From: Candidatus Bathyarchaeota archaeon
GTDB taxonomy: Archaea > Thermoproteota > Bathyarchaeia > Bathyarchaeales > Bathycorpusculaceae
DNA length: 64,000 nucleotides
Assembly (NCBI GenBank): GCA_963833575.1
Contig: CAWHXY010000004.1
Coordinates: 768,001-832,000, forward strand
Direction: 5' to 3'
Made by a program: the position numbers and the translations under genes. How positions within the stretch are numbered: the stretch's first letter is position 1; each line of letters starts with the position of its first letter. The notes below the pieces were generated by a model, which was given only the letters and a program-made list of their open reading frames with translations, was not told where the DNA came from and ran no database searches. This document shows positions 1 through 64,000 of this stretch, piece after piece.

Positions 1-2
1 TA

Positions 3-389
3 AGCAATGTTGGCTCAGTTGTCGGATCCACTGCTAACACAAAACTTGCATTAGGAGTACTGGCACCCACGTTCTCTTCAATAAAAAATCACCTAAAAAA
101 CATAGCAAGCGCGTGGGGAGCCTCATTTTTAATCTCCACCATTTTGGCGCTCATATCTCTAGCAATTAATCGCGTGTTTCCACTCTCAAGCTTGTTAAAT
201 TTTTTGGGGATAATTTGGATAGCTAATGTAATTGCCGTCATCGGAATAGTGCTAATATCCTATGGAATTTCAGTAGTTACCTTCAGAAGAGGCTTAAACC
301 CAGAAAACTTCGTGATTCCAATTGAAACCTCATTGTCAACAATAGTAACCTCAATAGCCTTGTTAGTAGCTTTGCTCTTTATTGGATAA
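3..389 (+). CDS. MgtE/SLC41-family Mg2+ transporter membrane domain (5' partial)
   Basis: Frame is open from the window start (SNVGSVVGSTANTKLALG...) and ends with the GLNPENFVIPIETS motif typical of MgtE membrane repeats; hydrophobic. Confidence 0.75.
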   Translation, partial: SNVGSVVGSTANTKLALGVLAPTFSSIKNHLKNIASAWGASFLISTILALISLAINRVFPLSSLLNFLGIIWIANVIAVIGIVLISYGISVVTFRRGLNPENFVIPIETSLSTIVTSIALLVALLFIG

Positions 390-446
390 TAGAAGAGTAC
401 AATTAAATAACTAAAAGACAATATTATTTTGGAGCGACCTTAAGGG

Positions 447-1643
447 ATGCCTAAATTTGAAAAAATACAATACAAACCTATCCCCGTTAGAGAGCTTTTG
501 CTTGAAATGAAAAATCTTTCCGAACTTATGATTGATTTAGCTTATTCTTCGGCTTTATACAATGATAAAGATCTTGCTGAAGACGTTCTTGCGCTTGAAA
601 GCCGTGTAGATACCTTAGCATATCTTTTAGATATGGAAATAATGGTTGCTTCACGAGACCCCAGAGACGCAGAAGCTATGGTAGGAATTTCCAGGGTGGC
701 TTCTGCTACGGACAAGATTTCAGACGCTGCCGCTGATATAGCAGCTATAGTAACTCGCAATATCGGCATCCACCCAATAGTTGGCGAAATCTTCGAAAAA
801 GTAGAAGAACGTATAATGAAAGTAACTGTTAAACCCAATTCTGTGATCGCTAAACAAAGAATAGATGAATTGAACTTAGCAGCAAGAATGGGCGTTGACA
901 TTATTGCTATTCGAAGAAACAACGATTGGATACTTAATCCTAAGAAAACTGAAAAAGTGTTTCAGGGAGATATCTTAATCACTCGTGGAGCAGCCTCAGG
1001 AATCGAAGAGTTTAAAGATTTGGCCGAAGGTGAACTTGCAAAACTAAACACTGAACAACGTGCCAAATTTGAGGAAATAGTTTCCAGATTTGTGGAACTC
1101 AAAGATACATCTGAAGTAATGTTAGACTTGGCTTACTCTTCTCTACTGCTAAATAGCAAGGAACTGGCTGAAGAAGTCGAGCGCCTGGAAGAACGCATGG
1201 ATCAATTACACACTGCTTTTGAATTGCTTGCGTTAACAAGTGATTTTAAAAAAGAAGAAGCCTCAGGTTTTCTAGGTTTGATTCGGCTGGGTGTTGCAAC
1301 TGAAAAAATCGCTGATGCCGCTGCCGATATGGCTGAAGTAGTTCTAAGAGGAATCGAGCCACATCCAATTTTAAAATTAACAATTACGGAAGCTGAAGAA
1401 ACAGTTGCCCAAGCATGTGTCACTGCAGAGTCTCCGCTTGTAAACAAAACATTGAAAGAAGCACGTGTACATGAAGAAACTGGTATGTGGATTTTAGTCA
1501 TTAAAAGAGGCGAAAAATGCCTTCGTCCTAAAGCGGATTCAAAAATCCAAAACGGTGATGTATTAGTCGCTTCAGGATATGCCGAAGGTGCAGATGACTT
1601 GAAAAAGCTAGCATCTCCTTCTCAAACCTGCGCTGTCGAGTAG
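447..1643 (+). CDS. Tandem PhoU + TrkA-C (RCK_C) domain protein, ion-transport regulator
   Basis: Two internal repeats (ELxDxSExMxDLAYSS...; IIAIRR / ILVIKRG followed by GDIL/GDVL); adjacent to the MgtE-like gene. Confidence 0.8.
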   Translation: MPKFEKIQYKPIPVRELLLEMKNLSELMIDLAYSSALYNDKDLAEDVLALESRVDTLAYLLDMEIMVASRDPRDAEAMVGISRVASATDKISDAAADIAAIVTRNIGIHPIVGEIFEKVEERIMKVTVKPNSVIAKQRIDELNLAARMGVDIIAIRRNNDWILNPKKTEKVFQGDILITRGAASGIEEFKDLAEGELAKLNTEQRAKFEEIVSRFVELKDTSEVMLDLAYSSLLLNSKELAEEVERLEERMDQLHTAFELLALTSDFKKEEASGFLGLIRLGVATEKIADAAADMAEVVLRGIEPHPILKLTITEAEETVAQACVTAESPLVNKTLKEARVHEETGMWILVIKRGEKCLRPKADSKIQNGDVLVASGYAEGADDLKKLASPSQTCAVE

Positions 1644-1846
1644 TCAATAGCTTAATTTCAGATCCATTAAAACTATAAAGAAGTTGCACCTTAGCGAAAT
1701 ACTAAGCAAAGCATAATTTAATTAATGTGATGCGAGAGGAAAAAGAACGTTTTTACAAGGTCTATTTTAGATAGTTGCTGTATGAATTTTGGATTCTTAA
1801 CGGGTATATCTAAGTAGCTGGTAATGGGTTCTAATGGAGACAGTAG

Positions 1847-2182
1847 AGAACGTTTACCTGCTCTAACCCTTCATGCAAGAAAACTTTCGATACGCCACTT
1901 AAAACCTTAAATCTAAATCAGGATCCAGCTGAGCCATTTGACGCTTGCCCATATTGTTTAACTAAAATATCAGACACAAAAACAGAAAGGAATAACGAAC
2001 CTGACAAAACAACTATTAAGTCAACACTTCATAAAGAAAAATTAACCCAAAAGAAAGAAAAACCTATCACTTGTCACTATCACTTCGGCTACTTAAGCGA
2101 ACGTGAGAAGAAAGAGCAAATACCTGACGATTGCATTATTTGCAAGGACATTCTTGAATGCATGCTGAGAAAAATGAGATAA
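1847..2182 (+). CDS. Cys-rich putative zinc-binding protein lacking an in-frame ATG/GTG/TTG start (frameshifted or non-canonical start)
   Basis: Open frame RTFTCSNPSCKKTF...ACPYC...CHYHFGYL...DCIICKDILECM; nearby ATG at 1834 is out of frame; missed by the ORF track. Confidence 0.55.
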   Translation, partial: RTFTCSNPSCKKTFDTPLKTLNLNQDPAEPFDACPYCLTKISDTKTERNNEPDKTTIKSTLHKEKLTQKKEKPITCHYHFGYLSEREKKEQIPDDCIICKDILECMLRKMR

Positions 2183-2254
2183 CGAATTAACAAAATGTGT
2201 TGATATTAATAAATAAAAAAATTAAAGAATTAAAATAGAAAGAAATTATTTGAA

Positions 2255-2602
2255 TTATTTCTTTTTCTTAGGTGCAGTTTTGTCTTCGGTGGCAGGCATT
2301 TCGGTTTGTTTAGCTGGCTCTTCTGCTTTTGGTTCTTCTTTCTTCTCTTCAATCTCAGTTGTAATCTCTTCGATTGGTTTTGGAGGCGGTGTTGTTGCCA
2401 TTGTCCATCCGATCCAAGCACCAATTGCTAATATAGCGATGAATGCTATGGAAACGAGAATCAATACTGCATCTAGTCTAACAGTAGTTGGATCCCATCC
2501 GAACAGCTGTTTAGGAATTCCAACAAGAAGGACAAAGCCTACAGCGACTATAACGCATACGGCCAGTATTGCTCCACCTATTCCTTGATCTTTGCTAACC
2601 AT
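2255..2602 (-). CDS. Small two-TM membrane protein with charged C-terminal tail
   Basis: Two hydrophobic segments, WIGWTMATTPPPKPIEE motif, E/K-rich tail. Confidence 0.75.
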   Translation of the reverse strand: MVSKDQGIGGAILAVCVIVAVGFVLLVGIPKQLFGWDPTTVRLDAVLILVSIAFIAILAIGAWIGWTMATTPPPKPIEEITTEIEEKKEEPKAEEPAKQTEMPATEDKTAPKKKK

Positions 2603-2676
2603 TTAAGTCACCACTTTATAGCCATGTACTATCTCAGACAATTTAAAGTTTGTCATGGTTTTAAGCGTACCCTTGA

Positions 2677-3933
2677 TTATGTAGTTCCCATTTCCCAAGT
2701 TGATAAGTACTTTTTCTGTTCAGCGGTGAGCTCATCGATTTTTATACCCATAGATTTTAATTTTAATTCAGCAACTTTCTCGTCAATTTCTTTAGGCACG
2801 CAGTAAACTTTGGTTTGAAGTTTTTCAGATTTAGCTATAAATTCAGAGCTAAGGGCTTGGTTTGCAAAGGACATATCCATGACTTCTGAGGGGTGCCCTT
2901 CCGCCGCGGCTAAATTGACCAGCCTTCCTTCGGCAAGCAGGTATAGTTTTCTGCCATCATTTAGTGAATATTCTTCCATGTTTGGTCGAATCGTCCGTTT
3001 GCCTTTGGAAAGCGATTCTAAGTCAGGAATACTAATTTCTACGTTGAAGTGGCCACTATTGCACATGATGGCGCCGTCCTTCATTTTTTGCATGTGCTCC
3101 TTGCGGATGACATTAAGGTCGCCAGTTGCAGTTACAAAGATATCACCAATAGCTGCAGCTTCAGACATCGGCATAACACGAAGACCATTCATGGCTGCTT
3201 CTAACGCGCGAGTCGGTTGAACCTCGGTGACTATTACGTTTGCGCCCATACCTTGCGCCCGCATAGCTATGCCTCGGCTGCACCATCCGTATCCTCCGAC
3301 GACAAAGTTTTTACCTGCGATCAAAACTGAAGTTGCACGAAGTATTCCGTCCATGGTACTTTGACCTGTTCCGTAGCGGTTGTCGAAAAGGTATTTGGTA
3401 TATGCATCGTTGACGGCTACTATGGGGTATTTGAGGCTACCATCTTGTTCCATGGCTCTTAGGCGTATGACTCCAGTTGTTGTTTCTTCGGTTCCGCCTT
3501 TAAGATCTTTTATCTGTTTTTGGCGTTTACTGTGCAATGTTCCTACTAAGTCTGCGCCATCGTCAAGGGTAATTGTTGGCTTGTAGTCAAGGACTTTGTC
3601 TATACATTGGTAGTATTCTTCGGTATTTTGTCCTCTCCAGGCGAAAACATGCACGCCACTATCTGCTAACGCGGCAGCGACATCGTCCTGGGTTGAAAGA
3701 GGGTTAGATCCGCAGAGTGCAATTTCTGCGCCTCCAGCGATCAATGCTTTTATCAGAACTGCCGTTTCCTTCGTTACGTGTAGGCAGGCGGCTAAAGTTT
3801 GGCCTTTAAGTGGTTTTTCTTTTTCAAAACGATTTTTGATGATGTTGAGGACGGGCATGTGCTTTGCTGCCCATTCAATTTGTAAGTGACCTTGAGGGGC
3901 TAGACTTTTATCTTTAACTTGGAATTTTTCCAT
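2677..3933 (-). CDS. ahcY: Adenosylhomocysteinase
   Basis: [33 protein letters not shown] and [11 protein letters not shown] motifs. Confidence 0.97.
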
Positions 3934-4091
3934 TAATACTCCTCTTTTTAGGAAGAATATACCGTCTTCCTATTTAGAATTTGCTTTATTCTTGCTATTA
4001 TAAATCAAGCAGCAACTTGAAAGCGCAATTAATCGTCTGGAAAAAGTTTAATTACGCCATATCCAAAAGCTAACTGGACGAGGGTGTACAG

Positions 4092-4697
4092 TTGAAAGAA
4101 CCTTTTACCAAGTTCATTAAAGCCAACCTAGAAACCAAAACGTTACTAATTACATGCGGGTTACCAGGAACATGGAAAACAGAGACCGCGGAAGAAGTTT
4201 CAAAAATCAAAGGATACCCAATTCTCAGAAGCGACATAATCCGGTTAGAAGTACTTAAAAACGAAGATGTTTTTGATCCTAAAGTTGCTGGAAACATGAA
4301 CAAACGTATGTCAGTTTATGATGAAGTTTTCCGTCGAGCAGATGAACTTGCAGGAAAAAATGATGCAGGCATTATTTTAGACGCTACTTTTGTCACACAA
4401 GAATTACGGCTTCGCGCGGCTGAAGTTGCAGCTAAGCACAATATGAACTTTGTAATTATGCAGACAAATTGCCCACAAGAAGTGTCAGTTGCAAGAATTG
4501 AGAGAAGAACCAAAGAGAAGTACGAATCTAATGCGTTAACTGCAGATGCATATCTTGCTAACAAGAAAAAATTTGAACCAGTAGACATTGAAGCCGTTAA
4601 GAAAAATTATCCGAAACTCAACATAATTCATTTAACAGTCGACACCTGCCGAGATAACGCAGAAGATTGGCAAATTATAGGGATAGAAAAAAAGTAG
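4092..4697 (+). CDS. AAA_33-type P-loop kinase
   Basis: GLPGTWKT Walker A variant, LRSDIIR and ILDATF motifs. Confidence 0.75.
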   Translation: MKEPFTKFIKANLETKTLLITCGLPGTWKTETAEEVSKIKGYPILRSDIIRLEVLKNEDVFDPKVAGNMNKRMSVYDEVFRRADELAGKNDAGIILDATFVTQELRLRAAEVAAKHNMNFVIMQTNCPQEVSVARIERRTKEKYESNALTADAYLANKKKFEPVDIEAVKKNYPKLNIIHLTVDTCRDNAEDWQIIGIEKK

Positions 4698-4714
4698 CTG
4701 GACACCGTTCTAAA

Positions 4715-5596
4715 ATGATTATTGACTTACATATTCACTCTAAAGAGTCAGACGGCAAACTAACAGTCAAAGAAATATTCAAAGAAGCAAAAAAAAGAAA
4801 ACTGAACCTAATGGCAATTACAGATCATGATTCTATTATCTGCCAAACCCAAGCTATAGCTGCAGCAAAAAAACACCAAATTAGATACATTAGTGGCGTT
4901 GAGTTAAACGTAACTTTCTCACACCCAAAGTATCATGAAGGGAAAGCCGTTTCGCTTGATTTCTTAGGCTATCAATTCGATCCTAACAATAAAGAGCTAA
5001 ATAGCAAATTGGAAACCGTAGCGAAATATCGGGTGGAAAGAGCGGCAAAAATCCTCAACAACCTAAATGCAGAATTTAGAAAAGAAAACATATCTGCATT
5101 AACTGATAAGGATTTTAGAATGATTGAAGAATCAGTTGACGGAGTGCTTGGCAGACCCCACATTGCAGATTATTTAGTCAAGAAAAACATTGTTAAATCG
5201 CGCCAGGAAGCCTTCGATAAATACCTTGTAAGATGCGATGTTCCAAAATACCCGCTTTATTTGGAAGAAGCATCAAAACTAATCAGAGGCGCTGGCGGAA
5301 AACTGGTTTTGGCTCATCCCAACGATCCTCACGGAACTTCGTTGGCTGCATTGTCTAAATCATTATTTGACCAAACCGAAATTATTCAAGAAAAAATGTT
5401 TCCTTTCATTGACGGTGTTGAATGTTGGCATTCACGAAATGATGTTGAAACAACAAATCACTACGTTACATTTGCAAAGAATCATGGGCTAATGATGACT
5501 GGCGGAAGTGATTGCCATCAAAAACCAATTCTAATGGGCACAGTTCAAATTCCAGATTGGGTAGCAAACCAATTTGATCACCAGATAGTTCATTAA
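4715..5596 (+). CDS. PHP-domain metal-dependent phosphoesterase (TrpH-like)
   Basis: DLHIHS, AITDHD, GVEL, LAHP and GGSDCH motifs; ATG at 4715 preferred over the track start. Confidence 0.9.
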   Translation: MIIDLHIHSKESDGKLTVKEIFKEAKKRKLNLMAITDHDSIICQTQAIAAAKKHQIRYISGVELNVTFSHPKYHEGKAVSLDFLGYQFDPNNKELNSKLETVAKYRVERAAKILNNLNAEFRKENISALTDKDFRMIEESVDGVLGRPHIADYLVKKNIVKSRQEAFDKYLVRCDVPKYPLYLEEASKLIRGAGGKLVLAHPNDPHGTSLAALSKSLFDQTEIIQEKMFPFIDGVECWHSRNDVETTNHYVTFAKNHGLMMTGGSDCHQKPILMGTVQIPDWVANQFDHQIVH

Positions 5597-6645
5597 AATT
5601 CTTTTGCGTAGGTGGCAGCTAATTTGAAGTATGCTTGAGCCTCTTTCACAGCTAGTTTCTTTTCATCAGCGTCAACGTTTGGGTCGTCGAGTTTGAAGCT
5701 GATAACTTTGCCTCGTACATATGCTCTGTAACACTTGTAGAATGGAAGAACCTGCACCAACTCACGATCTTTGGAATATAGTACATATCTATCGATAAAG
5801 TAATCTGATAAGTTATGACTCTCTTGAAAGTCCAGATCCATTGCTAAAAAGGCGACATCTGAGGCTACATCCGAGTACCTAAAACGATCATTAAACTCTA
5901 TCGCATCAAAAATACAAATCGGATCTGTAATGAATATGTTTCCTGAGTGCATGTCGCCATGGCAGTCTTTAATTTTATTGTTTATTACTCTGCTTTCAAA
6001 AAGCCAATGCTTTTGATTCATAAATTCAAAAATTTTATTTTGAATAAATTGGAAATCAATTTGTGAGATCGTTTGATTGGTGTACTTTATGGTCTGAGCG
6101 AAATTTTCATCCCAATTAATCTTAATAGTTTTAAGAGAGCCATACTCGTTAATGTCGCCACTAGTTTGCGCTTTAGAATGGAATTGCACAATAATCTTTG
6201 CTATATCGTCGATTGTCTTCTCGTCAACTTTATTCTCTTTAAGAAGAACCGTCATTATTCTTTCCTGAGGAAGACGCTTCATTTTTAAAGCATACTCAAC
6301 TGATTCACCATCACCGTTTATCTTAATAATGTCTGATTTCTTGGTAATAGGAACCACTTCAAGGTACACGTCTGAACAGAGTCTTCTATTGAGCTCTAAC
6401 TCTTTCTCGCAAAAGAAATGTCTTCTTTCAAGGGTAGAGAAATCTAAAAATCCAAAATTCACTGCTTTCTTTACCTTATAAACAAAATTCTCAGTGAGAA
6501 AAACAAAGGAAATATGGGTTTGAATTAATCCAATTTCGCCGGGGTTTTCAGGGTAAGCTTCTGGTTTTAGAAGGGCGTCAACTACTTGTTTTTGGATGTG
6601 CATATTATTCTTCCTGAATATGTAATCTTGTGAATTTGATCCCAA
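5593..6645 (-). CDS. Aminoglycoside-phosphotransferase-like kinase (uncharacterised family)
   Basis: QTHISFVFL, YKVKK, DCHGDMHSGNI, FDAIEFN and YKCYRAYVRGKV motifs; true start may be ~6603. Confidence 0.85.
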   Translation of the reverse strand: MGSNSQDYIFRKNNMHIQKQVVDALLKPEAYPENPGEIGLIQTHISFVFLTENFVYKVKKAVNFGFLDFSTLERRHFFCEKELELNRRLCSDVYLEVVPITKKSDIIKINGDGESVEYALKMKRLPQERIMTVLLKENKVDEKTIDDIAKIIVQFHSKAQTSGDINEYGSLKTIKINWDENFAQTIKYTNQTISQIDFQFIQNKIFEFMNQKHWLFESRVINNKIKDCHGDMHSGNIFITDPICIFDAIEFNDRFRYSDVASDVAFLAMDLDFQESHNLSDYFIDRYVLYSKDRELVQVLPFYKCYRAYVRGKVISFKLDDPNVDADEKKLAVKEAQAYFKLAATYAKEF

Positions 6646-6718
6646 TAAATATACGGTATATTTTTTGTTAATAATGGTTAACTAAAGAAACGTCTGAAGA
6701 AAAAAATCAGACTATATG

Positions 6719-7354
6719 TCAAAGTGCTTTGAAAGTTGTTACGAAAGCTAATACTTCATCGGTCTGCTTTTTTGAAATATGTTTGTTATTATACAGTGAC
6801 TCTGCTAGTTCAGAAACTTTTGCTAAAGCGTGTACTTTGAAACCTAACTTTTCTAATTTTTCTTTTCCACCCTGCTCACGGTTGACAACAACTAGTAAAT
6901 GCTTAACAATGCCACCTAGCTCTTGCAACGGCTTGATTCCTTCAACTTTAGATAAGCCTTCGCTTATGACATCATCAAAAAATAGGATATTATCACCTTT
7001 TGCAACATCTGCACCGGCAATTCTACCAGTGACACCATAAGCCTTCTCCTCCTTTCTAACTATAATGCAAGGCAAATTTACTTGAGCAGCGATACTTGGA
7101 ATTATCAACGCACCTTTAAGTTCGATCGAAGCCAATTTGTCTATTTTATCAGAAACCATTATTTGCCTAACTTGTTTAGCCGCAACCTCGGCGACAACAC
7201 ATAATTGTGTTGGGGAGGAAAGCAAACGAGCAAGATCAATATAGTAAGGACTGATAGCGCCAGATTTGATTTTGAAGCTGCCAAACTTCAAGCACCCTGA
7301 TAAGTAGAGAGCATTCGCAACTTTGTCTGTAATGTTTGACATTTGAATATCCAT
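6719..7354 (-). CDS. pyrE: Orotate phosphoribosyltransferase
   Basis: FGSFKIKSGAISPYYID, RKEEKAYG and PRPP-binding FFDDVISEG. Confidence 0.85.
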   Translation of the reverse strand: MDIQMSNITDKVANALYLSGCLKFGSFKIKSGAISPYYIDLARLLSSPTQLCVVAEVAAKQVRQIMVSDKIDKLASIELKGALIIPSIAAQVNLPCIIVRKEEKAYGVTGRIAGADVAKGDNILFFDDVISEGLSKVEGIKPLQELGGIVKHLLVVVNREQGGKEKLEKLGFKVHALAKVSELAESLYNNKHISKKQTDEVLAFVTTFKAL

Positions 7355-7395
7355 ATTGTGATTGTAAAATAGGAAATTTAACCCTTTACAATCAA

Positions 7396-8370
7396 TTAAA
7401 CGACAAGATCGGCCATGTCTACACTACGTTCGTAAATTTGTCTAAGGAAAGAAACCGCTGCCAATAGCTGCGGCATCAAATCAATAGAAGAATCTTTTGC
7501 GACCCGCTCAATGTTTGAGTATGTGGCATCTATTCTTGTTCTTAGGTTACGTACATTTTCGGCTAATGAGATGTCTTTGGTTATAAAGGATTTTAGTGCC
7601 TGTTCATTGGCTCTACAGCAAGCTTCCTGTAAATCAAGCAGCAACTTTTGCAATTCGCTAGACATCTTCACGCCATTAAGCGCTATTGTTTTTGAAGCTA
7701 CCTGCACGCTTGCATCGCCTATTCCTTCAATCAAACTTGCGGCTAAACGATAATCCAAACATTCTATTGGAGTAATCCCTAGTTTCTCGCTTAAACGCGG
7801 ATTTTGAATAATTGTTCGAAGAATTCTTACCAGCAAAAAATACAATTTATTACTTTCAGAATCTCGCTCGATCACATTCTTAGCTAACTCTACGTCGCCA
7901 TAAACAAATGAGTTGGCAGCATCACGAGTCATTCCTGCCACAATGGCATATGTTCGATGCAGGATTTTTTCTGGTATAAATCCAGATGGCTGCTGCATCA
8001 AAGTTTGGAGGGAAATCTTTGAGCTGGTTTCCTCCACAATCTCTAAACCAACCAAAGAACTTGCAGTTGACTTAACTACTTTTCTTGCAGCGGAATCAAT
8101 CCTATCCTTTGCTTCAATATCGATAATGTCGTAGCCTAGAAGATAGCGTCCAACAATTTCTCGACCTAGGTAAGGACCTACAGTTAGAGAAGTAATTCGG
8201 GGCGGGGATTCAACATTATTAGAAGGGTCCACAATGAGTTTGCCATCACTAGTTACATCCAAGCTTACCAAATCGCCTTTTTTCAAACCACTCTTGTTAG
8301 CCCAATCTCTAGGTACGCAAACAAAAAAAGTCCCAGTTGGCGTTTGTTGAACTTTTCGTGATTCACTCAT
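7396..8370 (-). CDS. AbrB-PhoU phosphate-uptake regulator
   Basis: N-terminal RKVQ..TGTFFVCVPRDW AbrB motif, YLLGYD, GLEIVEE, then PhoU helices. Confidence 0.88.
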   Translation of the reverse strand: MSESRKVQQTPTGTFFVCVPRDWANKSGLKKGDLVSLDVTSDGKLIVDPSNNVESPPRITSLTVGPYLGREIVGRYLLGYDIIDIEAKDRIDSAARKVVKSTASSLVGLEIVEETSSKISLQTLMQQPSGFIPEKILHRTYAIVAGMTRDAANSFVYGDVELAKNVIERDSESNKLYFLLVRILRTIIQNPRLSEKLGITPIECLDYRLAASLIEGIGDASVQVASKTIALNGVKMSSELQKLLLDLQEACCRANEQALKSFITKDISLAENVRNLRTRIDATYSNIERVAKDSSIDLMPQLLAAVSFLRQIYERSVDMADLVV

Positions 8371-8393
8371 AAGTCTTGCACCAATCTAGATAT

Positions 8394-8414
8394 AACGTAT
8401 CTAAACTATACGTT
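8394..8414. promoter_or_regulatory. Inverted repeat AACGTAT-N7-ATACGTT, candidate operator of the AbrB-PhoU gene
   Basis: Perfect 7-bp inverted repeat between the minus-strand TATA (8417-8425) and the start codon. Confidence 0.45.
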
Positions 8415-8626
8415 GCTTATATAAATTAAATTAAGTTTGAATAGTTAACGTTAATGAGTAATTAAACAAAAGCAGTGTGCAATCAACCCTATATTAAACT
8501 AATTAAGGAGTTCGGAGCGGTTCAAAAGGCTAAATCACAAACAAAAAATAGCAAACAAAGCAAAAACATAAAAGCTTAGGCACAAAAGCATGACCCAAAG
8601 CAACTGGTTAAAAAGACAAGATCAAA

Positions 8627-10201
8627 ATGAGCGCACAAGAAAAACTACAAAAAGCAATCGAGACGACAATCGCAGCGGGGTACCAACTAAATAGCGAAGC
8701 TTTTGAATTCTTAAGCCAAAACTCAGACACCAACGATCCAGTTGACATTATGAATTCTGCACTTCTAAAGCTCCAAGATCTTGAAGAAAAACCGTTTTTT
8801 ATTGACAGAGTTTTCTTGGAAAGCTTATCGCAACAGCTAACCGCTTCCGTTGTCGAAACACAAACAGAACCTCAGAATCAAAAAGTCGTAGATCCACCAT
8901 TTACGCAGCAATTAAATCAAGGCAAGATTGATGAAAGCACCATTTTTTATCCATATGCGAGAGACATAAAATCATGTCTCAATATCCTCGAAGATGCTAC
9001 AGGTAAACTTAGTTCAAATGGAACATTGGAAGAATACGTACAATATTTTCAAGACAGGTTCAGAAGAATAGAGCATTTACTAAGGCAAAGAATCGATGTT
9101 AGATCTGCAACCTCAATTCTTGAAGCACTAAAATCTCCTGCCAAAACAAAACTCAAAATAATTTGTATGATAACAGAAAAAAGGGACTCAAAAAACCAAA
9201 TGATATTGTCTGTTGAAGATCTGCAAGGAACTGCAACAGTATTGGTTCCTCAAAAAGCCCAAGACGATGTACGCAAAAAAGCCCTCCTTCTTTTGCCAGA
9301 TCAAGTAGTATGCTTGGCTCTGATAAAGACAAGAACTAATCTTTTCCTAGCTGAAGACATTATTTTTCCAGAAATAGGCAAAAGACCTCCACAGAGAGCT
9401 AACGAGCCTGTATATGCTGTCTTAACGTCAGATCTTCATATTGGAAGCAACAAGTTTGAAAAAGAAGCATTCAAACGATTCATTCTGTGGCTCAGGGGCA
9501 AATATGGAACCGACCAAATGAGAGAAATGGCTGGCAGGGTCAAGTATGTCTTAATTGCAGGTGACATTGTCGACGGAGTAGGAGTTTACCCCAACCAAGC
9601 AAAAGAATTATCAATCCGTGATGTTCACAAACAATACGATTTTGCCGCTAAATATTTACATAAGATCCCAGATTATATAGAAATAGTAATTTCTCCTGGC
9701 AACCATGATGCTTCACGCAAAGCGTTGCCTCAGCCTGCCATACCTGAAGGCTACTTAACTGGAATACAAGGCAAAAAGAACATTCACTCAGTTGGAAGCC
9801 CCTGCCTTTTGAGTTTACACGGCGTTGAAGTTTTAATGTATCATGGCAGAAGCTTAGATGATATAGTTGCGGTTATACCTGGAATGGACCATGCGCACCC
9901 AGAAAAATCAATGAAGCTGCTTATGCAAAGCCGCCATTTAGCACCAGTTTATGGTGGAAAAACTTTGCTTTCTCCAGAAAACCGCGATTACTTAGTCATT
10001 GATAGAGTACCTGATATTTTTCATGCCGGGCATATCCATGTATTAGGTTACCTCAATTATCGTGGAGTGCTGGTTGTAAATTCTGGAGGTTGGCAACAAC
10101 AGACAGATTACATGGAAAAATTAGGGTTGGTTCCAACGCCGGGAAAAGTTCCAGTGGTTAACCTCCAGACATTAGAGATAACGGTTCTTTCATTCCTCTA
10201 A
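8627..10201 (+). CDS. polB: DNA polymerase D small (exonuclease) subunit DP1
   Basis: SDLHIGS, AGDIVDGVGVYPNQ, PGNHD, HGRSLDD, RHLAP and HAGHIH motifs. Confidence 0.95.
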   Translation: MSAQEKLQKAIETTIAAGYQLNSEAFEFLSQNSDTNDPVDIMNSALLKLQDLEEKPFFIDRVFLESLSQQLTASVVETQTEPQNQKVVDPPFTQQLNQGKIDESTIFYPYARDIKSCLNILEDATGKLSSNGTLEEYVQYFQDRFRRIEHLLRQRIDVRSATSILEALKSPAKTKLKIICMITEKRDSKNQMILSVEDLQGTATVLVPQKAQDDVRKKALLLLPDQVVCLALIKTRTNLFLAEDIIFPEIGKRPPQRANEPVYAVLTSDLHIGSNKFEKEAFKRFILWLRGKYGTDQMREMAGRVKYVLIAGDIVDGVGVYPNQAKELSIRDVHKQYDFAAKYLHKIPDYIEIVISPGNHDASRKALPQPAIPEGYLTGIQGKKNIHSVGSPCLLSLHGVEVLMYHGRSLDDIVAVIPGMDHAHPEKSMKLLMQSRHLAPVYGGKTLLSPENRDYLVIDRVPDIFHAGHIHVLGYLNYRGVLVVNSGGWQQQTDYMEKLGLVPTPGKVPVVNLQTLEITVLSFL

Positions 10202-10217
10202 AGTATTTTCAACTAAA

Positions 10218-11459
10218 TCAACAAGTTTCAGTTTGAGTTTTACGTGAGGGTTGCGGAGAATAGCTGATTAAGCGGTTAAATCGGGTGTCATCGTTAAACA
10301 CATCCTTGATTAGGCTTCTCGAGATTTCAAGCCGAATTTTTTTAGTTCGGCCATATCGTCCCATGCTCACAACTTTTGCATTCACAAGCCCCATAGAATC
10401 TAGCTCGTTGATTAGAGTACCCAAACGACGTTGTGTCAGAAGCCCAGAGCCCATTTCTCCGCACAATTCGTTGTAAACATCGTATATTTCGCCTGTCGTA
10501 GCGCTTGGCTTGTTCAAATGATAAACACTGAGAAGGACTAGTTTAGAGTGCAAGGTCAAATTCTTAAGAGACTCGACAACGCGGTTATGCTCTATATGTT
10601 TCTCTGCCTGACGCACATGCTCCTCAGTAACCACTGAAGCACCTTGCCGTTCAGCAACTTCTCCAGCGACACGCAACAAATCCAAAGCTCGCCTCGCGTC
10701 GCCATGTTCTGCAGCGGCCAAAGCTGCGCAAATGCTTAACGCCGAATCAGACAAAACACCATCTTGAAAAGATAGCCTTGAACGTTCAAGAAGAATATTT
10801 CGAAGTTCACCCGCATCATACGGTCTGAAAACTAGTTCTTCTTCGCTAAGAGAACTAAAAACCCTAGGATCCAAAAATTCCTTCAAACGAAGGTCATTGG
10901 ATATGCCAATTATTGCAACTTTGCTTCTAGACAGAGTTTCATTTATTCTAGTTAACTCGTACATGAAGGCATCTCCTTTATCTTTAATCAAAGCGTCGAT
11001 TTCATCGAGAATTATTATGAAAATTATTCTGGAAGAATCTAATGCAGCGCGGAATCTATCAAAAACTTCACCCACAGATAAACCTGTAAAAGGTATAGCC
11101 ATCCCAATATTCTGACTTAGAGCTGCGAAAACTCGATATTCCGAACCCGTCATTCGACAGTTTATGTAACAAAATTTTACTTGAGAACCATATTCTTTTG
11201 CCTTAGATTCTAAGTGACTCAATACGTATTTGGTTACTGCAGTTTTACCTGTTCCAGTTTTTCCGTAAATAAAAATGTTGGAGCATCTTTCATCTTTTAA
11301 AACTGGCGCAACAGTTTGTCCCAATAATTTTATTTGTTCTTCCCTGTGCGGTAATTTTTCTGGTAGATAATCATGCCTTAATACTTCTCGATCTTTAAAA
11401 AGCCGAAGGCCATTAACGAAATTTTCGAATACATCATCTAATATGCTTGGATTGCCCAT
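10218..11459 (-). CDS. cdc6: Orc1/Cdc6 replication initiator
   Basis: YLPEKLPHRE, GKTGTGKT, LDEID, HGDARRALDLLR and C-terminal wH with GRYGRTK. Confidence 0.97.
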   Translation of the reverse strand: MGNPSILDDVFENFVNGLRLFKDREVLRHDYLPEKLPHREEQIKLLGQTVAPVLKDERCSNIFIYGKTGTGKTAVTKYVLSHLESKAKEYGSQVKFCYINCRMTGSEYRVFAALSQNIGMAIPFTGLSVGEVFDRFRAALDSSRIIFIIILDEIDALIKDKGDAFMYELTRINETLSRSKVAIIGISNDLRLKEFLDPRVFSSLSEEELVFRPYDAGELRNILLERSRLSFQDGVLSDSALSICAALAAAEHGDARRALDLLRVAGEVAERQGASVVTEEHVRQAEKHIEHNRVVESLKNLTLHSKLVLLSVYHLNKPSATTGEIYDVYNELCGEMGSGLLTQRRLGTLINELDSMGLVNAKVVSMGRYGRTKKIRLEISRSLIKDVFNDDTRFNRLISYSPQPSRKTQTETC

Positions 11460-11606
11460 TTTCCCATCGCCTTAACTTCAGAGGTAGAACCGTTATTTCG
11501 TGTGGAGAAGATAAAGGATGCAGTACAAAAAACTAAATTCATAGCACAATATTCTAAAAGGATATGAAAAAATCAGATTGAAACTAATTAAATAAGGTGT
11601 AAGACA

Positions 11607-11628
11607 CACCCCAAAGCTTCTACTGGAA
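11607..11628 (-). promoter_or_regulatory. ORB box 1
   Basis: Reverse complement TTCCAGTAGAAGCTTTGGGGTG matches the ORB consensus with G-string. Confidence 0.85.
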
Positions 11629-11792
11629 AAAATTTGTCAGCTAAAAGAAAACCCATTATATATAATATTTAGTAACTATACTCTGACTACTAAATAGAGA
11701 GTTTGTATATTAATAATTGTTATCCATTTTTTTAGATAAAGATTCTTTTAAAATTATTTCGAAGATTTCTAAGCTTTCTTTTGACCTCAAGG

Positions 11793-11815
11793 CTCGAGAG
11801 GAAACATAGGGGTGG
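11793..11815 (+). promoter_or_regulatory. ORB box 2
   Basis: CTCGAGAGGAAACATAGGGGTGG, inverted relative to ORB1 across the AT-rich spacer. Confidence 0.75.
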
Positions 11816-11818
11816 CTC

Positions 11819-12238
11819 TTCACACGTATTTTCCATTGTTAATCAGTAATAACTTGGATTTTTTACAACCATAAACGTTTCAAGATTTTCGAGCTTGCCG
11901 CGATTCATCTTGTCTCACTGCAATTTCTATTTTCTTACTTCACAAAATTGTGAATACATGTGAAATAGCATTAATTTTGTCGCTTAATCACTTTCCTTTG
12001 TTCAAAAATTACCTATTTCTTGTCAGTTAACTGTGAACGGCCCACCCCTCAGCTTCTACTGGAGAACTGAAACCAAACACGAACTTTAGTTATTTAGCTA
12101 TTCGGATTTGCTGTGAAGCTGGTTATACCGAATTGGATGTAAATAGTGATCATTTAGCTAAAATAGCTGATTTTTTGCTTCTTTCAATTTTCTTGTTTCA
12201 CCATAACAGCTATAAGTTGTGAAGTGTAAAGCTGTGAA
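11819..12238. repeat. GTGAA/TTCAC pentamer cluster
   Basis: Copies at 11819, 11939, 11950, 11960, 12033, 12113, 12197, 12219, 12234. Confidence 0.55.
12042..12065 (-). promoter_or_regulatory. ORB box 3
   Basis: Reverse complement TCTCCAGTAGAAGCTGAGGGGTGG, near-identical to ORB1. Confidence 0.85.
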
Positions 12239-12260
12239 CTGTCCTTAAGGTGTAGACCCG

Positions 12261-12692
12261 ATGCCAGCTCGTAAAATTCGTGTGGAGCTGTTCGATAGCG
12301 ATGGTAATCGATATACCATTGCTTTCGAGGGTCAAGTAACCCGTGATAAAGCTCTACGCCTCTTAGACCTTGTCGAGTTGTTGGGCGGTGCACCGAGCGA
12401 AGGTCCTACTGTAAATGCAGGAGCTTCTTTACCAAGTCGAATTCTTTCACGTTTTGAAAAAGTTCAGTTGGTAGTTCAGAAGAGTTTTCCGTTGATTTGG
12501 TTTTCTTCAAAAGATATCCAATCTGTCTATGAGCAAGAACTTAAGGAGCCTGTTAGCCTAAGTACCGTTTCAACTTATCTTTCAAGGATGGCAAGCAAGG
12601 GGATGCTTCTAAGAACAGGTGGATCAAATAATTTGAAGTACAAATCTGCCCCAAGTATTCCTCAAACAGCTTTGAAGCCACGCATTAAATAA
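12261..12692 (+). CDS. Uncharacterised protein: small N-terminal domain + C-terminal winged helix
   Basis: WFSSKDIQSVYEQELKEPVSLSTVSTYLSRMASKGMLLR has a wHTH pattern. Confidence 0.8.
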   Translation: MPARKIRVELFDSDGNRYTIAFEGQVTRDKALRLLDLVELLGGAPSEGPTVNAGASLPSRILSRFEKVQLVVQKSFPLIWFSSKDIQSVYEQELKEPVSLSTVSTYLSRMASKGMLLRTGGSNNLKYKSAPSIPQTALKPRIK

Positions 12693-12754
12693 TTAGAATC
12701 AACAAGGGCAAGTGCAAGTTGAAAGAAGTGAGCAACAATACCTTTTTTAAAGTT

Positions 12755-13483
12755 TTATTCAGTTTGGCTATTTTCGGGTTTTCTTAGTAGCTTTTCCATT
12801 TCTTTTTTGATACTGTAGCTGAACGGTATTTTACCCACTTCCCTCTCCAAATAACCTTCTTCATAAAGTTTCTTCATAAGTCTAGCCGTGTGTTCTCTGC
12901 TAAGATGTACTCTATCTTTGATTTCCGGAGCGGTCTTGGGGCCTTCTGAAGACAACATTTCCAGGACGGCAATTTCTGTGTCAGTTAGTGTTGCCATAGC
13001 TTTATCACGTCTAATAGGTATAACGGGCTCAACTCTAATTTCGGGAGCAATCGTGAGCTTTTGAATTTGCTCTTCGAAGCCTACGATTTTTTTCTTCAAG
13101 CTTTCCTGTGATGATTCAATATCTTTAATCTTTGATTCTAAACCTGTTAGCCCTGACAGAATGCTTATGTTGTTTTGCGACTCAGATGCAATAACGGTTA
13201 TTTGTTTTTCAAGAGGTAGCATATTCTTTTCTAATGCATCTACTTTTCTAAGGCTGGTATCGGCTTTAGCCAAGTTTCCCTCAATCTTGAACGCAATTAA
13301 ATTTAGTTTATCAGCTTCCCTTTTCAGCTCTCGGTTAAAACTAAGGACAATATCTTCAACAAACCCTTTAGCTTTTTCATACTCTTTTTGGGCTTTGCGT
13401 ATTTCCCTATAGTACTCGACTGAAGCTACGATAGTCGCACTCAGTAAAACGCCTAATAGTATGGTTACAAAGTCAGCCGTGAT
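12755..13483 (-). CDS. Membrane-anchored coiled-coil protein with C-terminal MarR-like winged helix (N-terminally extended, non-canonical start)
   Basis: Frame stays open 75 codons upstream of the TTG at 13273, to a stop at 13499-13501; the extension encodes TM FVTILLGVLLSATIVASV and a coiled coil; C-terminal LTDTEIAVLEML...LSREHTARLMKKLYEEGYL. Confidence 0.8.
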   Translation of the reverse strand: MTADFVTILLGVLLSATIVASVEYYREIRKAQKEYEKAKGFVEDIVLSFNRELKREADKLNLIAFKIEGNLAKADTSLRKVDALEKNMLPLEKQITVIASESQNNISILSGLTGLESKIKDIESSQESLKKKIVGFEEQIQKLTIAPEIRVEPVIPIRRDKAMATLTDTEIAVLEMLSSEGPKTAPEIKDRVHLSREHTARLMKKLYEEGYLEREVGKIPFSYSIKKEMEKLLRKPENSQTE

Positions 13484-13777
13484 ATTCCCCTCTGTGATCT
13501 AAACGTGATTAGCGGTGATTTTATCGGTCGCATCACAGATCACAGTTATCTATGGACTTTTTAAGGTTTTTGGTGATCTATTTTGATGTTAACTATGATA
13601 TCACATGTCACAGCTGATTTATTAACTTAGACGTTGACTCAATTCATTGAAGATATACCCTTAATTCAAGCTTATTTTGACATTTAACGCCTAATATTGA
13701 TTACTGTTATATGGACTTAATTACTCCTTTCCAGATTGTTATTAAATGCTAAATTATCACGTGATTTGTGACATCAC
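13479..13777. repeat. GTGAT/ATCAC pentamer array 1
   Basis: 11 copies (13479, 13494, 13505, 13515, 13532, 13539, 13573, 13600, 13756, 13761, 13773) plus GTCAC 13607 and GTGAC 13768. Confidence 0.75.
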
Positions 13778-14253
13778 AAAGCCTCGTCTGATGGACTGGA
13801 AAGCCGTTTTAGGCTTGTTTCGAGCTCTTGGCGTATGATTTCTATCACTTTTAGATGGTCTTTTAATTCTTCTTCCTTGTTGGGTGTTTCTTGATGCGCA
13901 TCAACATATTCGTGCAGTTTGTTGGCTATTTCGAGATAGGGATCAAGAGTTGTGCTATCAAATACACCCAAATATCCCAAAAGCAGTACTGTATAGATGG
14001 ATTTTATAACGTTTTCTTTTGACTGTTTTAGTGTCCTGTTAAAGGATCCGCGGCTTATTTTAGCCTTAGTTAGTCGTAAGTTAGCTTTTTCGTCGTATTT
14101 TAGCTGTTTGCCCGATATATTTTCCGCTAAAATATCAATAAGCAATGTTTCAAGTTGAATTTTTGTTAATTGGCTGTTTTTAGCCAGTATTTTGACAATG
14201 GGGTCACTTATAGCTCCATTTAGCCAGGCTTGGACGCCGTCTTTTAACTTCAA
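13774..14253 (-). CDS. Uncharacterised helical, HTH-like protein
   Basis: 159-aa ORF; LTKIQLETLL...ISRGSFNRTLKQS resembles an HTH recognition helix. Confidence 0.75.
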   Translation of the reverse strand: MKLKDGVQAWLNGAISDPIVKILAKNSQLTKIQLETLLIDILAENISGKQLKYDEKANLRLTKAKISRGSFNRTLKQSKENVIKSIYTVLLLGYLGVFDSTTLDPYLEIANKLHEYVDAHQETPNKEEELKDHLKVIEIIRQELETSLKRLSSPSDEAL

Positions 14254-14645
14254 GTCGATCGCTTCCTCGTATTTCGAAATGGATACACTTTTGTATACTG
14301 CCTCGGCTTTTAAGGCTTATCCAAGTAAGAATTTGATTATTATTAGAATATAACTTGGAGAATAGAGCAGTAAATGTAAAAATAGGGCTGATTACTCTGT
14401 TTTTCAAGATTTGAGTCAACAATTGGTACAGTTAACAGATAAACGGCAAGATTATTGAAGCGTTTGTCAACGATTAATAGTAAAATTATACCAAAAAATG
14501 CATTATTGCTTACATCTTCTTCCACAAAATTACATTTGCTCCTCGAATATGCACAAAATCAGTCCATACTCCCTTGAATCATGTTAACTCTCGAGCACAT
14601 ACTTTTATCTCAGCTGATCAGAAGCACGGAGATTGAAGAATGCAT

Positions 14646-14737
14646 GTGACGTCACCAATAATAATGAAATAACCGTGATCTTAACTTAAAATCCTCGATA
14701 TCACAGCTTTGTGATGAGACTGTGATGCCTTTGTGAT
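14646..14737. repeat. GTGAT/ATCAC array 2 with exact 11-bp period
   Basis: ATCAC 14700, GTGAT 14711, 14722, 14733; also GTGAT 14675 and palindrome GTGACGTCAC 14646-14655. Confidence 0.75.
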
Positions 14738-14760
14738 TTTGAAATTTCATGAGTTAATTG

Positions 14761-15594
14761 TCAGAGACGCACTGAGTACTCTTTAAGTTGATCAAAAAGT
14801 TCAGGCCGCAAATCCCTCAGAGTAGGAATAAATGTTTCTGCTGTTCTTAAGTCGCTGTAATCTAATTCACAAATAACAAAATCTTCTTTGTCATACTTTG
14901 CCTTGGCAAGAACATCTCCAGATGGGCTAACCAATCTACTTCCCCCCCAAAATTGCAAACCATCTTGAACGCCTGCAAGGTTAACGTAGGCTAAATAGGC
15001 TGTATTTTCCAACGCTCTAGCGCATGTTAGTGTTTCAAAGTAGCTTTTACGTACTGCTGGAGATGCCGATATGCAAATGATTAATTGTGCCCCTTTCAAG
15101 CGTGTAAGCCTGACCACTTCGGGAAAGAAAATATCATAGCAAATGCATAATCCAATTGGACCTAAATCTGTTTGAAACGTCTCTGCCTGATAGCCTGGAC
15201 GGAAATACCTTTTTTCTTCAAAAACACTATGAGTTGGTAAATACATTTTTCGATATTTACCAATTAAACCATCGGGACCAATGAGAACTGCGGTATTGAA
15301 AATTGTTGCTTGCGTTTTCTCACTTAACTCTGGCATCCCAAAAATGATGTGCATCTTCGACTTCTTGGCTAACGTCTCTACTTTTTTCACCGTTGGTCCA
15401 GGAATGGTTTCCGCTAACTCGTAAAGTTGATCTCTGACAACGTACCCAGACAATGAAAGCTCTGGAAAGATAGCTAGATCCGCACCCTGCTCTTTTGCCC
15501 TTAATGTTAATTTTTCTATTTTCTGAAGATTAGCTTCTTTGTTTTCTCGTTTACTGCTTATTTGGGCGAGGGCAAGTTTGAATTTAGCTTTCAT
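14761..15594 (-). CDS. Carbon-nitrogen hydrolase (nitrilase family)
   Basis: FPEL, YRKMYL and ICYD give the Glu-Lys-Cys triad. Confidence 0.92.
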   Translation of the reverse strand: MKAKFKLALAQISSKRENKEANLQKIEKLTLRAKEQGADLAIFPELSLSGYVVRDQLYELAETIPGPTVKKVETLAKKSKMHIIFGMPELSEKTQATIFNTAVLIGPDGLIGKYRKMYLPTHSVFEEKRYFRPGYQAETFQTDLGPIGLCICYDIFFPEVVRLTRLKGAQLIICISASPAVRKSYFETLTCARALENTAYLAYVNLAGVQDGLQFWGGSRLVSPSGDVLAKAKYDKEDFVICELDYSDLRTAETFIPTLRDLRPELFDQLKEYSVRL

Positions 15595-15609
15595 GGTTTT
15601 TGTTCCTTT

Positions 15610-16452
15610 TCAATAAGTATGTCTTGGAAGCCTAAAATCGTTTCCTACCGTTCTAAATCCAATTTTCGGGGCGAGTGGCATTCTTCTCTTATGCTCATTT
15701 GATAGCCATCTACTCTTGACTTTATCAACTAAGGACTTCTGGATGCTTAGCTGATTGGCAATCTCTTCTGTCGCCATGAATCTTTCCAACCCATAGAGGA
15801 TAAGGTCTAACGTTTCATACTGAATTCCAAGTTCTGTCTCTGCAAGTTGATCTGGCCAAAGCGCAGGGGTTGAGGGTTTCAAGGCAAGCTCTTTGGGGAT
15901 TCCTAAATGAATTGCAAGATTTCGGACTTGTGTTTTGTACAAATCCATAATTGGCGCTATATCTGCGGCGACGTCTCCCCATTTGGTAAAGTAACCCATC
16001 ATCGTTTCAGATTTATCAGAGCTACCGGAAACAATTTTGTTAAACTTGTTAGCGTAATAATAAAGGTAAATCATTCTTGTCCTAGCTTTTATGTTACCTT
16101 TACACAGCCTATCTTTTGGATCAAACACCGGTATGGCTTTGTATAAGCAACCAAGAGCAGACGACATGTCACAGATCTGTGTTTGTAAATTGAATTTTTC
16201 TGCAACAAGCTTTGCGTCATCAATGTCCTTTTGATTAAAGTTTTCTTCTTCTGGAATCATAAGCCCTAGCACGTTGTCGCCACCTATTGCTCTGCTTGAA
16301 AGTGCGGCTATTGTTCCGCTATCAATTCCTCCGGAAAGCCCAAGTACTATTCCTTTGGCTCCTGCGTTTTCCACGTACTCCTTAATGAAGCGGCAGATTC
16401 TTTTTTCTGCTTCAGAGAAATCTACTGCTAATAATGACATTGTTAATTTCAA
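15610..16452 (-). CDS. nadE: NAD+ synthetase
   Basis: GLSGGIDS, GNIKARTRM, GYFTKWGD and KTQVR motifs. Confidence 0.95.
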   Translation of the reverse strand: MKLTMSLLAVDFSEAEKRICRFIKEYVENAGAKGIVLGLSGGIDSGTIAALSSRAIGGDNVLGLMIPEEENFNQKDIDDAKLVAEKFNLQTQICDMSSALGCLYKAIPVFDPKDRLCKGNIKARTRMIYLYYYANKFNKIVSGSSDKSETMMGYFTKWGDVAADIAPIMDLYKTQVRNLAIHLGIPKELALKPSTPALWPDQLAETELGIQYETLDLILYGLERFMATEEIANQLSIQKSLVDKVKSRWLSNEHKRRMPLAPKIGFRTVGNDFRLPRHTY

Positions 16453-16554
16453 TTAGTCTTCACTCAGCTCCATAATCTTGAGTTTGTAGGCAAGTATTTA
16501 AGGACAAGCATAAATATTAATTGACCATTACCATCAATTTGAAGGCTGTTATGT

Positions 16555-16821
16555 TTGGGGCGAAGAAGAAAAAAAGTTGTTCATATTCCTAAGAAACGTT
16601 TGCCAAAATTCTTCTCATGCCCGACATGCGGAAAAGAAACAGTTAAAGTTGAATTATTCAGGGAAGATGGTCATGCCGTTGCTCAATGTAGTAGCTGCGG
16701 TCTTAAAGAGGAGTTTCCAGTTAAGCATGCACAAGGCGAAGTTGACGTTTACTGCATGTTAACCGACCGAGTTTATAGTTCCATAAAAAAAACTCCTGTA
16801 AAGAACGTTAAAGAAGAATAA
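16555..16821 (+). CDS. elf1: Transcription elongation factor Elf1
   Basis: MGRRRKK...LPKFFSCPTCG...CSSCG...VDVY. Confidence 0.88.
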   Translation: MGRRRKKVVHIPKKRLPKFFSCPTCGKETVKVELFREDGHAVAQCSSCGLKEEFPVKHAQGEVDVYCMLTDRVYSSIKKTPVKNVKEE

Positions 16822-16837
16822 TCGAAGGATTATTGTT

Positions 16838-17590
16838 ATGCTAGGGCCGACCGAAAAATACTTGCTCGAAAAAATAAAAGCTGAAGGCTCAATTCACATA
16901 ACTCTAATCGACCCCGAAAAAGTAACAGTTCAACAAGCTGCCCACATTGCTGAAAACTCCAAAAACAGCGGAACAGCCGCCATAATGATTGGAGGCTCAA
17001 CATTTGCTTCTCAAACCCACCTTGATGACGTCGTAAAATCCATAAAGTCCTCAGTAAAACTTCCTACAATCCTTTTTCCAAATAACATCACAGGAATAAG
17101 TAGCTATGCAGATGCCATTTGGTTTATGTCTCTACTAAATTCAGTAGATCCTTACTTTCTAATGGGAGCCCAGATTTTAGGAGCCCCGCTTGTCAAAAGA
17201 TACGGTTTGGAACCTATTTCCATGGGTTATATAATAGTAGGCGACGGCGGTACCGCCGGTATTGTAGGAAAAGCAATATCAGTACCTTACTCTAAGCCTG
17301 AACTCGCAGCTGCTCATGCTCTTGCTGGCCAATACCTCGGGATGCGTTTCATTTATCTAGAAGGAGGTTCTGGAGCAGCACATCCTGTACCGCCTGAAAT
17401 GATTCGGGCAGTCAAACACTTGCTCGAAATTCCATTAATAGTGGGCGGGGGAATAAGAACTAAGGAACAAGCTATAGCTGCTGCAACAGCCGGCGCAGAC
17501 ATAATCGTCACAGGCAATATTACTGAGACTTCCGATGCAAAGCAACGAGTTTCTGAGATCATCGGAGCAATCAAAGCCGTCAAAGTTTAG
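16838..17590 (+). CDS. Geranylgeranylglyceryl phosphate synthase
   Basis: LIDPEK, MIGGST, SLLNS, YLEGGSG and VGGGIR motifs. Confidence 0.93.
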   Translation: MLGPTEKYLLEKIKAEGSIHITLIDPEKVTVQQAAHIAENSKNSGTAAIMIGGSTFASQTHLDDVVKSIKSSVKLPTILFPNNITGISSYADAIWFMSLLNSVDPYFLMGAQILGAPLVKRYGLEPISMGYIIVGDGGTAGIVGKAISVPYSKPELAAAHALAGQYLGMRFIYLEGGSGAAHPVPPEMIRAVKHLLEIPLIVGGGIRTKEQAIAAATAGADIIVTGNITETSDAKQRVSEIIGAIKAVKV

Positions 17591-17677
17591 CTAAAGTATT
17601 TTCTTTTGCCTTTTTGTTTAGTTTTTAGAAAGCCAAAATAACCCATTACTCTATATCTTGCCAAGAGAAGTTACGCT

Positions 17678-20600
17678 TTGAACATCAGCAAAGGCTATCG
17701 AAACTACATTGAAACAATGGAAAATACTCTGAAGCAACTGTATGCAATAAGCGACAGCGCTAGATCGGAAGGCTTAGATCCTTCGTTAAAAACAGAGTGC
17801 ATTGTCGCACAAGATATTGCTGACTTAGTAGAAGGTCTAGTAGGCCCCCCAAAAGTTGCACTTAGCATTAGGGATTTAAGCACTAAAATCCCACGAGAAG
17901 AAATAGCGTTTAAGGTTGCTGAAGAAATTGTCTTGGGTAAATTTGGCGCCATGGATCCTGAAAGTGCTGCTGAACAGGCGATTCGAACGGCACTTGCTAT
18001 TTTCACTGAAGGTTTAACTGCCGCACCAATTCAAGGTATTGCTCAAGTTAAAATAAAAACTAACGCCGACAGAACCCGCTACTTAGCCATATACTTTGCT
18101 GGTCCAATAAGGTCAGCGGGTGGAACAGATCAAGCATTGACTTTAGTTGTTGGCGATTTTGTGCGGAGTAAGCTAGGCTTAGATAAGTATAAGCCAACAG
18201 AGGAAGAGGTCTCCCGTTTTGTCGAGGAATTACGGTTATATGAACGTTCGGTAGGACGCTTCCAATATCACATTCCTGACGATGAATTAAAAAAAGCGTT
18301 AAATCTGATTCCTGTTGAATGCACGGGAACTGAATCTGATCCTGTAGAAGTCTCCTCCTACCGAAACCTGCCAAGAGTCGAGACGAACCGAGTGAGAGGC
18401 GGCGCGCTTAGGGTGGTTAACGATGGCATTGTTGGTCGCGCTCAAAAGGTATATGTCATTATCGAAAAACTTGGTTTCCAAGGATGGGATTGGCTAAGAG
18501 AATTCAAAAAGAAATCAGAGAAGAAATCAGGTGGATTTATGGATGACGTGATTGCTGGGCGTCCAATTTTTGCTTTTCCTTCAAGGCGGGGCGGTTTCAG
18601 GTTAAGGTACGGCAGATCACGTAACACTGGCCTTTCAGCTGTAGGAATTCATCCTGCTACGATGCATGTGTTGGAGAATTTTCTCGCTGCAGGTACTCAG
18701 ATGCGGCTAGAACTTCCTGGCAAAGGATGTGTTACTCTCCCAGTAGATTCTATTGAACCTCCTGTTGTTTTGCTAAACGATAACTCCGTAGTTCGAGTAA
18801 CATTAGAAAATTTTGGCGAAGTTAAAGGTAAAATCCAAAAAATCCTTTTTCTAGGCGACATTCTAATTAGTTTTGGAGATTTTCTGTATTCTAACAAAGT
18901 GCTTCCTCCTTCAGGATACGTTGAGGAATGGTGGATTAAAGACGTTCAGAAAGCTACTGTAGGAAAATTCCATTCGGATTATCCTAAGCTGGCGGAAGAT
19001 ACTCAGATCTCTTTGGTACGCCTAAACAGTTTTGTGGCAGATCCTTTTTGCAACAAACCAACTTTTAGGGAAGCAGTGATTCTTAGTTCACAATTAGGAG
19101 TGCCCTTGCACCCAAGTTATCTGTTATTTTGGTCAAGTTTGTCCAATGTTCAAGATGTTGAGTTTCTGAGAAAGTGGCTGAATTCTTGTGAAGTTCTGTC
19201 TACTGATGGAGTTGTTTGCAAAATTTTAGGTCCAGCTAACGAAGACGCTATAAGACTTTTGAGAAGAGTCCTTGTTCCTCACAGGTTAATTGATTGTAAT
19301 ATTTTGTTAGAAGGTGAATCTGCAGCTACTTTAGCGATTTGTCTTGGTTTCGGTAACTCTAAAACAATTGATATCTCACATGCTGCGAGTGTGTTAGAAG
19401 CTGTTAATATGATTTCAGAAGTTCAAATCAAGGATAAAGCTCCAACCTATGTTGGTGGCAGGATGGGACGTCCTGAGAAAGCAAAGAAACGCGATATGAG
19501 ACCTGCCGTTCATGTCCTATTCCCAGTAAGCCTAGCCGGCGGAATGCATAGAGACCTTTTGGAAGCGGCAAAACAGGGTCCTGTGTTTGTTGAGATGGCT
19601 AAGCGCAAGTGTCCGACTTGCAAAGCTTACACTCTGAAGGTAAAATGCTCCAGCTGTGGGTGCAATACAGTTCCTGAGAGTTGTTGTCCTCGTTGTGGGC
19701 GAGTTTTGAAAGAAGGTGGCTTTTGTCCCACTTGTAAAACTGAAGCTATTCAGTACCAGCGACAAGCTATTAATTTTAGAGAAGTTGTTGGTGAAGCTTG
19801 TAAGTCACTTGGTTATCCTGCCCCAAAAATTCTAAGAGGCGTCAAAGGCTTAACTAACAAGGATAAGACTCCAGAGATTATTGAAAAAGGGATTTTACGT
19901 GCAAAATATGACTTGTCAGTTTACAAGGATGGAACGATCCGTTTTGACGCTACCAATGCACCTTTAACGCATTTTACTCCTGCTGAGGTTGGCGTCCCCG
20001 TTGAGAAGATCAGGCAGCTAGGATACTGCTCTGATACTCATGGTGTAAGTTTAGCTGATCCTAGTCAAGTTTGTGAGCTTAAGGTTCAGGATATTGTGAT
20101 TCCATGGCGTGCAGGAGATTACTTTATTCAGATTGCCGCTTTTATTGATGATCTTCTGGTTAGAGTTTACAAGCTTCCAGCGTACTATAACATTAAGAAG
20201 CCTGAAGATCTTGTTGGGCATTTGGTTTTTGGTTTGGCTCCTCACACATGCGCTTGTATTATGGGACGCATTATTGGGTATACAGACCGCAACGTGATTT
20301 ACGCGCATCCTATTTGGCACTCGGCTAAGCGTCGAGACTGCGACGGAGACGAGGACGCTATCATGCTTGCCTTGGATACCCTTCTGAACTTTTCACGCAT
20401 ATACCTGCCTGCGCAGATAGGAGGTATCATGGATGCCCCTATACTCTTAATTCCCTTTGTAAACACGAAAGAAGTTCAAAGGCAAGCTCACGATTTTGAT
20501 GTTGATGCAACATATCCTCTCGAGTTTTACCAAAAAACTTGGGACAAAGGCGATTCTAGGCCTGTAAGCTCCATTATGGATATTATCAGTCATAGACTTG

Positions 20601-21091
20601 GGACTGAAGCACAGTTTGAAGGATTCCAATACACCACTCCAGTTACAAACATAAACCTCGGAAACGCCAACAGCGCATACAAAGAATTCAAATCAATGAT
20701 AGAGAAACTCAATATGCAACTAGAGTTAGGCTCTAGAATTGATGCCGTCGATGTCAAACGAGTCGCACTAAAAGTTCTGACAACTCATTTCATACGAGAT
20801 ATTGCGGGTAATTTGCGTGCTTTCTCTACCCAAGGGTTCCGTTGCAAATCATGCAACAAAAAGTTTCGACGCCTACCTCTGAAAGGGAAATGCACTTTCT
20901 GTGGCGGAAAATTGACTCTTACCGTCTACCGTGGAGGTATAGAAAAGTACTTAGTTGCAGCTCAGCAGCTAGTTGACACTTATGGTTTGCCGAACTATTA
21001 CACTCAACGCATGGACCTGATAAAAGAGGAAATAGCTTCTATGTTCGATAACAAAAAGCCAAAGCAAGCTAAACTTTTTGATTTTGGATAA
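17678..21091 (+). CDS. polC: DNA polymerase D large subunit DP2
   Basis: FAGPIRSAGGT, GGFRLRYGRSR, KRRDCDGDED, zinc fingers and C-terminal PIP-like QAKLFDF; no intein-sized insertion. Confidence 0.97.
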   Translation: MNISKGYRNYIETMENTLKQLYAISDSARSEGLDPSLKTECIVAQDIADLVEGLVGPPKVALSIRDLSTKIPREEIAFKVAEEIVLGKFGAMDPESAAEQAIRTALAIFTEGLTAAPIQGIAQVKIKTNADRTRYLAIYFAGPIRSAGGTDQALTLVVGDFVRSKLGLDKYKPTEEEVSRFVEELRLYERSVGRFQYHIPDDELKKALNLIPVECTGTESDPVEVSSYRNLPRVETNRVRGGALRVVNDGIVGRAQKVYVIIEKLGFQGWDWLREFKKKSEKKSGGFMDDVIAGRPIFAFPSRRGGFRLRYGRSRNTGLSAVGIHPATMHVLENFLAAGTQMRLELPGKGCVTLPVDSIEPPVVLLNDNSVVRVTLENFGEVKGKIQKILFLGDILISFGDFLYSNKVLPPSGYVEEWWIKDVQKATVGKFHSDYPKLAEDTQISLVRLNSFVADPFCNKPTFREAVILSSQLGVPLHPSYLLFWSSLSNVQDVEFLRKWLNSCEVLSTDGVVCKILGPANEDAIRLLRRVLVPHRLIDCNILLEGESAATLAICLGFGNSKTIDISHAASVLEAVNMISEVQIKDKAPTYVGGRMGRPEKAKKRDMRPAVHVLFPVSLAGGMHRDLLEAAKQGPVFVEMAKRKCPTCKAYTLKVKCSSCGCNTVPESCCPRCGRVLKEGGFCPTCKTEAIQYQRQAINFREVVGEACKSLGYPAPKILRGVKGLTNKDKTPEIIEKGILRAKYDLSVYKDGTIRFDATNAPLTHFTPAEVGVPVEKIRQLGYCSDTHGVSLADPSQVCELKVQDIVIPWRAGDYFIQIAAFIDDLLVRVYKLPAYYNIKKPEDLVGHLVFGLAPHTCACIMGRIIGYTDRNVIYAHPIWHSAKRRDCDGDEDAIMLALDTLLNFSRIYLPAQIGGIMDAPILLIPFVNTKEVQRQAHDFDVDATYPLEFYQKTWDKGDSRPVSSIMDIISHRLGTEAQFEGFQYTTPVTNINLGNANSAYKEFKSMIEKLNMQLELGSRIDAVDVKRVALKVLTTHFIRDIAGNLRAFSTQGFRCKSCNKKFRRLPLKGKCTFCGGKLTLTVYRGGIEKYLVAAQQLVDTYGLPNYYTQRMDLIKEEIASMFDNKKPKQAKLFDFG

Positions 21092-21152
21092 GCTAAAGCT
21101 TTTCAATGTAAAGCGCCTGTTTATCTTTCAGTGAAGAGGCATAAAGGAAACA

Positions 21153-21401
21153 ATGCATCCGAACGCTTACTTGAAAAATATTAGAAACGTAAATAGTGGT
21201 CTCAGAGCGAGAACCAAAATATTGGAAGTCCTCGAAATTAAGCAAAGCTCAGCCGGAACGATAGCAAAAGAATTGTCTCTATCTTATAGCGTTGTGATAC
21301 ATCACTTGCGTCTTCTTTCAAACGAAGGTATTGTTCAGAGTAAGGGAAGTCGACCCTACTATTGGGTGTCTACGGGGTTTGGCCAGAAGCGGCTAAGTTA
21401 G
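21153..21401 (+). CDS. Small ArsR-type winged helix protein
   Basis: RTKILEVL...IAKELSLSYSVVIHHLRLLSNEGIV. Confidence 0.8.
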   Translation: MHPNAYLKNIRNVNSGLRARTKILEVLEIKQSSAGTIAKELSLSYSVVIHHLRLLSNEGIVQSKGSRPYYWVSTGFGQKRLS

Positions 21402-21700
21402 AATGTGCATTGACAAGGTGCCTGCTGACATTTTGGACATTTATGATTATATTTGTCAAGGACTGCTTTTTCCAGGTCGATACCCATTATGTTGGCAAGG
21501 GAAGCAAGCCATGCAATAACGTCTGCAAACTCTTTTTCAGTAGCCTCTCGACTAGTTCCTTTTTGTAATTCTTCTCCTAATTCTTCGACTTCATCGACAA
21601 GCCAATTGTATGTTCCAGTTATTCCGCGCGCAAGATCTCTTTTAAAATATAGTTGGCGCATCATTTCTTGAAATTCGTGTATCTGCATAGTTTCATCCAA
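21398..21700 (-). CDS. MazG-like nucleotide pyrophosphohydrolase
   Basis: WLVDEVEEL, EFADVIAWLASLAN and C-terminal CPKC..PCQC. Confidence 0.88.
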   Translation of the reverse strand: MDETMQIHEFQEMMRQLYFKRDLARGITGTYNWLVDEVEELGEELQKGTSREATEKEFADVIAWLASLANIMGIDLEKAVLDKYNHKCPKCQQAPCQCTF

Positions 21701-21812
21701 CCACGATTTTACTGTTAAATGCTATTGAGTTTAAACATTTCAGGTTTCGATAATAAAATCTCACGGTTAAGTTTCTATTATCTGCGCAAGATTAATTAAA
21801 CGCCTGCAATAC

Positions 21813-22010
21813 ATGATGGGGCAGGGATATTTAGTGAGTAGACGGAAAAAGAAAGAAACAGGTCCAATGCCTGCAGCAAGTGCAGGATTACTCAGGTTCT
21901 TCGAGGAAGAGACCGAAGGAATAAAAATTAGACCTGAACTTCTTGTCGTTATCTCTGTAACATTAATCGTTATTTCTGTCCTAGCCAAAGTGTTCTTTCC
22001 TACCTCCTAG
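21813..22010 (+). CDS. secG: Preprotein translocase subunit Sec61beta
   Basis: SAGLLRFFEEE..GIKIRPE followed by a single TM. Confidence 0.88.
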   Translation: MMGQGYLVSRRKKKETGPMPAASAGLLRFFEEETEGIKIRPELLVVISVTLIVISVLAKVFFPTS

Positions 22011-22290
22011 GTAGGGTAGCGTGTAACACTTCTAGTCTTTGAACCGAATTCAAATGGAGAAATAGTTCGCTTCTTTCTTCTCGACTTGCAACTTGAGGAA
22101 TTGGCTGGGCAATAGTTGACCTTAAAACGATCGCTTCTGCATCTGACAACCAGATTCCTGAAGGTTCATGCGTTACTGCCACAAGAGTGCCTTCAAAACC
22201 GTAGGCCGGATCTATAATAACTCTGATTTTCTTGCCCACGTTCCTCTCCAACATGTGGAAAATTGATGGGGGCAAATCTTGATCTGGCAT
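22000..22290 (-). CDS. Divergent Sm/Lsm-fold-like protein
   Basis: LERNVGKKIRV....FEGTLVAV...IWLSDAE and LFLHLNSVQRLEV match Sm1/Sm2 strand patterns. Confidence 0.55.
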   Translation of the reverse strand: MPDQDLPPSIFHMLERNVGKKIRVIIDPAYGFEGTLVAVTHEPSGIWLSDAEAIVLRSTIAQPIPQVASREERSELFLHLNSVQRLEVLHATLPRR

Positions 22291-22551
22291 AGAGCTCGCA
22301 AACTAATATGATAGTCATTCTTAAGATAAAACAGTTCCCCCTGCCACAAGCATGTTAACGGTTAGCGATTACAATGGCAAAGTATCGTTGTGAGGGGTCT
22401 TCTTTTATTTCTTTGTGATAAATTACAACTGCCCTGTTTGCGTGATATTAAGGAATTTGTATTTCCTGTTCTAAGGTGCGTATCCAAATGGCTAAAGAAT
22501 TTTAATAAGCCTCCGCTAACACCATAAAGAAAGCCTAGCTGAGTTGAAAAT

Positions 22552-24369
22552 ATGGAGAATGAAAGTTCGCTTAATTCCTCGATTGATAATGCTAGTAAGC
22601 ACTACTCCTCCATGTTTTCTCTTCCATCATTCAAAAAAGCGCTTGTTGCAGTGGGAGGGCTCTGTGTAGTGATTGGGCTTTCAACTTTGGCTGTCCCACA
22701 CCCTACTACGTTAGTTGATGGTTTGGCTCTTGGACTGAGTTTTTTCGCTCTTACCCTTATCGCGGATTTATCGATGAATAAAATCATTCTTAGAAATGAC
22801 CCGATTTTTTCGTTGAGGCGAACTCTTGTCGTATCCCTTGTCAGTTGGTTGATTTGGCTTCTTTTCAATGTAATAGGAATAGCACTAAGTTTTCCCTTTG
22901 GCTTTTTAATATGGGTTAAACTCTGCCTACTAGGTTACGCTGCGATCATAACTCTAAGAATCATTGTACTGATTGCAACTTCAACCGCCGCCAGTTGGAG
23001 AAAAGGGCTATCCATTTTGCTTCAGCCAACTCTTTGCCTCGCAGCTTTTATTATTTTTTGGATTGGCACATCAAACGCATTTCCGCTTCAGCAAGTTTTG
23101 ATTTACATGGTTCTTTCTCCAATAATTTGTTTTCTTGCTGTAAGTCTATTTTTTTACTCAATCGAGCGTTTAAGTCAGAAAACCTATTCACTGCACTCGA
23201 TACCCCTGTTTAGAGCATTCATAGTTAACTGGGCAACCGACCAAAACGCACCTCTGGAAAAATATCTTGAAGAAATGGGCGAAAACAAAGACATAGAAGT
23301 CACTCTCCTAAAGTTTGACTCTTCAAAACCTAAAGCCGCAATAATTGTTCCTCTTGTTCACCCAGGCCCATTCAAAAACATAGGCAGCAGCCTTTTGCCT
23401 TCTCTCCTAAAGCAAGGATTCGAAACAGAATACGGCTGTGCAACTTGTACTCCTTTAGGCATTCTGGGGCATGAACTTGATTTAGCTTCGCAAGAACAGA
23501 ATCACAAAATAATTTCTCAAGTGATCGCCTCTGCAAAGTCTAAAGCAACGGAGAGTTTAGCATCACCCTTTGTTAGAGTTACAGAGGGTGCCGCCACCGC
23601 TTCAGGACAAATTTTCGGGGAAACTATTTTCCTTTCTTTTACTCTTGCTCCAAAAACAACTGAAGATTTACCTCAAGAATTAGGTCAATATGTTAGTAGG
23701 GAAGCCGCAAAATATGGCTTAAAAAATGCTCTTGTCGTCAATACTCACAATTGCCTAACCGACCTAGTTGATACACAAGAACACTTAGACGCGCTTCAAA
23801 CCGCTGCTTCGAAATGTATTCAAAAAGCAATCAAATTGCAAACTAGACAGTTCAAGGTTGGCGGAGCCAGCGTGTTTCCAAAAGAATTTTCTCTAAAAGC
23901 AGGGATGGGCACCGGAGGAATTACTGCAATAGTTGTTCAGGTAAATGACCAGAAAGCCGCCTATGTCGTTATTGACGGAAATAATATGGTTCCAGGACTG
24001 CGTGAAAAAATTCTTGCGGCCTTAAGTTCTATAGGCTTCGCAGAAAGTGAAGTTTTTACAACCGACACTCATGCCGTAACCGCATTAATAACTCGCAGTC
24101 GAGGTTACAACCCAGTCGGCGAAGCTATGGATCAAGAATTGTTGATTCGTTATATCTGTGAAGTAGCAAAAAACGCAGAGGCAAATCTCGAAATCTCCAA
24201 TTCAGGATTCATACATTTCATAGTTCCACAAGTGAGAGTAATCGGGGAAGAACGATTAAAATCAATCACACTTCTAGTTGACAAAGCGATTAAGAAGGCA
24301 AAACAGACTTTGGTTCCTATTTTTGGATTAGAAGGCCTGCTTCTAATTCTGCTCTTACTGCTTTTCTAA
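22552..24369 (+). CDS. DUF2070-family membrane protein
   Basis: N-terminal multi-TM region; VHPGPFKNIGSS, NTHN, IDGNNM and TTDTH motifs. Confidence 0.85.
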   Translation: MENESSLNSSIDNASKHYSSMFSLPSFKKALVAVGGLCVVIGLSTLAVPHPTTLVDGLALGLSFFALTLIADLSMNKIILRNDPIFSLRRTLVVSLVSWLIWLLFNVIGIALSFPFGFLIWVKLCLLGYAAIITLRIIVLIATSTAASWRKGLSILLQPTLCLAAFIIFWIGTSNAFPLQQVLIYMVLSPIICFLAVSLFFYSIERLSQKTYSLHSIPLFRAFIVNWATDQNAPLEKYLEEMGENKDIEVTLLKFDSSKPKAAIIVPLVHPGPFKNIGSSLLPSLLKQGFETEYGCATCTPLGILGHELDLASQEQNHKIISQVIASAKSKATESLASPFVRVTEGAATASGQIFGETIFLSFTLAPKTTEDLPQELGQYVSREAAKYGLKNALVVNTHNCLTDLVDTQEHLDALQTAASKCIQKAIKLQTRQFKVGGASVFPKEFSLKAGMGTGGITAIVVQVNDQKAAYVVIDGNNMVPGLREKILAALSSIGFAESEVFTTDTHAVTALITRSRGYNPVGEAMDQELLIRYICEVAKNAEANLEISNSGFIHFIVPQVRVIGEERLKSITLLVDKAIKKAKQTLVPIFGLEGLLLILLLLLF

Positions 24370-24441
24370 TTAAACCGGGTTCACTCTGTTAGTAAAGGTT
24401 AATATTGGTTCTTTACTAGGCTTTTTGTTGGAGTTATTTCA

Positions 24442-25788
24442 ATGAATTCTTATCCCAAAATTATTGTTTCCCCACCAGGTCCAAAGGCAAGGGAGCTTGT
24501 AGTTCGGGATGAACGGGTTGTTTCTCCTTCTTATACACGGTATTACCCCCTTGTTGTTGAGTCAGCAAGCGATTGCATAGTTAAAGACGTTGATGGCAAC
24601 GAATACATCGATCTTAATTCAGGCATAGCTTGCATGAACGTCGGCCACACCCATCCACGCGTTGTTGAAGCTATAAAAAGTCAATGTGACCGTTTTCTGC
24701 ATTATTCTAACACCGATTTTTACTACAAAGAAGTCATCACATTGGCAGAAAAGCTCGCAAACATAGCTCCGGGCGAATTTGAGAAAAAAACGTATTTCGG
24801 CAACAGTGGCACCGAAGCCGTTGAAGCAGCAGTAAAGCTGGCGCGATGGCACACACGCAAACCCCAATTCATAGGCTTCATAGACGCATTCCATGGTCGA
24901 ACTATGGGTTCGCTATCATTCACCGCTAGCAAACCAGCCCAAAGAAGGCATTTTTCACCTTTTATGCTGGGTGTAGCCCATGTACCCTATCCCCATTGCT
25001 ACCGTTGCCCCTTCAAACTGGAAAAGCCAGAATGCAACTATTGGTGTGCAGATTTTATTGACGAACAAGTATTGCAGAAGTATATGCCTTCTGAAGATGT
25101 GGCGGCGATTCTGTTTGAACCAATCCAAGGTGAAGGCGGCTATATTATACCCCCACCTGAGTTCTTTCAAAAACTAAAGAAAATCGCCGACAAGTATGGT
25201 TTACTATTAATCGATGATGAAGTGCAGTCTGGCATAGGAAGAACAGGCAAATGGTTCGCTATCGAACACTGGGATGTCGAACCAGACATAGTCTGTAGTT
25301 CAAAAGCTTTAGCGTCTGGATTACCCATCGGTGCAACAATCGCCAATGCAAAAATTATGGATTGGACCAGCGGATCACATGCAAGCACTTTTGGTGGAAA
25401 TCCCTTGTCCTGTGCTGCTGCAAACGCTGTTCTTGACATCATTAAGGAACAGCAACTGCTTGACAACGCTAACAAGCAAGGAGCTTACGCGATGAAAAGG
25501 TTAGATGAACTCAAAGAAACCAACAACATAGTTGGGGATGTACGGGGTAAGGGTTTAATGATTGGAGTTGAACTTGTCGAGGACAAAGAAACAAAGAAGC
25601 CTTCCCATCAAAAGGCAGTTGAAGTAATGTTACGTTCTTGGAAGCGGGGCGTGGCCGTTGTTACATGTGGTGTATCAACGCTTAGAATTGTTCCGCCACT
25701 CACTATACAAACAGAAATGCTTGGAGCTGCCTTGGATATTGTGGAAGATACAATTAATGAGGTCGCAAAACAAAGATCTCTATCTTGA
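24442..25788 (+). CDS. Class III PLP aminotransferase (4-aminobutyrate/acetylornithine type)
   Basis: NSGTEAVE, FHGRT, EPIQGEGG, DEVQSGIGRTG, SKALASG and STFGGNP motifs. Confidence 0.92.
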   Translation: MNSYPKIIVSPPGPKARELVVRDERVVSPSYTRYYPLVVESASDCIVKDVDGNEYIDLNSGIACMNVGHTHPRVVEAIKSQCDRFLHYSNTDFYYKEVITLAEKLANIAPGEFEKKTYFGNSGTEAVEAAVKLARWHTRKPQFIGFIDAFHGRTMGSLSFTASKPAQRRHFSPFMLGVAHVPYPHCYRCPFKLEKPECNYWCADFIDEQVLQKYMPSEDVAAILFEPIQGEGGYIIPPPEFFQKLKKIADKYGLLLIDDEVQSGIGRTGKWFAIEHWDVEPDIVCSSKALASGLPIGATIANAKIMDWTSGSHASTFGGNPLSCAAANAVLDIIKEQQLLDNANKQGAYAMKRLDELKETNNIVGDVRGKGLMIGVELVEDKETKKPSHQKAVEVMLRSWKRGVAVVTCGVSTLRIVPPLTIQTEMLGAALDIVEDTINEVAKQRSLS

Positions 25789-26334
25789 CTTCACTTTTTT
25801 CAATGTTCTACGCGGTTTTCTCTTCAGGGCGGTTCCGCAAACTTGGCATTCTTTAGTTGAAGAGTTGGCTGGATATTCTTTGTAGCATGCGGGGCAATAC
25901 CTGATCCATTCTAAAAGTCGCTTAATGCCAAGAGTGGCGAGAGCCAAGAACTCTATCCCTAGTTGGGTGGCTACATTTTGTATAGAATAATCGTCGCTGA
26001 CAATCTGAGGAGCGTAACCCATTGACTTTAACTCTAAAGCTAAGGCTAAAAGTTCAATGTCGGTTTCCGATAATTTGAATGAATCGCCAACTTTATTTGA
26101 TGCCTTCTTAGTTTGAATCAAAAATTCTTGTAACGGCGCTATAACCTTGACTCTTCCGCTTTCAAGAGCAGCTTCAAAACGCATCTTAACCATCGAGTTT
26201 CTTTTTATTTCTTCTTCAACTTTTGGAGCAATCATTTGTTCTTTGTCAGAAGAGAAAGGATCAAACCCTGCTACAAAAGCAGAAGTATCTAAAACAATCA
26301 CTCGTTTTCGTTCATTGTAGTTTTGATGGGTCAT
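25780..26334 (-). CDS. nob1: Nob1-like PIN endonuclease with zinc ribbon
   Basis: VLDTSAF, LSETD, SDDYSIQNVA and CPAC...CQVCG. Confidence 0.9.
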   Translation of the reverse strand: MTHQNYNERKRVIVLDTSAFVAGFDPFSSDKEQMIAPKVEEEIKRNSMVKMRFEAALESGRVKVIAPLQEFLIQTKKASNKVGDSFKLSETDIELLALALELKSMGYAPQIVSDDYSIQNVATQLGIEFLALATLGIKRLLEWIRYCPACYKEYPANSSTKECQVCGTALKRKPRRTLKKVKSR

Positions 26335-27185
26335 TCTGTTCCCTTAAACAGTAGCCGGCTTCTTAATCTGTCATAAAAGTCTGTTTCAAACCGTATGAAT
26401 GAAGTTACGTTTTTAGATATTGTGACTTCTAATTTTGGCTGTTTACTGTTTACGCGTTTGTGGTATTTTCCATCAATCAGAACAAGAACTTCCTCTGTTT
26501 TAGCTATGTTAAACGTGATAGTTGAGTTGGATGGAAAAACAAGCGAATGGAACATAGTTAAAGAGCAGATGGGAGTAATCACGAATGCACCTGCTTCAGG
26601 ATCTAAAACTGGGCCACCGGCTGAGAAGGAATATCCTGTAGAACCGGTTTGGGTAGCCACGATTAAGCCATCTGCTTGGCAATTAAGGATAGGTTTGCCG
26701 TCTTTACATATTTGTGCATTAAGTATTTTTGAAGGTTCACCAGAGGAAATGACAATATCGTTTAGAGCATCAGGCAAGACTTCTTCGCCTGCTTTTATAC
26801 AGAGTTTGGCGCATTTTTCGATTTTGTAATCGCCTTTCAAGATCTTGTCTAATCCTTCAAAAGCGTCTTTCGGTTCAACTGAAGTTAGGAATCCTCGAAC
26901 GCCCATATTTACTGCCAGAATTGGGGGTTCTGGCTTTGGCACATTTATGCATGTACGCAGTATTGTTCCGTCGCCACCGATTGTTATTAGGAAATCGGTT
27001 TTCATTTTCGATAGAGGAACCATCTCTTCTTTTATGGTGATTTTTCCCGCTAAGGTATCTTCAATGCAAACTTTCAACCCTTTCTCTCTTAGATAGTCTG
27101 CTAACTCTTCAACAAGCTCTAAAGCTGGTTTCTTATCGTAGCGGGCGATTAATCCCACAGTTTTGAACAATAATTTCACTGCCAA
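26331..27185 (-). CDS. nadK: NAD kinase
   Basis: GGDGT, GFL, ALND and DGLIVATQTGSTGYSFSAGGP motifs. Confidence 0.93.
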   Translation of the reverse strand: MAVKLLFKTVGLIARYDKKPALELVEELADYLREKGLKVCIEDTLAGKITIKEEMVPLSKMKTDFLITIGGDGTILRTCINVPKPEPPILAVNMGVRGFLTSVEPKDAFEGLDKILKGDYKIEKCAKLCIKAGEEVLPDALNDIVISSGEPSKILNAQICKDGKPILNCQADGLIVATQTGSTGYSFSAGGPVLDPEAGAFVITPICSLTMFHSLVFPSNSTITFNIAKTEEVLVLIDGKYHKRVNSKQPKLEVTISKNVTSFIRFETDFYDRLRSRLLFKGTE

Positions 27186-27456
27186 TAAATAGCGTTTGAC
27201 TTATTCTATATTAAGCTTCTAAACTTCTTTACTCATTTTTTATTCAAGTATCTCTTTATTCTTAGTTTCAATTGGTGACTGGGCTGACTTTGGCAGGAGT
27301 TATTACTCACTTTTGAGTAATTTTTGAAGGGGCCTTTGGAAAATGGTTTTTTGATTTGTTTGTGTGTTTTGTTGATGAAACTGTATACAAATTGCAAGAA
27401 TGGTTGTCCGTTTTGAGACATAGTTTTTGTTTGTTTTGCTTTGCAGGTTCTTGTTC

Positions 27457-28272
27457 TTATCCTATTTGGAAGGCTCTCATTGAAACTGAGCCGTTTTGAA
27501 AACCTTCATGGATAAATTTTAGGCTCTCCCCTTTTTTCTGCAATCCAATGGCGTAAATCATGGGCAAATAATGGTCTTGAGTTGGCACCGCATACATTGC
27601 CTCTTTTCCAATGTCCAGATAGTTGATGAGGGCTTCATGATTTCCTGATTGTAGGTTCTTTTTGATTTTTTCGTCGAATTTTACTGCCCAGTCGAATGGT
27701 TTTGCGTCGATGTCAAAGTCTATTAGGCCTAGGTTGTGAACGATGTTGCCGCTGCCGATGATGAGAATCCCTTTCTCTCTTAGCGCGGCCAATTCGGAAG
27801 CCAATTTGTAATGGTGTTCCAGCGGTTTTGGGTTCCAATCATTATAAGGAGAGTAATCTAAACTCATTTCAAAAACAGGAACGTTAGCCTCAGGATACGT
27901 GTGCTTAAGAACTGCTCACGCTGCGTGATCTAGTCCCCAATCGCCGCATTTTACATCGGTGGACTTTACTGTTTTAATTGTTAGTTCGGCGTCTTCTGGT
28001 GATCCTGGGCTTGGATAGCTCAAGCGATACAGCTCGTCTGGGAAACCGTAGAAATCATAGATAGTTTCAGGTTTACTAACGCATGTAACGTAGGTGCCCT
28101 TTGTCAACCAATGTGCAGAAATCACCAGAATCGCTTTGGGCTCGGGAAGTTTTTCAGCAGCTTTGACTAAGCTTTGCGTGTAGTCGTTGTTTAAAACAAT
28201 GTTCATTGGGGAACCATGTCCAATGAAGAGCACCGGCATCGTTCCAACAGTCTTTGCCATGTCTTGTCGCAC
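27457..28272 (-). pseudogene. LigB/YgiD-type extradiol dioxygenase interrupted by an in-frame TGA
   Basis: FIGHGSPMN, ISAHW, WGLDHAA*AVLKH (TGA at 27916-27918 where Trp is expected); same frame continues to GSGNIVHNL and HYLP. Confidence 0.85.
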
Positions 28273-28610
28273 TTACTGTTTTTCAGTTAAGTTTTTGAAT
28301 TGTTTTTTGTCTAAGCCAACCCCGGGTTCCGCATCTAGGCGCTTCTCAACCTTTCCGTTTTTGAAAACTATCACCGTTGGATAGTATTCTATGCCAAATT
28401 CTTCGAAAACTTCTGGTTCCTCATCTGCAATAACGCTCAAACAAACCTCAGGATTTTTTTTCGAGTATTCTTCAAAGACTGGCAGAAACCTTTGCGAATG
28501 CGGGCACCAATCTGCATAAAACAGAACAAACGCTTTGTCTTTGTTGTCTATTTTTTCGTGAAAAAGGCTTTTTTAACAGTTTTGTTTTCCGTTTTTTTTG
28601 CTTTGCTCAT
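28273..28610 (-). pseudogene. Thioredoxin-like protein (WCPHS), frameshifted near the 5' end
   Basis: FVLFYADWCPHS...FGIEYYPTVIVFKNG; the ATG at 28610 is in a different frame, with the shift at the homopolymer near 28561-28565. Confidence 0.7.
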
Positions 28611-28638
28611 AGTTAATTCACCTCATTTTCTCTGTTTT

Positions 28639-29529
28639 TTAAGTTGGTTTTGGAGAAACACTTGATTTGATGAATGTACCTGATTCAAGTTCTTCAAAAG
28701 CTTTCTCTAATTCTTCCTCAGTGTTCATAACGATAGGACCTCTCCAAGCAACAGGCTCATTCAATAGTTCACCTGAAATAAATAGAAAGCGGCTGTCACT
28801 GCATGAGGTAATTTTGACCAGATCACCTTCACCCAAAACTGCACACTGTCCCTGCGTTACATGTTTGCCTAAAATTTCAATTGATCCCTCGACAACGTAA
28901 GCAAATACTGTGTACTTTTTGGGAGTCGCATGCTCGAATTTTTTTCCAGCTGCCAATTCTATATCAAAGTATTCTATGTCTACTGCCAAATCTTGAACTG
29001 GCCCTTTTGTTCCATCTACTTTTCCTGCTATGACCTTGATTTTTGACCCATCTTTTTGGAATATTGGACTTTGCTGTTTTTCTATTCCTCGATATTTTGG
29101 GTCGGTCATTTTTTTCTTTGCAGGCAAATTTACCCACAGTTGAAAGCCCTGCATCAAACCATTGTATTTTTTGGGCATTTCTTGATGGATAACGCCTGAA
29201 CCAGCAGTCATCCATTGCACATCTCCAGATTTGATAACGCCCTCATTGCCCATGCTGTCGCCATGTTCAACTTCGCCAGTCCACATGTAAGTAACTGTTT
29301 CCATTCCTCTATGAGGGTGCCAAGGAAAACCTTTAATGTAATCGTTAGGATCGTCAGATCCAAAATGGTCTAAAAGCAAGAAAGGGTCAAGAGTAGAGTT
29401 TTCGTCGTTTCCCAGCACTCGTTTAAGTTTGACGCCTGCCCCTTCCATGGTTACTTGACGTTCTAAAATCTTTTCCACTTTTCTTTCCACAAAAATACCT
29501 GCCTTCCATTTTTGTCTTGATTGTTTCAT
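28639..29529 (-). CDS. Pirin family protein
   Basis: DPFLLLDHF, GFPWHPHRGMETVTY, QWMTAGSGVIHQE and GPIVMNT motifs; start may be ~29490. Confidence 0.93.
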   Translation of the reverse strand: MKQSRQKWKAGIFVERKVEKILERQVTMEGAGVKLKRVLGNDENSTLDPFLLLDHFGSDDPNDYIKGFPWHPHRGMETVTYMWTGEVEHGDSMGNEGVIKSGDVQWMTAGSGVIHQEMPKKYNGLMQGFQLWVNLPAKKKMTDPKYRGIEKQQSPIFQKDGSKIKVIAGKVDGTKGPVQDLAVDIEYFDIELAAGKKFEHATPKKYTVFAYVVEGSIEILGKHVTQGQCAVLGEGDLVKITSCSDSRFLFISGELLNEPVAWRGPIVMNTEEELEKAFEELESGTFIKSSVSPKPT

Positions 29530-29757
29530 AGGTGATTAAGAGTGTGCATTAGCTCAACTGTTGTTTAGCACCTATAAAATCACCAATAATATCACGTTTA
29601 AAAGCCAATATAAATCTTAAGGGACACAGTAGGACCATCAGTCACGTTTCAGTAGTTTTTTCACTTTCAGTTGTCCCCCTACTGCTATGAGATGTCGTTT
29701 CTAAGCTTGATTTTTAAGCAATGTCAGTGATATGGCGATTCCCACGGGGGATATTAA

Positions 29758-30237
29758 TTGGCTGATATGGATTATTTGAAATTGATTTGGTATACTGATT
29801 TCCTTGGTGTTGGTTATGCATACGAGCAGAAAGGTTGGCTAGTATTTCCTATTTTTAGTAGTCCCTCAAACGCAAAAAAGATCTGGAATAACCAGATAGA
29901 GCCTTTAGAGGATCAAACGCTTAAAATGCGATTCATCGAGCATGGAAGCGAATACAAATTCGTTTGCTATCCTTTCTCTTTTCAGAAGGACAAGTTGAAT
30001 TTTGGATTTTACCGAAGCATAAATTCATCAGGGGCTTATAACAAATTTAAGAGAAGCTTCTTTGGCAAGGTTTCTTTTGCTTTTGCTACAATTGGAGATG
30101 GAATTAGACCCAACATTTTTAACAAAACCAGACAAGTTTCCGATGTTAAATTCGTGAAAAACACGGATGTTTTGGAAAATTCAGTAGAATGGTTTGCAGA
30201 GAAGTCACAGCAAAAAAGGATGGAAACTAATAATTGA
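29758..30237 (+). CDS. Hypothetical protein
   Basis: 159-aa ORF, no recognised motif. Confidence 0.55.
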   Translation: MADMDYLKLIWYTDFLGVGYAYEQKGWLVFPIFSSPSNAKKIWNNQIEPLEDQTLKMRFIEHGSEYKFVCYPFSFQKDKLNFGFYRSINSSGAYNKFKRSFFGKVSFAFATIGDGIRPNIFNKTRQVSDVKFVKNTDVLENSVEWFAEKSQQKRMETNN

Positions 30238-30301
30238 CAAAAGGTAAGCCTTGGTAATTATCGAGCGCTTGAAGCTGAACTTTTAGAGTGGAGAAACAAG
30301 T

Positions 30302-31754
30302 ATGAGGCACTTGCCAAGAAGTCCCAGGACACATGAGGCTAGAACTTTCAGGCCGGATCGGTTATTCTCTGAACGCGCGCAACTGCTCAAAGATATTGCC
30401 ACTGTTGAAGCTATTGCTAGGCGGAAAATTAAATCTGAAACTGGCGATATTGCTAAATTTCTGGTTGATTACTGCAAACTTAAGCCGTACAAGCATACAC
30501 TTGACATTGCCAAATTGTATTCTGATTATCAATTCATGGCTTTACGTTTTCCTAGGCAGACTGACAAGAGCACTACCGTTGGCGCTTTGATTTTGCAGGA
30601 TGCTTGGGAACATCCGGATCTCTACATTGGATTTGTTGGACCAAGCTGGCGCCAAACTAAACTCAATGTTCGGCGGGTGGCTGGTTTTTGCCGAAATCTT
30701 CCTTCGCAAGGACTTCATGTTCAGAGAACAAGAATAACCCTTCCAAATGGCAGTGTGATTGAGGCTTTCCCAAATAACGCTGACACAATAAGAGGCAACA
30801 CTTTTGACAGGTTATGGTGGGATGAAACCAACTTCACACCCAACGATGAAGACCTGTACGATGCAATCTTGTTCACAATGAGCACCAAAAAAAGAGGCAA
30901 AACTAATTGCAACCAGCACACCTTTCAATTCTGATTCTCTGTTTTGGAAAATGTGCAACCACGATGACTTTGCAGATTTCGGGCGATACAACATTTCTTG
31001 GGAGCAAGCTATCGAACCAAATGGTCCACTAAGTACAACAATAATTGAAAAAATAAAGCGGCAGTTTAGTAATGACTCGGCGAGGTGGCGCCGCGAAATG
31101 GAAGCTGAATGGGCAGACGACGAAGACGTCTGGCTAACCCAAAGCCTCATCGTAAGCTGCATCGACAGCACACTAATCCCCTACGACTTCCACAGCACTC
31201 CACTGCGCAGCGAATTTTACATCGGCGTTGACTTTGGCAAAGAACGCGACTACAGCATAGTAGTTGTAGTTGAAAAGATAGGCCATATCGTGAGGGTGGT
31301 TCACGTTCACCGCTTCCCCCTACATTCAGAGTACGCAAGTGTCATCGGTTACGTTAAAAGCCTACAAGACCGTTGGAAAGGCATTGAGTCTGTTTATGCA
31401 GACGTTACAGGAGTTGGAAACTACATTGTTGAAGACATGTTCCGCAGCGGCATTGAGGGAATAAATGGCATAACTTTTACAGTTCAATCCAAAGAAGAAA
31501 TGGCCAATATCCTTCGAGAAAAGATGCGAGCTGGCGAAATAAAAATTCCATATGTACCCGCAAGAAAGCTGGGAGACATCGACTTAACATCAGAGTTAAA
31601 CGTTGAAAGGTACGAGCTCATGAAAACTGGACACTTAGGATTTAGCCACCCTGAAGGAACACATGACGATGTCTTCTGGAGTATAGCCCTTGCAGTTCTA
31701 GGTTCAGTTAGAACACCAATGCCGGGTATAGGCGTTGGTTTTATTCCGCATTAA
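30302..31754 (+). pseudogene. Phage terminase large subunit, frameshifted
   Basis: PRQTDKST (Walker A with G>D), IRGNTFDRLWWDE, then a one-base shift in A-runs at 30887-30902 into LIATSTPF; nuclease motifs GVDFG, ADVTGVG and HDDVFWSIALA. Confidence 0.85.
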
Positions 31755-31828
31755 TTCTATTCAATAGAACAATAGAGCCTTCCAGAAATCATTAGTTCAT
31801 ATCAGAAATCAAAGCAAAAAGGCGTAAT

Positions 31829-31854
31829 AGTGCCGGGGAAGGATTCAAACCCCC
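31829..31854 (-). mobile_element. Degenerate tRNA 3'-end fragment (att-like scar)
   Basis: Minus strand GGGGGTTTGAATCCTTCCCCGGCACT resembles a T-arm + acceptor 3' strand; no 5' half present; 75 bp after the terminase. Confidence 0.55.
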
Positions 31855-31980
31855 AATTTAACAGTAAATAGATAGTAAGGCGAGTCCAACTGGCTAACGA
31901 TAGTTACTCAAACTTCAAAATAACTAAAGAAGAGTGTAACAGCATTCAGTCCTCTAAAAAGCATTGGAGCAAAAGAAAAT

Positions 31981-32090
31981 GGGCTGAGTAGGCTCTGGTT
32001 AATATTCACGATACAAGCCATAGTTTCGTGGTGACGCATTTGCATTTGCGTTTTTCTCCTATATTCTGTGCCGGAGCCTCAGCAAACCCT
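31981..32090 (+). ncRNA. Structured repeat element E1 (BHB-like closing stem)
   Basis: GGGCTGAGTAGGCTCTGG...TTTTCTCCT...CCGGAGCCTCAGCAAACCCT; homologous to E2 and E3. Confidence 0.65.
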
Positions 32091-32174
32091 GTAGAAGAGC
32101 GCTAAATTGTGGTTGCAGTTGTGCAGTCACAGAGTCTTATAGGCATGCTTTTACAAAATTAAGATCGGTGTTTT

Positions 32175-32462
32175 ATGTTGGAAAAAAGTATGATGAAATA
32201 TCAAGTTATGATCAAAACGATTTCGGGAAAAGGCGGCGAGTTCTGGGAGGCGTTCCAAAAGATGCCTACCGATCCAATGAAGGGAGTAATGATAGAATCT
32301 TCATGGAGCCTATTCGGATACTGGGATTTCGTCATTTTCTTCAAAGCCGACAGCAATGAAAACAGCCTGCACTTCGTTGGCGAGGTCTTGCGAAAGATAC
32401 CTGGCATAGCTGAAACAAGCACTTCACCGATGACTATGCTAAAAGAACACAAAATGATGTAG
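32175..32462 (+). CDS. Stand-alone Lrp/AsnC ligand-binding (GYD-like) domain protein
   Basis: WSLFGYWDFV...LRKIPGIAETSTS. Confidence 0.7.
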   Translation: MLEKSMMKYQVMIKTISGKGGEFWEAFQKMPTDPMKGVMIESSWSLFGYWDFVIFFKADSNENSLHFVGEVLRKIPGIAETSTSPMTMLKEHKMM

Positions 32463-32777
32463 ACCCCTTCTGTCTTGTTTCCTTATTCTTTTTCTTTTTC
32501 GTTATTCCAAACCCGTTTTTTTAACCGCAATTCAAAAGAAAAAAAATCTAATTCTAATGCTCGCAAGTTTGATCTTAAATCTTTAGACGGAAAATAAATC
32601 GCCACCTTTAATCAAATCTAACAAATATGCCTGAAGAATTAAAATACATCAAATATCTGTTTCAAAAAAATGAAAACAGCAAAAAGAAAGTCAGCTTCAG
32701 ATACGGTCAAATTAATAATAACTCTCATGTAAAAAATGAGAATTAATTAATCTGAAAGAGATAACTGAGGAAAACAA

Positions 32778-33284
32778 ATGTTTAGAAATCCGGAAGAAAT
32801 GCGGAGACGGCTAAACGAAATAGTGGAAAAGTTTCGCCAAAAAGGAGCTACATCTCCAGAAAGAGCTCTGACCATTCAAGAATTGGGTTTGCCGCCCCGT
32901 TTCGAACAAGCCATGCATCGCAGGCTAGGTCAAACGGGAATTATTGTGGAAATAAACAACAAGTATTATCTAAATGAAGATCGGCTAAAACAAATTCAGG
33001 AACAAAGGTCCAATTCAGCCTCTGGTGGCTACGGCGGTGGGAACAGGCAGCAGCCTCCGTCATGGCTACGTTACGCTGGAATTTTGCTTATGTTACCTAT
33101 CGGCCTAATTGTCGTGGTCGTGCTATACTTCCTTTTTGCAAACACTGGAGCAGGATTTTACCAAGGAGAACTTCTAATCATACTTCTGGTTATCTTGTTA
33201 GCCGTGTTTGCTGCTCGAATGCTATTTTGGCGATCACGAAGAAGATATTGGCGTCAATACGGGCAAAACAATTATCCACAATAA
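32778..33284 (+). CDS. Hypothetical protein: wHTH-like N-terminus + two C-terminal TM helices
   Basis: GATSPERALTIQELGL...GIIVEINNKYYL, Gly-rich linker, two hydrophobic segments. Confidence 0.7.
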   Translation: MFRNPEEMRRRLNEIVEKFRQKGATSPERALTIQELGLPPRFEQAMHRRLGQTGIIVEINNKYYLNEDRLKQIQEQRSNSASGGYGGGNRQQPPSWLRYAGILLMLPIGLIVVVVLYFLFANTGAGFYQGELLIILLVILLAVFAARMLFWRSRRRYWRQYGQNNYPQ

Positions 33285-33553
33285 CATTCCCTCTATATTG
33301 AAAATAATCTTTTGTTTCATTCTTTTCAGTAGATTAGGCTCTTAGAAATATTATTTTGTTAGTATTTCAGAGTCAAAAATCAGAAGAAATTTTGTTCTGA
33401 AGGAAAGGACAAAGAAAAACCTCAAAGGCGTGTGGGGGGGCCAAAGAAAGAGTTTTTTTGAAAAGACGAAAAGGTACCAAAAAGTAAGTCCTAAATCTAT
33501 ATATTGGTGTTGTTCAGAATGTTTTGATTAGAACTATAACTATTGGTGAGCAA

Positions 33554-33949
33554 ATGAGTAAACCAGTCGATGTCGGAGAATTACGCGTTGGCGGCTACAT
33601 GATGATTGAAGGCGAACCATGCCGCATAGTCGACATTGCCAAATCTAAACCAGGAAAACACGGATCAGCCAAAGCAAGAATTGTCGCAATCGGCGTCTTT
33701 GATAAACAAAAGAGACAATTCGTAAAACCAGTTGATCTTGGCGCTGAGGTACCTATAATTGATAAAAGGGCAGGACAAGTTTTCGCAGTTAATCCAACAG
33801 GCATTCAAATTATGGACTTGGAAACCTACGAGTACCTAGATGCTCCGTTTCCAGAAGAAGATGAGGTTCCTAAAGCCAAGCTTACTCCAGGCACAGAAAT
33901 TGAGTACTGGAGAATTCTGGGCAGAGTAAAGATCGTTAGAGCAAAATAA
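33554..33949 (+). CDS. eif5a: Translation factor aIF-5A
   Basis: Hypusine motif SKPGKHGSAK; ATG at 33554 after GGTGA SD. Confidence 0.95.
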   Translation: MSKPVDVGELRVGGYMMIEGEPCRIVDIAKSKPGKHGSAKARIVAIGVFDKQKRQFVKPVDLGAEVPIIDKRAGQVFAVNPTGIQIMDLETYEYLDAPFPEEDEVPKAKLTPGTEIEYWRILGRVKIVRAK

Positions 33950-34190
33950 TAGATTATTTAACTTCCAACTTTTCCCTTATATTGATTATTTTTAACTATA
34001 ATTTAGTGCAAAAAAAGGATTGCGGTGGTGTCTCCATTAGGGGAGAGTTCAAAACCCTCACTGCATCAAATATTAAGCAAACATTATTGACTGAACATAA
34101 TTTGCTTTCACGCAAGAGAAATAGCGGAATTACAATATCGTACTTGCCTGCTTCGGGTGAGGGTTGTCCCCTGTAAACTAGTGAGGCTTG

Positions 34191-34472
34191 TTACAGGTAG
34201 GTAAGTCCCATGCGTTTCATGAAATCAAGGATCTTTTCGTACTCCCGGAGATATTGTTTACCTTTTTCAGTAAGTTTAAGCGACGTTTCATCCTCAATAA
34301 AACCAAGCTCTTTAAGTTCTGTTATGTAGCTTTTTAGCCGATCAAAGGGAACGTTTATTCGCACTTGAATATGCGTTAGAACGACTCTTTCTCTTTCACT
34401 ATCTTGGCTTTTCAGCGCTGACAAAAGATCCCCGTATATCTTCATCTTGTCTCTGCGAGGAATTGTCTTCAT
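34191..34472 (-). CDS. Small winged-helix transcription regulator
   Basis: RRDKMKIYGDLL...LTHIQVRINVPFDRLKSYITELKELGFI...LTEKGKQYL. Confidence 0.85.
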   Translation of the reverse strand: MKTIPRRDKMKIYGDLLSALKSQDSERERVVLTHIQVRINVPFDRLKSYITELKELGFIEDETSLKLTEKGKQYLREYEKILDFMKRMGLTYL

Positions 34473-34473
34473 T

Positions 34474-35169
34474 TTATCCCCTTTCTTTGTCTGAACTGTA
34501 GAAGGTTCGATAGCTGACAAAAAGAAAGATAGCTAAACCTACAAAAGTAGTAACCAAGGATCCCACAAATGCCGAAAAGCTTGAATCAATATACCAAAAG
34601 AGTAACGTGTATTGACCTATTGCAAGAAAAATAAAACCGAAAGGAATCCAAATCGTGGTTGGATCGAGATTCTTGACATGACTTCGGAGCGTGTAGATTG
34701 AAATATAGGCGAGACAGATTACATTGAAAATCCTCAGGTACACATTAGCTTGCGAGTAACCTTCGAAAGCAAATTGTGGAGCAACAAAAGCAAGTAGAAA
34801 TGAAATGGCGACCGCAATAATTAACAGACTAATAGTTGTCTCTCCTAACAGCTTGCTACTGTTTGATTTCCTGTTTGAAAATAAGTATGTAGTTGCAAGG
34901 AATACAAACGCAAATGTTCTTGTTAGTTGTGGAAGCCACATTAATTTAGGGTCAAACCCTAGCGGGGAGTATGCTAGGGCTGCAAGAGCGTTTGATATTC
35001 CCAGAAAAGCAAATCCGAGCGGTAAACCTAGGTAACTTCCCTCCCTAGTCAGTTTATACGGTTTTGCCATGAACCTTACAATAACAAAACAAAGAATTGT
35101 CGCGACAACCTCTACTATCATCCGCTCTGTGGGATACATGTTAGCAGACATAGTGCTCAACTTATGCAT
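34474..35169 (-). CDS. 7-TM membrane protein, possible sensor
   Basis: Seven hydrophobic segments; stop 1 nt before the wHTH start, suggesting an operon. Confidence 0.75.
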   Translation of the reverse strand: MHKLSTMSANMYPTERMIVEVVATILCFVIVRFMAKPYKLTREGSYLGLPLGFAFLGISNALAALAYSPLGFDPKLMWLPQLTRTFAFVFLATTYLFSNRKSNSSKLLGETTISLLIIAVAISFLLAFVAPQFAFEGYSQANVYLRIFNVICLAYISIYTLRSHVKNLDPTTIWIPFGFIFLAIGQYTLLFWYIDSSFSAFVGSLVTTFVGLAIFLFVSYRTFYSSDKERG

Positions 35170-35253
35170 TCTTTCTATAAGATATTTTCTCTTATTTCGA
35201 TAATTAGTCTAAAACCAACACGTTTGGTTGTAATTAAAAAAAGTTTATCATTT

Positions 35254-35292
35254 TTTTGTATTCACGATACGTGAGTGAGTCTTATTAGCTGT
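35254..35292 (+). promoter_or_regulatory. Conserved promoter block with TCAC-N5-GTGA palindrome and TATA
   Basis: 34/39 identical to 38421-38459. Confidence 0.7.
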
Positions 35293-35333
35293 TCTCGTCA
35301 GTGAAGGGTACTATGAATTTAGGAGAAAAAAAC

Positions 35334-38078
35334 ATGAAAAATTTAAGACTCAAGATATTTTCGATGATGGCTTTGTTTCTAATGCTATCTTTTGTAATTC
35401 CCTTTATGGTTACACCAATGGCTAGCGCACATACACCGGCATACCAAATTCCAACTTATGCTTTCTGTAATGTTGCGCCTAACCCTGCAGGTGTTGGACA
35501 GTCTGTTAACGTTGGCTTCTGGCTCGGTCTACCCCCACCTACGGCAGGAACTATTTACGGTGACAAATGGACTGGCATGACAGTCAAAGTTACCAAACCA
35601 GACAAAAGCACTGAGACCTTAGGACCATTTACATCCGACGACACAGGCGGATCACACACCGAATATACTCCCAGCCAACTGGGCAATTATACATTCCAAA
35701 TGAGCTATCTTGGACAAACATTAACGGGCGCTAATCCCCCACCTACCGGTTATTCTGCCGCAATAGCTGCATTCATCAATGATTCCTATCTACCTAGCAC
35801 CAGCAACATAGCAACTCTAACAGTGCAGCAAGAACCCGTTCCTGCTATTCCTCAAACTCCACTTCCAACAAACTACTGGACCCGCCCAATAGAATCAGTC
35901 AATGATTATTGGTACAGCATTAGCGGAAACTGGCTTGGACTAGGTGTACTATTTAGTGCTAATACTGGAATGTATAACGCAACAGGAAACTACAATCCTT
36001 ACACTACGGCGCCTACAACGGCTCACATCATGTGGACAAAACCTGAGACTTTCGGAGGCTTAATCGGTGGAGAATTCGGTGGGAGCGATACAAGCAATTA
36101 CTACTCAACCAGACAGTATGAGAGAATGTTCCAGCCAATAATTATGAACGGTGTTCTCTATTACGAACAATATCCGGGAAGCTCGAATAATCCCACAGGA
36201 TGGATTGCAGTCAACTTGAAGACAGGACAAACAATTTGGACTAACAATGCCCAAAACTTAGGCGGTGGTTCCCCAGCACAAAGCGCCTTAACTTCAACCG
36301 GCTTAGTTACGTCTCTACGCTGTGGTCAAACACTCAACTATATAACGCCAAACCAATATGGAGCCTTAGCATACCTATGGAGCACAGGAACGCCAATCGG
36401 AATCAATGCTGCAGCAGGAACAACAACATGGAATATGTTTGACGCCGTAACAGGGCAATACATTCTCAGCGTCGTCAACGGCAGTTCAATGGGCAACCTC
36501 CTTGAAGATAATGGAGGAGACTTAATCGGCTACTATACCAACGCTACTGTTGGCACACAAATAGTCAATGGGCAACGTGTCACTAATCCTTCCGGTGGAG
36601 CAATGTTAGAATGCTGGAACTCAACACAATGTATTATTGCTGGAACCAACGGCGCAGCAGCTTGGATGTGGAGACCCACACAAAACGGTCAAATACCCTT
36701 TGGTCTCGGGTTAATGTGGGCGCAACCATTAGCTACTAACATTTCAGGTGTCCCTCTGCCTTATTCTACAATCGCAGCTGTGTCTAGCGCAACTCTTTCA
36801 CTCCCTGCTGGAGCCTACACAACCGGCGGTGCCCAACCGAATAGTGGCGTGCTATTTTTGAGTTCAGTAGCAACAACCGGCGCTTCAAGCTATAACGCGG
36901 GATTCATCATTGAAGCTGGCTACAGTTCTGACACTGGTCAACAACTATGGATAGTTAACAGGACAGAAACACCATATACCAGAGTAGACTTCTCACAAAC
37001 TTCAAACGGCATCTTCGTAGAAATCAACCAGGATACAGCTGCATACACAGGCTACAGCATTATAACAGGTCAACAACTATGGGGACCATTCACACTTCCT
37101 AATGCGAACGCATACAACAGCATCGGCAGCTATTACGGCCAAGTCGCTAACGGCACACTGTATCTGAGCAGTTTTGGAGGAGACATATATAAAATTAATA
37201 TTCAGACAGGAGCGATCATCTGGCAAACAAACACCAACGCACTCTCAGGTCCCGCTGGCTCTGACACTCCCTATGGAGTTTGGCCAATGTGGCAATTCGG
37301 AAACCCAGGAGCAATCGCAGACGGAATGCTATTCCTCGGCGAAGGCCATGAGTACAGCCCACCGCTATTTCGTGGAGCAAACCTCATTGCAGTTAACCTA
37401 ACCACTGGACAGCTCGTATGGGAAGATATGGCTTTTGATGTAGACGGCGGCACAGCGATCTCCGATCAAGTACTGGTGGCTGAAAGCGCATATGACAACC
37501 AAATCTACGCTTATGGCACAGGACCAACTGCTATCACCGTTGATGCACCTAGCGTCGGCGTAACAACATCTACACCTGTAACAATACGCGGAACACTGAC
37601 AGACATATCTGCAGGCTCAAAGCAGGAAGCAGTTGCAGCAAACTTCCCACAAGGCCTTCCATGCGTTTCTGACCAAAGCATGACCCAATGGATGGAATAC
37701 GTCTACCAACAACAACCCATGCCTACTAACGTAACAGGTGTCCCCATCACTCTATCAGTCACAGACTCAAACGGCAACTGCTACAACATAGGTACCACAA
37801 GCACTGATGCAAAGGGCTTCTATAGCTTCAATTGGACACCCACAATCTCAGGCAGCTTCACAGTAACAGCAACCTTCGCTGGAACACAATCATATTATGG
37901 ATCATCAGCAGATACCGCCTTCTACGCAAGCCCCGTAACAACAGCAACTTCTACGCCCGCTCCAGTAACAGCTAACTATGCAACAACAACCGACTTCATG
38001 ATAGGAATAACTGCAATCATTGTAGTAGTCATTGTTTGCGTAGCAATAGCAATAGTGATGCTAAGAAAACGACCATAA
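35334..38078 (+). CDS. Large secreted, C-terminally membrane-anchored protein with Ig-like and PQQ-like beta-propeller regions (paralog 1)
   Basis: Signal peptide ending ASA/HTP, repeated AxxxxTGxxxW motifs, Thr-rich linker, TM + RKRP; SD AGGAG before ATG 35334. Confidence 0.85.
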   Translation: MKNLRLKIFSMMALFLMLSFVIPFMVTPMASAHTPAYQIPTYAFCNVAPNPAGVGQSVNVGFWLGLPPPTAGTIYGDKWTGMTVKVTKPDKSTETLGPFTSDDTGGSHTEYTPSQLGNYTFQMSYLGQTLTGANPPPTGYSAAIAAFINDSYLPSTSNIATLTVQQEPVPAIPQTPLPTNYWTRPIESVNDYWYSISGNWLGLGVLFSANTGMYNATGNYNPYTTAPTTAHIMWTKPETFGGLIGGEFGGSDTSNYYSTRQYERMFQPIIMNGVLYYEQYPGSSNNPTGWIAVNLKTGQTIWTNNAQNLGGGSPAQSALTSTGLVTSLRCGQTLNYITPNQYGALAYLWSTGTPIGINAAAGTTTWNMFDAVTGQYILSVVNGSSMGNLLEDNGGDLIGYYTNATVGTQIVNGQRVTNPSGGAMLECWNSTQCIIAGTNGAAAWMWRPTQNGQIPFGLGLMWAQPLATNISGVPLPYSTIAAVSSATLSLPAGAYTTGGAQPNSGVLFLSSVATTGASSYNAGFIIEAGYSSDTGQQLWIVNRTETPYTRVDFSQTSNGIFVEINQDTAAYTGYSIITGQQLWGPFTLPNANAYNSIGSYYGQVANGTLYLSSFGGDIYKINIQTGAIIWQTNTNALSGPAGSDTPYGVWPMWQFGNPGAIADGMLFLGEGHEYSPPLFRGANLIAVNLTTGQLVWEDMAFDVDGGTAISDQVLVAESAYDNQIYAYGTGPTAITVDAPSVGVTTSTPVTIRGTLTDISAGSKQEAVAANFPQGLPCVSDQSMTQWMEYVYQQQPMPTNVTGVPITLSVTDSNGNCYNIGTTSTDAKGFYSFNWTPTISGSFTVTATFAGTQSYYGSSADTAFYASPVTTATSTPAPVTANYATTTDFMIGITAIIVVVIVCVAIAIVMLRKRP

Positions 38079-38100
38079 GATGAACCCAACGAAAACCACT

Positions 38101-38117
38101 ATCCCTTTCCCTTTTTT
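38101..38117 (+). terminator. Pyrimidine/T-tract terminator
   Basis: CCCTTTCCCTTTTTT after the stop; similar tract at 41530-41548 after paralog 2. Confidence 0.5.
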
Positions 38118-38141
38118 AGTCAAACTTTAGGTAGATTAATA

Positions 38142-38253
38142 AGGGCTGAGAAGGCTCTGGCTGAAATTCATGAAAATAGCCATAGTTTCGTGATGCATTG
38201 ACATTTTTCTTTTCTCCTAAAGAAGAAAATGTGCCAGAGTCTCAGCAAACCCT
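38142..38253 (+). ncRNA. Structured repeat element E2
   Basis: AGGGCTGAGAAGGCTCTGG...TTTTCTCCT...CCAGAGTCTCAGCAAACCCT. Confidence 0.65.
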
Positions 38254-38420
38254 GTTCTGTTCTGCGCATTCAAAAATTGATTACTCAGCCACGATTTTGA
38301 ACTTGGAATAATTCAAGTCTTTATAGATTCCAGACCCAATTGTTGCGGATTCATTAAATTTTTCTCAATTGATATTAGCTGTGAGTGTCATTGTTTGTTT
38401 TTTTTTAAATGGACAACTTA

Positions 38421-38459
38421 TTTTGCACTCACGATAGGTGAGGGAGGCTTATTAGCTGT
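38421..38459 (+). promoter_or_regulatory. Conserved promoter block with CTCAC-N5-GTGAG palindrome and TATA
   Basis: 34/39 identical to 35254-35292. Confidence 0.7.
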
Positions 38460-38485
38460 CTCTGCAAGTTGGCTATTTACAAAAT

Positions 38486-41400
38486 ATGGAGAAGAAGAAA
38501 ATGAATTTAAAAACTAAAACTTCAGCTATCGTGATTGCTATATTGATGATAATTTCTATCGGAGCTTCAACATCGCTTATGCCAACTACAAAAGCACATA
38601 CACCATCCTGGCAGATTCCAACATACGCTTACATTGTCGCAGAACCTAGCCCAATAGGTGTCGGTCAAAGAATTCAAATTTACATGTGGCTTGACACAGT
38701 ATATGGAGCAGCCGGCGGAACTACAGCCGCTATAGGCACAAATGCCTCAACAGTTAGCGCAGCATTGCTAGCAAACAGCTACAGATTCCACAACTACAAA
38801 CTTACAATTACGGCTCCAGACGGAACAAACTCAACACAAACTTTCGCAACTGTCCAAGACACGACATCAAACCAATACGCAACATACGTCCCATCCCAAA
38901 CTGGCACTTACACTTTCACATTTAACTATCCAGGCGAACCATACGTTGGTTACGAAAAATCAATACTCGTTAACGATACTTACCTGCCAAGTTCTGCTTC
39001 AACAACAGTCACCGTTCAGCAAACTGCCATACCTCTACCGGTAAATAGCTATCCTCTTCCCGAAGCATACTGGACCCATCCAATCTACGGTGAAAACACC
39101 GACTGGTGGACAATCTCATCAAACTGGTTAGGTTCAGGTAACCCCGTTCCAGCAGGCTACACTAGCTCAACACTGTATCATGGAGACGCAGTAGGACCAC
39201 AAACAGGACACGTAATGTGGACAAAGCCACTTCAATTCGGAGGAGTTGTCGGCGGTAACCAATTTGTCGCAGGCGGTTCAAATCCAAACGGAGCAGTTCC
39301 AGGCGCAGCCTACTTCGACGGTGTTTCGTATCAGCCAAGATTCACAAACCCAATCATAATCAATGGATACCTATTCTACACTGAAGTATCATCATTTACA
39401 GGTCCCACAAGCGGGCCAACCGATGCAGTTGATCTTCGCACAGGGCAAGTTCTTTGGTCCAAGATGATTCCACCACTATCATTTGGCTACATATTCAACC
39501 TCTGGGATCCAGACCAACACGGAGTCTATCCACCAGTATTAGTTGCCCAAATCGGAGGCGGCGTTACCGGTCTGCCTGTTACATGGATGTTGATTGACGC
39601 CTACACAGGCGTAGGTCTCTTCAATGTAACTGATATTCCAGGTTTCGCAGGACAAACAGGCCAAACCGTAGGCGGTCAACCAGCCACAGCTCTTACAACA
39701 TTTACAGCAGCAGGACCAAACGGCGAACCACTAAGATACGTCTTTGAAAACGCAGGCACATCAACAAATCCAAACTGGTACCTTGCTGAATGGAACATGT
39801 CCAAACTCTGGCTATATGACGTCAACCCATACACAGGCGGCGGGAGCCTCTCACCTGACGTTGTCAATGTTACTGTTGGAAACGGCGGAGGAAACCTTGT
39901 TGTTAACATGCCCATCCCACTTGCAGGCGAAACAGGCACTACTCCAACTGGAGGGTCGGTCTTTATCCCATATGGTTCTACAATAACCGTTAACGGCAGC
40001 ACCACAACCGCTCAAGGCAATGCCATATCCTCAGCTAACCCAACAGGCAAGTACGACTGGAACGTTTCGGTGGCTTGGCTAAACACGATGCCTCTGCAAC
40101 CCGCATATAACGTTAACACGGGCGGAATAGTTCCACAAGTTATGCAGGGAAACTGTCCAACATTCCTCGCAGCAGGCGGAGTTAACCCAGTATCAATAGT
40201 AGCAGCTAATACCGGAGACATTATGCTCTGCAGAAACGGCACTCTGCCCACTGGTTACGCAACAACTACCACAGGCTATCCACAACTTCCATACACAATG
40301 TTCGCAGTCAACCTCAATTCTTCTCGCGGAGCGATCGGTTCAATTCTCTGGATGAAGAACTATGATCCACCAGCAGGCAACATCACTTTGCAACAGAGCG
40401 CAGTCGATTACCAGAACCGTGTCTTTATTCTAAGTTACAGAGAGACAATGCAGTGGATAGCTTACAATCTTGACACCGGCGCGTTAATGTGGGGTCCAAC
40501 GGTACCGCAAGCAGCCTTTGACTACTATGGTACACCAGGTGTTCCTACCTTGACAGCTACACTTGCATATGGCAAACTCTATAGCATGTCATTTGCAGGA
40601 ATAATGTACACCTACGACATCATGACAGGAAATCTTCTATGGACATATGGAAATGGTGGTGAAGGTAACTCAACTTTCGCAGGCTTTGCGACACCCTACG
40701 GGGTCTATCCAACTTTCGTACAATCTATTGCCAACGGAATAGTCTACATAGCAACTGATGAACACACAATCCCTGATCCATTGTATAAAGGCTCAACAAC
40801 TGCAGGTATCAATGCTACTACAGGACAAGAAATTTGGACGCTTTCAGACTATCCAGCTGAATGGTCATCCAGCGGCACAGCATACGTTGTTGCGGACGGC
40901 TATGCAACATTCATGAATAGCTACGACAACAACATCTACAGTGTAGGCAGAGGACCAAGTGCAATTACAGTTACAGCACCAAACTTTGGCGTATCTTTTG
41001 GCACACCAGTAATAATACGCGGTACAGTCATGGACAAATCTGCAGGAACAATGCAAACACAGCAAACAGCTGATTTTCCAAACGGTGTTCCAGTTGCTTC
41101 TGATGCTAGTATGAAGGATTGGATGGGTTATGTTTACCAACAGAAGCCGCTTCCAACCAACTTTACCGGCGTTCAGGTAACAATTGACGTTGTAGATTCT
41201 AATGGTAACTACCGAAATATTGGAACTGCAACCACTGATGCTACTGGCATGTATAGTCTTGCATGGACACCTAACATCTCAGGCAACTACAATGTTATCG
41301 CAACTTTCCACGGAACCAACGGTTACTGGCCATCATACGCAGAGAGCACATTTGCCGTAACAAACGCACCATCATCAACTAACGCTCCAACACCAACACC

Positions 41401-41509
41401 AATTTCAACCGCTGATCAGTACTTCCTACCAGTATCAATTGCAATAATTATCGCAATAGTGATAGTCGGCGCTGTTCTAGCTCTGCTAATGCTTAGAAAA
41501 CATCCATAA
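38486..41509 (+). CDS. Large secreted membrane-anchored beta-propeller-like protein (paralog 2)
   Basis: Same architecture as paralog 1 (HTPSWQIPTYAY, YWTHPI, WTKP, WMGYVYQQKP, TM + RKHP); start may be 38501. Confidence 0.85.
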   Translation: MEKKKMNLKTKTSAIVIAILMIISIGASTSLMPTTKAHTPSWQIPTYAYIVAEPSPIGVGQRIQIYMWLDTVYGAAGGTTAAIGTNASTVSAALLANSYRFHNYKLTITAPDGTNSTQTFATVQDTTSNQYATYVPSQTGTYTFTFNYPGEPYVGYEKSILVNDTYLPSSASTTVTVQQTAIPLPVNSYPLPEAYWTHPIYGENTDWWTISSNWLGSGNPVPAGYTSSTLYHGDAVGPQTGHVMWTKPLQFGGVVGGNQFVAGGSNPNGAVPGAAYFDGVSYQPRFTNPIIINGYLFYTEVSSFTGPTSGPTDAVDLRTGQVLWSKMIPPLSFGYIFNLWDPDQHGVYPPVLVAQIGGGVTGLPVTWMLIDAYTGVGLFNVTDIPGFAGQTGQTVGGQPATALTTFTAAGPNGEPLRYVFENAGTSTNPNWYLAEWNMSKLWLYDVNPYTGGGSLSPDVVNVTVGNGGGNLVVNMPIPLAGETGTTPTGGSVFIPYGSTITVNGSTTTAQGNAISSANPTGKYDWNVSVAWLNTMPLQPAYNVNTGGIVPQVMQGNCPTFLAAGGVNPVSIVAANTGDIMLCRNGTLPTGYATTTTGYPQLPYTMFAVNLNSSRGAIGSILWMKNYDPPAGNITLQQSAVDYQNRVFILSYRETMQWIAYNLDTGALMWGPTVPQAAFDYYGTPGVPTLTATLAYGKLYSMSFAGIMYTYDIMTGNLLWTYGNGGEGNSTFAGFATPYGVYPTFVQSIANGIVYIATDEHTIPDPLYKGSTTAGINATTGQEIWTLSDYPAEWSSSGTAYVVADGYATFMNSYDNNIYSVGRGPSAITVTAPNFGVSFGTPVIIRGTVMDKSAGTMQTQQTADFPNGVPVASDASMKDWMGYVYQQKPLPTNFTGVQVTIDVVDSNGNYRNIGTATTDATGMYSLAWTPNISGNYNVIATFHGTNGYWPSYAESTFAVTNAPSSTNAPTPTPISTADQYFLPVSIAIIIAIVIVGAVLALLMLRKHP

Positions 41510-41571
41510 AGGCGAAAACAATGAAAACTATTTTCCTTTCCTTTTTTTAGTTTCAATTTGAGCTTTAAGCT

Positions 41572-41676
41572 GGGGCTGAGTAGACTCTGGTTAAATTTCA
41601 CAAAATAGCCGTAGTCGTAATGGAGCATTTGCATTTGCTCGTTTTCTCCTTGTTTTCCAGAGTCTCAGCAAACCCT
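41572..41676 (+). ncRNA. Structured repeat element E3
   Basis: GGGGCTGAGTAGACTCTGG...TTTTCTCCT...CCAGAGTCTCAGCAAACCCT. Confidence 0.65.
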
Positions 41677-41987
41677 AAACGCGATAGTCTCAAGACTCGG
41701 ATGCTCATAGATAGATGCTCTTGAAAATAGTTGAGTTTTAAACTTAAACTTAAAGTTTTACGAATACCTTGTCAAACACTCATTTACGTTTGAAAGAGAG
41801 ATTGAAAGATAGAAACGTTTAAAGTAAAAGTCAATAGGTTGAAAAAATAAAGTAAAACCTGATTTTAGCTTTTGTTTATTCCATCTTCTACTCTTTTTCA
41901 GAAATTTCACAGCCTAAATTGTTCAGGCTTAAAGCCAATTGATAAACGGCCAACGTGGCAAAAAATGTGAATAGCTATTTCTATTTC

Positions 41988-42188
41988 TTAGCTCCACCAT
42001 TTCCAGCCTAGTATTTTAAAGACAAGATATACTACTGAAAGAATTGCTCCCCAAACTAATGCAGTGCACGCAATAACAAGAATAAAGTTACTTTTCAATA
42101 AAGCGTAACTCGCCCAAGCGCCTATAACACCTAAACCTACAACTAACAAAAAGAAAATGCTTGCATGAATTACTCGTTCTGCCGACAT
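41988..42188 (-). CDS. Small two-TM membrane protein
   Basis: 66 aa, two hydrophobic helices, AGGTG SD upstream. Confidence 0.6.
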   Translation of the reverse strand: MSAERVIHASIFFLLVVGLGVIGAWASYALLKSNFILVIACTALVWGAILSVVYLVFKILGWKWWS

Positions 42189-42274
42189 TTAATACACCTT
42201 ATAACCTTCTCTATTTCCGTGTGTTGTTAAAAGATTTTCTATCAATGTTTATTTTCTAGGTAGAGCTTTTTTGG

Positions 42275-42344
42275 TTGAAGCCAATGATGCATGAAGAGCC
42301 GTCTGAATTGTGAAGAATACTTTAATGGGGAACTGAGGCTTCAA
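42275..42344 (+). ncRNA. Box C/D methylation-guide sRNA
   Basis: 8-bp terminal stem TTGAAGCC/GGCTTCAA; C ATGATGC, D' CTGA (42303), C' GTGAAGA, D CTGA (42333); guides complementary to 23S-like CGGCUCUUC and CCCAUUAAAG; TTTATTT ~25 nt upstream. Confidence 0.75.
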
Positions 42345-42538
42345 AGGAAACATTGCCCTGAAAAAGCAAAAGAATAGACCTCTATTAACTGGAATGCTCT
42401 TTTACCCCTCTAACTTCTAAACTTATGTTTTAAAAAATCGCATCCACCTTTTCGCTTAACGTTACAGAATTGATACAAAGTGGCGTCCGCCCAAAAAATC
42501 GAGCGAAGAATATATAGTTAAGTCTTAAAACTACTAAA

Positions 42539-44344
42539 TTGCATAGTTTAGTGGCAAAAAGCGAAAACAAAAAGCTACCCTATATATGTCCAAAGCAAAC
42601 AATAATCAAGCTTGAAAGCGGTAGCATCTCTATACTAAGGGAAAGGAGCAGTACATTGCTTAGTAAACTGTGGAACACGCTCAATAAGTTGTCCTCTAAA
42701 AAACCCTTAAAGTACTCTCTCTACCTTTCTGTGATCGTTGTTTTTTTTGCGATAATTCTTGTTCCACCAATAATTGGAATCCTGATCAAAGCGCCAACAA
42801 TGCAAAGCGTTTTTAACCAGCCTGCTTTGATGAACCAAGCCTTAGGCGCTATCTCTAACTCTTTTATTATCGGTTTGATTGTTGCAGCTCTTGATTTGCT
42901 GGCAGGGGTACCATTAGCTTGGCTTATCTCCCGGGGAAAATCACGTTGGCTAAGTATCCTTGATACTTTGGCTGATCTTCCTTTTGTGGTGCCCACTGCA
43001 GCTTTGGGCTACTCTCTTTTGTTGTTTTGGAGCCTTGGCGGAGGAATATCCTCTTTCTTTGCTGGTCCTCTCGTTTCTCCTGGATGGCTTCTTGTTATGC
43101 TCCTGCATTTCACTTTTTCATTCCCAGTTGTTGTTCGCATCATGGTTGGCGCAATGCTCGATTATAAAATGGAGTATGAACGCGCTTCTCGAACGCTTGG
43201 GGCTCCTCCATTGACGGCTTCAAGAACTGTCACTTTTCCCATCATTAAGCCGTCTTTAATTGCGGCATTTTCTCTTGCTTTCGCAAGATCTCTTTCTGAA
43301 ACAGGCGCCACCTTCATTGTAGCAGGGGCAGTATTCATGAATGGACCTGTTTTTCTTCAGAATCTAAGCAATGAATTCAAAAGTGGTGCCATACCCTTAA
43401 GTACTTACGAGGGCGCAACGGTTTTTGCAAGCATTATTTTGATAGCGGTTTCGTTAACACTTTTTGCGTTAATACGCGTAGTAGGTCAAAGGGTAAAGTT
43501 ACCTTTTGGTCATGGCTTGCCCGTTTTCGAAAAGAAACTTAGCTACAAGAAAGCTGCTTGGTCACGAAACAGCATCACCCTTGCCGTCTTCATAATAATA
43601 ATATTAATTCCCTCAGTTTTCGTTGCATTGCCAGCCTTCCAGGCAATCGCCAGCGGAACACCATTAATTCAAGCTCTTAGTGGCCAGGGGATTTGGAGTA
43701 GCTTTTGGCAAAGCCTAGTTTTATCCTACGGTTTAGGGGTTATTGTAACAGTTTTAGGTATTTTACTTGGCATCCCTATGGCGATCCTCATTGCGCGCAA
43801 AACATTCGGCAAATTACCGAGTACCATTCTTGACAGTCTACTGAATGTTCCAATTATTGTGCCCTCAATTGCACTTGGCGTTTCCTTGAAATTCTTCTGG
43901 CAAGGCATCCCTGGCATACCCGAATTTCTTTTGCTAGTTTTTGCGCACTTGGCAATTACTTACCCGTACTTTGTTAGATCTATGTCAGCGGCTATGGAGA
44001 GAATAAATGTTGATATGGAAGAAGCGGCAAGAACTCTGGGCGCCAAACCCTTCACTGTTTTCCGCTCAATAGTGTTGCCTTTAACAAAATACTCGATTCT
44101 ATCTGGCGCCATTATCGTTTTTACAAGAAGCGTAAGCGAGACCGGGGCCACCTTAGCTGTTTCGTCAAACCTGAAGACTGCTCCTGTACTTATTGTCAGT
44201 TGGGTTAATTCGCTAAGGGGCACAATCCCGCCAATTGCAGGTGTTAATTCATTAACTGTTGGTTTAGCTTGTGGCTTTCTGATACTGTTTAGTTTCATAA
44301 TCCTGTTGGTTTTGAGGCTATTCACTAGAAAGGGGAAGACTTAG
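42539..44344 (+). CDS. ABC transporter permease with two fused domains (FbpB/ThiP-like)
   Basis: Two EAA motifs (YERASRTLGA, MEEAARTLGA) and SETGAT repeats; true start probably ~42656. Confidence 0.88.
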   Translation: MHSLVAKSENKKLPYICPKQTIIKLESGSISILRERSSTLLSKLWNTLNKLSSKKPLKYSLYLSVIVVFFAIILVPPIIGILIKAPTMQSVFNQPALMNQALGAISNSFIIGLIVAALDLLAGVPLAWLISRGKSRWLSILDTLADLPFVVPTAALGYSLLLFWSLGGGISSFFAGPLVSPGWLLVMLLHFTFSFPVVVRIMVGAMLDYKMEYERASRTLGAPPLTASRTVTFPIIKPSLIAAFSLAFARSLSETGATFIVAGAVFMNGPVFLQNLSNEFKSGAIPLSTYEGATVFASIILIAVSLTLFALIRVVGQRVKLPFGHGLPVFEKKLSYKKAAWSRNSITLAVFIIIILIPSVFVALPAFQAIASGTPLIQALSGQGIWSSFWQSLVLSYGLGVIVTVLGILLGIPMAILIARKTFGKLPSTILDSLLNVPIIVPSIALGVSLKFFWQGIPGIPEFLLLVFAHLAITYPYFVRSMSAAMERINVDMEEAARTLGAKPFTVFRSIVLPLTKYSILSGAIIVFTRSVSETGATLAVSSNLKTAPVLIVSWVNSLRGTIPPIAGVNSLTVGLACGFLILFSFIILLVLRLFTRKGKT

Positions 44345-44393
44345 AATGGCAACTTGCAAAAGCGTTAAAAATCTTTCGAAGGAGAGTTAACTT

Positions 44394-45488
44394 GTGCCGG
44401 ACATTAAAGTCGTAAACTTAACCAAAAAATACGGAAAAATATACGCCCTAGATAATGTCAGTTTAATGATACGTGACCAAGAATATTTCTCTTTGTTGGG
44501 ACCGAGCGGCTGCGGAAAAACCACCCTGTTGCGGCTTGTAGCGGGTCTTATTGAACCTGACGAAGGGGAAATTTACATAGGCGATAGACGAGTTGACAAT
44601 ATTCCTCCTGAAGATAGAGACGTAGGCTTTGTTTTCCAAACTTTCGCGTTGTTTCCACACATGACTGCTTGGGGCAACGTTATTTATGGTCCAAAAGTTA
44701 AAAACTACGATGCTAAAGAGGCCGACGTTATCGGTCATGAAGTTCTTGAACTGGTGAAACTTGATGAACGCTTAGATGCTTACCCCTCCGAACTAAGCGG
44801 CGGCATGATGCAAAGAATAGCAGTTGCTCGAGCATTGGCCGCCGGCGCCAAAACATTGCTCTTAGATGAACCACTCGGTCAATTAGACGCAAAAGTACGA
44901 AATGACATACGATATGAAATCAGAAAGATGGCAAAAGACCTCAAATTAACTGCTATCCACGTCACTCATGACCAGGCAGAAGCCATGTCAATCTCAGACA
45001 GAATTGCAGTCATGAAAAAAGGAAAAATCGTTCAAATTGGAACTCCACAAGAACTATATATGCATCCGAACAGCTTGTTTGTTGCCCACTTTATTGGGGA
45101 ATCCAATTTTTTAGAAGGCTACATTGCCCAAACAAATGGGTACTCTAAGCTAGAGTTACGAGATGGATTGAGAGTTAACGCAGTAAATCCCGGCATAAAA
45201 CAAGGTGAAAGAGTAGTTTTAGCTATTAGACCTGAAACTTGCGAGATGAAAAAAGGAAACGACCTTACAGAAGGTTTGGTTGGAAAAATTGTAAAAGTCA
45301 CATTTGAAGGAACTATGGTTCGCTATGATATCAGGCTTGAAAACGGAGACCACTTGATAATAAACCGGCAATCACTAGCTGAAAATTGGTTTGAAATTGG
45401 TGAAGAAGTAACAATAACTTATCCACTTGAAAAGGCTCATCTCTTTCCATATCCTGAAGAGGGTTTAATCAAGGAAATTTCTGTCTAA
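44394..45488 (+). CDS. ABC transporter ATP-binding protein with TOBE domain
   Basis: GPSGCGKT, LSGGMMQR, LLDEP and VTHDQ motifs. Confidence 0.93.
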   Translation: MPDIKVVNLTKKYGKIYALDNVSLMIRDQEYFSLLGPSGCGKTTLLRLVAGLIEPDEGEIYIGDRRVDNIPPEDRDVGFVFQTFALFPHMTAWGNVIYGPKVKNYDAKEADVIGHEVLELVKLDERLDAYPSELSGGMMQRIAVARALAAGAKTLLLDEPLGQLDAKVRNDIRYEIRKMAKDLKLTAIHVTHDQAEAMSISDRIAVMKKGKIVQIGTPQELYMHPNSLFVAHFIGESNFLEGYIAQTNGYSKLELRDGLRVNAVNPGIKQGERVVLAIRPETCEMKKGNDLTEGLVGKIVKVTFEGTMVRYDIRLENGDHLIINRQSLAENWFEIGEEVTITYPLEKAHLFPYPEEGLIKEISV

Positions 45489-45679
45489 AATTCTTATGGT
45501 TAGGTTCTGCTGTGCTCTACCTGTCCCAAAATTGCATTTTGAAGTAGAGTGCTTAAAGGGTCCAGAAATGTAGACTTAAGTTTGGTGAATTAATCCTGTG
45601 AAATTTATTTCTTGTTTTGGTCTAAGAACGAGGTATTAAATATCAAAGTAAACCATAAGTTTTTCGAGGAAACTTGTTT

Positions 45680-46733
45680 ATGGTTGCCAACGACATTGAT
45701 CAAGACCGGCAGCGGGCTGAGGTTTTTGATGCTCTAAGTCATCCGACCCGTATAATGATTCTAAAAGCTTTAAGCGATGAAGCTCTGGGTTTTTCCGATC
45801 TAAAGAAGAAACTTGGTATAGAGAGCAGCGGGCATCTCTAGCACCATCTGAACAAGCTCAATGACTTACTCAAAACGGATGAATATGGAAAGTACACACT
45901 TTCAGACCAAGGAAAAGATGCATTGCTCAGTGTTCAGGCTGTAGAAAGTACGGCTAAATTAGAGAAAAAAATGGAAAAGCCTACAGGTCATCGCACTTGC
46001 TTTCCTGTTGGCAGTTAGTTCAACTCTTGCGGTGTTTGACTATACGGCCCTCGGCAACCAGAAGGCGTCCTATCAAAATGAATTGAGCAAACGAAACACG
46101 GCAATTACTCAGCTTGACACAGCTCTAAACTTTTCACAAGCAATGCTCAATATAAAGCAGCCAAGTGAATTTCAATACTTAACAACCCTTCCCGATAGCA
46201 ATAGTGAAGGCAACCCCACAAAAATCCTTCTTCTTTCAGCAAACATTGGTTACTTCTACAGTCCTAATCCAAATCCGTTTAATGAGACCCTCAGAGATGC
46301 CTTAACAGTACCATTGAATAATGGGTCGGTAAGCTTACCAGATTTCGGTTGGCAGTATGCGCCAGGAAATTATAGCTGGCTACTTATGAGCGGAGAACCC
46401 TACCTCGTGATAGACGTTAGTGTTAGAAATGATTATACAGCGGCCGATGCTGGGAACAGCAATAATCCTACCGCGCCAATTGGTAATCTTAGAGGTTCTT
46501 ATCTGTCCTATCTGACCTTGACCGTAAGACTTTACGGTCAGGACAACAGCATTGTTCAAACCAAATCCCTAAACGTTACTTACGCCCCAAATAACATGGC
46601 ATTGGGCGATCAAAAATTTATTTCAGAAAGTAGTGCGACAACACAAGTCATCTTTTATCTTTCCCCTTCTAGCTTGAACATTGATTACTACGAAATCTAT
46701 GTCTCTTCACTATCAACCCTTCCGCAATCTTGA
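45680..46733 (+). pseudogene. ArsR-type HTH + TM + extracellular domain, with in-frame TAG and a frameshift
   Basis: VFDALSHPTRIMIL...SSGHL*HHLNKL (TAG 45839-45841); shift at A7 run 45965-45971 into WKSLQVIALAFLLAVSS, which continues as ORF 46008-46733. Confidence 0.75.
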
Positions 46734-46878
46734 GGGAAATTAACTCGTTAGCAGCTTGGGATTCGTTACCAAATCAGTACTCTCAAAGTTTATTGAAGCC
46801 TTTAGGCTAGTTTATTTGTTTTTAACCTGTAATCTTTATTTAAAAGGATTATAGAATTATTAAGACTGAGAGACTCTG

Positions 46879-48231
46879 ATGGCGCTTGACAAATTAAGTT
46901 CTTCTTTAACAGACGCTATAAAAAAGCTGTTTAAAGCTGGCGTAATAGACGAGAACACAGTGAAAGAACTTGTCCGCGATATACAAAGAGCGCTTCTCCA
47001 ATCAGACGTTAATGTCCAACTTGTTCTTGAAATATCAAAGCGCATAGAAGAACGTGCGCTAAAAGAAAAAGTTCCTCCAGGCATTTCAAGGCGCGAGCAT
47101 GTTATAAAGGTCGTTTACGAAGAACTAACACGGTTTGTAGGTGATAAGCCAGTTCCACTAAAAATGGAACCAGGCAAAAGAAAAGTTGTAATGCTTGTCG
47201 GAATCCAAGGCTCGGGCAAAACCACTCACGCTGCTAAACTGGCACGATATTTTCAGAAGCGAGGATTAAAACCCGCACTAATTGCAGCTGATACTTTCCG
47301 TCCAGGTGCTTATGCTCAGCTTCAGCAATTGGCAACAAGAATAAACATGCCCATTTACGGCGACGTCAAAGCCAAAGATCCAGTTAAAGTAGCTAAAGAG
47401 GGATTAAAACAGTTTCCAGACAAGGACTTAATAATCATAGACACCGCAGGCAGGCACAAAGAAGAAAAAGACCTCATCAAAGAAATGAAAGATCTTGAAA
47501 AACACATCAAGCCCGACGAAGTCATTATGGTTATTGACGGCACCATCGGACAACAAGCCCTCATCCAAGCCAAAACATTCCATGAAGCAACACCCATCGG
47601 CGCCATAATCGTGACAAAACTTGACGGTTCTTCACGTGGAGGAGGCGCACTCTCCGCCGTTGCAGCAACAGGCGCACCAATCAAATTTATAGGCACAGGC
47701 GAAAAAATCGAAGACATTGAACCTTTCATACCCTCGCGTTTTGTCGGTCGACTCTTAGGCATGGGCGACTTAGAGACGCTTTTAGAAAAGGTACATGACG
47801 CAGAAATTAAAGTTCCAGAGAAAAAAGCCAAAGAAATACTCAGCGGAAACTTCACATTAACCGACATGTATGAGCAATTCCAAGCAGTAAAAAAAATGGG
47901 TCCTTTCGGCAAAGTCCTAAAGATGTTACCTGGAATGTCGGCTAATAATTTGCCTGATGAAATGGTAAATAACGCAGAAGGCCGTTTGGACAAGTGGGCC
48001 GTTATAATTCAATCTATGACTCCTAAAGAAAAGGAAAACCCAAAGATATTGAACTCTTCTAGGGCCAAACGTATTGCCCGCGGCTCAGGAACAACTGAAA
48101 AGGAAGTCAAAGATCTTCTAAAACAATACATTATGATGCGTAAAATGCTAAAGCAGTTCAAACGCAAAAAGAAGCTGCCTTTCGGGCTCGGCGGCGGAAA
48201 AGGAATGCCAGCGAACTTTCCAGTAGGCTAA
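46879..48231 (+). CDS. srp54: Signal recognition particle protein SRP54
   Basis: GIQGSGKTT, DTAGRH, TKLDG and M domain IIQSMT...RIARGSG. Confidence 0.97.
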   Translation: MALDKLSSSLTDAIKKLFKAGVIDENTVKELVRDIQRALLQSDVNVQLVLEISKRIEERALKEKVPPGISRREHVIKVVYEELTRFVGDKPVPLKMEPGKRKVVMLVGIQGSGKTTHAAKLARYFQKRGLKPALIAADTFRPGAYAQLQQLATRINMPIYGDVKAKDPVKVAKEGLKQFPDKDLIIIDTAGRHKEEKDLIKEMKDLEKHIKPDEVIMVIDGTIGQQALIQAKTFHEATPIGAIIVTKLDGSSRGGGALSAVAATGAPIKFIGTGEKIEDIEPFIPSRFVGRLLGMGDLETLLEKVHDAEIKVPEKKAKEILSGNFTLTDMYEQFQAVKKMGPFGKVLKMLPGMSANNLPDEMVNNAEGRLDKWAVIIQSMTPKEKENPKILNSSRAKRIARGSGTTEKEVKDLLKQYIMMRKMLKQFKRKKKLPFGLGGGKGMPANFPVG

Positions 48232-48237
48232 AAAGAC

Positions 48238-49569
48238 ATGGATGTTTTACAAAAAGCGCTTGAACTTGTTAGCAGATATCCCCTCTGTGACCACTGTCTT
48301 GGTAGACAATTTGCGTTGCTTGGCTACAGTATGGAAAACAATGTTCGAGGCTCAGCGCTAAAAGTCAGCTTAACCTTACAAGCCACTGACGCCGCCAAAG
48401 AAAAAAACGTTGAAGGTATCAAACAACTAAAAGTTTTAGCAACAAACGGTTTTTCCAGAGAAGCCGAAGAAACCCTAAAACACCTAAAAAAACGGGTCCC
48501 TAAAGCTTCAGAAAAAAAATGTTATCTCTGTGATGGCAAGTTTGGGCTTCTAAATAACTTAACCGACAAATCCTTGAAAATGGTTGAAGGTTATGAGTTT
48601 ACTACATTTCTTGTCGGAATAGAAGTACCTATTGAGGTTGAAGAACGAGAAGACGAGTTTAAAGCGACTTTCAACCTTGGATACAGCGAGAGTATAAAGC
48701 ATGAATTTGGACGATTATTCGGAAAAGCCCTTGCTGAACGAACAGGCAAAACAGCAGATTACCTAATTCCCGACATTGTTGTAGTAATCAATCCATTTCA
48801 AGAAAGGATACGCCTTCAGGTTAACCCACTTTTTGTCGGAGGAAGATATCGAAAACTAGTACGGACCATTCCACAGTCAAAATGGTTCTGTTCAAGCTGT
48901 CATGGAAGGGGCTGTGAGAAATGCGGTGGAACAGGCAAAATGTACCCCGAATCGGTTGAAGAGCTATCATCAAAACCACTGTTGGAAGCCGCGGATGGCG
49001 AATCAACTTCATTTCACGCTTCAGGTCGCGAAGACATTGATGCTCGAATGCTTGGAACAGGGAGACCTTTTGTTATTGAAGTCTCTAAACCTAAGAAGCG
49101 ATTTATCAATTTGAAAGAAATTGAAGCCAAAATAAACGCCGAAGCAGTGGGAAAAGTGCAGGTTTCTCGGTTACGTTTCACAACTAAGAATGTGGTTAGA
49201 CATCTCAAGAAAGGAGAAGGCGCTCAGAAAGAATATCGCTTGCTTGCCGAATTTGAGAATGATATTTCTGATCAGGATTTGCGACTGTTGGAGGAAAAGC
49301 TCACTGGGGTTACAATTAGACAACAGACGCCTCTGCGTGTTATGCATAGAAGGGCGGATTTAATCCGAGAAAGGTACATATATAAGGTTAAAGTTAAGAA
49401 GGTGTCGCTTAAGAGGGCGCTTATGGAAATTCGTTGCCAAGGCGGTCTCTACGTCAAAGAACTCGTGTCTGGCGATGAAGGTCGAACAATACCCAACGTT
49501 TCAGACCTCCTTGGAAACAAGGCGAAGACGCTTAAGCTTGACGTATTAAAAGTAATAATGGATGATTAA
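48238..49569 (+). CDS. pus10: tRNA pseudouridine(54/55) synthase Pus10
   Basis: CDHCLGRQF, GRYRK, SGREDIDARMLG and GGLYVKEL motifs. Confidence 0.95.
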   Translation: MDVLQKALELVSRYPLCDHCLGRQFALLGYSMENNVRGSALKVSLTLQATDAAKEKNVEGIKQLKVLATNGFSREAEETLKHLKKRVPKASEKKCYLCDGKFGLLNNLTDKSLKMVEGYEFTTFLVGIEVPIEVEEREDEFKATFNLGYSESIKHEFGRLFGKALAERTGKTADYLIPDIVVVINPFQERIRLQVNPLFVGGRYRKLVRTIPQSKWFCSSCHGRGCEKCGGTGKMYPESVEELSSKPLLEAADGESTSFHASGREDIDARMLGTGRPFVIEVSKPKKRFINLKEIEAKINAEAVGKVQVSRLRFTTKNVVRHLKKGEGAQKEYRLLAEFENDISDQDLRLLEEKLTGVTIRQQTPLRVMHRRADLIRERYIYKVKVKKVSLKRALMEIRCQGGLYVKELVSGDEGRTIPNVSDLLGNKAKTLKLDVLKVIMDD

Positions 49570-49585
49570 AAAAGGTGAAAATTGC

Positions 49586-49882
49586 ATGAGAGGTTCAAAA
49601 GGATATTATACTGGCACTCGCAGTTTGCTGAAAAAGCCACTCAGAGAAAGAGGAAAGCTAAACATTGGAAGAATACTTCAAGTCTATCCAATCGGTTCTA
49701 AAGTCCTAATAAAGATGGATTCTAGTGTACAGAAGAGTATGCCTCATAAAAGATTCCATGGCAAAATAGGCGTTATCAAGGAAAAGCGTGGCCGTGGATA
49801 CGTAATTACGGTTCCCCAAGGCAATAGCATTAAAGAAATCATTACTCGCGCAGAACACATACAGCTCTATACAGGTAAGTGA
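49586..49882 (+). CDS. rpl21e: 50S ribosomal protein eL21
   Basis: SKGY..GTRSLL and MPHKRFHGKIG. Confidence 0.93.
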   Translation: MRGSKGYYTGTRSLLKKPLRERGKLNIGRILQVYPIGSKVLIKMDSSVQKSMPHKRFHGKIGVIKEKRGRGYVITVPQGNSIKEIITRAEHIQLYTGK

Positions 49883-50226
49883 GGGAAATGAGCAAGAGAG
49901 AAATTAGCGAAAGTCGCTTGACTCTGCCACAAGTCAAGAAAGTATTAGAATCAGTCGGCGAAGAAAATCTAGACCAACTACAACGTAGAACGTTGGATTA
50001 TGTAAATAAATTTTCCAAAGTTGAACCAGAGAAAGCGGAAGAGCTCCTTCAAACGTTAGTTAAAGAATATGAAATTGATGAAACTGAAGCAATTCAAATT
50101 CTAAATTGCTTGCCAGAAACTGTTGATGAGCTAAGAATTTTCTTGGCTGGCGGTCGCAAAATCATAGAGACATCAAAATTAAAGGCCATTGTAACGCTAT
50201 TGAATGAGAATAGAATTCTGAAGTAG
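49879..50226 (+). CDS. rpo4: RNA polymerase subunit Rpo4 (F)
   Basis: QRRTLDYVNKFSK, NCLPETVDELR; conserved position after rpl21e. Confidence 0.88.
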   Translation: MREMSKREISESRLTLPQVKKVLESVGEENLDQLQRRTLDYVNKFSKVEPEKAEELLQTLVKEYEIDETEAIQILNCLPETVDELRIFLAGGRKIIETSKLKAIVTLLNENRILK

Positions 50227-50279
50227 GCGCTTAGTGACTAAGTATTTTTAAGTAGTGCGCGTAATAACTAGAGGGCTCA

Positions 50280-50855
50280 GTGACTATTATGGAAAAGCGG
50301 TATGAAGAATACGCTTACGTGTTAGACTTCTTGTCCCACGGTAAGCCTGGATTTCGCCCAACAGGACGGGCCGGTTATCGAGCGGGAGCTCTGATTCAGT
50401 GTATCGGAGAAGAATTCTTTACACTTTTAGAAGCTTTAGTCAAAGAAGGTTTAATGCTTAAGCCAGGAGACCGCGTATACGTTGGCAAAGATAGCCGACA
50501 AGAAGTCACCTATATCATCGGACGAATTGGCTTTGAAGAATTAACCGCCTCAGCCAAAGCTGAGCTCACCAGCGACATAGCTAAAATAGTCATAAATCGG
50601 GAAAAGTGGTTTGTAAACTTTTTCAACACAACACGCGCCATTACCCCTCGCATGCACGCCTTAGAACTTGTTCCAGGAATTGGAAAAAAATATATGTGGC
50701 AGGTAATTAACGAGAGAGAGCGCAAACCCTTTGAAAGTTTCGAAGATTTGCAGAAACGCACAGAGTTACCTAATCCAGTTAAATTAATCACCAAGCGTGT
50801 TATGGAAGAACTTGAAGGCGATAGCAAGTACCGTTTGTTCACAAGGGCACAATAA
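50280..50855 (+). CDS. DUF655 putative RNA-binding protein
   Basis: YEEYAYVLDF, FTLLE and RMHALELVPGIGKK motifs. Confidence 0.9.
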   Translation: MTIMEKRYEEYAYVLDFLSHGKPGFRPTGRAGYRAGALIQCIGEEFFTLLEALVKEGLMLKPGDRVYVGKDSRQEVTYIIGRIGFEELTASAKAELTSDIAKIVINREKWFVNFFNTTRAITPRMHALELVPGIGKKYMWQVINERERKPFESFEDLQKRTELPNPVKLITKRVMEELEGDSKYRLFTRAQ

Positions 50856-50865
50856 GGCATAAACG

Positions 50866-51684
50866 ATGAGCCTTGAAGAAACGAAGCAAATGCTTCGGAA
50901 ATACCGAATATCACCGAACAAGCTTCTGGGCCAAAACTTCATGGTAGACCATTCGCTCTACGATAAACTGTGCTCTTACGCCGAACTTGCCCGTTCGGAT
51001 GTGGTGTTGGATGCTGGTGCAGGTTTTGGCTTTCTGAGTCGCTTCATGGCTAACAAATGCAAAATGGTTATAGCTGCTGAAAAGGATCGGCAAGTTGCTG
51101 AAGTGCTTCGTGAACAAATCAAAGGAATCGGCAATGTGATTGTTGTAGAAGGCGATGTATTGAAAGCAACGCTACCTGAATTTAACAAGGTAATAGCCAT
51201 CCCGCCATACTACCTCTCCTCTCATCTTATAACATGGCTTCTTGAACGCAGATTCGACTGTGCAGTAATGATTTTGCAGAAAGAATTTTCCAATAGGCTT
51301 ATTGCCCCTGCAGGGAGCGAGGAATACGGTTGGTTAACGGTTGTGACCAATCAACGCGCCCAAGTTGAGCTTCTGGATGCGGTTCCAAAAGAGATGTTTT
51401 ACCCTCAACCGGACGTAGATTCAGTGATTCTTAGTTTGAAGCCTTGGAGTAAAACTCTGTTTGAAGTGAAAGATGCAGTGTTTTTCAAGCAAATGGTTAA
51501 GTGGCTTTTTACTCAGCGCAACAAAAAGTTAGGCAAAGCACTTGCGCCATTCCTCAAGACTACTTTAAAGTTAAGCAAGCAGGATGCAGAAAAACTAACT
51601 CTAACCTTGCCATATCATGATAAACGTGCAAGAGAGTTGCAGCCTAAAGATTTTGGAGAATTGGAAAATGTCATTCCCCGTTAA
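50866..51684 (+). CDS. rsmA: 16S rRNA dimethyladenosine transferase KsgA/Dim1
   Basis: LGQNFM, GAGFG, PPYYLSS, FYPQPDVDS and FTQRNK motifs. Confidence 0.93.
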   Translation: MSLEETKQMLRKYRISPNKLLGQNFMVDHSLYDKLCSYAELARSDVVLDAGAGFGFLSRFMANKCKMVIAAEKDRQVAEVLREQIKGIGNVIVVEGDVLKATLPEFNKVIAIPPYYLSSHLITWLLERRFDCAVMILQKEFSNRLIAPAGSEEYGWLTVVTNQRAQVELLDAVPKEMFYPQPDVDSVILSLKPWSKTLFEVKDAVFFKQMVKWLFTQRNKKLGKALAPFLKTTLKLSKQDAEKLTLTLPYHDKRARELQPKDFGELENVIPR

Positions 51685-52294
51685 GCGAGTGTATTTTGAA
51701 AAGCAAGCATTTGATGTTTGCGAGGACGTTTATGAGCCTGCCGAGGACTCTTTTCTCTTCGCCGAAAATCTCGAAATAGAACGAGGCGCTGAAGTTTTAG
51801 ATGTTGGAACTGGCTGCGGTATTCTTGGTATAGTAGCAGCCGAAAAAGGCGCAGATGTGATTGCAGTTGACTTAAGCCCTTACGCTATTCAATCTGCAAA
51901 AGAGAATGCATCGCTCAATAATGTACGAAATAAAATAACTTTCCTGCAGGCGGGTCTACTAACCGCTTTTAACGAGAAAGCCAGGTTTGATCTAATTCTC
52001 TTTAATGCACCGTATCTTCCTTCGGCCGAAGACGAAGCGGAAAGTTGGATTGGACGCAGTTGGGCCGGAGGAGTAAATGGTCGTAAAGTTATCGACCGGT
52101 TTATCTTTGAAGCGCCATCGCATTTGAAAGCCAACGGGCGAATTCTCATGATGCAGTCTACCCTTGCGAACGCTGAAGAAACCATTCAGAAATTTGCAGA
52201 ACAGCATTTGAAAGCGCAGATTAAAGCCAAACGTAAATTACCTTTCTTTGAAACTCTAACGCTCATAGAAGCAGGCTTCAGGGTTTCTCCTTAA
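51668..52294 (+). CDS. HemK2/MTQ2 protein methyltransferase
   Basis: VYEPAEDSFL, DVGTGCG and FNAPYLP motifs. Confidence 0.9.
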   Translation: MSFPVKRVYFEKQAFDVCEDVYEPAEDSFLFAENLEIERGAEVLDVGTGCGILGIVAAEKGADVIAVDLSPYAIQSAKENASLNNVRNKITFLQAGLLTAFNEKARFDLILFNAPYLPSAEDEAESWIGRSWAGGVNGRKVIDRFIFEAPSHLKANGRILMMQSTLANAEETIQKFAEQHLKAQIKAKRKLPFFETLTLIEAGFRVSP

Positions 52295-52448
52295 CAAGAA
52301 AAGAGGTTTCTTGGTAACCCAAATCAAAAAAATAGTTGAAATTTTCAACAGTGGTTTCGTAAACGAAATGAGACTTATTTTTCGGGGAGTTTTTGTGCTT
52401 ATGAAAAGCAAATAAAGGTATGTAGCATTGGTTTATTGGAGTGGTTAG

Positions 52449-52778
52449 ATGACGATTTGGGTTTACGTTAAAACAAGTGATGAACCGAAAGCTGTTGGAG
52501 ACATTGTCTGCAGCTTCAATGTTGCCGAAGGCATTCATCCGGGAGACAAATACTCTTGGATTATTGAAGCTGGGAAAGATGAGCCAGGCTATTGGGAGAT
52601 CAAAGGCAAATATGCGAAACTAAAAGACTTAACAGAAATAGGGATCGTTTACAGGATAGGCGACACAGTGGTTTTAGCTGAAATAGATGATGATTTGACT
52701 CCCGACTTCCTTGACCCCTTAATAACACAATACGGGTTTGACAACGTCAAGTGGATCGTTGTCCAAAAAATAAAGTAA
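52449..52778 (+). CDS. Hypothetical protein
   Basis: 109-aa ORF with GGAG SD. Confidence 0.65.
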   Translation: MTIWVYVKTSDEPKAVGDIVCSFNVAEGIHPGDKYSWIIEAGKDEPGYWEIKGKYAKLKDLTEIGIVYRIGDTVVLAEIDDDLTPDFLDPLITQYGFDNVKWIVVQKIK

Positions 52779-52824
52779 ACTTTCTTTTTTATTATTAATA
52801 AAAAGATTTCTTTTATGTCCTGCG

Positions 52825-53310
52825 TTATTGTTTGTCGTATTTTTCTACTTCATCATTCATAACAATTAATTCGACACATGCTTGTTTGAACATCTGTGTT
52901 GTATCGGCGTCGGCATGATAGCGTTTTTCGCAAACTACTTTCTTTATGCCCGCGTTAATTATTATCATTGCACAAGTTCTGCAAGGCGTCATTTTACAAT
53001 AAAGTGTTGATCCTTCAAGGGGTATCCCAAACCTAGCTGCTTGAATGATCGCGTTTTGCTCCGCATGTAGCGTGCGCACGCAATGCTGAGTTACATTACC
53101 GTTACTGTCTAATACTTTGCGCATGTCATGGCCGGCTTCATCGCAGTGAGGTAATCCAGCAGGGGCACCAACATAACCAGTGGTCATAATTCGCTTGTCC
53201 TTGACAATGACACAGCCGCTTCTCCCACGGTCGCAGGTCGCTCGTTTAGCCACTGCTTCGCATAAGTCTAAAAAATATCTGTCCCAATTGGGTCTTGAAT
53301 TGCTGTCCAA
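52825..53310 (-). CDS. dCMP deaminase family protein
   Basis: RPNWDRYF, RATCDR, HAEQNA and PCRTC motifs. Confidence 0.92.
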   Translation of the reverse strand: MDSNSRPNWDRYFLDLCEAVAKRATCDRGRSGCVIVKDKRIMTTGYVGAPAGLPHCDEAGHDMRKVLDSNGNVTQHCVRTLHAEQNAIIQAARFGIPLEGSTLYCKMTPCRTCAMIIINAGIKKVVCEKRYHADADTTQMFKQACVELIVMNDEVEKYDKQ

Positions 53311-53386
53311 TGTTCCTCAGCCTCAAATCTTTTAGGACATAGTTCATCACAACAAATTAATAAATCATATCTTGGAAAAATACAAG

Positions 53387-54685
53387 TTATTTTCGGCAGA
53401 TATGAATTTGTCTTCCGATTTTGTGTCGTTCATCAACTTCAATTAAAGAATACATATCGGTTAATTCTTGAACATTCTTAGAGTCTTGAGAAAACATGTC
53501 TTTCGAAAAAGGTTGAACTAATTTGAATCCTGTTTTCTCAAGTTTCACAGCAATAGGCATAGTTACTGATTGTCCGGAACGAGTCATGATGTAGGGCGTT
53601 ACAAGAACTAGTCGTCCATTCTCTTTTAGCACTCTATATGCTTGTTCAGCTAAACCGAAGAACAGGGGCGTAAGCTTCTCAATAATTTTTTGAGCGTACG
53701 GTCCTGTAGGCACTTGACGTAACGCTGGACCCAAATCAGGCTCTGTTACAATACAATCAACTGTTTCTTGTCCTACCTTCTGTGCCAATCTACTAACGTC
53801 ACCCTGCAGCACTCTAAACTCCGCATTTTCAAGGCTATATTCTTTTTTTATCCAATCAAGATTTTCGTTTGATGCCTTGACACACCAAGGATTTACATCT
53901 ACACCAACGACATTTGCTCCTTCCAGTAAGGCTTCTTGAAGGACAGTGCCTACACCGCAAAACGGGTCAAGCAAAACTTTGCCTGGTGTACAAGAGGATA
54001 AGTTCACCATTATTCTGGCAATCCTTGGTGGCATACCGAAAATTTTTCGTTGTACTGGTTTGTATACGTCTCTTTTTTGAAATTCAAATGGATTGTGAAC
54101 TGCGATAGTTTGAGCTATCCATGTTTCTTCTCTGCCAATGCATAGCAGTACTTCTGACTTGTTTTCGACTAGGTTCTTCTTTAAAACTTCTACATGACTT
54201 AGTTGCGCAGCTTTTCTGTCTTTAGAAAAACCCATGAACTTTGATTTCTTGCCATACCCTTTCAACTCATCTTTTATTGCGCTTCCGACAAACCGTTGAA
54301 TGATCCCTGAGAAAGGGCGTACTGGATTTTCAGCGCAGTATACACTTACTCCAAAAAACAGCTTTTCAGCAGATTTGTTTATTTCTTCAACTAAACTGCT
54401 TGCTGCTAACGTTTCGGTTATTTCTGATTGAGCTTGCTTATTTTTGTCAAGAAATGCTTCTTTAATAATTTGAGTTGAAGTTTTTGTTTTCTCTTCTCCA
54501 ATTTTTATTGTTCCACCTAAATTTGGCATCGCGGAAGCGTCAAAGCCGTTTTCAAAGTTAAACGTAAAGAATTCCTTGGAGGAAAATTCTACCTCAAATT
54601 TGACTTCTCTCGCTTTTAGGTAAGCGGTTAGCTCTGCTAGAGAGAGTTTCCAGTTTTTTCCTGAAATGAATAATATTGTTTGCAT
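53387..54685 (-). CDS. Trm11-like RNA methyltransferase
   Basis: MPPRIARIMVNL, LDPFCGVGT and VTEPDLG motifs. Confidence 0.8.
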   Translation of the reverse strand: MQTILFISGKNWKLSLAELTAYLKAREVKFEVEFSSKEFFTFNFENGFDASAMPNLGGTIKIGEEKTKTSTQIIKEAFLDKNKQAQSEITETLAASSLVEEINKSAEKLFFGVSVYCAENPVRPFSGIIQRFVGSAIKDELKGYGKKSKFMGFSKDRKAAQLSHVEVLKKNLVENKSEVLLCIGREETWIAQTIAVHNPFEFQKRDVYKPVQRKIFGMPPRIARIMVNLSSCTPGKVLLDPFCGVGTVLQEALLEGANVVGVDVNPWCVKASNENLDWIKKEYSLENAEFRVLQGDVSRLAQKVGQETVDCIVTEPDLGPALRQVPTGPYAQKIIEKLTPLFFGLAEQAYRVLKENGRLVLVTPYIMTRSGQSVTMPIAVKLEKTGFKLVQPFSKDMFSQDSKNVQELTDMYSLIEVDERHKIGRQIHICRK

Positions 54686-54852
54686 CTGGAAGATGAAGAG
54701 TTACTTAAGTATATAAGAAGTGACGCCCCGTTATGACTAGAAATGCGTTTGCTATCTTTACAATCTTAAATTGAAAAGACACATAAGCTTATATGAAATG
54801 TTACAAATCGTTTAAATACCGCTAAATGAGTATGCTAAAAAGGGACGTTTCC

Positions 54853-55410
54853 ATGCACGCAAAAAATTATAGGCACGTGAAAAATCGAGCCTACACAAGA
54901 AAAGAATATGCTAGAGGTTTTCCACCACCAAAAATAGTGAAGTTCACCATGGGCGATACTAAGGGAACCTTTGAAGTTGAAGGGAAACTTATCGCTTTGG
55001 AACGAGCTCAAATACGCCACAGTGCACTTGAAGCAATGCGTGTAGCCACGAACCGTATCCTAATGGACAAATTAATTAATGATTATCTTATGGTTGTTAA
55101 TCTTTATCCTCACATTATTCTAAGAGAAAACAAAATGATTTTCGGCGCTCACGCTGACCGACTTCAACAAGGAATGAGACGTTCTTTCGGAACAGCGATT
55201 GGTACTGCAGCAAAAGTTGAAGTTGACCAAGTCATAGAAACGGTTAAAGTAAAAGCGTCAGCTGCTGAGACAGCCAAAGAATCTCTCAAAAGAGGAAGTG
55301 CAAAACTTCCAATTCCCTGCAAAATAGTTATCTCCAAAATTGTAGCTCCTCCAGAAGTAGACTCAGCTGACGAAGCTGAGAACGCGGAACCGGAGACGGA
55401 GACGGCTTGA
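54853..55410 (+). CDS. rpl10e: 50S ribosomal protein uL16 (L10e)
   Basis: AYTRKEY, LRENKM, ADRLQQGMRRSFG and KLP motifs. Confidence 0.95.
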   Translation: MHAKNYRHVKNRAYTRKEYARGFPPPKIVKFTMGDTKGTFEVEGKLIALERAQIRHSALEAMRVATNRILMDKLINDYLMVVNLYPHIILRENKMIFGAHADRLQQGMRRSFGTAIGTAAKVEVDQVIETVKVKASAAETAKESLKRGSAKLPIPCKIVISKIVAPPEVDSADEAENAEPETETA

Positions 55411-57839
55411 GCGTCAAAGGGAAAGAACTGGTTTTATGGTTTGATGAAGTAAGAAAAGAAGACATTCCTGTTGTTGGAGGCAAGAACTCCAGCCTAGGCG
55501 AAATGATTAATGCAGGACTCCCTGTTCCACCCGGTTTTGCAGTAACAGCTTATTCCTACGAAAAATACATCGAAGAAAAGCGTATAGCTGAACAAATATA
55601 CAAAATTATTAAAGAAACAGTCACAAACCCAAACGATCCAAAACAGTATGACGTGGCATCTAAGAAAATCCGTGAACTGATGGAAAAAACTCCAATGCCC
55701 AAAGACATCGAAACTGCCATAAGAACTGCTTACAAAGAACTAAATGAGCGCCTAAAGTTAAAAGACACTTTTGTTGCCGTCCGATCAAGTGCGACAGCAG
55801 AAGATTTACCAGATGCATCATTTGCGGGTCAACAAGAAACTTACCTTAACGTTAGAGGGCCAGAAGACCTTCTACTAAAAGTAATTAAATGCTGGTCAAG
55901 CCTCTTTACTCCACGCGCGATATTTTACCGAACCGAAAAAGGATTCCCTCATGAAAAAGTATTCATAAGTGTGGGCGTCCAAAAAATGGTCAACTCGGGA
56001 TGCGCCGGAGTCATGTTCACAATAAACCCTGTAACAGGGAATAAAGATGAAATTGTCATTGAAGGCAACTACGGTTTAGGTGAAACCGTCGTTTCAGGCG
56101 TGGTTAACCCTGACGATTTTGTAGTCGACAAGGCTACTGAGACAATTAAAGAAAGAAGAATTGAACGCAAAACAATAGAGTACATTCGTGATCCCAAAAC
56201 TGGCAAGACGGTACACTTGGATGTTCCTTTAGATAAACAAAAAGTAACTTGCATAAATGATCAGGAAATTTTAAAGTTAGCACAGCTTGCCAAACAAATT
56301 GAGAAACATTATGGCAAACCCATGGATATTGAATGGGCAATTGATCAAGATCTGCCTTATCCTGAAAACATGTTTATAGTTCAAGCTCGGCCAGAAACAA
56401 TTTTTGGCACAAAAGAAATGGAAGCACCTAAAATGGATGATACAAGAGCCCAGGAACAATTAAAAGTAATAGTCAGAGGTATTTCAGCTGGAAGAAGAGG
56501 CTACGGTGTAGGCAAAGCAACTGTTGTCCTCAACCCCGATGACGCAAACAGAGACATGAAAAAAGGCGACATTCTCGTAACAGGCATGACCGACCCTGAC
56601 TTTGTACCATTCATGAAAATGGCAAGTGCCATAGTTACCGACAAAGGCGGAATCACATCTCACGCAGCAATTGTAAGCCGAGAACTTAACATTCCCTGCG
56701 TTGTAGGAACCGAAACAGCCACACAAGTCATGAAAACTGGCAAAGAATACACTGTCGACTCACGAAACGGCGTAATTTATGAAGGCATAATCGCTCAAGC
56801 CGTTCAACCAGCCGCAGGAAATAATGAGTCAGGCATGGTCGTGCAAGGAGCAGAAGCTGCTCCAGTTACAGCTACAAGAATCTACATGAATCTGGGAACT
56901 CCAGAAATGATCGAACAATACAAAAATCTGCCGTTCGAAGGCATCGGCTTAATGCGAACCGAGTTCATCCTTGCAAGCGCCATAGGACAACATCCAATGG
57001 CATTTGTTGACGCAGGCCAAAGCCAACAATTCGTCGACAAACTAGCTGATGGCATAGCTACGGTGGCACGCGTAATTCAGCCCAAACCAGTTGTTGTGCG
57101 ATTAAGTGACTTTAAAACTAACGAATACCGCGGCTTGAAAGGCGGAGAAAAATACGAAATCGTGGAAGAAAACCCAATGTTAGGTTGGAGAGGTTGCAGC
57201 CGCTACATCAGCAAATGGTATGACAAAGCATTCAGACTGGAATGCCAAGCCATCAAAAAATGTCGCACAGAATGGGCTCTGAAAAACGTTTATGTTATGC
57301 TTCCAATGGTACGCACTCTCTGGGAAGCCCGAAAAGTTCTCGACATAATGAAAGAAGAAGGCTTAGAACGCTCACGTGACTTCAAGATATGGTTTATGGC
57401 CGAAACACCTTCAATAGGCATAATGGCTGACGAATTCTCAAAGCTAGTTGACGGTTTCTCAATAGGCTCAAACGACATGACCCAAGGCGTACTAATGATC
57501 GACCGTGACTCCGAACGCCTAGGACAAATGGGCTACTTTGACGAAAGAGACCCAGCAGTCAAAAGAATCATTGCGCACCTAATCAAAGCCGCTCACGAAA
57601 ACGGATGTACCGTATCCATCTGCGGTGAAGGGCCATCAAACTATCCAGACTTCGCAGAATTTCTGGTCCGCGTCGGAATCGACAGCATATCCGTAAACAA
57701 TGACGCCGTTATTGTAACAAGAAAGAATGTTGCAAGCATAGAACAAAAAATAATTCTCGAACGCCTCGCCGAGCAAGCTGCAATAGCACGCGGACAACCA
57801 CTTAAAAAACCAACCCCAGACTGGGAATGGCCGCGCTAA
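55407..57839 (+). CDS. ppsA: Phosphoenolpyruvate synthase
   Basis: VGGKN, VRSSATAEDL, SHAAIVSRE, EENPMLGWRG and SIGSND motifs. Confidence 0.96.
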   Translation: MSVKGKELVLWFDEVRKEDIPVVGGKNSSLGEMINAGLPVPPGFAVTAYSYEKYIEEKRIAEQIYKIIKETVTNPNDPKQYDVASKKIRELMEKTPMPKDIETAIRTAYKELNERLKLKDTFVAVRSSATAEDLPDASFAGQQETYLNVRGPEDLLLKVIKCWSSLFTPRAIFYRTEKGFPHEKVFISVGVQKMVNSGCAGVMFTINPVTGNKDEIVIEGNYGLGETVVSGVVNPDDFVVDKATETIKERRIERKTIEYIRDPKTGKTVHLDVPLDKQKVTCINDQEILKLAQLAKQIEKHYGKPMDIEWAIDQDLPYPENMFIVQARPETIFGTKEMEAPKMDDTRAQEQLKVIVRGISAGRRGYGVGKATVVLNPDDANRDMKKGDILVTGMTDPDFVPFMKMASAIVTDKGGITSHAAIVSRELNIPCVVGTETATQVMKTGKEYTVDSRNGVIYEGIIAQAVQPAAGNNESGMVVQGAEAAPVTATRIYMNLGTPEMIEQYKNLPFEGIGLMRTEFILASAIGQHPMAFVDAGQSQQFVDKLADGIATVARVIQPKPVVVRLSDFKTNEYRGLKGGEKYEIVEENPMLGWRGCSRYISKWYDKAFRLECQAIKKCRTEWALKNVYVMLPMVRTLWEARKVLDIMKEEGLERSRDFKIWFMAETPSIGIMADEFSKLVDGFSIGSNDMTQGVLMIDRDSERLGQMGYFDERDPAVKRIIAHLIKAAHENGCTVSICGEGPSNYPDFAEFLVRVGIDSISVNNDAVIVTRKNVASIEQKIILERLAEQAAIARGQPLKKPTPDWEWPR

Positions 57840-57918
57840 CACAAAGGCAAAAATCAACCAACATCTTATTTCCTTATCTTTTAGTTTTCATATTTTCCGT
57901 CACTGGTGAGAGCGCTAT

Positions 57919-58920
57919 TTGAAAGGATTTGATTTTGAGGAAGAACGCATTAAACAAGAAATTGGCAAAATTTGCGCCAAACGAGTATTGTTGCAATTCC
58001 CAGAAGGACTTAAACCTGAAGGTCCGCGCATTGCGAAAATAGTTGAGAAAGAAGGAGCCATACCAATAATCTCTGCAGACCCATGCTACGGTGCATGCGA
58101 CATAGCTATCAATGAAGCCGAAAGCTTGGGCGTAGATTTGATTGTACACTTTGGGCATGCCAAGCTCACAACTTATGACAAGACTCCAACAATTTATGTT
58201 GAAGCGAGAGCAACAGTGGCTGTTAAGGAGGCTGTTAAGCAATCCTTATTACTTCTACAAAATTATTTCCGCATTGGTTTAGCAACTTCAGTTCAACATT
58301 TACACGAGTTAAGTAACGCAAAAGACATTTTAGTTCAAGCTGGAAAAAAGGTGTTTATCGGCAATAACGGTCAGAATATTTATCCAGGCCAGGTCATAGG
58401 TTGCAACTATAGTAATGCGCAATCCATTGACAAAGATGTAGACGCTTTTCTTTTTGTGGGCGGTGGGATGTTTCATGCTTTGGGAATTGCTTTAAGCACT
58501 TCAAAACCAACTTTCGTAGCAGACCCATATGATAGTCGAGCTTTTTCAATTAATGATGAAGCCCAAAAAATCCTCAAACAACGCTGGACATGCATTCAAG
58601 AATCGCAAAATGCTAAAACATTCGGGATTCTAGTAGGTTCGAAACAAGGCCAAAAACGGTTTGACCAAGCTTTAAGCATCAAAGCGTTGGCAAATAAACA
58701 TGACAAAGAAGTTTATCTTTTGATTTCTAGAGAGATAAATCCTGAAACGCTTTTGGAATTTCCATCCATTGACGCATACGTAAATACGGCATGCCCCAGA
58801 ATATCTCTTGAGGCGCCGCAAAAGTTTTCAAAACCTGTTTTAACTGTTAATGAGTTCATGGTTGTTTGTGGCGAGTATTCATGGGAGAGCCTGCTCAAAA
58901 AAGGATTATTCGAAAATTAG
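57919..58920 (+). CDS. dph2: Diphthamide synthesis protein Dph2
   Basis: QFPEGLK, CYGACD, HFGH, GQVIGC and TACPRI motifs. Confidence 0.93.
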   Translation: MKGFDFEEERIKQEIGKICAKRVLLQFPEGLKPEGPRIAKIVEKEGAIPIISADPCYGACDIAINEAESLGVDLIVHFGHAKLTTYDKTPTIYVEARATVAVKEAVKQSLLLLQNYFRIGLATSVQHLHELSNAKDILVQAGKKVFIGNNGQNIYPGQVIGCNYSNAQSIDKDVDAFLFVGGGMFHALGIALSTSKPTFVADPYDSRAFSINDEAQKILKQRWTCIQESQNAKTFGILVGSKQGQKRFDQALSIKALANKHDKEVYLLISREINPETLLEFPSIDAYVNTACPRISLEAPQKFSKPVLTVNEFMVVCGEYSWESLLKKGLFEN

Positions 58921-59585
58921 ATTTAGAGCTCTTTCTCTCGAAAATTGCTCCTCAGCCTACTCCACAGGTGAGTTTTGAACAATACACTATTTCTGAGTCG
59001 GTTGCATCAACCATGCTGTACCTAGCGGCTTACACAAATAATGATATTGTTGGAAAAAAAGTGGTTGATTTAGGCTGTGGAACAGGCAGACTTGCTATTG
59101 GCGCGTCTTATCTTGGCGCAAAAACAGTTGTTGGGATTGACTTTGATAAGTTGGCTATAAAAACTGCAGTGAAAAACTCGTTAGAAACTGGTTTATCCAA
59201 AAAAGTTCAATGGGTTAATGGTGATATCCATTCCGTTATGGGCAATTTTGACACGGTTTTACAAAACCCACCTTTTGGGGTCCAAAAACGTAAGGCTGAC
59301 AGAGCATTTTTAGTAAAGGCTTTGGAAGTTGGTAGTTCCATTTATTCTTTACATAATCATCCAGAGACCGATATGCGGTTAATTAAGCAGCTTAAGTCAA
59401 GTGGCGGCTTTTTGCAGGTTTCGCCTTCGCCCTTCTTGGAGAGGTTTGTTTCACAGCATAATGGATTCGTAAAATCAGTTTATACTATGCTTATGACTAT
59501 ACCTCGCATGTTTGATTTTCACACGAAGCTTAAGCACGATTTTGTTGTTGACCTGTATTTTATCAAAAATGTCAGCGATAAATAG
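58881..59585 (+). CDS. METTL5-family methyltransferase
   Basis: EQY, DLGCGTG and NPPFG motifs. Confidence 0.9.
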   Translation: MGEPAQKRIIRKLDLELFLSKIAPQPTPQVSFEQYTISESVASTMLYLAAYTNNDIVGKKVVDLGCGTGRLAIGASYLGAKTVVGIDFDKLAIKTAVKNSLETGLSKKVQWVNGDIHSVMGNFDTVLQNPPFGVQKRKADRAFLVKALEVGSSIYSLHNHPETDMRLIKQLKSSGGFLQVSPSPFLERFVSQHNGFVKSVYTMLMTIPRMFDFHTKLKHDFVVDLYFIKNVSDK

Positions 59586-59708
59586 CATTTTCCGTAGTAG
59601 AATTAGAGTTAATTTGTGTATTCATCAAAAGGTTTATTGATGGGCATGGAAACTTAGGATATGCATTATCACAAGGGTTCAGCTTATTTAACATAAAAGG
59701 GAATTATC

Positions 59709-60293
59709 ATGACTTTAAACTCACCCGAACAAAAAACTGGGCGTTTAGTGGTGCCTGGAGAACGCTTAGGCGTTATTGAAGAGTTTATTCCAGACTCCGG
59801 AACATACGTTAAAGACGGTGTTATCTACTCTAAAGTAATAGGTCGAGCTTTAATCGACTTACAAAACAGACGTGTTTCAGTTTATCCACTCGTTAAAGAT
59901 GAACTTGTCCCGAAAGCTTCAAGCATCGTTATAGGGCAAATTGGTAATGCTCAATCAGATAACGTCTTAGTAAAAATCTTTAAGTTAAACAACAAAAATC
60001 TCTCGGGCGAATTCAGCGGTATCTTGCATGTTTCCGACGTTTCTGATAGGTATGTCGATATGATGAGTGATGTCGTTAAGCCTGGTGACATTGTTAGAGC
60101 TAAAGTTATTAGTTCAAAAAACCGCGTTTATCATCTGTCAACTAACGACAAGAACTTAGGAATAATGTACGCTTTTTGTTCTCGATGCAGCACTCTGCTG
60201 GAACACCAGCGCTATGATGAATTGCGTTGTCCAAAATGCGGCAACATAGAAAAACGTAAAATTTCGCCAGATTATGGAAAAGAACCGTTATAA
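59709..60293 (+). CDS. csl4: Exosome RNA-binding protein Csl4
   Basis: VVPGERLGVIEEF, S1 domain GDIVRAKV and Zn ribbon CSRC...CPKCGNIEKRK. Confidence 0.92.
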   Translation: MTLNSPEQKTGRLVVPGERLGVIEEFIPDSGTYVKDGVIYSKVIGRALIDLQNRRVSVYPLVKDELVPKASSIVIGQIGNAQSDNVLVKIFKLNNKNLSGEFSGILHVSDVSDRYVDMMSDVVKPGDIVRAKVISSKNRVYHLSTNDKNLGIMYAFCSRCSTLLEHQRYDELRCPKCGNIEKRKISPDYGKEPL

Positions 60294-60310
60294 CAAAGGA
60301 GAAATGATTG

Positions 60311-60592
60311 ATGAAAATAAAAGTACTAACACGATCGGGTAATGAGCTTAAAATTGAAATTGAAGGCGGCACGCACGGTATTTGTAACCTCGTTCAGAAG
60401 AGACTTCTAGAGGATAAAACTGTTGAGTTTGCTGGTTATGATGTTCCGCATCCTTTGGCGTCAAGCCCTGTTATTTATGTTAGGATGAAAGGTGACACTA
60501 AGCCTGAAGCTGCCTTAATCAAGGCTGTTGAAAAGGTTCGCGAGACAAATGATGCTTTTAGCAAAGAGTTAGATCGTGTTCTAAAGCCTTAA
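60311..60592 (+). CDS. rpo11: RNA polymerase subunit Rpo11 (L)
   Basis: IEGGTHGICN and FAGYDVPHPL. Confidence 0.92.
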   Translation: MKIKVLTRSGNELKIEIEGGTHGICNLVQKRLLEDKTVEFAGYDVPHPLASSPVIYVRMKGDTKPEAALIKAVEKVRETNDAFSKELDRVLKP

Positions 60593-60778
60593 TTATTTCA
60601 TTAAATTTTCCTCAAGTTTTCTTGTCAAATTGATTCTTTTTCGATCCATTAGAGCCCGTTAAGTTTCTAGGTTTTCTTATGATTAATTCCCCAAAATAAT
60701 CAGGTTTTCAAAGTTATGTCTAATTGATTGATGTCTAAATTTAAAAGTAAAATAAACATTATCATTTTAAGGTAAAAG

Positions 60779-61357
60779 TTGGAAGCTAAAGAGTTTCGAG
60801 CTATAAAATCTGAAATCCGCGTGCTCGGAGTAGATGATGGCAAATTTGTTCCGCGCACACAAGGAAACGTATTGATTGTTGGAGTTGTCTTGCGAGGCGG
60901 CTGTTGGCTCGAAGGAGTAATGCATACTAGCGTTGCAATTGATGGTTTTGACTCCACTGAACAGATAGAGTTAATGATTAACAGTTCATCACACTGCAAG
61001 CAATTGCGTTTGGTTATGTTAAATGGGATAACATTTGGTGGCTTTAACATAGTTGATATCAACAAGCTCAGTTTAGCGACAAGCCTTCCAGTTATAGCCT
61101 TGATGCGTAAAAAACCTGATCTGGACGCGATTCGTAAGGCGCTTAATAATTTGCCCCGAGGTGATGAACGCTTGAAAATGATTCTTGCCGCTGGAAAACT
61201 TCTAGAGGTAAAGTGCAGAGGCAAGAGTATTTACATGGAGATAGCTAGGATTTCTGAAAGTGACGCTAGAAAGGTTGTTGAGTTAACGGCGACAAGAAGC
61301 CTGATTCCTGAACCTTTGCGGGTTGCACATCTGATTGCATCAGGAGTTACTACTTGA
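60779..61357 (+). CDS. DUF99 endonuclease-V-like protein
   Basis: RVLGVDDG, GITFGGFN and PEPLRVAHLIA motifs. Confidence 0.88.
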   Translation: MEAKEFRAIKSEIRVLGVDDGKFVPRTQGNVLIVGVVLRGGCWLEGVMHTSVAIDGFDSTEQIELMINSSSHCKQLRLVMLNGITFGGFNIVDINKLSLATSLPVIALMRKKPDLDAIRKALNNLPRGDERLKMILAAGKLLEVKCRGKSIYMEIARISESDARKVVELTATRSLIPEPLRVAHLIASGVTT

Positions 61358-61431
61358 TTAGGTCCGAATTAGAAAAAGTTTAAAAGGTACAATGCTAAGG
61401 GAATCCGAAACGGATAGAGAAGTGACGGTAT

Positions 61432-61785
61432 ATGGAATTCTGCCCTAAATGTGGATCGCGTCTTGAACCAAAGAAATCTAAGAGTGGAAAAGACGCTTCG
61501 TTAGTTCTCGCGTGCCCCAAATGCGGATATAAAAAGCCAGAAGGTGGCGAAGCGGAGACGAAAGTGGCACCGAAAGTTATCCAACATAGTCCCCAGCAAC
61601 TTGTTGCAGTCATCGGCAAAGAAGAGCAGAAATTAAGTACATTACCAACAGTGCGGATCGAATGTCCAAGATGCGGAAACAACAATGCTTATGTTTGGCA
61701 AGTCCAAACGCGGGGAGCGGATGAATCTTCGACTCAGTTTCTACGCTGCACCAAGTGCAATTACACCTTTAGAGAATATAGCTAA
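61432..61785 (+). CDS. tfs: Transcription factor S
   Basis: FCPKCG and CPRCGN...QTRGADE...CTKC. Confidence 0.95.
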   Translation: MEFCPKCGSRLEPKKSKSGKDASLVLACPKCGYKKPEGGEAETKVAPKVIQHSPQQLVAVIGKEEQKLSTLPTVRIECPRCGNNNAYVWQVQTRGADESSTQFLRCTKCNYTFREYS

Positions 61786-61950
61786 ACTTTTTCTTTTTAT
61801 TTCTTAAGTATTCTATTTTGATTCTTGTAGACGCAATATTCTGTTAAGGCGTGGTTTTTGTTCGACTAGAACAACTTATTTATTAGCACAATGTGTAATC
61901 ATAAGCTATATAATTCACAATAATATGCAATATCGAGGAAGAGAAATAAC

Positions 61951-62706
61951 ATGTTCAAGCTTAAAGTGTCTGATGCTAAATTATTAAGAGACATGGCTAC
62001 TGCCATATCAATTCTTGTTGATGAAGCTACATTCAAAATTGACCCTGACGGTTTGAAATTACGCGCAATGGATCCTTCACGCGTTGCCATGATTGATTTT
62101 GAATGGCCAAAAACCATCTTTCAAGAATACATTTCTACAGATCCAACGAAAATGTGCATCAACATAAGCGAACTGCTAAAACTTCTCAAACGTGCTGGAA
62201 GAGATGAAGCAGTTGAGTTATCTCTTGATGATAAAACTGGACGATTACAAATTACAATAACAGGTAAATATAGTCGCAACTTTACGATGCCCACTTTGGA
62301 AGCTTCAGAAGAAGAAGTTCCAACTCCAAAAATAACCTTTAACGTTAAGGCTAAAACTACAACACAAGGCTTAAGCCAAGCCATAGAAGACGCCCAACTA
62401 GTAAGCGATCATGTTCGAATTGAAGCTGAACCTGAAAAACTAACACTTAGCGCTTCGGGCGACTTGATGGGAGCCACTATAACTCTTCAAAAAGGCAATG
62501 ATGCTCTTCTTGATTTAGAAGTAAAAGAAAATGCAAAAGCAACATTCAGTCTAAGCTATCTTTCAGAAATAATTAAGGCTGCATCAGCCACATCTGACAT
62601 TGCAACGCTAGAATTCTCCAGCGATATGCCAGTAAAAATTGATTTTCAACAGACAAAAGAGGGAAGGCTAACTTTCTTCTTGGCGCCAAGAATCGAAACA
62701 GAATAA
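61951..62706 (+). CDS. pcn: PCNA sliding clamp
   Basis: AMDPSRVAM and FFLAPRIE motifs. Confidence 0.96.
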   Translation: MFKLKVSDAKLLRDMATAISILVDEATFKIDPDGLKLRAMDPSRVAMIDFEWPKTIFQEYISTDPTKMCINISELLKLLKRAGRDEAVELSLDDKTGRLQITITGKYSRNFTMPTLEASEEEVPTPKITFNVKAKTTTQGLSQAIEDAQLVSDHVRIEAEPEKLTLSASGDLMGATITLQKGNDALLDLEVKENAKATFSLSYLSEIIKAASATSDIATLEFSSDMPVKIDFQQTKEGRLTFFLAPRIETE

Positions 62707-62716
62707 GGGCTTCAAA

Positions 62717-63739
62717 TTGCAAATGGATTCGGCATTATCTTCTGAAGATTTTGCCAAATACCCTTTTTTGAAACACGCCTCAAAACAGATAGAAGAACTC
62801 CAATTTACAATCGGAACGTTGTCTTCAGAAAAACAGGTTTTTGACCGCGCTAAAAATCGCGCTGAAAAAGCTATTTTGGAAACGAGTACTGGTGAAGCCG
62901 TTAGGGATAAAAGAGCTGAAATTTCATCTTTTGCAGCAGCATTAATTTTGATTATTGCGACTAAGAATTCGTGGATAAAAAAAAGATATGCTCTATCTAT
63001 CGCAAAAACGGCGCATATACAGATGCTTGCCGAGAATAAAGGAAAAATTTTTGCTATCGCCCAAGACTTTGGTTGGGATATCGGAGAAGGCGCCTTTGGA
63101 AAGGATTTTCGTATTGGGTTTAGTTTCTACTTGAAGAATGCTGCTCATATGCATGGTTCAGAGTGGAAGCTCGTTAATCAAATCATGGATAAGGGCATGG
63201 TCTTTCTAAATAAAGACAAAATTGTTCGCCTGCTACAAGAAGAAGTAAAGAATCGGGTAGAAAAACGGCTCGACGTTCCAGAAATCAAAAACCTTCCTCC
63301 AGAGATAACTTTGATCGCTGAAGGATTAATAAAATCGGCGCAGACGATAATGGGACAAGAAATTGAAGACATACCCAAAGTAGTCGTGCAAGCAGCTTTT
63401 CCGCCCTGTATTAACGCAATTTACGAGGCGGCATCTGTAACCCATCATCTTTCCCAAATGGAACGTTTTACACTGACGTCCTTTCTTTTAAACATTGGAA
63501 TGTCTTCGGAAAAAGTGAGTGAACTCTATAAGAGTTTTTCAGACTATAATGAAAGGTTAACTCGGTATCAAATTGAACATATTGCAGGAGAGCGGGGTTC
63601 TGGAACACGATATACTCCTCCACAATGCTCTATTTTGCAAACGCATGGCCTCTGTAAAGGCAGGGATGATCTGTGCCATCGAATTTATCATCCGCTTGCT
63701 TATTATAAGCGAAAACAACTCCTGGCAGGAGCTAATTAG
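62717..63739 (+). CDS. priL: DNA primase large subunit
   Basis: AKYPF, WKLVNQ, FPPCI, YQIEHIAG, YTPPQC and HPLAYY motifs. Confidence 0.93.
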   Translation: MQMDSALSSEDFAKYPFLKHASKQIEELQFTIGTLSSEKQVFDRAKNRAEKAILETSTGEAVRDKRAEISSFAAALILIIATKNSWIKKRYALSIAKTAHIQMLAENKGKIFAIAQDFGWDIGEGAFGKDFRIGFSFYLKNAAHMHGSEWKLVNQIMDKGMVFLNKDKIVRLLQEEVKNRVEKRLDVPEIKNLPPEITLIAEGLIKSAQTIMGQEIEDIPKVVVQAAFPPCINAIYEAASVTHHLSQMERFTLTSFLLNIGMSSEKVSELYKSFSDYNERLTRYQIEHIAGERGSGTRYTPPQCSILQTHGLCKGRDDLCHRIYHPLAYYKRKQLLAGAN

Positions 63740-63785
63740 TTAACATTTATTAATTGAACGCCACAGTAAAATAAATAGAATTCAT

Positions 63786-64000
63786 ATGAATTATCAATTA
63801 ATTGGAAATGATCAGCTTAGCTCACAGATTGGGATAATCTTACCCACTTATCGAGAAGAGGAGAACATTTCCAAACTAATTGAAGCCATTGAAAACTTAA
63901 AAATTGATGCTTCAATTCTTGTTATTGACGATTCAAGCCCTGATGGAACTGCTGAAATCGTAAAGGAAAAACAATGCAAATACAACAATATCCGTTTAAT
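63786..64000 (+). CDS. GT2 polyprenol-phosphate mannosyltransferase-like protein (3' partial)
   Basis: IILPTYREEENI and VIDDSSPDGT; runs off the window end. Confidence 0.85.
   Translation, partial: MNYQLIGNDQLSSQIGIILPTYREEENISKLIEAIENLKIDASILVIDDSSPDGTAEIVKEKQCKYNNIRL

Follow-up and report, generated by a model that had tools for sequence, protein, structure and literature searches.

Three small genes, A, B and C, adjoin the replication origin in the 2.75-Mb genome of an uncultured Bathyarchaeia archaeon, and this stretch consists of three separable gene/site pairs rather than one three-part machine. We infer the pairing of each protein with its sites: the winged-helix protein A would belong with the origin-type Cdc6, the ORB origin and a set of GTGAA sites, the LuxR/sigma-4-like protein C with a palindrome before its own start, and the membrane-anchored protein B with dense GTGAY arrays. 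Most likely, B docks on these arrays, represses its own gene and holds this DNA at the membrane. Taken as a whole, this account, with B as a membrane-held array binder, appears reasonably probable from the sequence. No description of such a module was found in the literature searched.

The origin and the distribution of the three genes

The window, the whole 64,000-nucleotide stretch that was analysed, carries the gene for PolD DP1 (8627-10201, plus strand) next to the gene for an Orc1/Cdc6 initiator ('Cdc6-1'; 10218..11459, minus strand) with Cdc6_lid, Cdc6_C and AAA domains. This is the origin-type copy among three Cdc6 paralogues in the genome, and the other two share only 29-30% identity with it. 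A conserved non-coding block at the Cdc6 start (11476..11535), in which most columns have an identity to the window of 0.8-0.9 or higher across 77 sequences, contains tttcgtgtggagaa at about 11496-11509, which in our reading resembles an ORB core. ORB-like repeat 1 (11597..11630, plus strand), conserved in order-level relatives, and ORB-like repeat 3 (12033..12066, plus strand), with GTGAA at its 5' end, are 79% identical copies of a 34-nt direct-repeat family, D1. An inverted ORB-like element, ctcgagaggaaacataggggtg (about 11793-11814, minus strand as read from its letters), is also conserved in relatives. Between repeat 1 and the inverted element lies an A+T-rich stretch (11655..11745), a candidate unwinding element containing the conserved blocks 'tatactctga' and 'tatattaataatt', and the 1-kb bin 11001-12000 has the lowest G+C of the window (0.331). 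The pattern CCC-N4-6-TTYYRNTGGA has four matches genome-wide, two of them at this origin. The ORF list and the positions of repeats and sites confirmed that the three genes, an ORB origin and pentamer arrays lie where the preliminary description had placed them. Its statement that no ParA/SegA ATPase is encoded here also stood: no match to the CbiA/ParA family in the window exceeded the cut-off, and one sub-threshold match lies at 47209-47535.

The proposed linkage of the genes to Cdc6 and DP1 held in relatives. Cdc6, A, B and C occur together in 78/80 genus-level loci and in 17/20 order-level loci, the remaining three being cut by contig ends, and Cdc6 lies within the locus of C in 14/20 class-level loci. 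Gene order is the same in all seven Nitrosopumilaceae-type loci (family f37), one of them cut by the record end and one encoding proteins identical to Nitrosarchaeum koreense records. The block stays by Cdc6/DP1/DP2 across two classes. That A, B and C form one system, as first proposed, was not borne out. Their numbers differ in a class sample of 151 genomes (A in 91, B in 117, C in 130), and which of the three is missing varies by family.

A tracks the origin-type Cdc6, whereas B does not. In family f24, A and the origin-type Cdc6 were each found in 1/35 genomes, the same one, while B was found in 32/35; neither A nor this Cdc6 was found in f21 (0/4), f18 (0/1) and f34 (0/1). At the family level, A was found only where the origin-type Cdc6 was also found. 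The Cdc6 does occur without A, in f17 (9/10 vs 3/10) and in f31 (2/2 vs 0/2). Loci of f24, f21, f18 and f34 have B, C and arrays; an adjacent origin-type Cdc6 is missing from them and ORB cores are few or absent, and in the complete genome G159 the sole Cdc6 match is ~343 kb from B and C. Whole-genome profile searches found B in none of the genomes of f14 (0/3), f23 (0/3) and f26 (0/7) and in 1/4 of f28, as a weak match; families f14, f23, f26 and f28 retain C and A. Arrays were likewise not found in these four families, and neither B nor arrays were found in one f32 genome.

Genes A and C and their candidate sites

Gene A (12261..12692, plus strand) encodes 143 aa, with a small N-terminal domain and, judged from a weak winged-HTH match and the alignment, a BlaI/MecI-like winged helix. 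The match is to Penicillinase_R (E 0.0026, under its cut-off), and 11-18% of its cluster members have a protein-atlas lead to PF03965. Gene C (13774..14253, minus strand) encodes a helical protein of 159 aa from a family without a Pfam model, in which residues 26-100 resemble a LuxR/sigma-4-type HTH and are followed by a C-terminal helical hairpin. It matches 311 clusters at E 0.001 or better, and no common Pfam family was found in 70 members. The AF2 model of C has a pLDDT of 90.6 and the protein-atlas lead is Sigma70_r4 (score 0.78); the VIA-align match to 7vim_A (rmsd 2.8 over 64 aligned residues) has a Z of 6.2, which falls inside the chance range for helical models. Since C has no Pfam family, the label 'HTH protein' comes from this fold hint.

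GTGAA sites lie on both sides of ORB-like repeat 3. A conserved block, TTCAC-N6-GTGAA-N5-GTGAA (11939..11964), has GTGAA columns with an identity to the window of 0.94 compared to 0.61 for other columns (77 sequences). A second group, TTCAC-N17-GTGAA-N10-GTGAA (12197..12238), surrounds the TATA-like 'ctataag' of A and is a candidate operator in a putative promoter of A, while other GTGAA sites interleave with the ORBs. The count of TGTGAA/TTCACA per 300 bp peaks genome-wide at seven in the interval 11934-12233, with four in the runner-up. The pentamer itself is too short to prove specificity alone, its genome-wide observed/expected ratio being 1.05, and because the ORB repeat unit itself includes a GTGAA, some GTGAA sites may be those of Cdc6 and not of A. 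GTGAA sites are kept in loci where B was not found, and the arrangement GTGAA-N10-12-CCCC...TTCCACTGGA is also present in such lineages. The GTGAT/GTGAA pentamers noted in the preliminary description comprise two distinct site sets that differ in phyletic behaviour.

The GTGAA sites could point to control of initiation, in which A, possibly with B, would act on the binding of Cdc6, on origin firing or on sequestration after firing. A precedent for a non-initiator protein on an essential origin motif is UBP at the ucm of Sulfolobus origins, which is a nucleoid protein with hundreds of binding sites and is encoded away from the origin (PMC12141716). GTGAA and A resemble ucm and UBP at oriC1 in that a short conserved motif, distinct from the ORBs, lies between them at a Cdc6-adjacent origin, and the candidate binder is a small basic non-initiator DNA-binding protein. 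Unlike UBP, A is encoded beside the origin, and the clearest pair of GTGAA sites lies around the TATA-like element of A itself. The restriction of A to families having the origin-type Cdc6 fits initiation control; the families f17 and f31, where this Cdc6 occurs without A, do not, the GTGAA sites nearest A resemble an ordinary operator pair around a TATA-like element, and the arrays of B lie outside the ORB region. We consider initiation control quite improbable.

Before the start of C lies a palindrome of its own, GGATACACTTTTGTATAC (14281..14298), which is 28 bp upstream of the start, overlaps a TATA-like element and is a candidate operator of C. The pattern ATAC-N5-7-GTAT was found beside the C start in 52/60 loci, comprising 38/45 with B and 14/15 without B.

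Gene B and the GTGAY arrays

Gene B was listed at 12755-13273 (minus strand) from a TTG start, and public gene calls have it only as this truncated form of 172 aa. Its frame is open up to 13498, and no ATG, GTG or TTG was found in the open frame ahead of a membrane helix. Differences from the window in this extension are 0.255, 0.154 and 0.537 at codon positions 1, 2 and 3 (70 codons, 80 relatives), a pattern that marks the extension as coding despite the missing ATG/GTG/TTG. ATC is the aligned codon in 60/81 rows and has an SD-like GAGGGG 5 nt upstream, and only 16/80 relatives have a canonical in-frame start upstream. In this genus the membrane helix of B needs the non-canonical ATC start and was missed by gene callers. 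With ATC at 13483 as its start, B (12755..13483, minus strand) has 242 aa, with an N-terminal membrane helix, a middle part that matches tropomyosin-type coiled coils and a C-terminal MarR/TrmB-type winged helix (residues 171-220; MarR PF01047, 32.1 bits vs a cut-off of 24.6). An 18-residue hydrophobic segment (mean Kyte-Doolittle at least 1.85) was found in 43/46 orthologues; the 2/46 without a clear hydrophobic N-terminus count against this reading of B. Only 9-16 residues precede the helix, so B has no sensor domain. Domain, hydrophobicity and codon-position evidence agree that the tether-like architecture first proposed for B is real.

About 20 YGTGAYNT sites lie in three clusters over 1.26 kb, 1.4-3.1 kb from the ORB origin. 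The proximal array (13479..13611) has nine sites and covers the start codon, 5'UTR and promoter of B. Its order is four direct GTGAT, ATCAC-N2-ATCAC, 'ctatggactttttaaggttt', GTGAT and ATCAC-N2-GTCAC; the conserved 'ctatggactttttaaggttt' between the site groups (13550-13569) is read as the TATA region of B, and the B start codon falls within an ATCAC site. Four overlapping sites, ATCAC-GTGAT-tt-GTGAC-ATCAC (13756..13777), lie on the stop codon of C and are conserved at 0.9 or more. The distal array (14646..14737) has seven sites 393-484 bp upstream of C and abuts the stop codon of a nitrilase gene. Compared to a genome background of 0.199 GTGAT/ATCAC per 150 bp, the densest 150 bp of the genome are 13451-13600 with eight sites and the second densest are 14584-14733 with five; the interval 13695-13844, with four, ties for third place with three places elsewhere. 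The densest GTGAT and TGTGAA clusters of the genome are both at this locus. The composite GTGAY-N0-2-GTGAYRTCAC has a single genomic occurrence, at the C stop-codon cluster; two of the three places with GTGAYRTCAC and four of the eight matches to GTGAT-N5-6-GTGAT are at this locus. No GTGAY target or regulon beyond the locus of B was found elsewhere in the genome.

The sites are phased and conserved. In the window and 45 relatives, 100 clusters gave 272 spacings between same-orientation neighbours; of these, 97 were 10-11 bp, the spacing described earlier, and further peaks were seen at 7 bp (50) and 21 bp (12). Arrays were found at 20/20 order-level loci, and in the proximal array motif columns had an identity to the window of 0.82 compared to 0.49 for non-motif columns (80 sequences), which bears out the expected conservation; the distal array is also conserved in relatives. 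The top GTGAY cluster of the f37 loci is at the B-C junction or C 3' end in 5/7 and inside B in 2/7. If C is flanked by nadE, hypF or an aminotransferase gene, arrays are located inside those coding sequences, and the equivalent of the distal array sits within nadE or aminotransferase coding sequence in other families. These coding-embedded arrays exceed synonymous-codon shuffles in 17/17 flagged open frames, with 0-13/500 shuffles reaching the observed count, which points to selection on the DNA itself. An origin of the arrays by chance, compositional artefact or as a mobile-element remnant found no supporting point and was rejected as having practically no likelihood: eight sites in 150 bp stand against a background of 0.2, conservation extends site by site across genus, order, class and a second class, counts exceed codon shuffles, and no transposase or integrase was found among the ORFs of the window.

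The presence of arrays follows that of B. Within 3 kb of C, the highest number of GTGAY sites in any 150 bp was 3-15 (median 8) in 45 loci with B, and 1-3 in 15 loci without B, except for one with six. The exceptions are L134, with a divergent B and only three sites, and L130, with no B detected and the six sites; L130 apart, arrays were not found where B was not found. The co-loss represents few events, as a quick Cdc6 tree needs two changes for the B-less rows and one is possible. The arrays might instead be the target of another protein, be it C, A, Cdc6 or some unlinked factor, since C is a predicted DNA binder bracketed by arrays and GTGAA differs from GTGAT by one base. Yet C and A are retained in 14/15 B-less loci without arrays, C has a different, palindromic motif, and GTGAA sites are kept without B. 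The predicted recognition-helix stretch of B, REHTARLMKKL, shows little or no variation among 16 Bathyarchaeia rows and has a single substitution in the Nitrosopumilaceae orthologue, where the GTGAY motif is likewise retained. A different binder is thus very doubtful.

Collectively, these results suggest that B oligomers bind the helically phased YGTGAYNT sites. Bound B would cover its own TATA region, transcription start region, 5'UTR and ATC start codon, so that occupancy of the proximal array would repress B, and the outer clusters bracket gene C. Because the arrays wrap the promoter of B, autoregulation accounts for much of the pattern. It is possible, although short of an even chance, that plain local gene control is the whole function: membrane-sequestered B would repress itself and C until a signal such as a division event, proteolysis or membrane state frees it or makes it inactive, and DNA tethering would have no role of its own. 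The position of the proximal array, the bracketing of C, the candidate operator of C and its occurrence without B, the separability of A, B and C and the dispensability of the module in several families are consistent with this. However, ~20 sites, with arrays retained within adjacent housekeeping genes, far exceed the need of a simple operator, B lacks a sensor domain, and no target was found outside its own locus. We favour docking of B with tethering: since B is in the membrane, the bound DNA patch would be held there.

Comparison with known systems

In ParR/parC of plasmid R1 (type II partition) and other iteron-type centromeres, short direct repeats lie about one helical turn apart, and the parC repeats are grouped on either side of the core promoter of the binder's own gene. 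The arrays of B are likewise helically phased direct repeats in groups that flank the binder's core promoter, and with repeats so placed one complex could both autoregulate and act as a handle. ParR is a ribbon-helix-helix protein whereas B is a winged-helix protein, and the B locus differs in being chromosomal, in having a membrane-anchored binder and in having no ParM, ParA or TubZ gene in the window. In ToxR/CadC-type proteins a single membrane helix fixes a winged-helix binder, and multiple sites are bound. Being membrane-fixed with multiple sites, such a binder tethers DNA to the membrane, as we propose for B. However, B has the reversed topology, no external sensor domain and a long coiled coil, and target genes outside its locus were not found. 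SegAB and AspA-ParB-ParA are archaeal systems with a site-specific DNA binder encoded beside its own sites, and by this description the B locus resembles them; it differs in having no ParA-type ATPase in the window and in the membrane anchor and coiled coil of B.

A more specific reading is that origin positioning is the selected purpose of B and its arrays, which would then truly anchor the origin to the membrane or serve as a centromere-like device for segregation, as an archaeal counterpart in function to bacterial RacA, RocS and RicO. In favour of this, B carries both a membrane anchor and a site-specific DNA-binding domain besides its coiled coil, its sites are private to a single patch 1.4-3.1 kb from the ORBs with no regulon detected elsewhere in the genome, the block stays next to Cdc6/DP1/DP2 in two classes, and arrays, like parS and ram sites, are retained within coding sequences of unrelated genes. 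RacA (Bacillus subtilis), RocS (Streptococcus pneumoniae) and RicO (Staphylococcus aureus) are origin-to-membrane anchors, RicO and RocS giving a precedent for origin anchoring by a coiled-coil DNA binder with a membrane element, and the amphipathic helix of RocS is replaceable by unrelated transmembrane domains, according to one report (bioRxiv 10.64898/2026.03.06.710092). B shares with these proteins winged-helix site-specific binding, a self-associating coiled coil and a membrane-binding end in one polypeptide, as well as sites in the origin-proximal region. B differs in having a C-terminal MarR/TrmB-type rather than an N-terminal MerR-type winged helix, and an N-terminal transmembrane helix rather than a C-terminal amphipathic helix or DivIVA. 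Domain and profile matches detected no sequence relationship between archaeal B, whose function is predicted from sequence, and these proteins. The ~20 sites of B lie in only 1.26 kb around its own gene, compared to nine ricS sites spread across ~700 kb and 25 ram sites across ~600 kb in the same report (bioRxiv 10.64898/2026.03.06.710092). Several findings speak against a role in origin anchoring or segregation: f24, f21, f18 and f34 retain B and its arrays without an adjacent Cdc6/ORB origin and without A, the Cdc6 match of G159 lies ~343 kb away, and B was not found in five other families that retain the origin; a partner NTPase is absent from the window. We regard this role as unlikely.

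Together, these results suggest that B may hold a single patch of the chromosome at the membrane, since its ~20 likely docking sites are nearly absent from the rest of the genome. The block also occurs in cultured ammonia-oxidising archaea, so this idea is testable there.

The candidate origin and genes A and C

The source genome (G000; 2.75 Mb, 8 contigs, 94% complete) carries the locus on contig C4, to which the window belongs. One flank is formed by the PolD DP1 gene (8627-10201, + strand) and an Orc1/Cdc6 gene (10218-11459, - strand), and the opposite flank by a nitrilase-family gene (14761-15594, - strand) together with nadE, elf1, a GGGP-synthase gene and PolD DP2. Neighbour names other than those of Cdc6, DP1 and a PhoU-like gene were read from translations. 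The PhoU-like gene (7396-8370), which combines PhoU domains with an N-terminus resembling AbrB/MazE, adjoins DP1, a position kept in most order-level and several class-level loci. Repeat analysis of the spacer between Cdc6 and gene A revealed two 34-nt ORB-like direct repeats (11597-11630 and 12033-12066), and an inverted ORB copy (~11793-11814) is separated from the first repeat by an A+T-rich stretch. Two of the four genome-wide matches to the ORB-like pattern fall in this spacer. At the sequence level, this is the arrangement of an archaeal Cdc6-adjacent origin, namely an Orc1/Cdc6 gene beside repeated ORBs flanking an A+T-rich stretch. The cumulative GC skew of contig C4 showed no turning point at the locus, leaving the candidate origin without independent skew support. 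Two further Cdc6/Orc1 paralogues (G000:C6:249800-250915 and G000:C4:279-1331) are 29-30% identical to the origin-type copy, and the ORB-like pattern had 0 matches beside either of them. An Rfam scan of 11300-14900 (E up to 1) found no known RNA family; the one hit, at 12.2 bits where the gathering score is 70, was to a lncRNA model from mammals and was dismissed as chance.

Gene A (12261-12692, + strand) encodes 143 aa; its N-terminal domain is small and conserved, and it has a weakly matched BlaI/MecI-type winged helix. Gene C (13774-14253, - strand) encodes 159 aa and belongs to a family without a Pfam model, with 311 clusters at E 0.001 or better; no Pfam family was common to the 70 members scanned. 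Profile searches with A and C against PDB sequences gave no match below E 0.05. The AF2 model of C from a 16-sequence alignment was unusable (pLDDT 52), and one from a 70-sequence alignment (pLDDT 90.6) was used instead. With this model, Foldseek returned 0 PDB matches at E 0.001 or better. VIA-align placed residues 26-100 on the LuxR-type HTH 7vim_A (Z 6.2, rmsd 2.8, 64 residues), a mere hint, and its wide search was dominated by the helical hairpin at the C-terminus, which drew generic matches. A protein atlas gave a weak Sigma70_r4 lead (score 0.78). These matches only hint that C may be a tetrahelical HTH of the LuxR/sigma-70 region 4 type. The preliminary description had taken all three genes to be of DNA-binding type, which holds for B, above its Pfam gathering scores, and comes down to a weak match for A and a hint of fold for C. 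Directly upstream of the C start, the palindrome ATACA-N4-TGTAT was present in 52 of 60 loci, with B present or not. Its 3 strict matches genome-wide are about the estimated chance number, and it is conserved solely at the C locus.

Gene B and the GTGAY arrays

In the ORF list, gene B (12755-13483, - strand, including an N-terminal extension) begins with a TTG at 13273. Its frame has no stop as far as 13498, however, which adds 70-75 codons for a hydrophobic helix. Differences at codon positions 1/2/3 of the extension were 0.255/0.154/0.537 across 80 relatives, indicating coding constraint, and a comparable N-terminal hydrophobic window was found in 43 of 46 orthologues. Residues 171-220 form a winged helix matched by PF01047 (32.1 bits vs gathering 24.6) and PF13463 (28.3 vs 22.2). 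The match covers the wHTH core only (profile positions 1-50 of 59), and B does not have the canonical MarR build (~150 aa, soluble, dimerisation helices on both sides); the remainder is the membrane helix and a coiled coil. A profile search against PDB sequences returned coiled coils, weak MarR/MecI hits and nothing else, and a predicted complex of two B copies (residues 28-247) scored 0.13 against a mark of 0.42. The combination of membrane helix, long coiled coil and winged helix in one gene, read earlier from the sequence alone, was confirmed.

For 64 of 80 relatives in this genus, no in-frame ATG, GTG or TTG lies ahead of the helix, which explains why public gene calls omit it and give B only as a truncated 172-aa form. 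An ATC occupies the aligned position in 60 of 81 rows, with G-rich SD-like sequences before it; ordinary start codons are found at the N-terminus of B in other families. B appears to start at this non-canonical ATC in the genus. In the window (13481-13498, minus strand), the candidate ATC start coincides with the opening ATC of an ATCAC site, and an SD-like GAGGGG lies 5 nt before it.

Around B and C there are 20 GTGAY/RTCAC sites between 13479-13777 and 14646-14737, in three clusters: a proximal array (13479-13611), a cluster at the C stop (13756-13777) and a distal array (14646-14737). Against a genome background of 0.2 GTGAT/ATCAC per 150 bp, the top two 150-bp windows of the genome were 13451-13600 (8 sites) and 14584-14733 (5 sites), and 13695-13844 (4 sites) tied for third. 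The genome peak of TGTGAA/TTCACA was 11934-12233 (7 sites; next best 4). The dense GTGAT/GTGAA pentamers described beside the origin genes were thus verified, as was the local peak proposed for a chromosome-wide GTGAW scan. Within the genome, composite GTGAY forms are nearly confined to the locus. Single pentamers are not avoided genome-wide (GTGAT observed/expected 0.97); GTGAA stands at 1.05, a pentamer being too short for a meaningful site count. In the window and 45 relatives, 97 of 272 distances between same-orientation neighbours were 10-11 bp, as had been noticed, and 7 bp (50/272) and 21 bp (12/272) also occurred. The palindrome GTGAYRTCAC occurred 51 times in this set, and the site consensus was YGTGAYNT.

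The arrays were conserved, as the preliminary description required. All 20 order-level loci had 4-10 GTGAT/ATCAC within the B-C spacer, and the 16 with a nitrilase match had 6-11 between C and the nitrilase gene. Across 80 genus-level sequences, GTGAY motif columns were 0.82 identical to the window, compared to 0.49 for the spacers, and a TATA-like block between the site groups (13550-13569) was conserved equally to the motif columns. In the Cdc6-A spacer, GTGAA columns were 0.94 identical to the window, compared to 0.61 for the remaining columns. One GTGAA belongs to the ORB repeat unit itself. GTGAA sites were kept in lineages where B was not found, whereas GTGAY arrays follow B, so the two pentamers do not make up the one array set first assumed.

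Elsewhere in the genome, the 4-site GTGAT/ATCAC windows at C7:595371, C4:111756 and C4:177458 were rejected as further targets, being irregular and mostly coding, as was a lone palindrome at C8:118627 inside a 714-codon frame; no sign of a regulon was seen at any of these. An intergenic run at G000:C4:215389-215445, outside the window and ~565 kb from the locus, has five same-orientation RTCAC 10-16 bp apart, with flanks that mostly depart from the YGTGAYNT consensus. The 340 bp from the C palindrome to the distal array (14300-14640) hold no listed ORF conserved in relatives and contain short blocks, 'cagttaacagataaacgg' and 'acaaaaaatgca' among them, that are common to the genus; the equivalent space in other families is filled by an aminotransferase gene and a small gene. 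The most under-represented pentamer of the genome was CCAGG/CCTGG (observed/expected 0.67), which could reflect a restriction-modification system aimed at it.

In other families, the gene upstream of C is nadE or an aminotransferase gene, hypF separates C from B, and GTGAY clusters occur inside these genes. We subjected 17 open frames with at least 5 GTGAY sites per 150 bp, including one antisense frame of another and B's own frame, to 500 synonymous-codon shuffles each. The observed maximum was reached by 0-13 of 500 shuffles in all 17 frames, indicating that the DNA sites are selected for themselves. A ~775-aa frame lies between C and B in several families; in four loci (L122:10194-12521, L135:4968-7313, L149:1620-3971 and L154:1712-4027) it carries a GTGAY cluster at the same C-terminal place, with counts far over shuffle expectation (for example 10 observed vs a mean of 3.4, 0/500 shuffles). 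Pfam identified the copy in a further relative (L117) as hypF, a hydrogenase maturation gene. The retention of arrays inside coding sequences indicates that position relative to C outweighs local promoters. A simple operator is made less likely by how many sites there are, by their being kept within foreign coding sequence and by the failure to find another target in the genome.

Separable pairs across the class and beyond

Whole-genome profile searches of the 151-genome class sample detected C in 130, B in 117, origin-type Cdc6 (a match at E 1e-80 or better) in 99 and A in 91 genomes, and which of A, B and C was missing differed between families. A single joint three-gene module, as first proposed, does not fit these counts. 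Our main result is that the locus appears to consist of three separable pairs: A with origin-type Cdc6, B with the GTGAY arrays, and C with its own palindrome. The related-locus search with alignment A1 took in 80 of 514 loci, the nearest ones, at 83-95% identity, and wider sampling came from the genome profile searches.

The best 150-bp GTGAY count within 3 kb of C was 3-15 (median 8) at 45 loci with B, compared to 1-3, with one value of 6, at 15 loci without B. At these 15 loci, A abuts C directly. Families f14, f23, f26 and f28 and a single f32 genome account for the B-less genomes; placed on a quick Cdc6 tree, these need two changes, possibly one, so the joint loss of B and arrays counts as few events. 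In family f24, A and origin-type Cdc6 were each found in 1 of 35 genomes, the same one, and neither was found in the class-sample searches of f21, f18 and f34. Five such genomes without A had only 30-33% identical Cdc6 paralogues, located elsewhere, and their B-C loci had few or no ORB cores. Origin-type Cdc6 without A occurs in f17, f31 and f25.

These distributions bear on the purpose of the putative tether, which may be origin anchoring. That B and its arrays persist without an adjacent Cdc6/ORB origin, and that B is absent from five families, both argue against an obligatory origin function. Alternatively, the tether may be a by-product of a membrane-held repressor controlling C. The earlier proposal of one origin-to-membrane anchoring, segregation or initiation-control system was therefore supported in its genes, arrays and tether architecture and not as a single system.

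In 7 of 20 order-level relatives (L017:6979-9514, also L025 and L027-L031; one of the same genus), a two-gene insert lies between A and B. It encodes a 330-340-aa protein without a Pfam match and a 515-527-aa HerA-like DUF87 ATPase; one of the seven copies is fragmented, with part of it masked. Neither gene was found in the source genome by tblastn; its sole DUF87 match over the cut-off is at C7:306046. A NurA/HerA-like pair was also considered for the 2.3-3.3-kb gaps of class-level loci and rejected, with tblastn giving nothing at E below 0.27. Three gaps scanned with Pfam held hypF (a 778-aa frame), a pyruvate-phosphate-dikinase-like gene or hydrolases, and frames of the size of hypF fill five others.

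Beyond the class, the C profile had matches in 42 of 87 genomes from the phylum's other classes, and among 20 fetched loci B was detected in 18 and Cdc6 in 11. In a Nitrosopumilaceae-type family (f37; genomes mostly ~1.6 Mb and complete), the gene order was DP1-Cdc6-A-B-C-GGGPS-DP2 in 7 loci, one ending at the record end. The claimed linkage to cdc6/DP1 holds in this family; in f24, f21, f18 and f34, origin-type Cdc6 was found in a single f24 genome. The top GTGAY cluster lay at the B-C junction or the C 3' end in 5 of the 7 loci and within B in the other 2. In 2 of 3 such genomes, three ATCAC-N4-9-ATCAC matches fell within 300 bp at this locus and nowhere else. Two proteins of one locus were identical to Nitrosarchaeum koreense records. 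Since B and arrays are kept in Nitrosopumilaceae, they are present in cultured ammonia oxidisers. Nitrosopumilus maritimus has a single mapped origin, according to a review (PMC4010727) citing Pelve et al. 2013.

Known systems and possible roles

In ParR/parC, phased direct repeats in two groups flank the binder's promoter, and an NTPase partner is encoded in the operon. The B locus likewise has phased direct repeats in two groups flanking B's own promoter, but lacks a partner NTPase (ParM, ParA or TubZ). No CbiA-family match over the cut-off was present in the window, in agreement with the preliminary description, and unlike in SegAB there is no ParA-like SegA ATPase gene beside B. Compared to the membrane one-component regulators ToxR and CadC, B has the reverse domain order and no external sensor domain; at most 9-16 residues precede its helix in this genus. 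The nearest functional analogues are the bacterial anchors RacA, RocS and RicO, described as having a DNA-binding domain, a coiled coil, a membrane element and origin-proximal motifs (bioRxiv 10.64898/2026.03.06.710092). B shares the central coiled coil and membrane-binding end. The anchor of B is a transmembrane helix and not an amphipathic one, and its winged helix is C-terminal and MarR/TrmB-like in place of the N-terminal, MerR-type domain of that family; no MerR-type model was among the 19 Pfam families listed for B (E up to 0.1). Set against their origin-proximal motifs, B sites lie 1.4-3.1 kb from the ORBs in this genome, and the f24, f21, f18 and f34 loci are without origin-type Cdc6 and mostly without ORB cores. 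Because fold class, domain order, anchor type and site distribution differ, B is not a member of the RacA/RocS/RicO family. For A and GTGAA, the nearest precedent is Sulfolobus UBP and its ucm motif, likewise a conserved non-ORB motif inside an origin; UBP is described as binding hundreds of genomic sites (PMC12141716). The literature covered on Bathyarchaeia or Nitrosopumilus origins, archaeal segregation, membrane-anchored winged-helix factors and HerA/NurA does not describe these genes and arrays; the RicO supplementary distribution data lie outside this coverage. Among public sequencing runs, no RNA run was listed, and the best DNA run contained 0.40 of the words, the rest 0.08 or less.

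Most likely, B oligomers would sit on the phased GTGAY sites. The proximal cluster would cover the TATA-like block, start region, 5'UTR and start codon of B, resulting in autorepression, and the outer clusters would bracket C. Through the membrane helix of B, the bound DNA would be held at the membrane. The basis of this mechanism is the observed anatomy, uniqueness, phasing, conservation and co-occurrence. B is a putative site-specific DNA binder anchored in the membrane, and its field of sites would be centromere-like and self-regulating; the interest of such a protein is high, though unproven. A broader and rather improbable reading is that an ancient chromosome-organising element is common to Bathyarchaeia and ammonia-oxidising Nitrososphaeria beside replication genes, in which B on a centromere-like YGTGAYNT field would pin the origin-proximal chromosome to the membrane, A would mark the ORB origin and C would be held inside the complex, all without a ParA-type motor. 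If true, the element would be the first archaeal chromosome-to-membrane anchor.

To our knowledge, chromosome placement and separation in archaea outside Sulfolobus and haloarchaea are not understood, and we know of no archaeal protein that ties DNA to the membrane. The locus offers a concrete candidate, a predicted membrane-anchored DNA binder whose phased sites form a private field, kept for very long in Bathyarchaeia and Nitrosopumilaceae, and its occurrence in the latter brings it within reach of experiments in cultured ammonia oxidisers. On a more modest reading, B would be a self-regulating membrane-bound repressor bracketing a second regulator, still unusual for arrays maintained in the coding sequences of unrelated neighbours and for an ATC start inside its own candidate site in the genus. 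Collectively, the "origin module" splits by evolutionary tie: A follows origin-type Cdc6 and the origin, B follows the arrays, and C is on its own. This split tells which part to examine for which role.

What the first reader, a model, noticed from the sequence alone, without database searches (positions are those of the whole stretch)
31981..41676. Three-copy ~110-nt structured non-coding element (E1 31981-32090, E2 38142-38253, E3 41572-41676)
Seen: all copies share GGGCTGAG-WA-GRCTCTGG ... AGCCRTAGT ... TTTTCTCCT ... CCRGAGYCTCAGCAAACCCT. Ends pair in a long stem whose substitutions keep pairing (GGCTCTGG/CCGGAGCC, GGCTCTGG/CCAGAGTC, GACTCTGG/CCAGAGTC), and an inner hairpin covaries (ACGCA/TGCGT in E1, GAGCA/TGCTC in E3, same TTTGCATT loop). 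The variant pairs are G-U only on the + strand. Two copies lie 63-64 nt downstream of the large surface-protein genes. I recognise no known family. Inference: a new RNA family tied to the surface-protein paralogs.
Basis: partly seen in the sequence, partly recalled or inferred. Interest (0 to 1): 0.85.

Follow-up and report, generated by a model that had tools for sequence, protein, structure and literature searches.

The report
Excisable antisense RNA behind surface-protein genes
A roughly 110-base RNA element repeated behind the surface-protein genes of peat-dwelling Bathyarchaeia has ends shaped like the cut sites of archaeal tRNA introns and a core complementary to the ribosome-binding start of those genes, so it may be cut out, perhaps as a circle, to control their translation.

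Summary
E1-E3 belong to a family with 26-28 copies in this 2.75-Mb Bathyarchaeia genome. I collected 137 distinct copies from related genomes. No Rfam family matches.

In the own genome, 18 of 28 copies lie 60-75 nt behind the stop codon of a ~900-aa secreted paralog, on the same strand and after a T-run. In a gene-anchored sample, 36 of 36 copies share the gene's strand.

- The terminal stem is a bulge-helix-bulge motif: a 5-bp outer helix, a 4-bp helix, two 3-nt bulges and a 9-bp inner helix. 117 of 137 copies meet it strictly, with covariation. It has the geometry of this genome's own tRNA introns. One RNA-library contig joins the two predicted cut sites. That joint was found in 0 of 61 genus genomes.
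- The exposed pyrimidine core is the reverse complement of the Shine-Dalgarno-to-AUG region shared by the paralogs. In a second family, core and gene start differ together.

Best reading, about 50%: a splicing-endonuclease-excised, probably circular, ~94-nt antisense RNA. Excision rests on one contig. Regulation is inferred only.

The parts
31981..32090 (+). E1, an orphan copy with no family gene upstream. The outer helix extends to about 31978-32091.
   Evidence: (117.5 bits).
38143..38253 (+). E2, 64 nt behind the stop of the gene ending at 38078.
   Evidence: 100.3 bits.
41573..41676 (+). E3, 63 nt behind the stop of the gene ending at 41509.
   Evidence: 101.8 bits.
31989..32085 (+). RNA predicted to be excised from E1 (97 nt), from the 3rd base of bulge 1 to the 2nd base of bulge 2.
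   Evidence: Inference from the BHB geometry. Circular fold -24.5 kcal/mol.
38151..38248 (+). RNA predicted to be excised from E2 (98 nt).
   Evidence: In table 5c a contig from a related copy joins ...CAGCAA to N9-AGG, which aligns from 38152.
41581..41671 (+). RNA predicted to be excised from E3 (91 nt).
32042..32060 (+). Anti-start core of E1 (GCATTTGCGTTTTTCTCCT).
   Evidence: duplexes of -21.3 and -20.2 kcal/mol with the two window gene starts.
38201..38218 (+). Anti-start core of E2 (ACATTTTTCTTTTCTCCT).
   Evidence: 15 pairs and one mismatch with TGGAGAAGAAGAAAATGA of the gene at 38501, -16.5 kcal/mol..
41631..41650 (+). Anti-start core of E3.
   Evidence: -17.0 kcal/mol with the gene at 38501.
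35334..38078 (+). Surface-protein paralog A. The ORF is listed from 35301; the likely start is 35334, which has a Shine-Dalgarno sequence and a signal-peptide-like N-terminus. It carries a PQQ_2 beta-propeller, an Ig-like domain and a C-terminal membrane anchor ending RKRP.
   Evidence: (PQQ_2 E 4.2e-8).
38501..41509 (+). Surface-protein paralog B. The ORF is listed from 38486; the likely start is 38501.
   Evidence: (PQQ_2 E 1.5e-8).
35321..35336 (+). Translation start region of paralog A (AGGAGAAAAAAACATG).
38487..38503 (+). Translation start region of paralog B (TGGAGAAGAAGAAAATG).
38112..38117 (+). T-run behind paralog A. It is a likely archaeal terminator and also lies at TATA-box distance from E2.
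   Evidence: (the 13 element-less paralogs keep a T-run).
41542..41548 (+). T-run behind paralog B.
   Evidence: RNA-library contigs of two runs stop at 41510 and 41536 (table 8).

Best explanation
Each copy is a self-contained RNA module placed just behind the T-run terminator of a surface-protein paralog, on the gene's strand.

Its two ends fold into a bulge-helix-bulge (hBHBh') motif:
- an outer helix of 5 bp, made of three flanking bases plus G1 G2, paired with CCCN plus one flanking base;
- a central helix of 4 bp, GCUG with CAGC;
- a 3-nt bulge A-G/A-N on the 5' strand and a 3-nt bulge AAA on the 3' strand;
- an inner helix of about 9 bp.

This is the substrate shape of the archaeal tRNA-splicing endonuclease. 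I propose that the endonuclease cuts in both bulges and that RtcB closes the released piece into a circle with a median length of 94 nt.

The released RNA presents a mostly unpaired pyrimidine tract, ...GCAUUUUUCUUUUUCUCCU..., which is antisense to the Shine-Dalgarno-spacer-AUG region shared by the paralog family. It would pair with those mRNAs in trans across the whole family and mask ribosome binding. The result would be a brake on total surface-protein synthesis, or a way to coordinate it.

Shown by computation: the family, its link to the genes, the BHB geometry with covariation, the complementarity and its specificity, and the presence of the enzymes. Shown by one RNA contig only: a joint at the two predicted cut sites. 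Inferred: circularity as opposed to linear ends, pairing in the cell, and any regulatory effect or its direction.
For: Family and context.
- There are 26-28 copies in the own genome. 18 of 28 lie 60-75 nt behind the stop of an 825-1074-aa ORF on the same strand.
- In 79 gene-anchored loci from named Bathyarchaeia MAGs there are 36 matches, all on the gene's strand. Where a full-length gene lies upstream, gaps are mostly 52-87 nt, with one of 319 nt.
- The element was found in 21 of 24 other genomes of the genus and in 32 of 151 genomes of the order, in 7 of 63 genera.

BHB.
- 117 of 137 distinct copies have 4 of 4 central pairs, at least 2 of 3 outer pairs and at least 5 of 6 inner pairs. Bulge 2 is AAA in 115 of those 117.
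- The terminal stem is 91-98% paired and 11 of its 13 pairs change on both sides. 0 of 500 shuffles reach the observed values, counted over the 18 pairs tested.
- Outer pairs 3-5 reach into the flanks and beat shuffles (0, 1 and 3 of 2000 shuffles reach them). Pair 6 is random.
- Only the register with a 4-bp central helix fits the divergent lineages: position 10 with -12 is AU 79, GC 10, GU 14.
- The own genome's tRNA-Arg(CCG) intron folds in the same order: h5, H4, B3, h' ... h', H4, B3, h5.
- The genome has two tRNA_int_endo ORFs (96 and 70.5 bits) and one RtcB (588 bits).
- In run X10 a contig of depth 17.8 runs to 38228, then reads TTTCTGTGCCAGAGCCTCAGCAAT, then resumes at 38152. That is CAGCAA joined to N9-AGG, between the 2nd and 3rd base of each bulge (table 5c).
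- That joint occurs in 0 of 61 genus genomes at up to 1 mismatch. Of 78 exact hits in metagenome contigs, 0 are in element context.

Antisense core.
- The 17-nt start motif AGGAGAAAAGAAAAATG, allowing up to 2 edits, has 39 hits in the genome. 12 lie in elements, all on the strand opposite the element. 11 lie at starts of family genes, out of about 31 such genes. 8 lie at other ORF starts and 8 at none.
- Element-to-family-start duplexes average -16.9 kcal/mol, against -13.7 for 477 other Shine-Dalgarno-led starts (Mann-Whitney p 6e-4) and -11.8 for reversed cores.
- The anti-Shine-Dalgarno 4-mer has an unpaired probability of 0.73, against 0.42 for the rest of the element. This covers 121 of 137 copies.
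- In genome G040, from another family, the gene starts read GAAGGTGAAAAAATGAAAAAAC and the reverse-complemented cores read TTGAAGGTGAAAAAATGAAAAAACC. Own-genome matches exceed cross-genome ones: 8.9 against 6.6 nt, and 11.0 against 9.5 nt.

Precedent. Anti-RBS sRNAs are known in Methanosarcina (PMC5867862, passages). [quoted passage not shown]
Against: - Excision rests on a single contig from one run, from a related strain. I saw it only through table 5c; its row in table 5 was among those not shown. Contigs cannot show strand, and the library may contain DNA. RT template switching between linear molecules would give the same joint. That would still imply ends at the cut sites, but not a circle.
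- No exon-exon joint was seen.
- Neither the own-genome test nor the test across genomes shows elements matching their own gene's start better than other family starts. In 17 own-genome pairs the values are -15.5 against -16.1 kcal/mol, permutation p 0.79. In 25 pairs from other genomes they are -13.2 against -14.4, p 0.98. Within the genus there is therefore no pairwise covariation. The co-change of core and start rests on essentially one independent lineage, with possibly a second in L175/L177.
- The family start region is purine-rich and of low complexity. Some unrelated starts pair as well: the background minimum is -25.0 kcal/mol, and 6 of 17 family starts are no better than the background median.
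- 58 of 137 copies contain a run of at least 5 T, which could terminate archaeal transcription inside the element.
- The gene's own T-run lies between gene and element, so co-transcription is unproven. The promoter-like T/A box upstream carries little information, 0.1-0.4 bits per position.
- The G-U over A-C bias is modest, 58 against 33.
- 13 of about 31 paralogs lack the element.
- A second register with a 6-bp helix, which would not be a BHB, is nearly as good in most copies of the genus.
Confidence: 0.5

Rival explanations
1. It is a selfish, intron-like BHB cassette. The module is cut out of whatever transcript carries it, so it is harmless, and it spreads or is carried along when the paralogs duplicate. 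Its antisense likeness to the gene start is a relic of its origin as an inverted copy of a family gene's 5' end, and it regulates nothing.
For: - The BHB geometry and the one joint fit this reading equally well.
- The reverse-complemented core looks like a complete start region, with a Shine-Dalgarno sequence, a spacer, ATG and first codons such as ATGCAAAT or ATGAAAAAACC, which are also found at family genes.
- There is no own-gene specificity.
- Intact orphan copies exist: E1 scores 117.5 bits, and C4:745038 scores 116.3 bits beside a gene remnant.
- Three copies lie within 900 nt in L044.
- 13 paralogs do without the element.
Against: - A relic should decay. Instead the anti-Shine-Dalgarno and anti-AUG letters are among the best-kept interior positions across 137 copies, and 118 of 137 keep a Shine-Dalgarno-to-ATG arrangement on the minus strand.
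- The core is preferentially unpaired.
- In the second family, core and gene start differ together in Shine-Dalgarno type and spacer length.
- There are no target-site duplications and no sign of insertion into other contexts.
- Element-less paralogs also lack the outer 'exon' halves of the motif, so there are no empty intron sites.
Confidence: 0.2
2. It is a linear 3'-end element of the paralog mRNAs, acting as a stabiliser, a terminator helper or a protein-binding site. The long stem protects the 3' end, and any pairing with the 5' start region happens in cis, as in icaR. The likeness to a BHB is a coincidence and the joint is an assembly or RT artefact.
For: - The element has a fixed place and strand behind the stop codon.
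- Depth in RNA libraries falls about ten-fold behind the genes but does not reach zero over the elements (table 2).
- In Staphylococcus aureus icaR, a 3' UTR motif pairs with the Shine-Dalgarno region of the same mRNA (PMC3868564, abstract).
- The alternative 6-bp register is nearly as good in most copies.
Against: - A T-run kept by all paralogs, with or without the element, lies between gene and element.
- Intact orphans exist without a gene.
- A coincidental BHB is unlikely. Two 3-nt bulges, a 4-bp helix and a 5-bp outer helix that covaries with the flanks are kept in 117 of 137 copies across two families, while the interior is rebuilt.
- The joint falls exactly at both canonical cut sites.
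- No cis-specific pairing was found.
Confidence: 0.15
3. It is a DNA-level repeat: either a MITE- or REP-like mobile element, or a recombination site whose inverted copy of the start region allows inversion or gene conversion among surface-protein paralogs.
For: - The element has inverted-repeat ends, many copies and sharp boundaries.
- An inverted copy of a 17-22-bp sequence that also sits at the 5' end of each gene would bracket the gene.
- Solitary half-elements exist at C4:323302, C4:104008 and C7:458491.
Against: - There are no target-site duplications (1.52 against 1.84 for shuffled partners) and no longer partner carrying the same arms.
- The element has one orientation and one position relative to one gene family.
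- The asymmetric bulges, the G-U excess and the covariation that reaches into unique flanks point to a folded single strand.
- No family gene carries the reverse-complemented arm in its 5' leader, as an inverted state would require (17 leaders read).
- Own-gene matches are no better than others.
Confidence: 0.07
4. The minus strand is the functional one. It would encode a small protein started by the Shine-Dalgarno-ATG, or act as a decoy that mimics the family's start region.
For: 118 of 137 copies have a Shine-Dalgarno-like sequence followed 4-14 nt later by ATG on the minus strand. Minus-strand folds of the three window copies are also below their shuffles.
Against: - The reading frame relative to the conserved arm is evenly spread (42, 39 and 37). 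Peptide lengths run from 1 to 74 aa with a median of 14, so nothing is conserved as protein.
- No sequence is conserved downstream of the element where a minus-strand promoter would sit.
- G-U pairs outnumber A-C pairs on the plus strand.
- The BHB bulge order exists only on the plus strand (inference).
Confidence: 0.03

Closest known systems
BHB (hBHBh') substrates of the archaeal tRNA-splicing endonuclease outside tRNA and rRNA: the cbf5 mRNA intron of Crenarchaeota and the 46-nt intron in the 5' UTR of Haloferax HVO_1309 (PMC7714728, passages read)
   Same: They share a 4-bp helix flanked by two 3-nt bulges between two helices. The excised piece is recovered as a circle, and the host RNA is neither a tRNA nor an rRNA.
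   Different: Those are single-copy introns inside one gene's transcript. Here there are about 26 copies per genome, each a module of its own behind a terminator. The module has conserved bulge letters and an interior that looks built to act after release. Cleavage has not been shown biochemically here.
Anti-RBS small RNAs of Methanosarcina mazei, sRNA154 (loop 2) and sRNA41 (review PMC5867862, passages read)
   Same: An exposed sequence complementary to ribosome-binding sites is proposed to mask translation initiation in an archaeon.
   Different: Those are single-copy, linear intergenic sRNAs with unrelated targets. Here a many-copy sibling family is wired to the very gene family it matches, and it is probably released by BHB cleavage.
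The icaR 3' UTR / 5' UTR interaction in Staphylococcus aureus (PMC3868564, abstract and outline read)
   Same: A pyrimidine motif downstream of the coding region is complementary to the Shine-Dalgarno region of the same gene.
   Different: icaR is bacterial. It acts in cis within one mRNA, has no BHB and creates an RNase III site. Here a terminator-like T-run separates gene and element, and no cis-specific match was found.
Circular tRNA introns that carry a function, such as the box C/D RNA in the tRNA-Trp intron, and the BHB-permuted SRP RNA of Thermoproteus (mentioned in PMC12558985 passages; PMC4731332 seen only as a search listing)
   Same: BHB processing is used to make a stable, functional non-coding RNA.
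   Different: The cargo, the genomic context and the copy number all differ.
Bacterial intergenic repeats with inverted ends (REP/BIME, ERIC, Correia elements) and MITEs (recalled, not searched for here)
   Same: They are short, many-copy, hairpin-forming elements between genes, often co-transcribed.
   Different: Those insert in many contexts, and MITEs leave target-site duplications. This element keeps one place and one strand behind one gene family and shows no duplications.

Membership tests
BHB (hBHBh') substrate of the archaeal splicing endonuclease | A central helix of 4 base pairs. | tested here: met
   GCUG with CAGC is 97.9% paired, and two of the four pairs show changes on both sides (helix 1). 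All 4 pairs form in 122 of 137 copies (tally).
BHB (hBHBh') substrate of the archaeal splicing endonuclease | Two 3-nt bulges on opposite strands, one at each end of the central helix, in the order h-H-B-h' ... h'-H-B-h. | tested here: met
   Bulge 1 is A-G/A-N and bulge 2 is AAA, in the same order as in the own genome's tRNA-Arg(CCG) intron. In most genus copies a rival register with a 6-bp helix is nearly as good, and only the divergent lineages decide for the 4-bp register. The definition was taken from PMC7714728.
BHB (hBHBh') substrate of the archaeal splicing endonuclease | Flanking helices h and h'. | tested here: met
   The inner helix has 9 pairs, 91-96% paired. The outer helix has 5 pairs, and pairs 3-5 lie in the flanks and beat shuffles (0, 1 and 3 of 2000).
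BHB (hBHBh') substrate of the archaeal splicing endonuclease | Cleavage in both bulges, followed by ligation to give a circular intron and joined exons. | tested here: inconclusive
   One RNA-library contig (run X10, depth 17.8) joins CAGCAA to N9-AGG (table 5c). The joint is absent from 61 genus genomes and from element contexts in metagenome contigs (0 of 78). No exon-exon joint was seen, and there is no enzyme assay.
BHB (hBHBh') substrate of the archaeal splicing endonuclease | The enzymes are present in the organism. | tested here: met
   There are two tRNA_int_endo ORFs of 203 and 198 aa and one RtcB. ARAGORN of 44 tRNAs with introns.
Any Rfam 15 family | A match at the family's gathering score. 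| tested here: not met
   There are 0 matches in the 64-kb window. In five element loci scanned at E<=1, the only hit is MIR9486 at 24.9 bits against a gathering score of 100.
MITE | Target-site duplications flanking terminal inverted repeats. | tested here: not met
   The mean flank match is 1.52 nt, against 1.84 +/- 0.28 for shuffled partners, over 21 copies.
MITE | An autonomous partner with the same ends, and insertion into varied contexts. | tested here: not met
   No arm pair lies 0.14-5 kb apart in the own genome. 18 of 28 copies sit behind one gene family, and 36 of 36 gene-anchored matches are co-oriented with the gene.
Trans-acting anti-RBS sRNA | An exposed stretch complementary to the Shine-Dalgarno/AUG region of target mRNAs. 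| tested here: met
   This is computational only.
Trans-acting anti-RBS sRNA | Expressed as a discrete small RNA that changes target translation. | not testable with these tools
   Only contigs of metatranscriptomes were available, without strand or end information.
3' UTR element pairing in cis with its own 5' UTR (icaR type) | The element is part of the same mRNA and matches its own start region. | tested here: not met
   Own-gene matches are no better than matches to other family members. A conserved T-run lies between gene and element. Co-transcription itself was not testable.

The most novel reading that the evidence does not exclude
Some Bathyarchaeia use the tRNA-splicing machinery to make a family of about 26 sibling circular RNAs per genome. 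Each is encoded behind a surface-protein paralog and each presents an antisense copy of the family's shared ribosome-binding start. Together they would form a circular-RNA network that sets how much, or which, of about 30 surface proteins is translated. This would be the first BHB-made regulatory circRNA family and the first described non-coding RNA system in this uncultured lineage.
Probability: 0.33. Interest if true: 0.92.

Novelty: new variant of a known kind. Interest (0 to 1): 0.82.

Why it matters
According to the passages I read in PMC7714728, BHB splice motifs outside tRNA and rRNA are known from only two single-copy cases: cbf5 mRNA and one haloarchaeal 5' UTR. A many-copy BHB module with a cargo that looks designed to act after release would widen what the archaeal splicing endonuclease is used for. 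It would also give a natural example of circular antisense regulators in prokaryotes.

It touches an open question in uncultured peat and sediment Bathyarchaeia as well. These genomes carry about 30 paralogs of a large secreted beta-propeller/Ig protein, which peat metatranscriptome contigs cover at depths of about 20-300. How they are controlled is unknown.

The prediction is directly testable with existing peat metatranscriptome reads by looking for back-splice junctions, and with two recombinant proteins. My searches found no paper describing such an element. Only 3 papers hold both 'Bathyarchae' and 'bulge-helix-bulge', and by their titles and abstracts they concern rRNA circularisation or the endonuclease in general. 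The library searched holds only open-access papers and preprints.

Tried and rejected
- **Small ORF on the minus strand.** Rejected. Frames are spread 42/39/37 and lengths run from 1 to 74 aa.
- **Short ORF on the plus strand starting at the ATG just before the element.** Only some copies have ATG or TTG there (one search lists AATGGG 16, GATGGG 5, TATGGG 3 and ATTGGG 5 of 129), and several have in-frame stops. Rejected by reading the sequences; no formal count was made.
- **Cis covariation between each element and its own gene's start.** Not found.
- **MITE.** No duplications and no partner.
- **Inversion of the gene between its start region and the inverted copy.** None of the 17 leaders read shows the arm in reverse orientation.
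- **Shared motif between gene leaders and the element.** The two window genes share a leader motif resembling the element's second hairpin, but the other 15 leaders do not.
- **Spliced-exon-like 12-mers in the own genome.** There are 5 hits at up to 1 mismatch. The two I read lie inside a pair of 483-aa ORFs and are chance matches.
- **The joint pattern in metagenome contigs.** There are 78 exact hits, about the number chance would give by my rough estimate, and none in element context. This collection may hold few RNA assemblies, so the result says little about RNA.
- **Parts of the laid stretch without contig cover** (for example 34217-35209) are not used as evidence.
- **Integron attC sites and diversity-generating retroelements.** Considered from memory and not tested. 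The elements are scattered rather than in cassette arrays, and they lie outside the coding region.
- **Promoter scan tool.** Not used, because it models bacterial sigma-70 sites.
- **Supplementary tables** of PMC7714728 and PMC12558985 (lists of circular RNAs) were not opened. They concern haloarchaea and should not bear on this lineage.
- **The structure-prediction, fold-search and protein-atlas tools and the large protein-database searches (search for homologous proteins, the search of protein representatives)** were not used.

Full report
**1. The observation**

The three copies are present as described. By the covariance model, E2 starts at 38143 and E3 at 41573. The quoted arm variants and the inner hairpin of E1 and E3 are real. 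E2 has a different hairpin, U-rich paired with A-rich.

E2 and E3 lie 64 and 63 nt behind the stops of two large ORFs. E1 lies 226 nt behind an unrelated ORF. Rfam has nothing at gathering score in the window. At E<=1 on five element loci it has only a chance hit, MIR9486 at 24.9 bits against a gathering score of 100.

**2. It is a large family**

The two-end pattern occurs 17 times in the window's own genome (2.75 Mb, 8 contigs) and 0 times for the reversed control. nhmmer finds 28 hits, 26 of them with E<1e-7. A covariance model built from 26 copies finds 27 in the own genome.

That model also finds matches in 21 of 24 other genomes of the genus and in one genome (G040) of another family. 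Across the order it hits 32 of 151 genomes and 7 of 63 genera: families f1 15/35, f7 15/35 and f6 1/25. These are samples searched with strict filters, so 'not found' does not mean absent.

Record titles of relatives name Candidatus Bathyarchaeota or Bathyarchaeia MAGs. Many isolate names refer to bog, fen or palsa, or to a project called SPRUCE. In all I collected 137 distinct copies.

**3. The tie to a gene family**

In the own genome, 18 of 28 copies lie 60-75 nt behind the stop of an 825-1074-aa ORF on the same strand. These ORFs are paralogs. Each has a signal-peptide-like N-terminus, a PQQ_2 beta-propeller (E 4e-8 and 1.5e-8), weak Ig-like hits, and a C-terminal hydrophobic stretch ending RKRP.

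tblastn finds 28 family loci, about 31 genes. 13 genes lack the element but keep a T-run about 25-35 nt behind the stop. I therefore read the T-run as the gene's terminator, on the established knowledge that oligo-T tracts end archaeal transcription.

In a sample anchored on the gene rather than on the element, 79 loci gave 36 matches, all on the gene's strand. Where a full-length gene lies upstream, gaps are mostly 52-87 nt, with one of 319 nt.

The end of the T-run lies 20-36 nt before the element in most of 108 copies, with a mode of 28. Conservation stops sharply at the element's 3' end.

The remaining copies are orphans. Some keep remnants of the gene's 3' end or of the spacer. Several are fully intact, for example E1 at 117.5 bits.

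**4. It is not a MITE and not coding**

Flank matches are no longer than with shuffled partners (1.52 against 1.84 +/- 0.28). No longer element bears the same arms.

The minus strand carries a Shine-Dalgarno-like sequence followed by ATG in 118 of 137 copies. The frame relative to the conserved arm is spread 42/39/37, and peptides run from 1 to 74 aa, so nothing is conserved as protein.

**5. The structure**

On 108 distinct copies, the 13 pairs of the terminal stem are 91-98% paired and 11 of them change on both sides. Over the 18 pairs tested, which include the second hairpin, 0 of 500 shuffles reach the observed values and slid controls give 12-42% paired. The second hairpin (CACGA/UCGUG) is 75% paired. 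That alignment was fitted to a model that held part of the stem, which favours it.

G-U cells outnumber A-C cells 58 to 33, a modest vote for the plus strand.

Two registers compete at the bulge. The divergent lineages fit only one of them. These are copies with GAAAGAGCUC...GAGCUCCAGC and copies with UGGG...CCCCAGC. Both fit only the register with a 4-bp helix GCUG/CAGC, a 3-nt bulge A-G/A-N and a 9-bp inner helix.

**6. The ends form a bulge-helix-bulge motif**

On the 3' strand, CAGC is followed by AAA and then CC(C). These last bases pair with G2, G1 and the base before the element.

Read 5' to 3' the order is: outer helix, 4-bp helix, 3-nt bulge, inner helix ... inner helix, 4-bp helix, 3-nt bulge, outer helix.

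[quoted passage not shown] The own genome's tRNA-Arg(CCG) intron folds in exactly this order, with splice sites between the 2nd and 3rd bulge base.

117 of 137 copies meet a strict test: 4 of 4 central pairs, at least 2 of 3 outer pairs and at least 5 of 6 inner pairs. Bulge 2 is AAA in 115 of those 117.

The outer helix reaches 3 nt into the upstream flank and 1 nt into the downstream flank. Pairs 3, 4 and 5 are paired in 98, 74 and 72 of 129 copies, against shuffled means of 81, 60 and 55. Only 0, 1 and 3 of 2000 shuffles reach those values. Pair 6 is random.

The genome has two tRNA_int_endo ORFs and one RtcB. PMC7714728 says the heteromeric enzyme, found mainly in TACK archaea, accepts a broad range of substrates. 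That this organism has that type is my inference from the two ORFs.

The predicted excised RNA has a median length of 94 nt. For E1 it spans 31989-32085, for E2 38151-38248 and for E3 41581-41671.

**7. RNA evidence**

24 metatranscriptome runs from peat, permafrost, wetland and soil hold 7-10% of the sampled words. I laid contigs of four of them. They are 90-99% like the window, so they come from related strains.

- They cover the two genes at summed depths of about 20-300.
- Depth falls about ten-fold behind gene B. Contigs of two runs stop at 41510 and 41536, near the T-run, which is a weak hint of termination there.
- The element regions are present at depth about 4-18 (tables 2, 4, 8).

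Table 5c lists one contig of run X10, depth 17.8. It runs to 38228, then reads TTTCTGTGCCAGAGCCTCAGCAAT, then resumes at 38152. This is the 3' arm of a related copy up to CAGCAA, joined to N9 (here T) and AGGCUCUGG of the 5' arm. The joint lies between the 2nd and 3rd base of each bulge. A circular excised RNA, or end-to-end copying of a linear one, would give exactly this.

I could not see the contig itself or its row in table 5. Contigs carry no strand, and DNA can be present in RNA libraries.

The joint pattern is in 0 of 61 genus genomes at up to 1 mismatch. Of 78 exact hits in metagenome contigs, none lies in element context.

**8. The core is antisense to the family's translation start**

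The paralogs' leaders differ from one another, but the last 20 nt or so before ATG are alike, for example uuAGGAGAAAAGAAAA|AUG. The element's best-kept interior letters...GCAUUUUUCUUUUUCUCCU..., are the reverse complement of that stretch.

The 17-nt motif, allowing up to 2 edits, has 39 hits in the genome:
- 12 lie in elements, all antisense to the element;
- 11 lie at starts of family genes;
- 8 lie at other ORF starts;
- 8 lie at no ORF start.

Duplex energies with 17 family starts average -16.9 kcal/mol. For 477 other Shine-Dalgarno-led starts the average is -13.7 (p 6e-4), and for reversed cores it is -11.8. The distributions overlap.

The anti-Shine-Dalgarno 4-mer is predicted unpaired with probability 0.73, against 0.42 for the rest of the element. 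This was measured in 121 of 137 copies. In E2, 15 pairs and one mismatch form with the start of the gene at 38501.

In G040, from another family, the starts use GGUGA with a short spacer, and the cores changed accordingly. That is one independent event, with possibly a second in L175/L177.

Elements do not match their own gene better than other family members. Any action would therefore be family-wide.

**9. What it most likely does**

Taken together, the two features kept across two families while the interior was rebuilt are the BHB ends and the exposed anti-start tract.

I therefore favour release by the splicing endonuclease, probably as a circle, followed by antisense masking of the paralogs' ribosome-binding starts. 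Whether the precursor comes from read-through of the T-run or from a promoter of its own is open. A T-rich then A-rich box lies at -35..-19 and G at -1 in 61% of copies, but the information content is low.

Rivals are a selfish intron-like cassette, a linear 3'-end element, a DNA repeat and a minus-strand function. They are weighed in their own sections.

**10. Comparison and novelty**

The motif belongs to a known kind. The many-copy, gene-linked module with an antisense cargo does not match anything I found (open-access library only). Its closest relatives in function are the archaeal anti-RBS sRNAs and the icaR 3' UTR. Its closest relatives in processing are the cbf5 and HVO_1309 introns.

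Noticed in passing
window 30951-31754 (+): The 267-aa ORF upstream of orphan copy E1 has a borderline Terminase_6C hit (22.2 bits against a cut-off of 22.6, E 1.5e-4). E1 may therefore sit at the edge of a provirus remnant.
   Followed up: no
window about 35260-35292 and 38426-38459 (+): The leaders of the two window paralogs share the motif CACGATA(C/G)GTGAG(T/G)GAG(T/G)CTTATTAGCTGT. Its first part resembles the 5' half of the element's second hairpin (TTCACGATACGTGA). The other 15 family leaders I read do not have it.
   Followed up: partly
10-16 nt upstream of most copies, e.g. window 31962-31970 and L059: The upstream flank often reads GCAATGGAGAAAA...(A/T)TG. This is a sense-strand look-alike of the family's start region and so is complementary to the element's own core. 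It could mask the core in the precursor. It is kept even in orphans that lack the T-run.
   Followed up: partly
own genome C4:323302 (-), C4:104008 (-), C7:458491 (-): Solitary half-elements: a 5' arm alone or a 3' arm alone.
   Followed up: no
L044 1501-1609, 2189-2293, 2320-2401: Three element copies lie within 900 nt in one related genome, two of them only 26 nt apart.
   Followed up: no
L063-L075 (genomes G040 and G007), just behind the gene stops: In these lineages the T-run sits inside a palindrome such as CTCCC-T7-GGGAG, so it would form a hairpin with a U loop. In the window's genome there is no such palindrome.
   Followed up: no
own genome, whole: ARAGORN calls introns in 8 of 44 tRNAs, several at non-canonical positions and up to 81 nt long.
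   Followed up: partly
window 38219-38231 (E2): Right after its anti-start tract, E2 carries AAAGAAGAAAATG, a sense copy of the start of the next gene (38501). The two form a hairpin with the anti-Shine-Dalgarno letters in the loop.
   Followed up: partly
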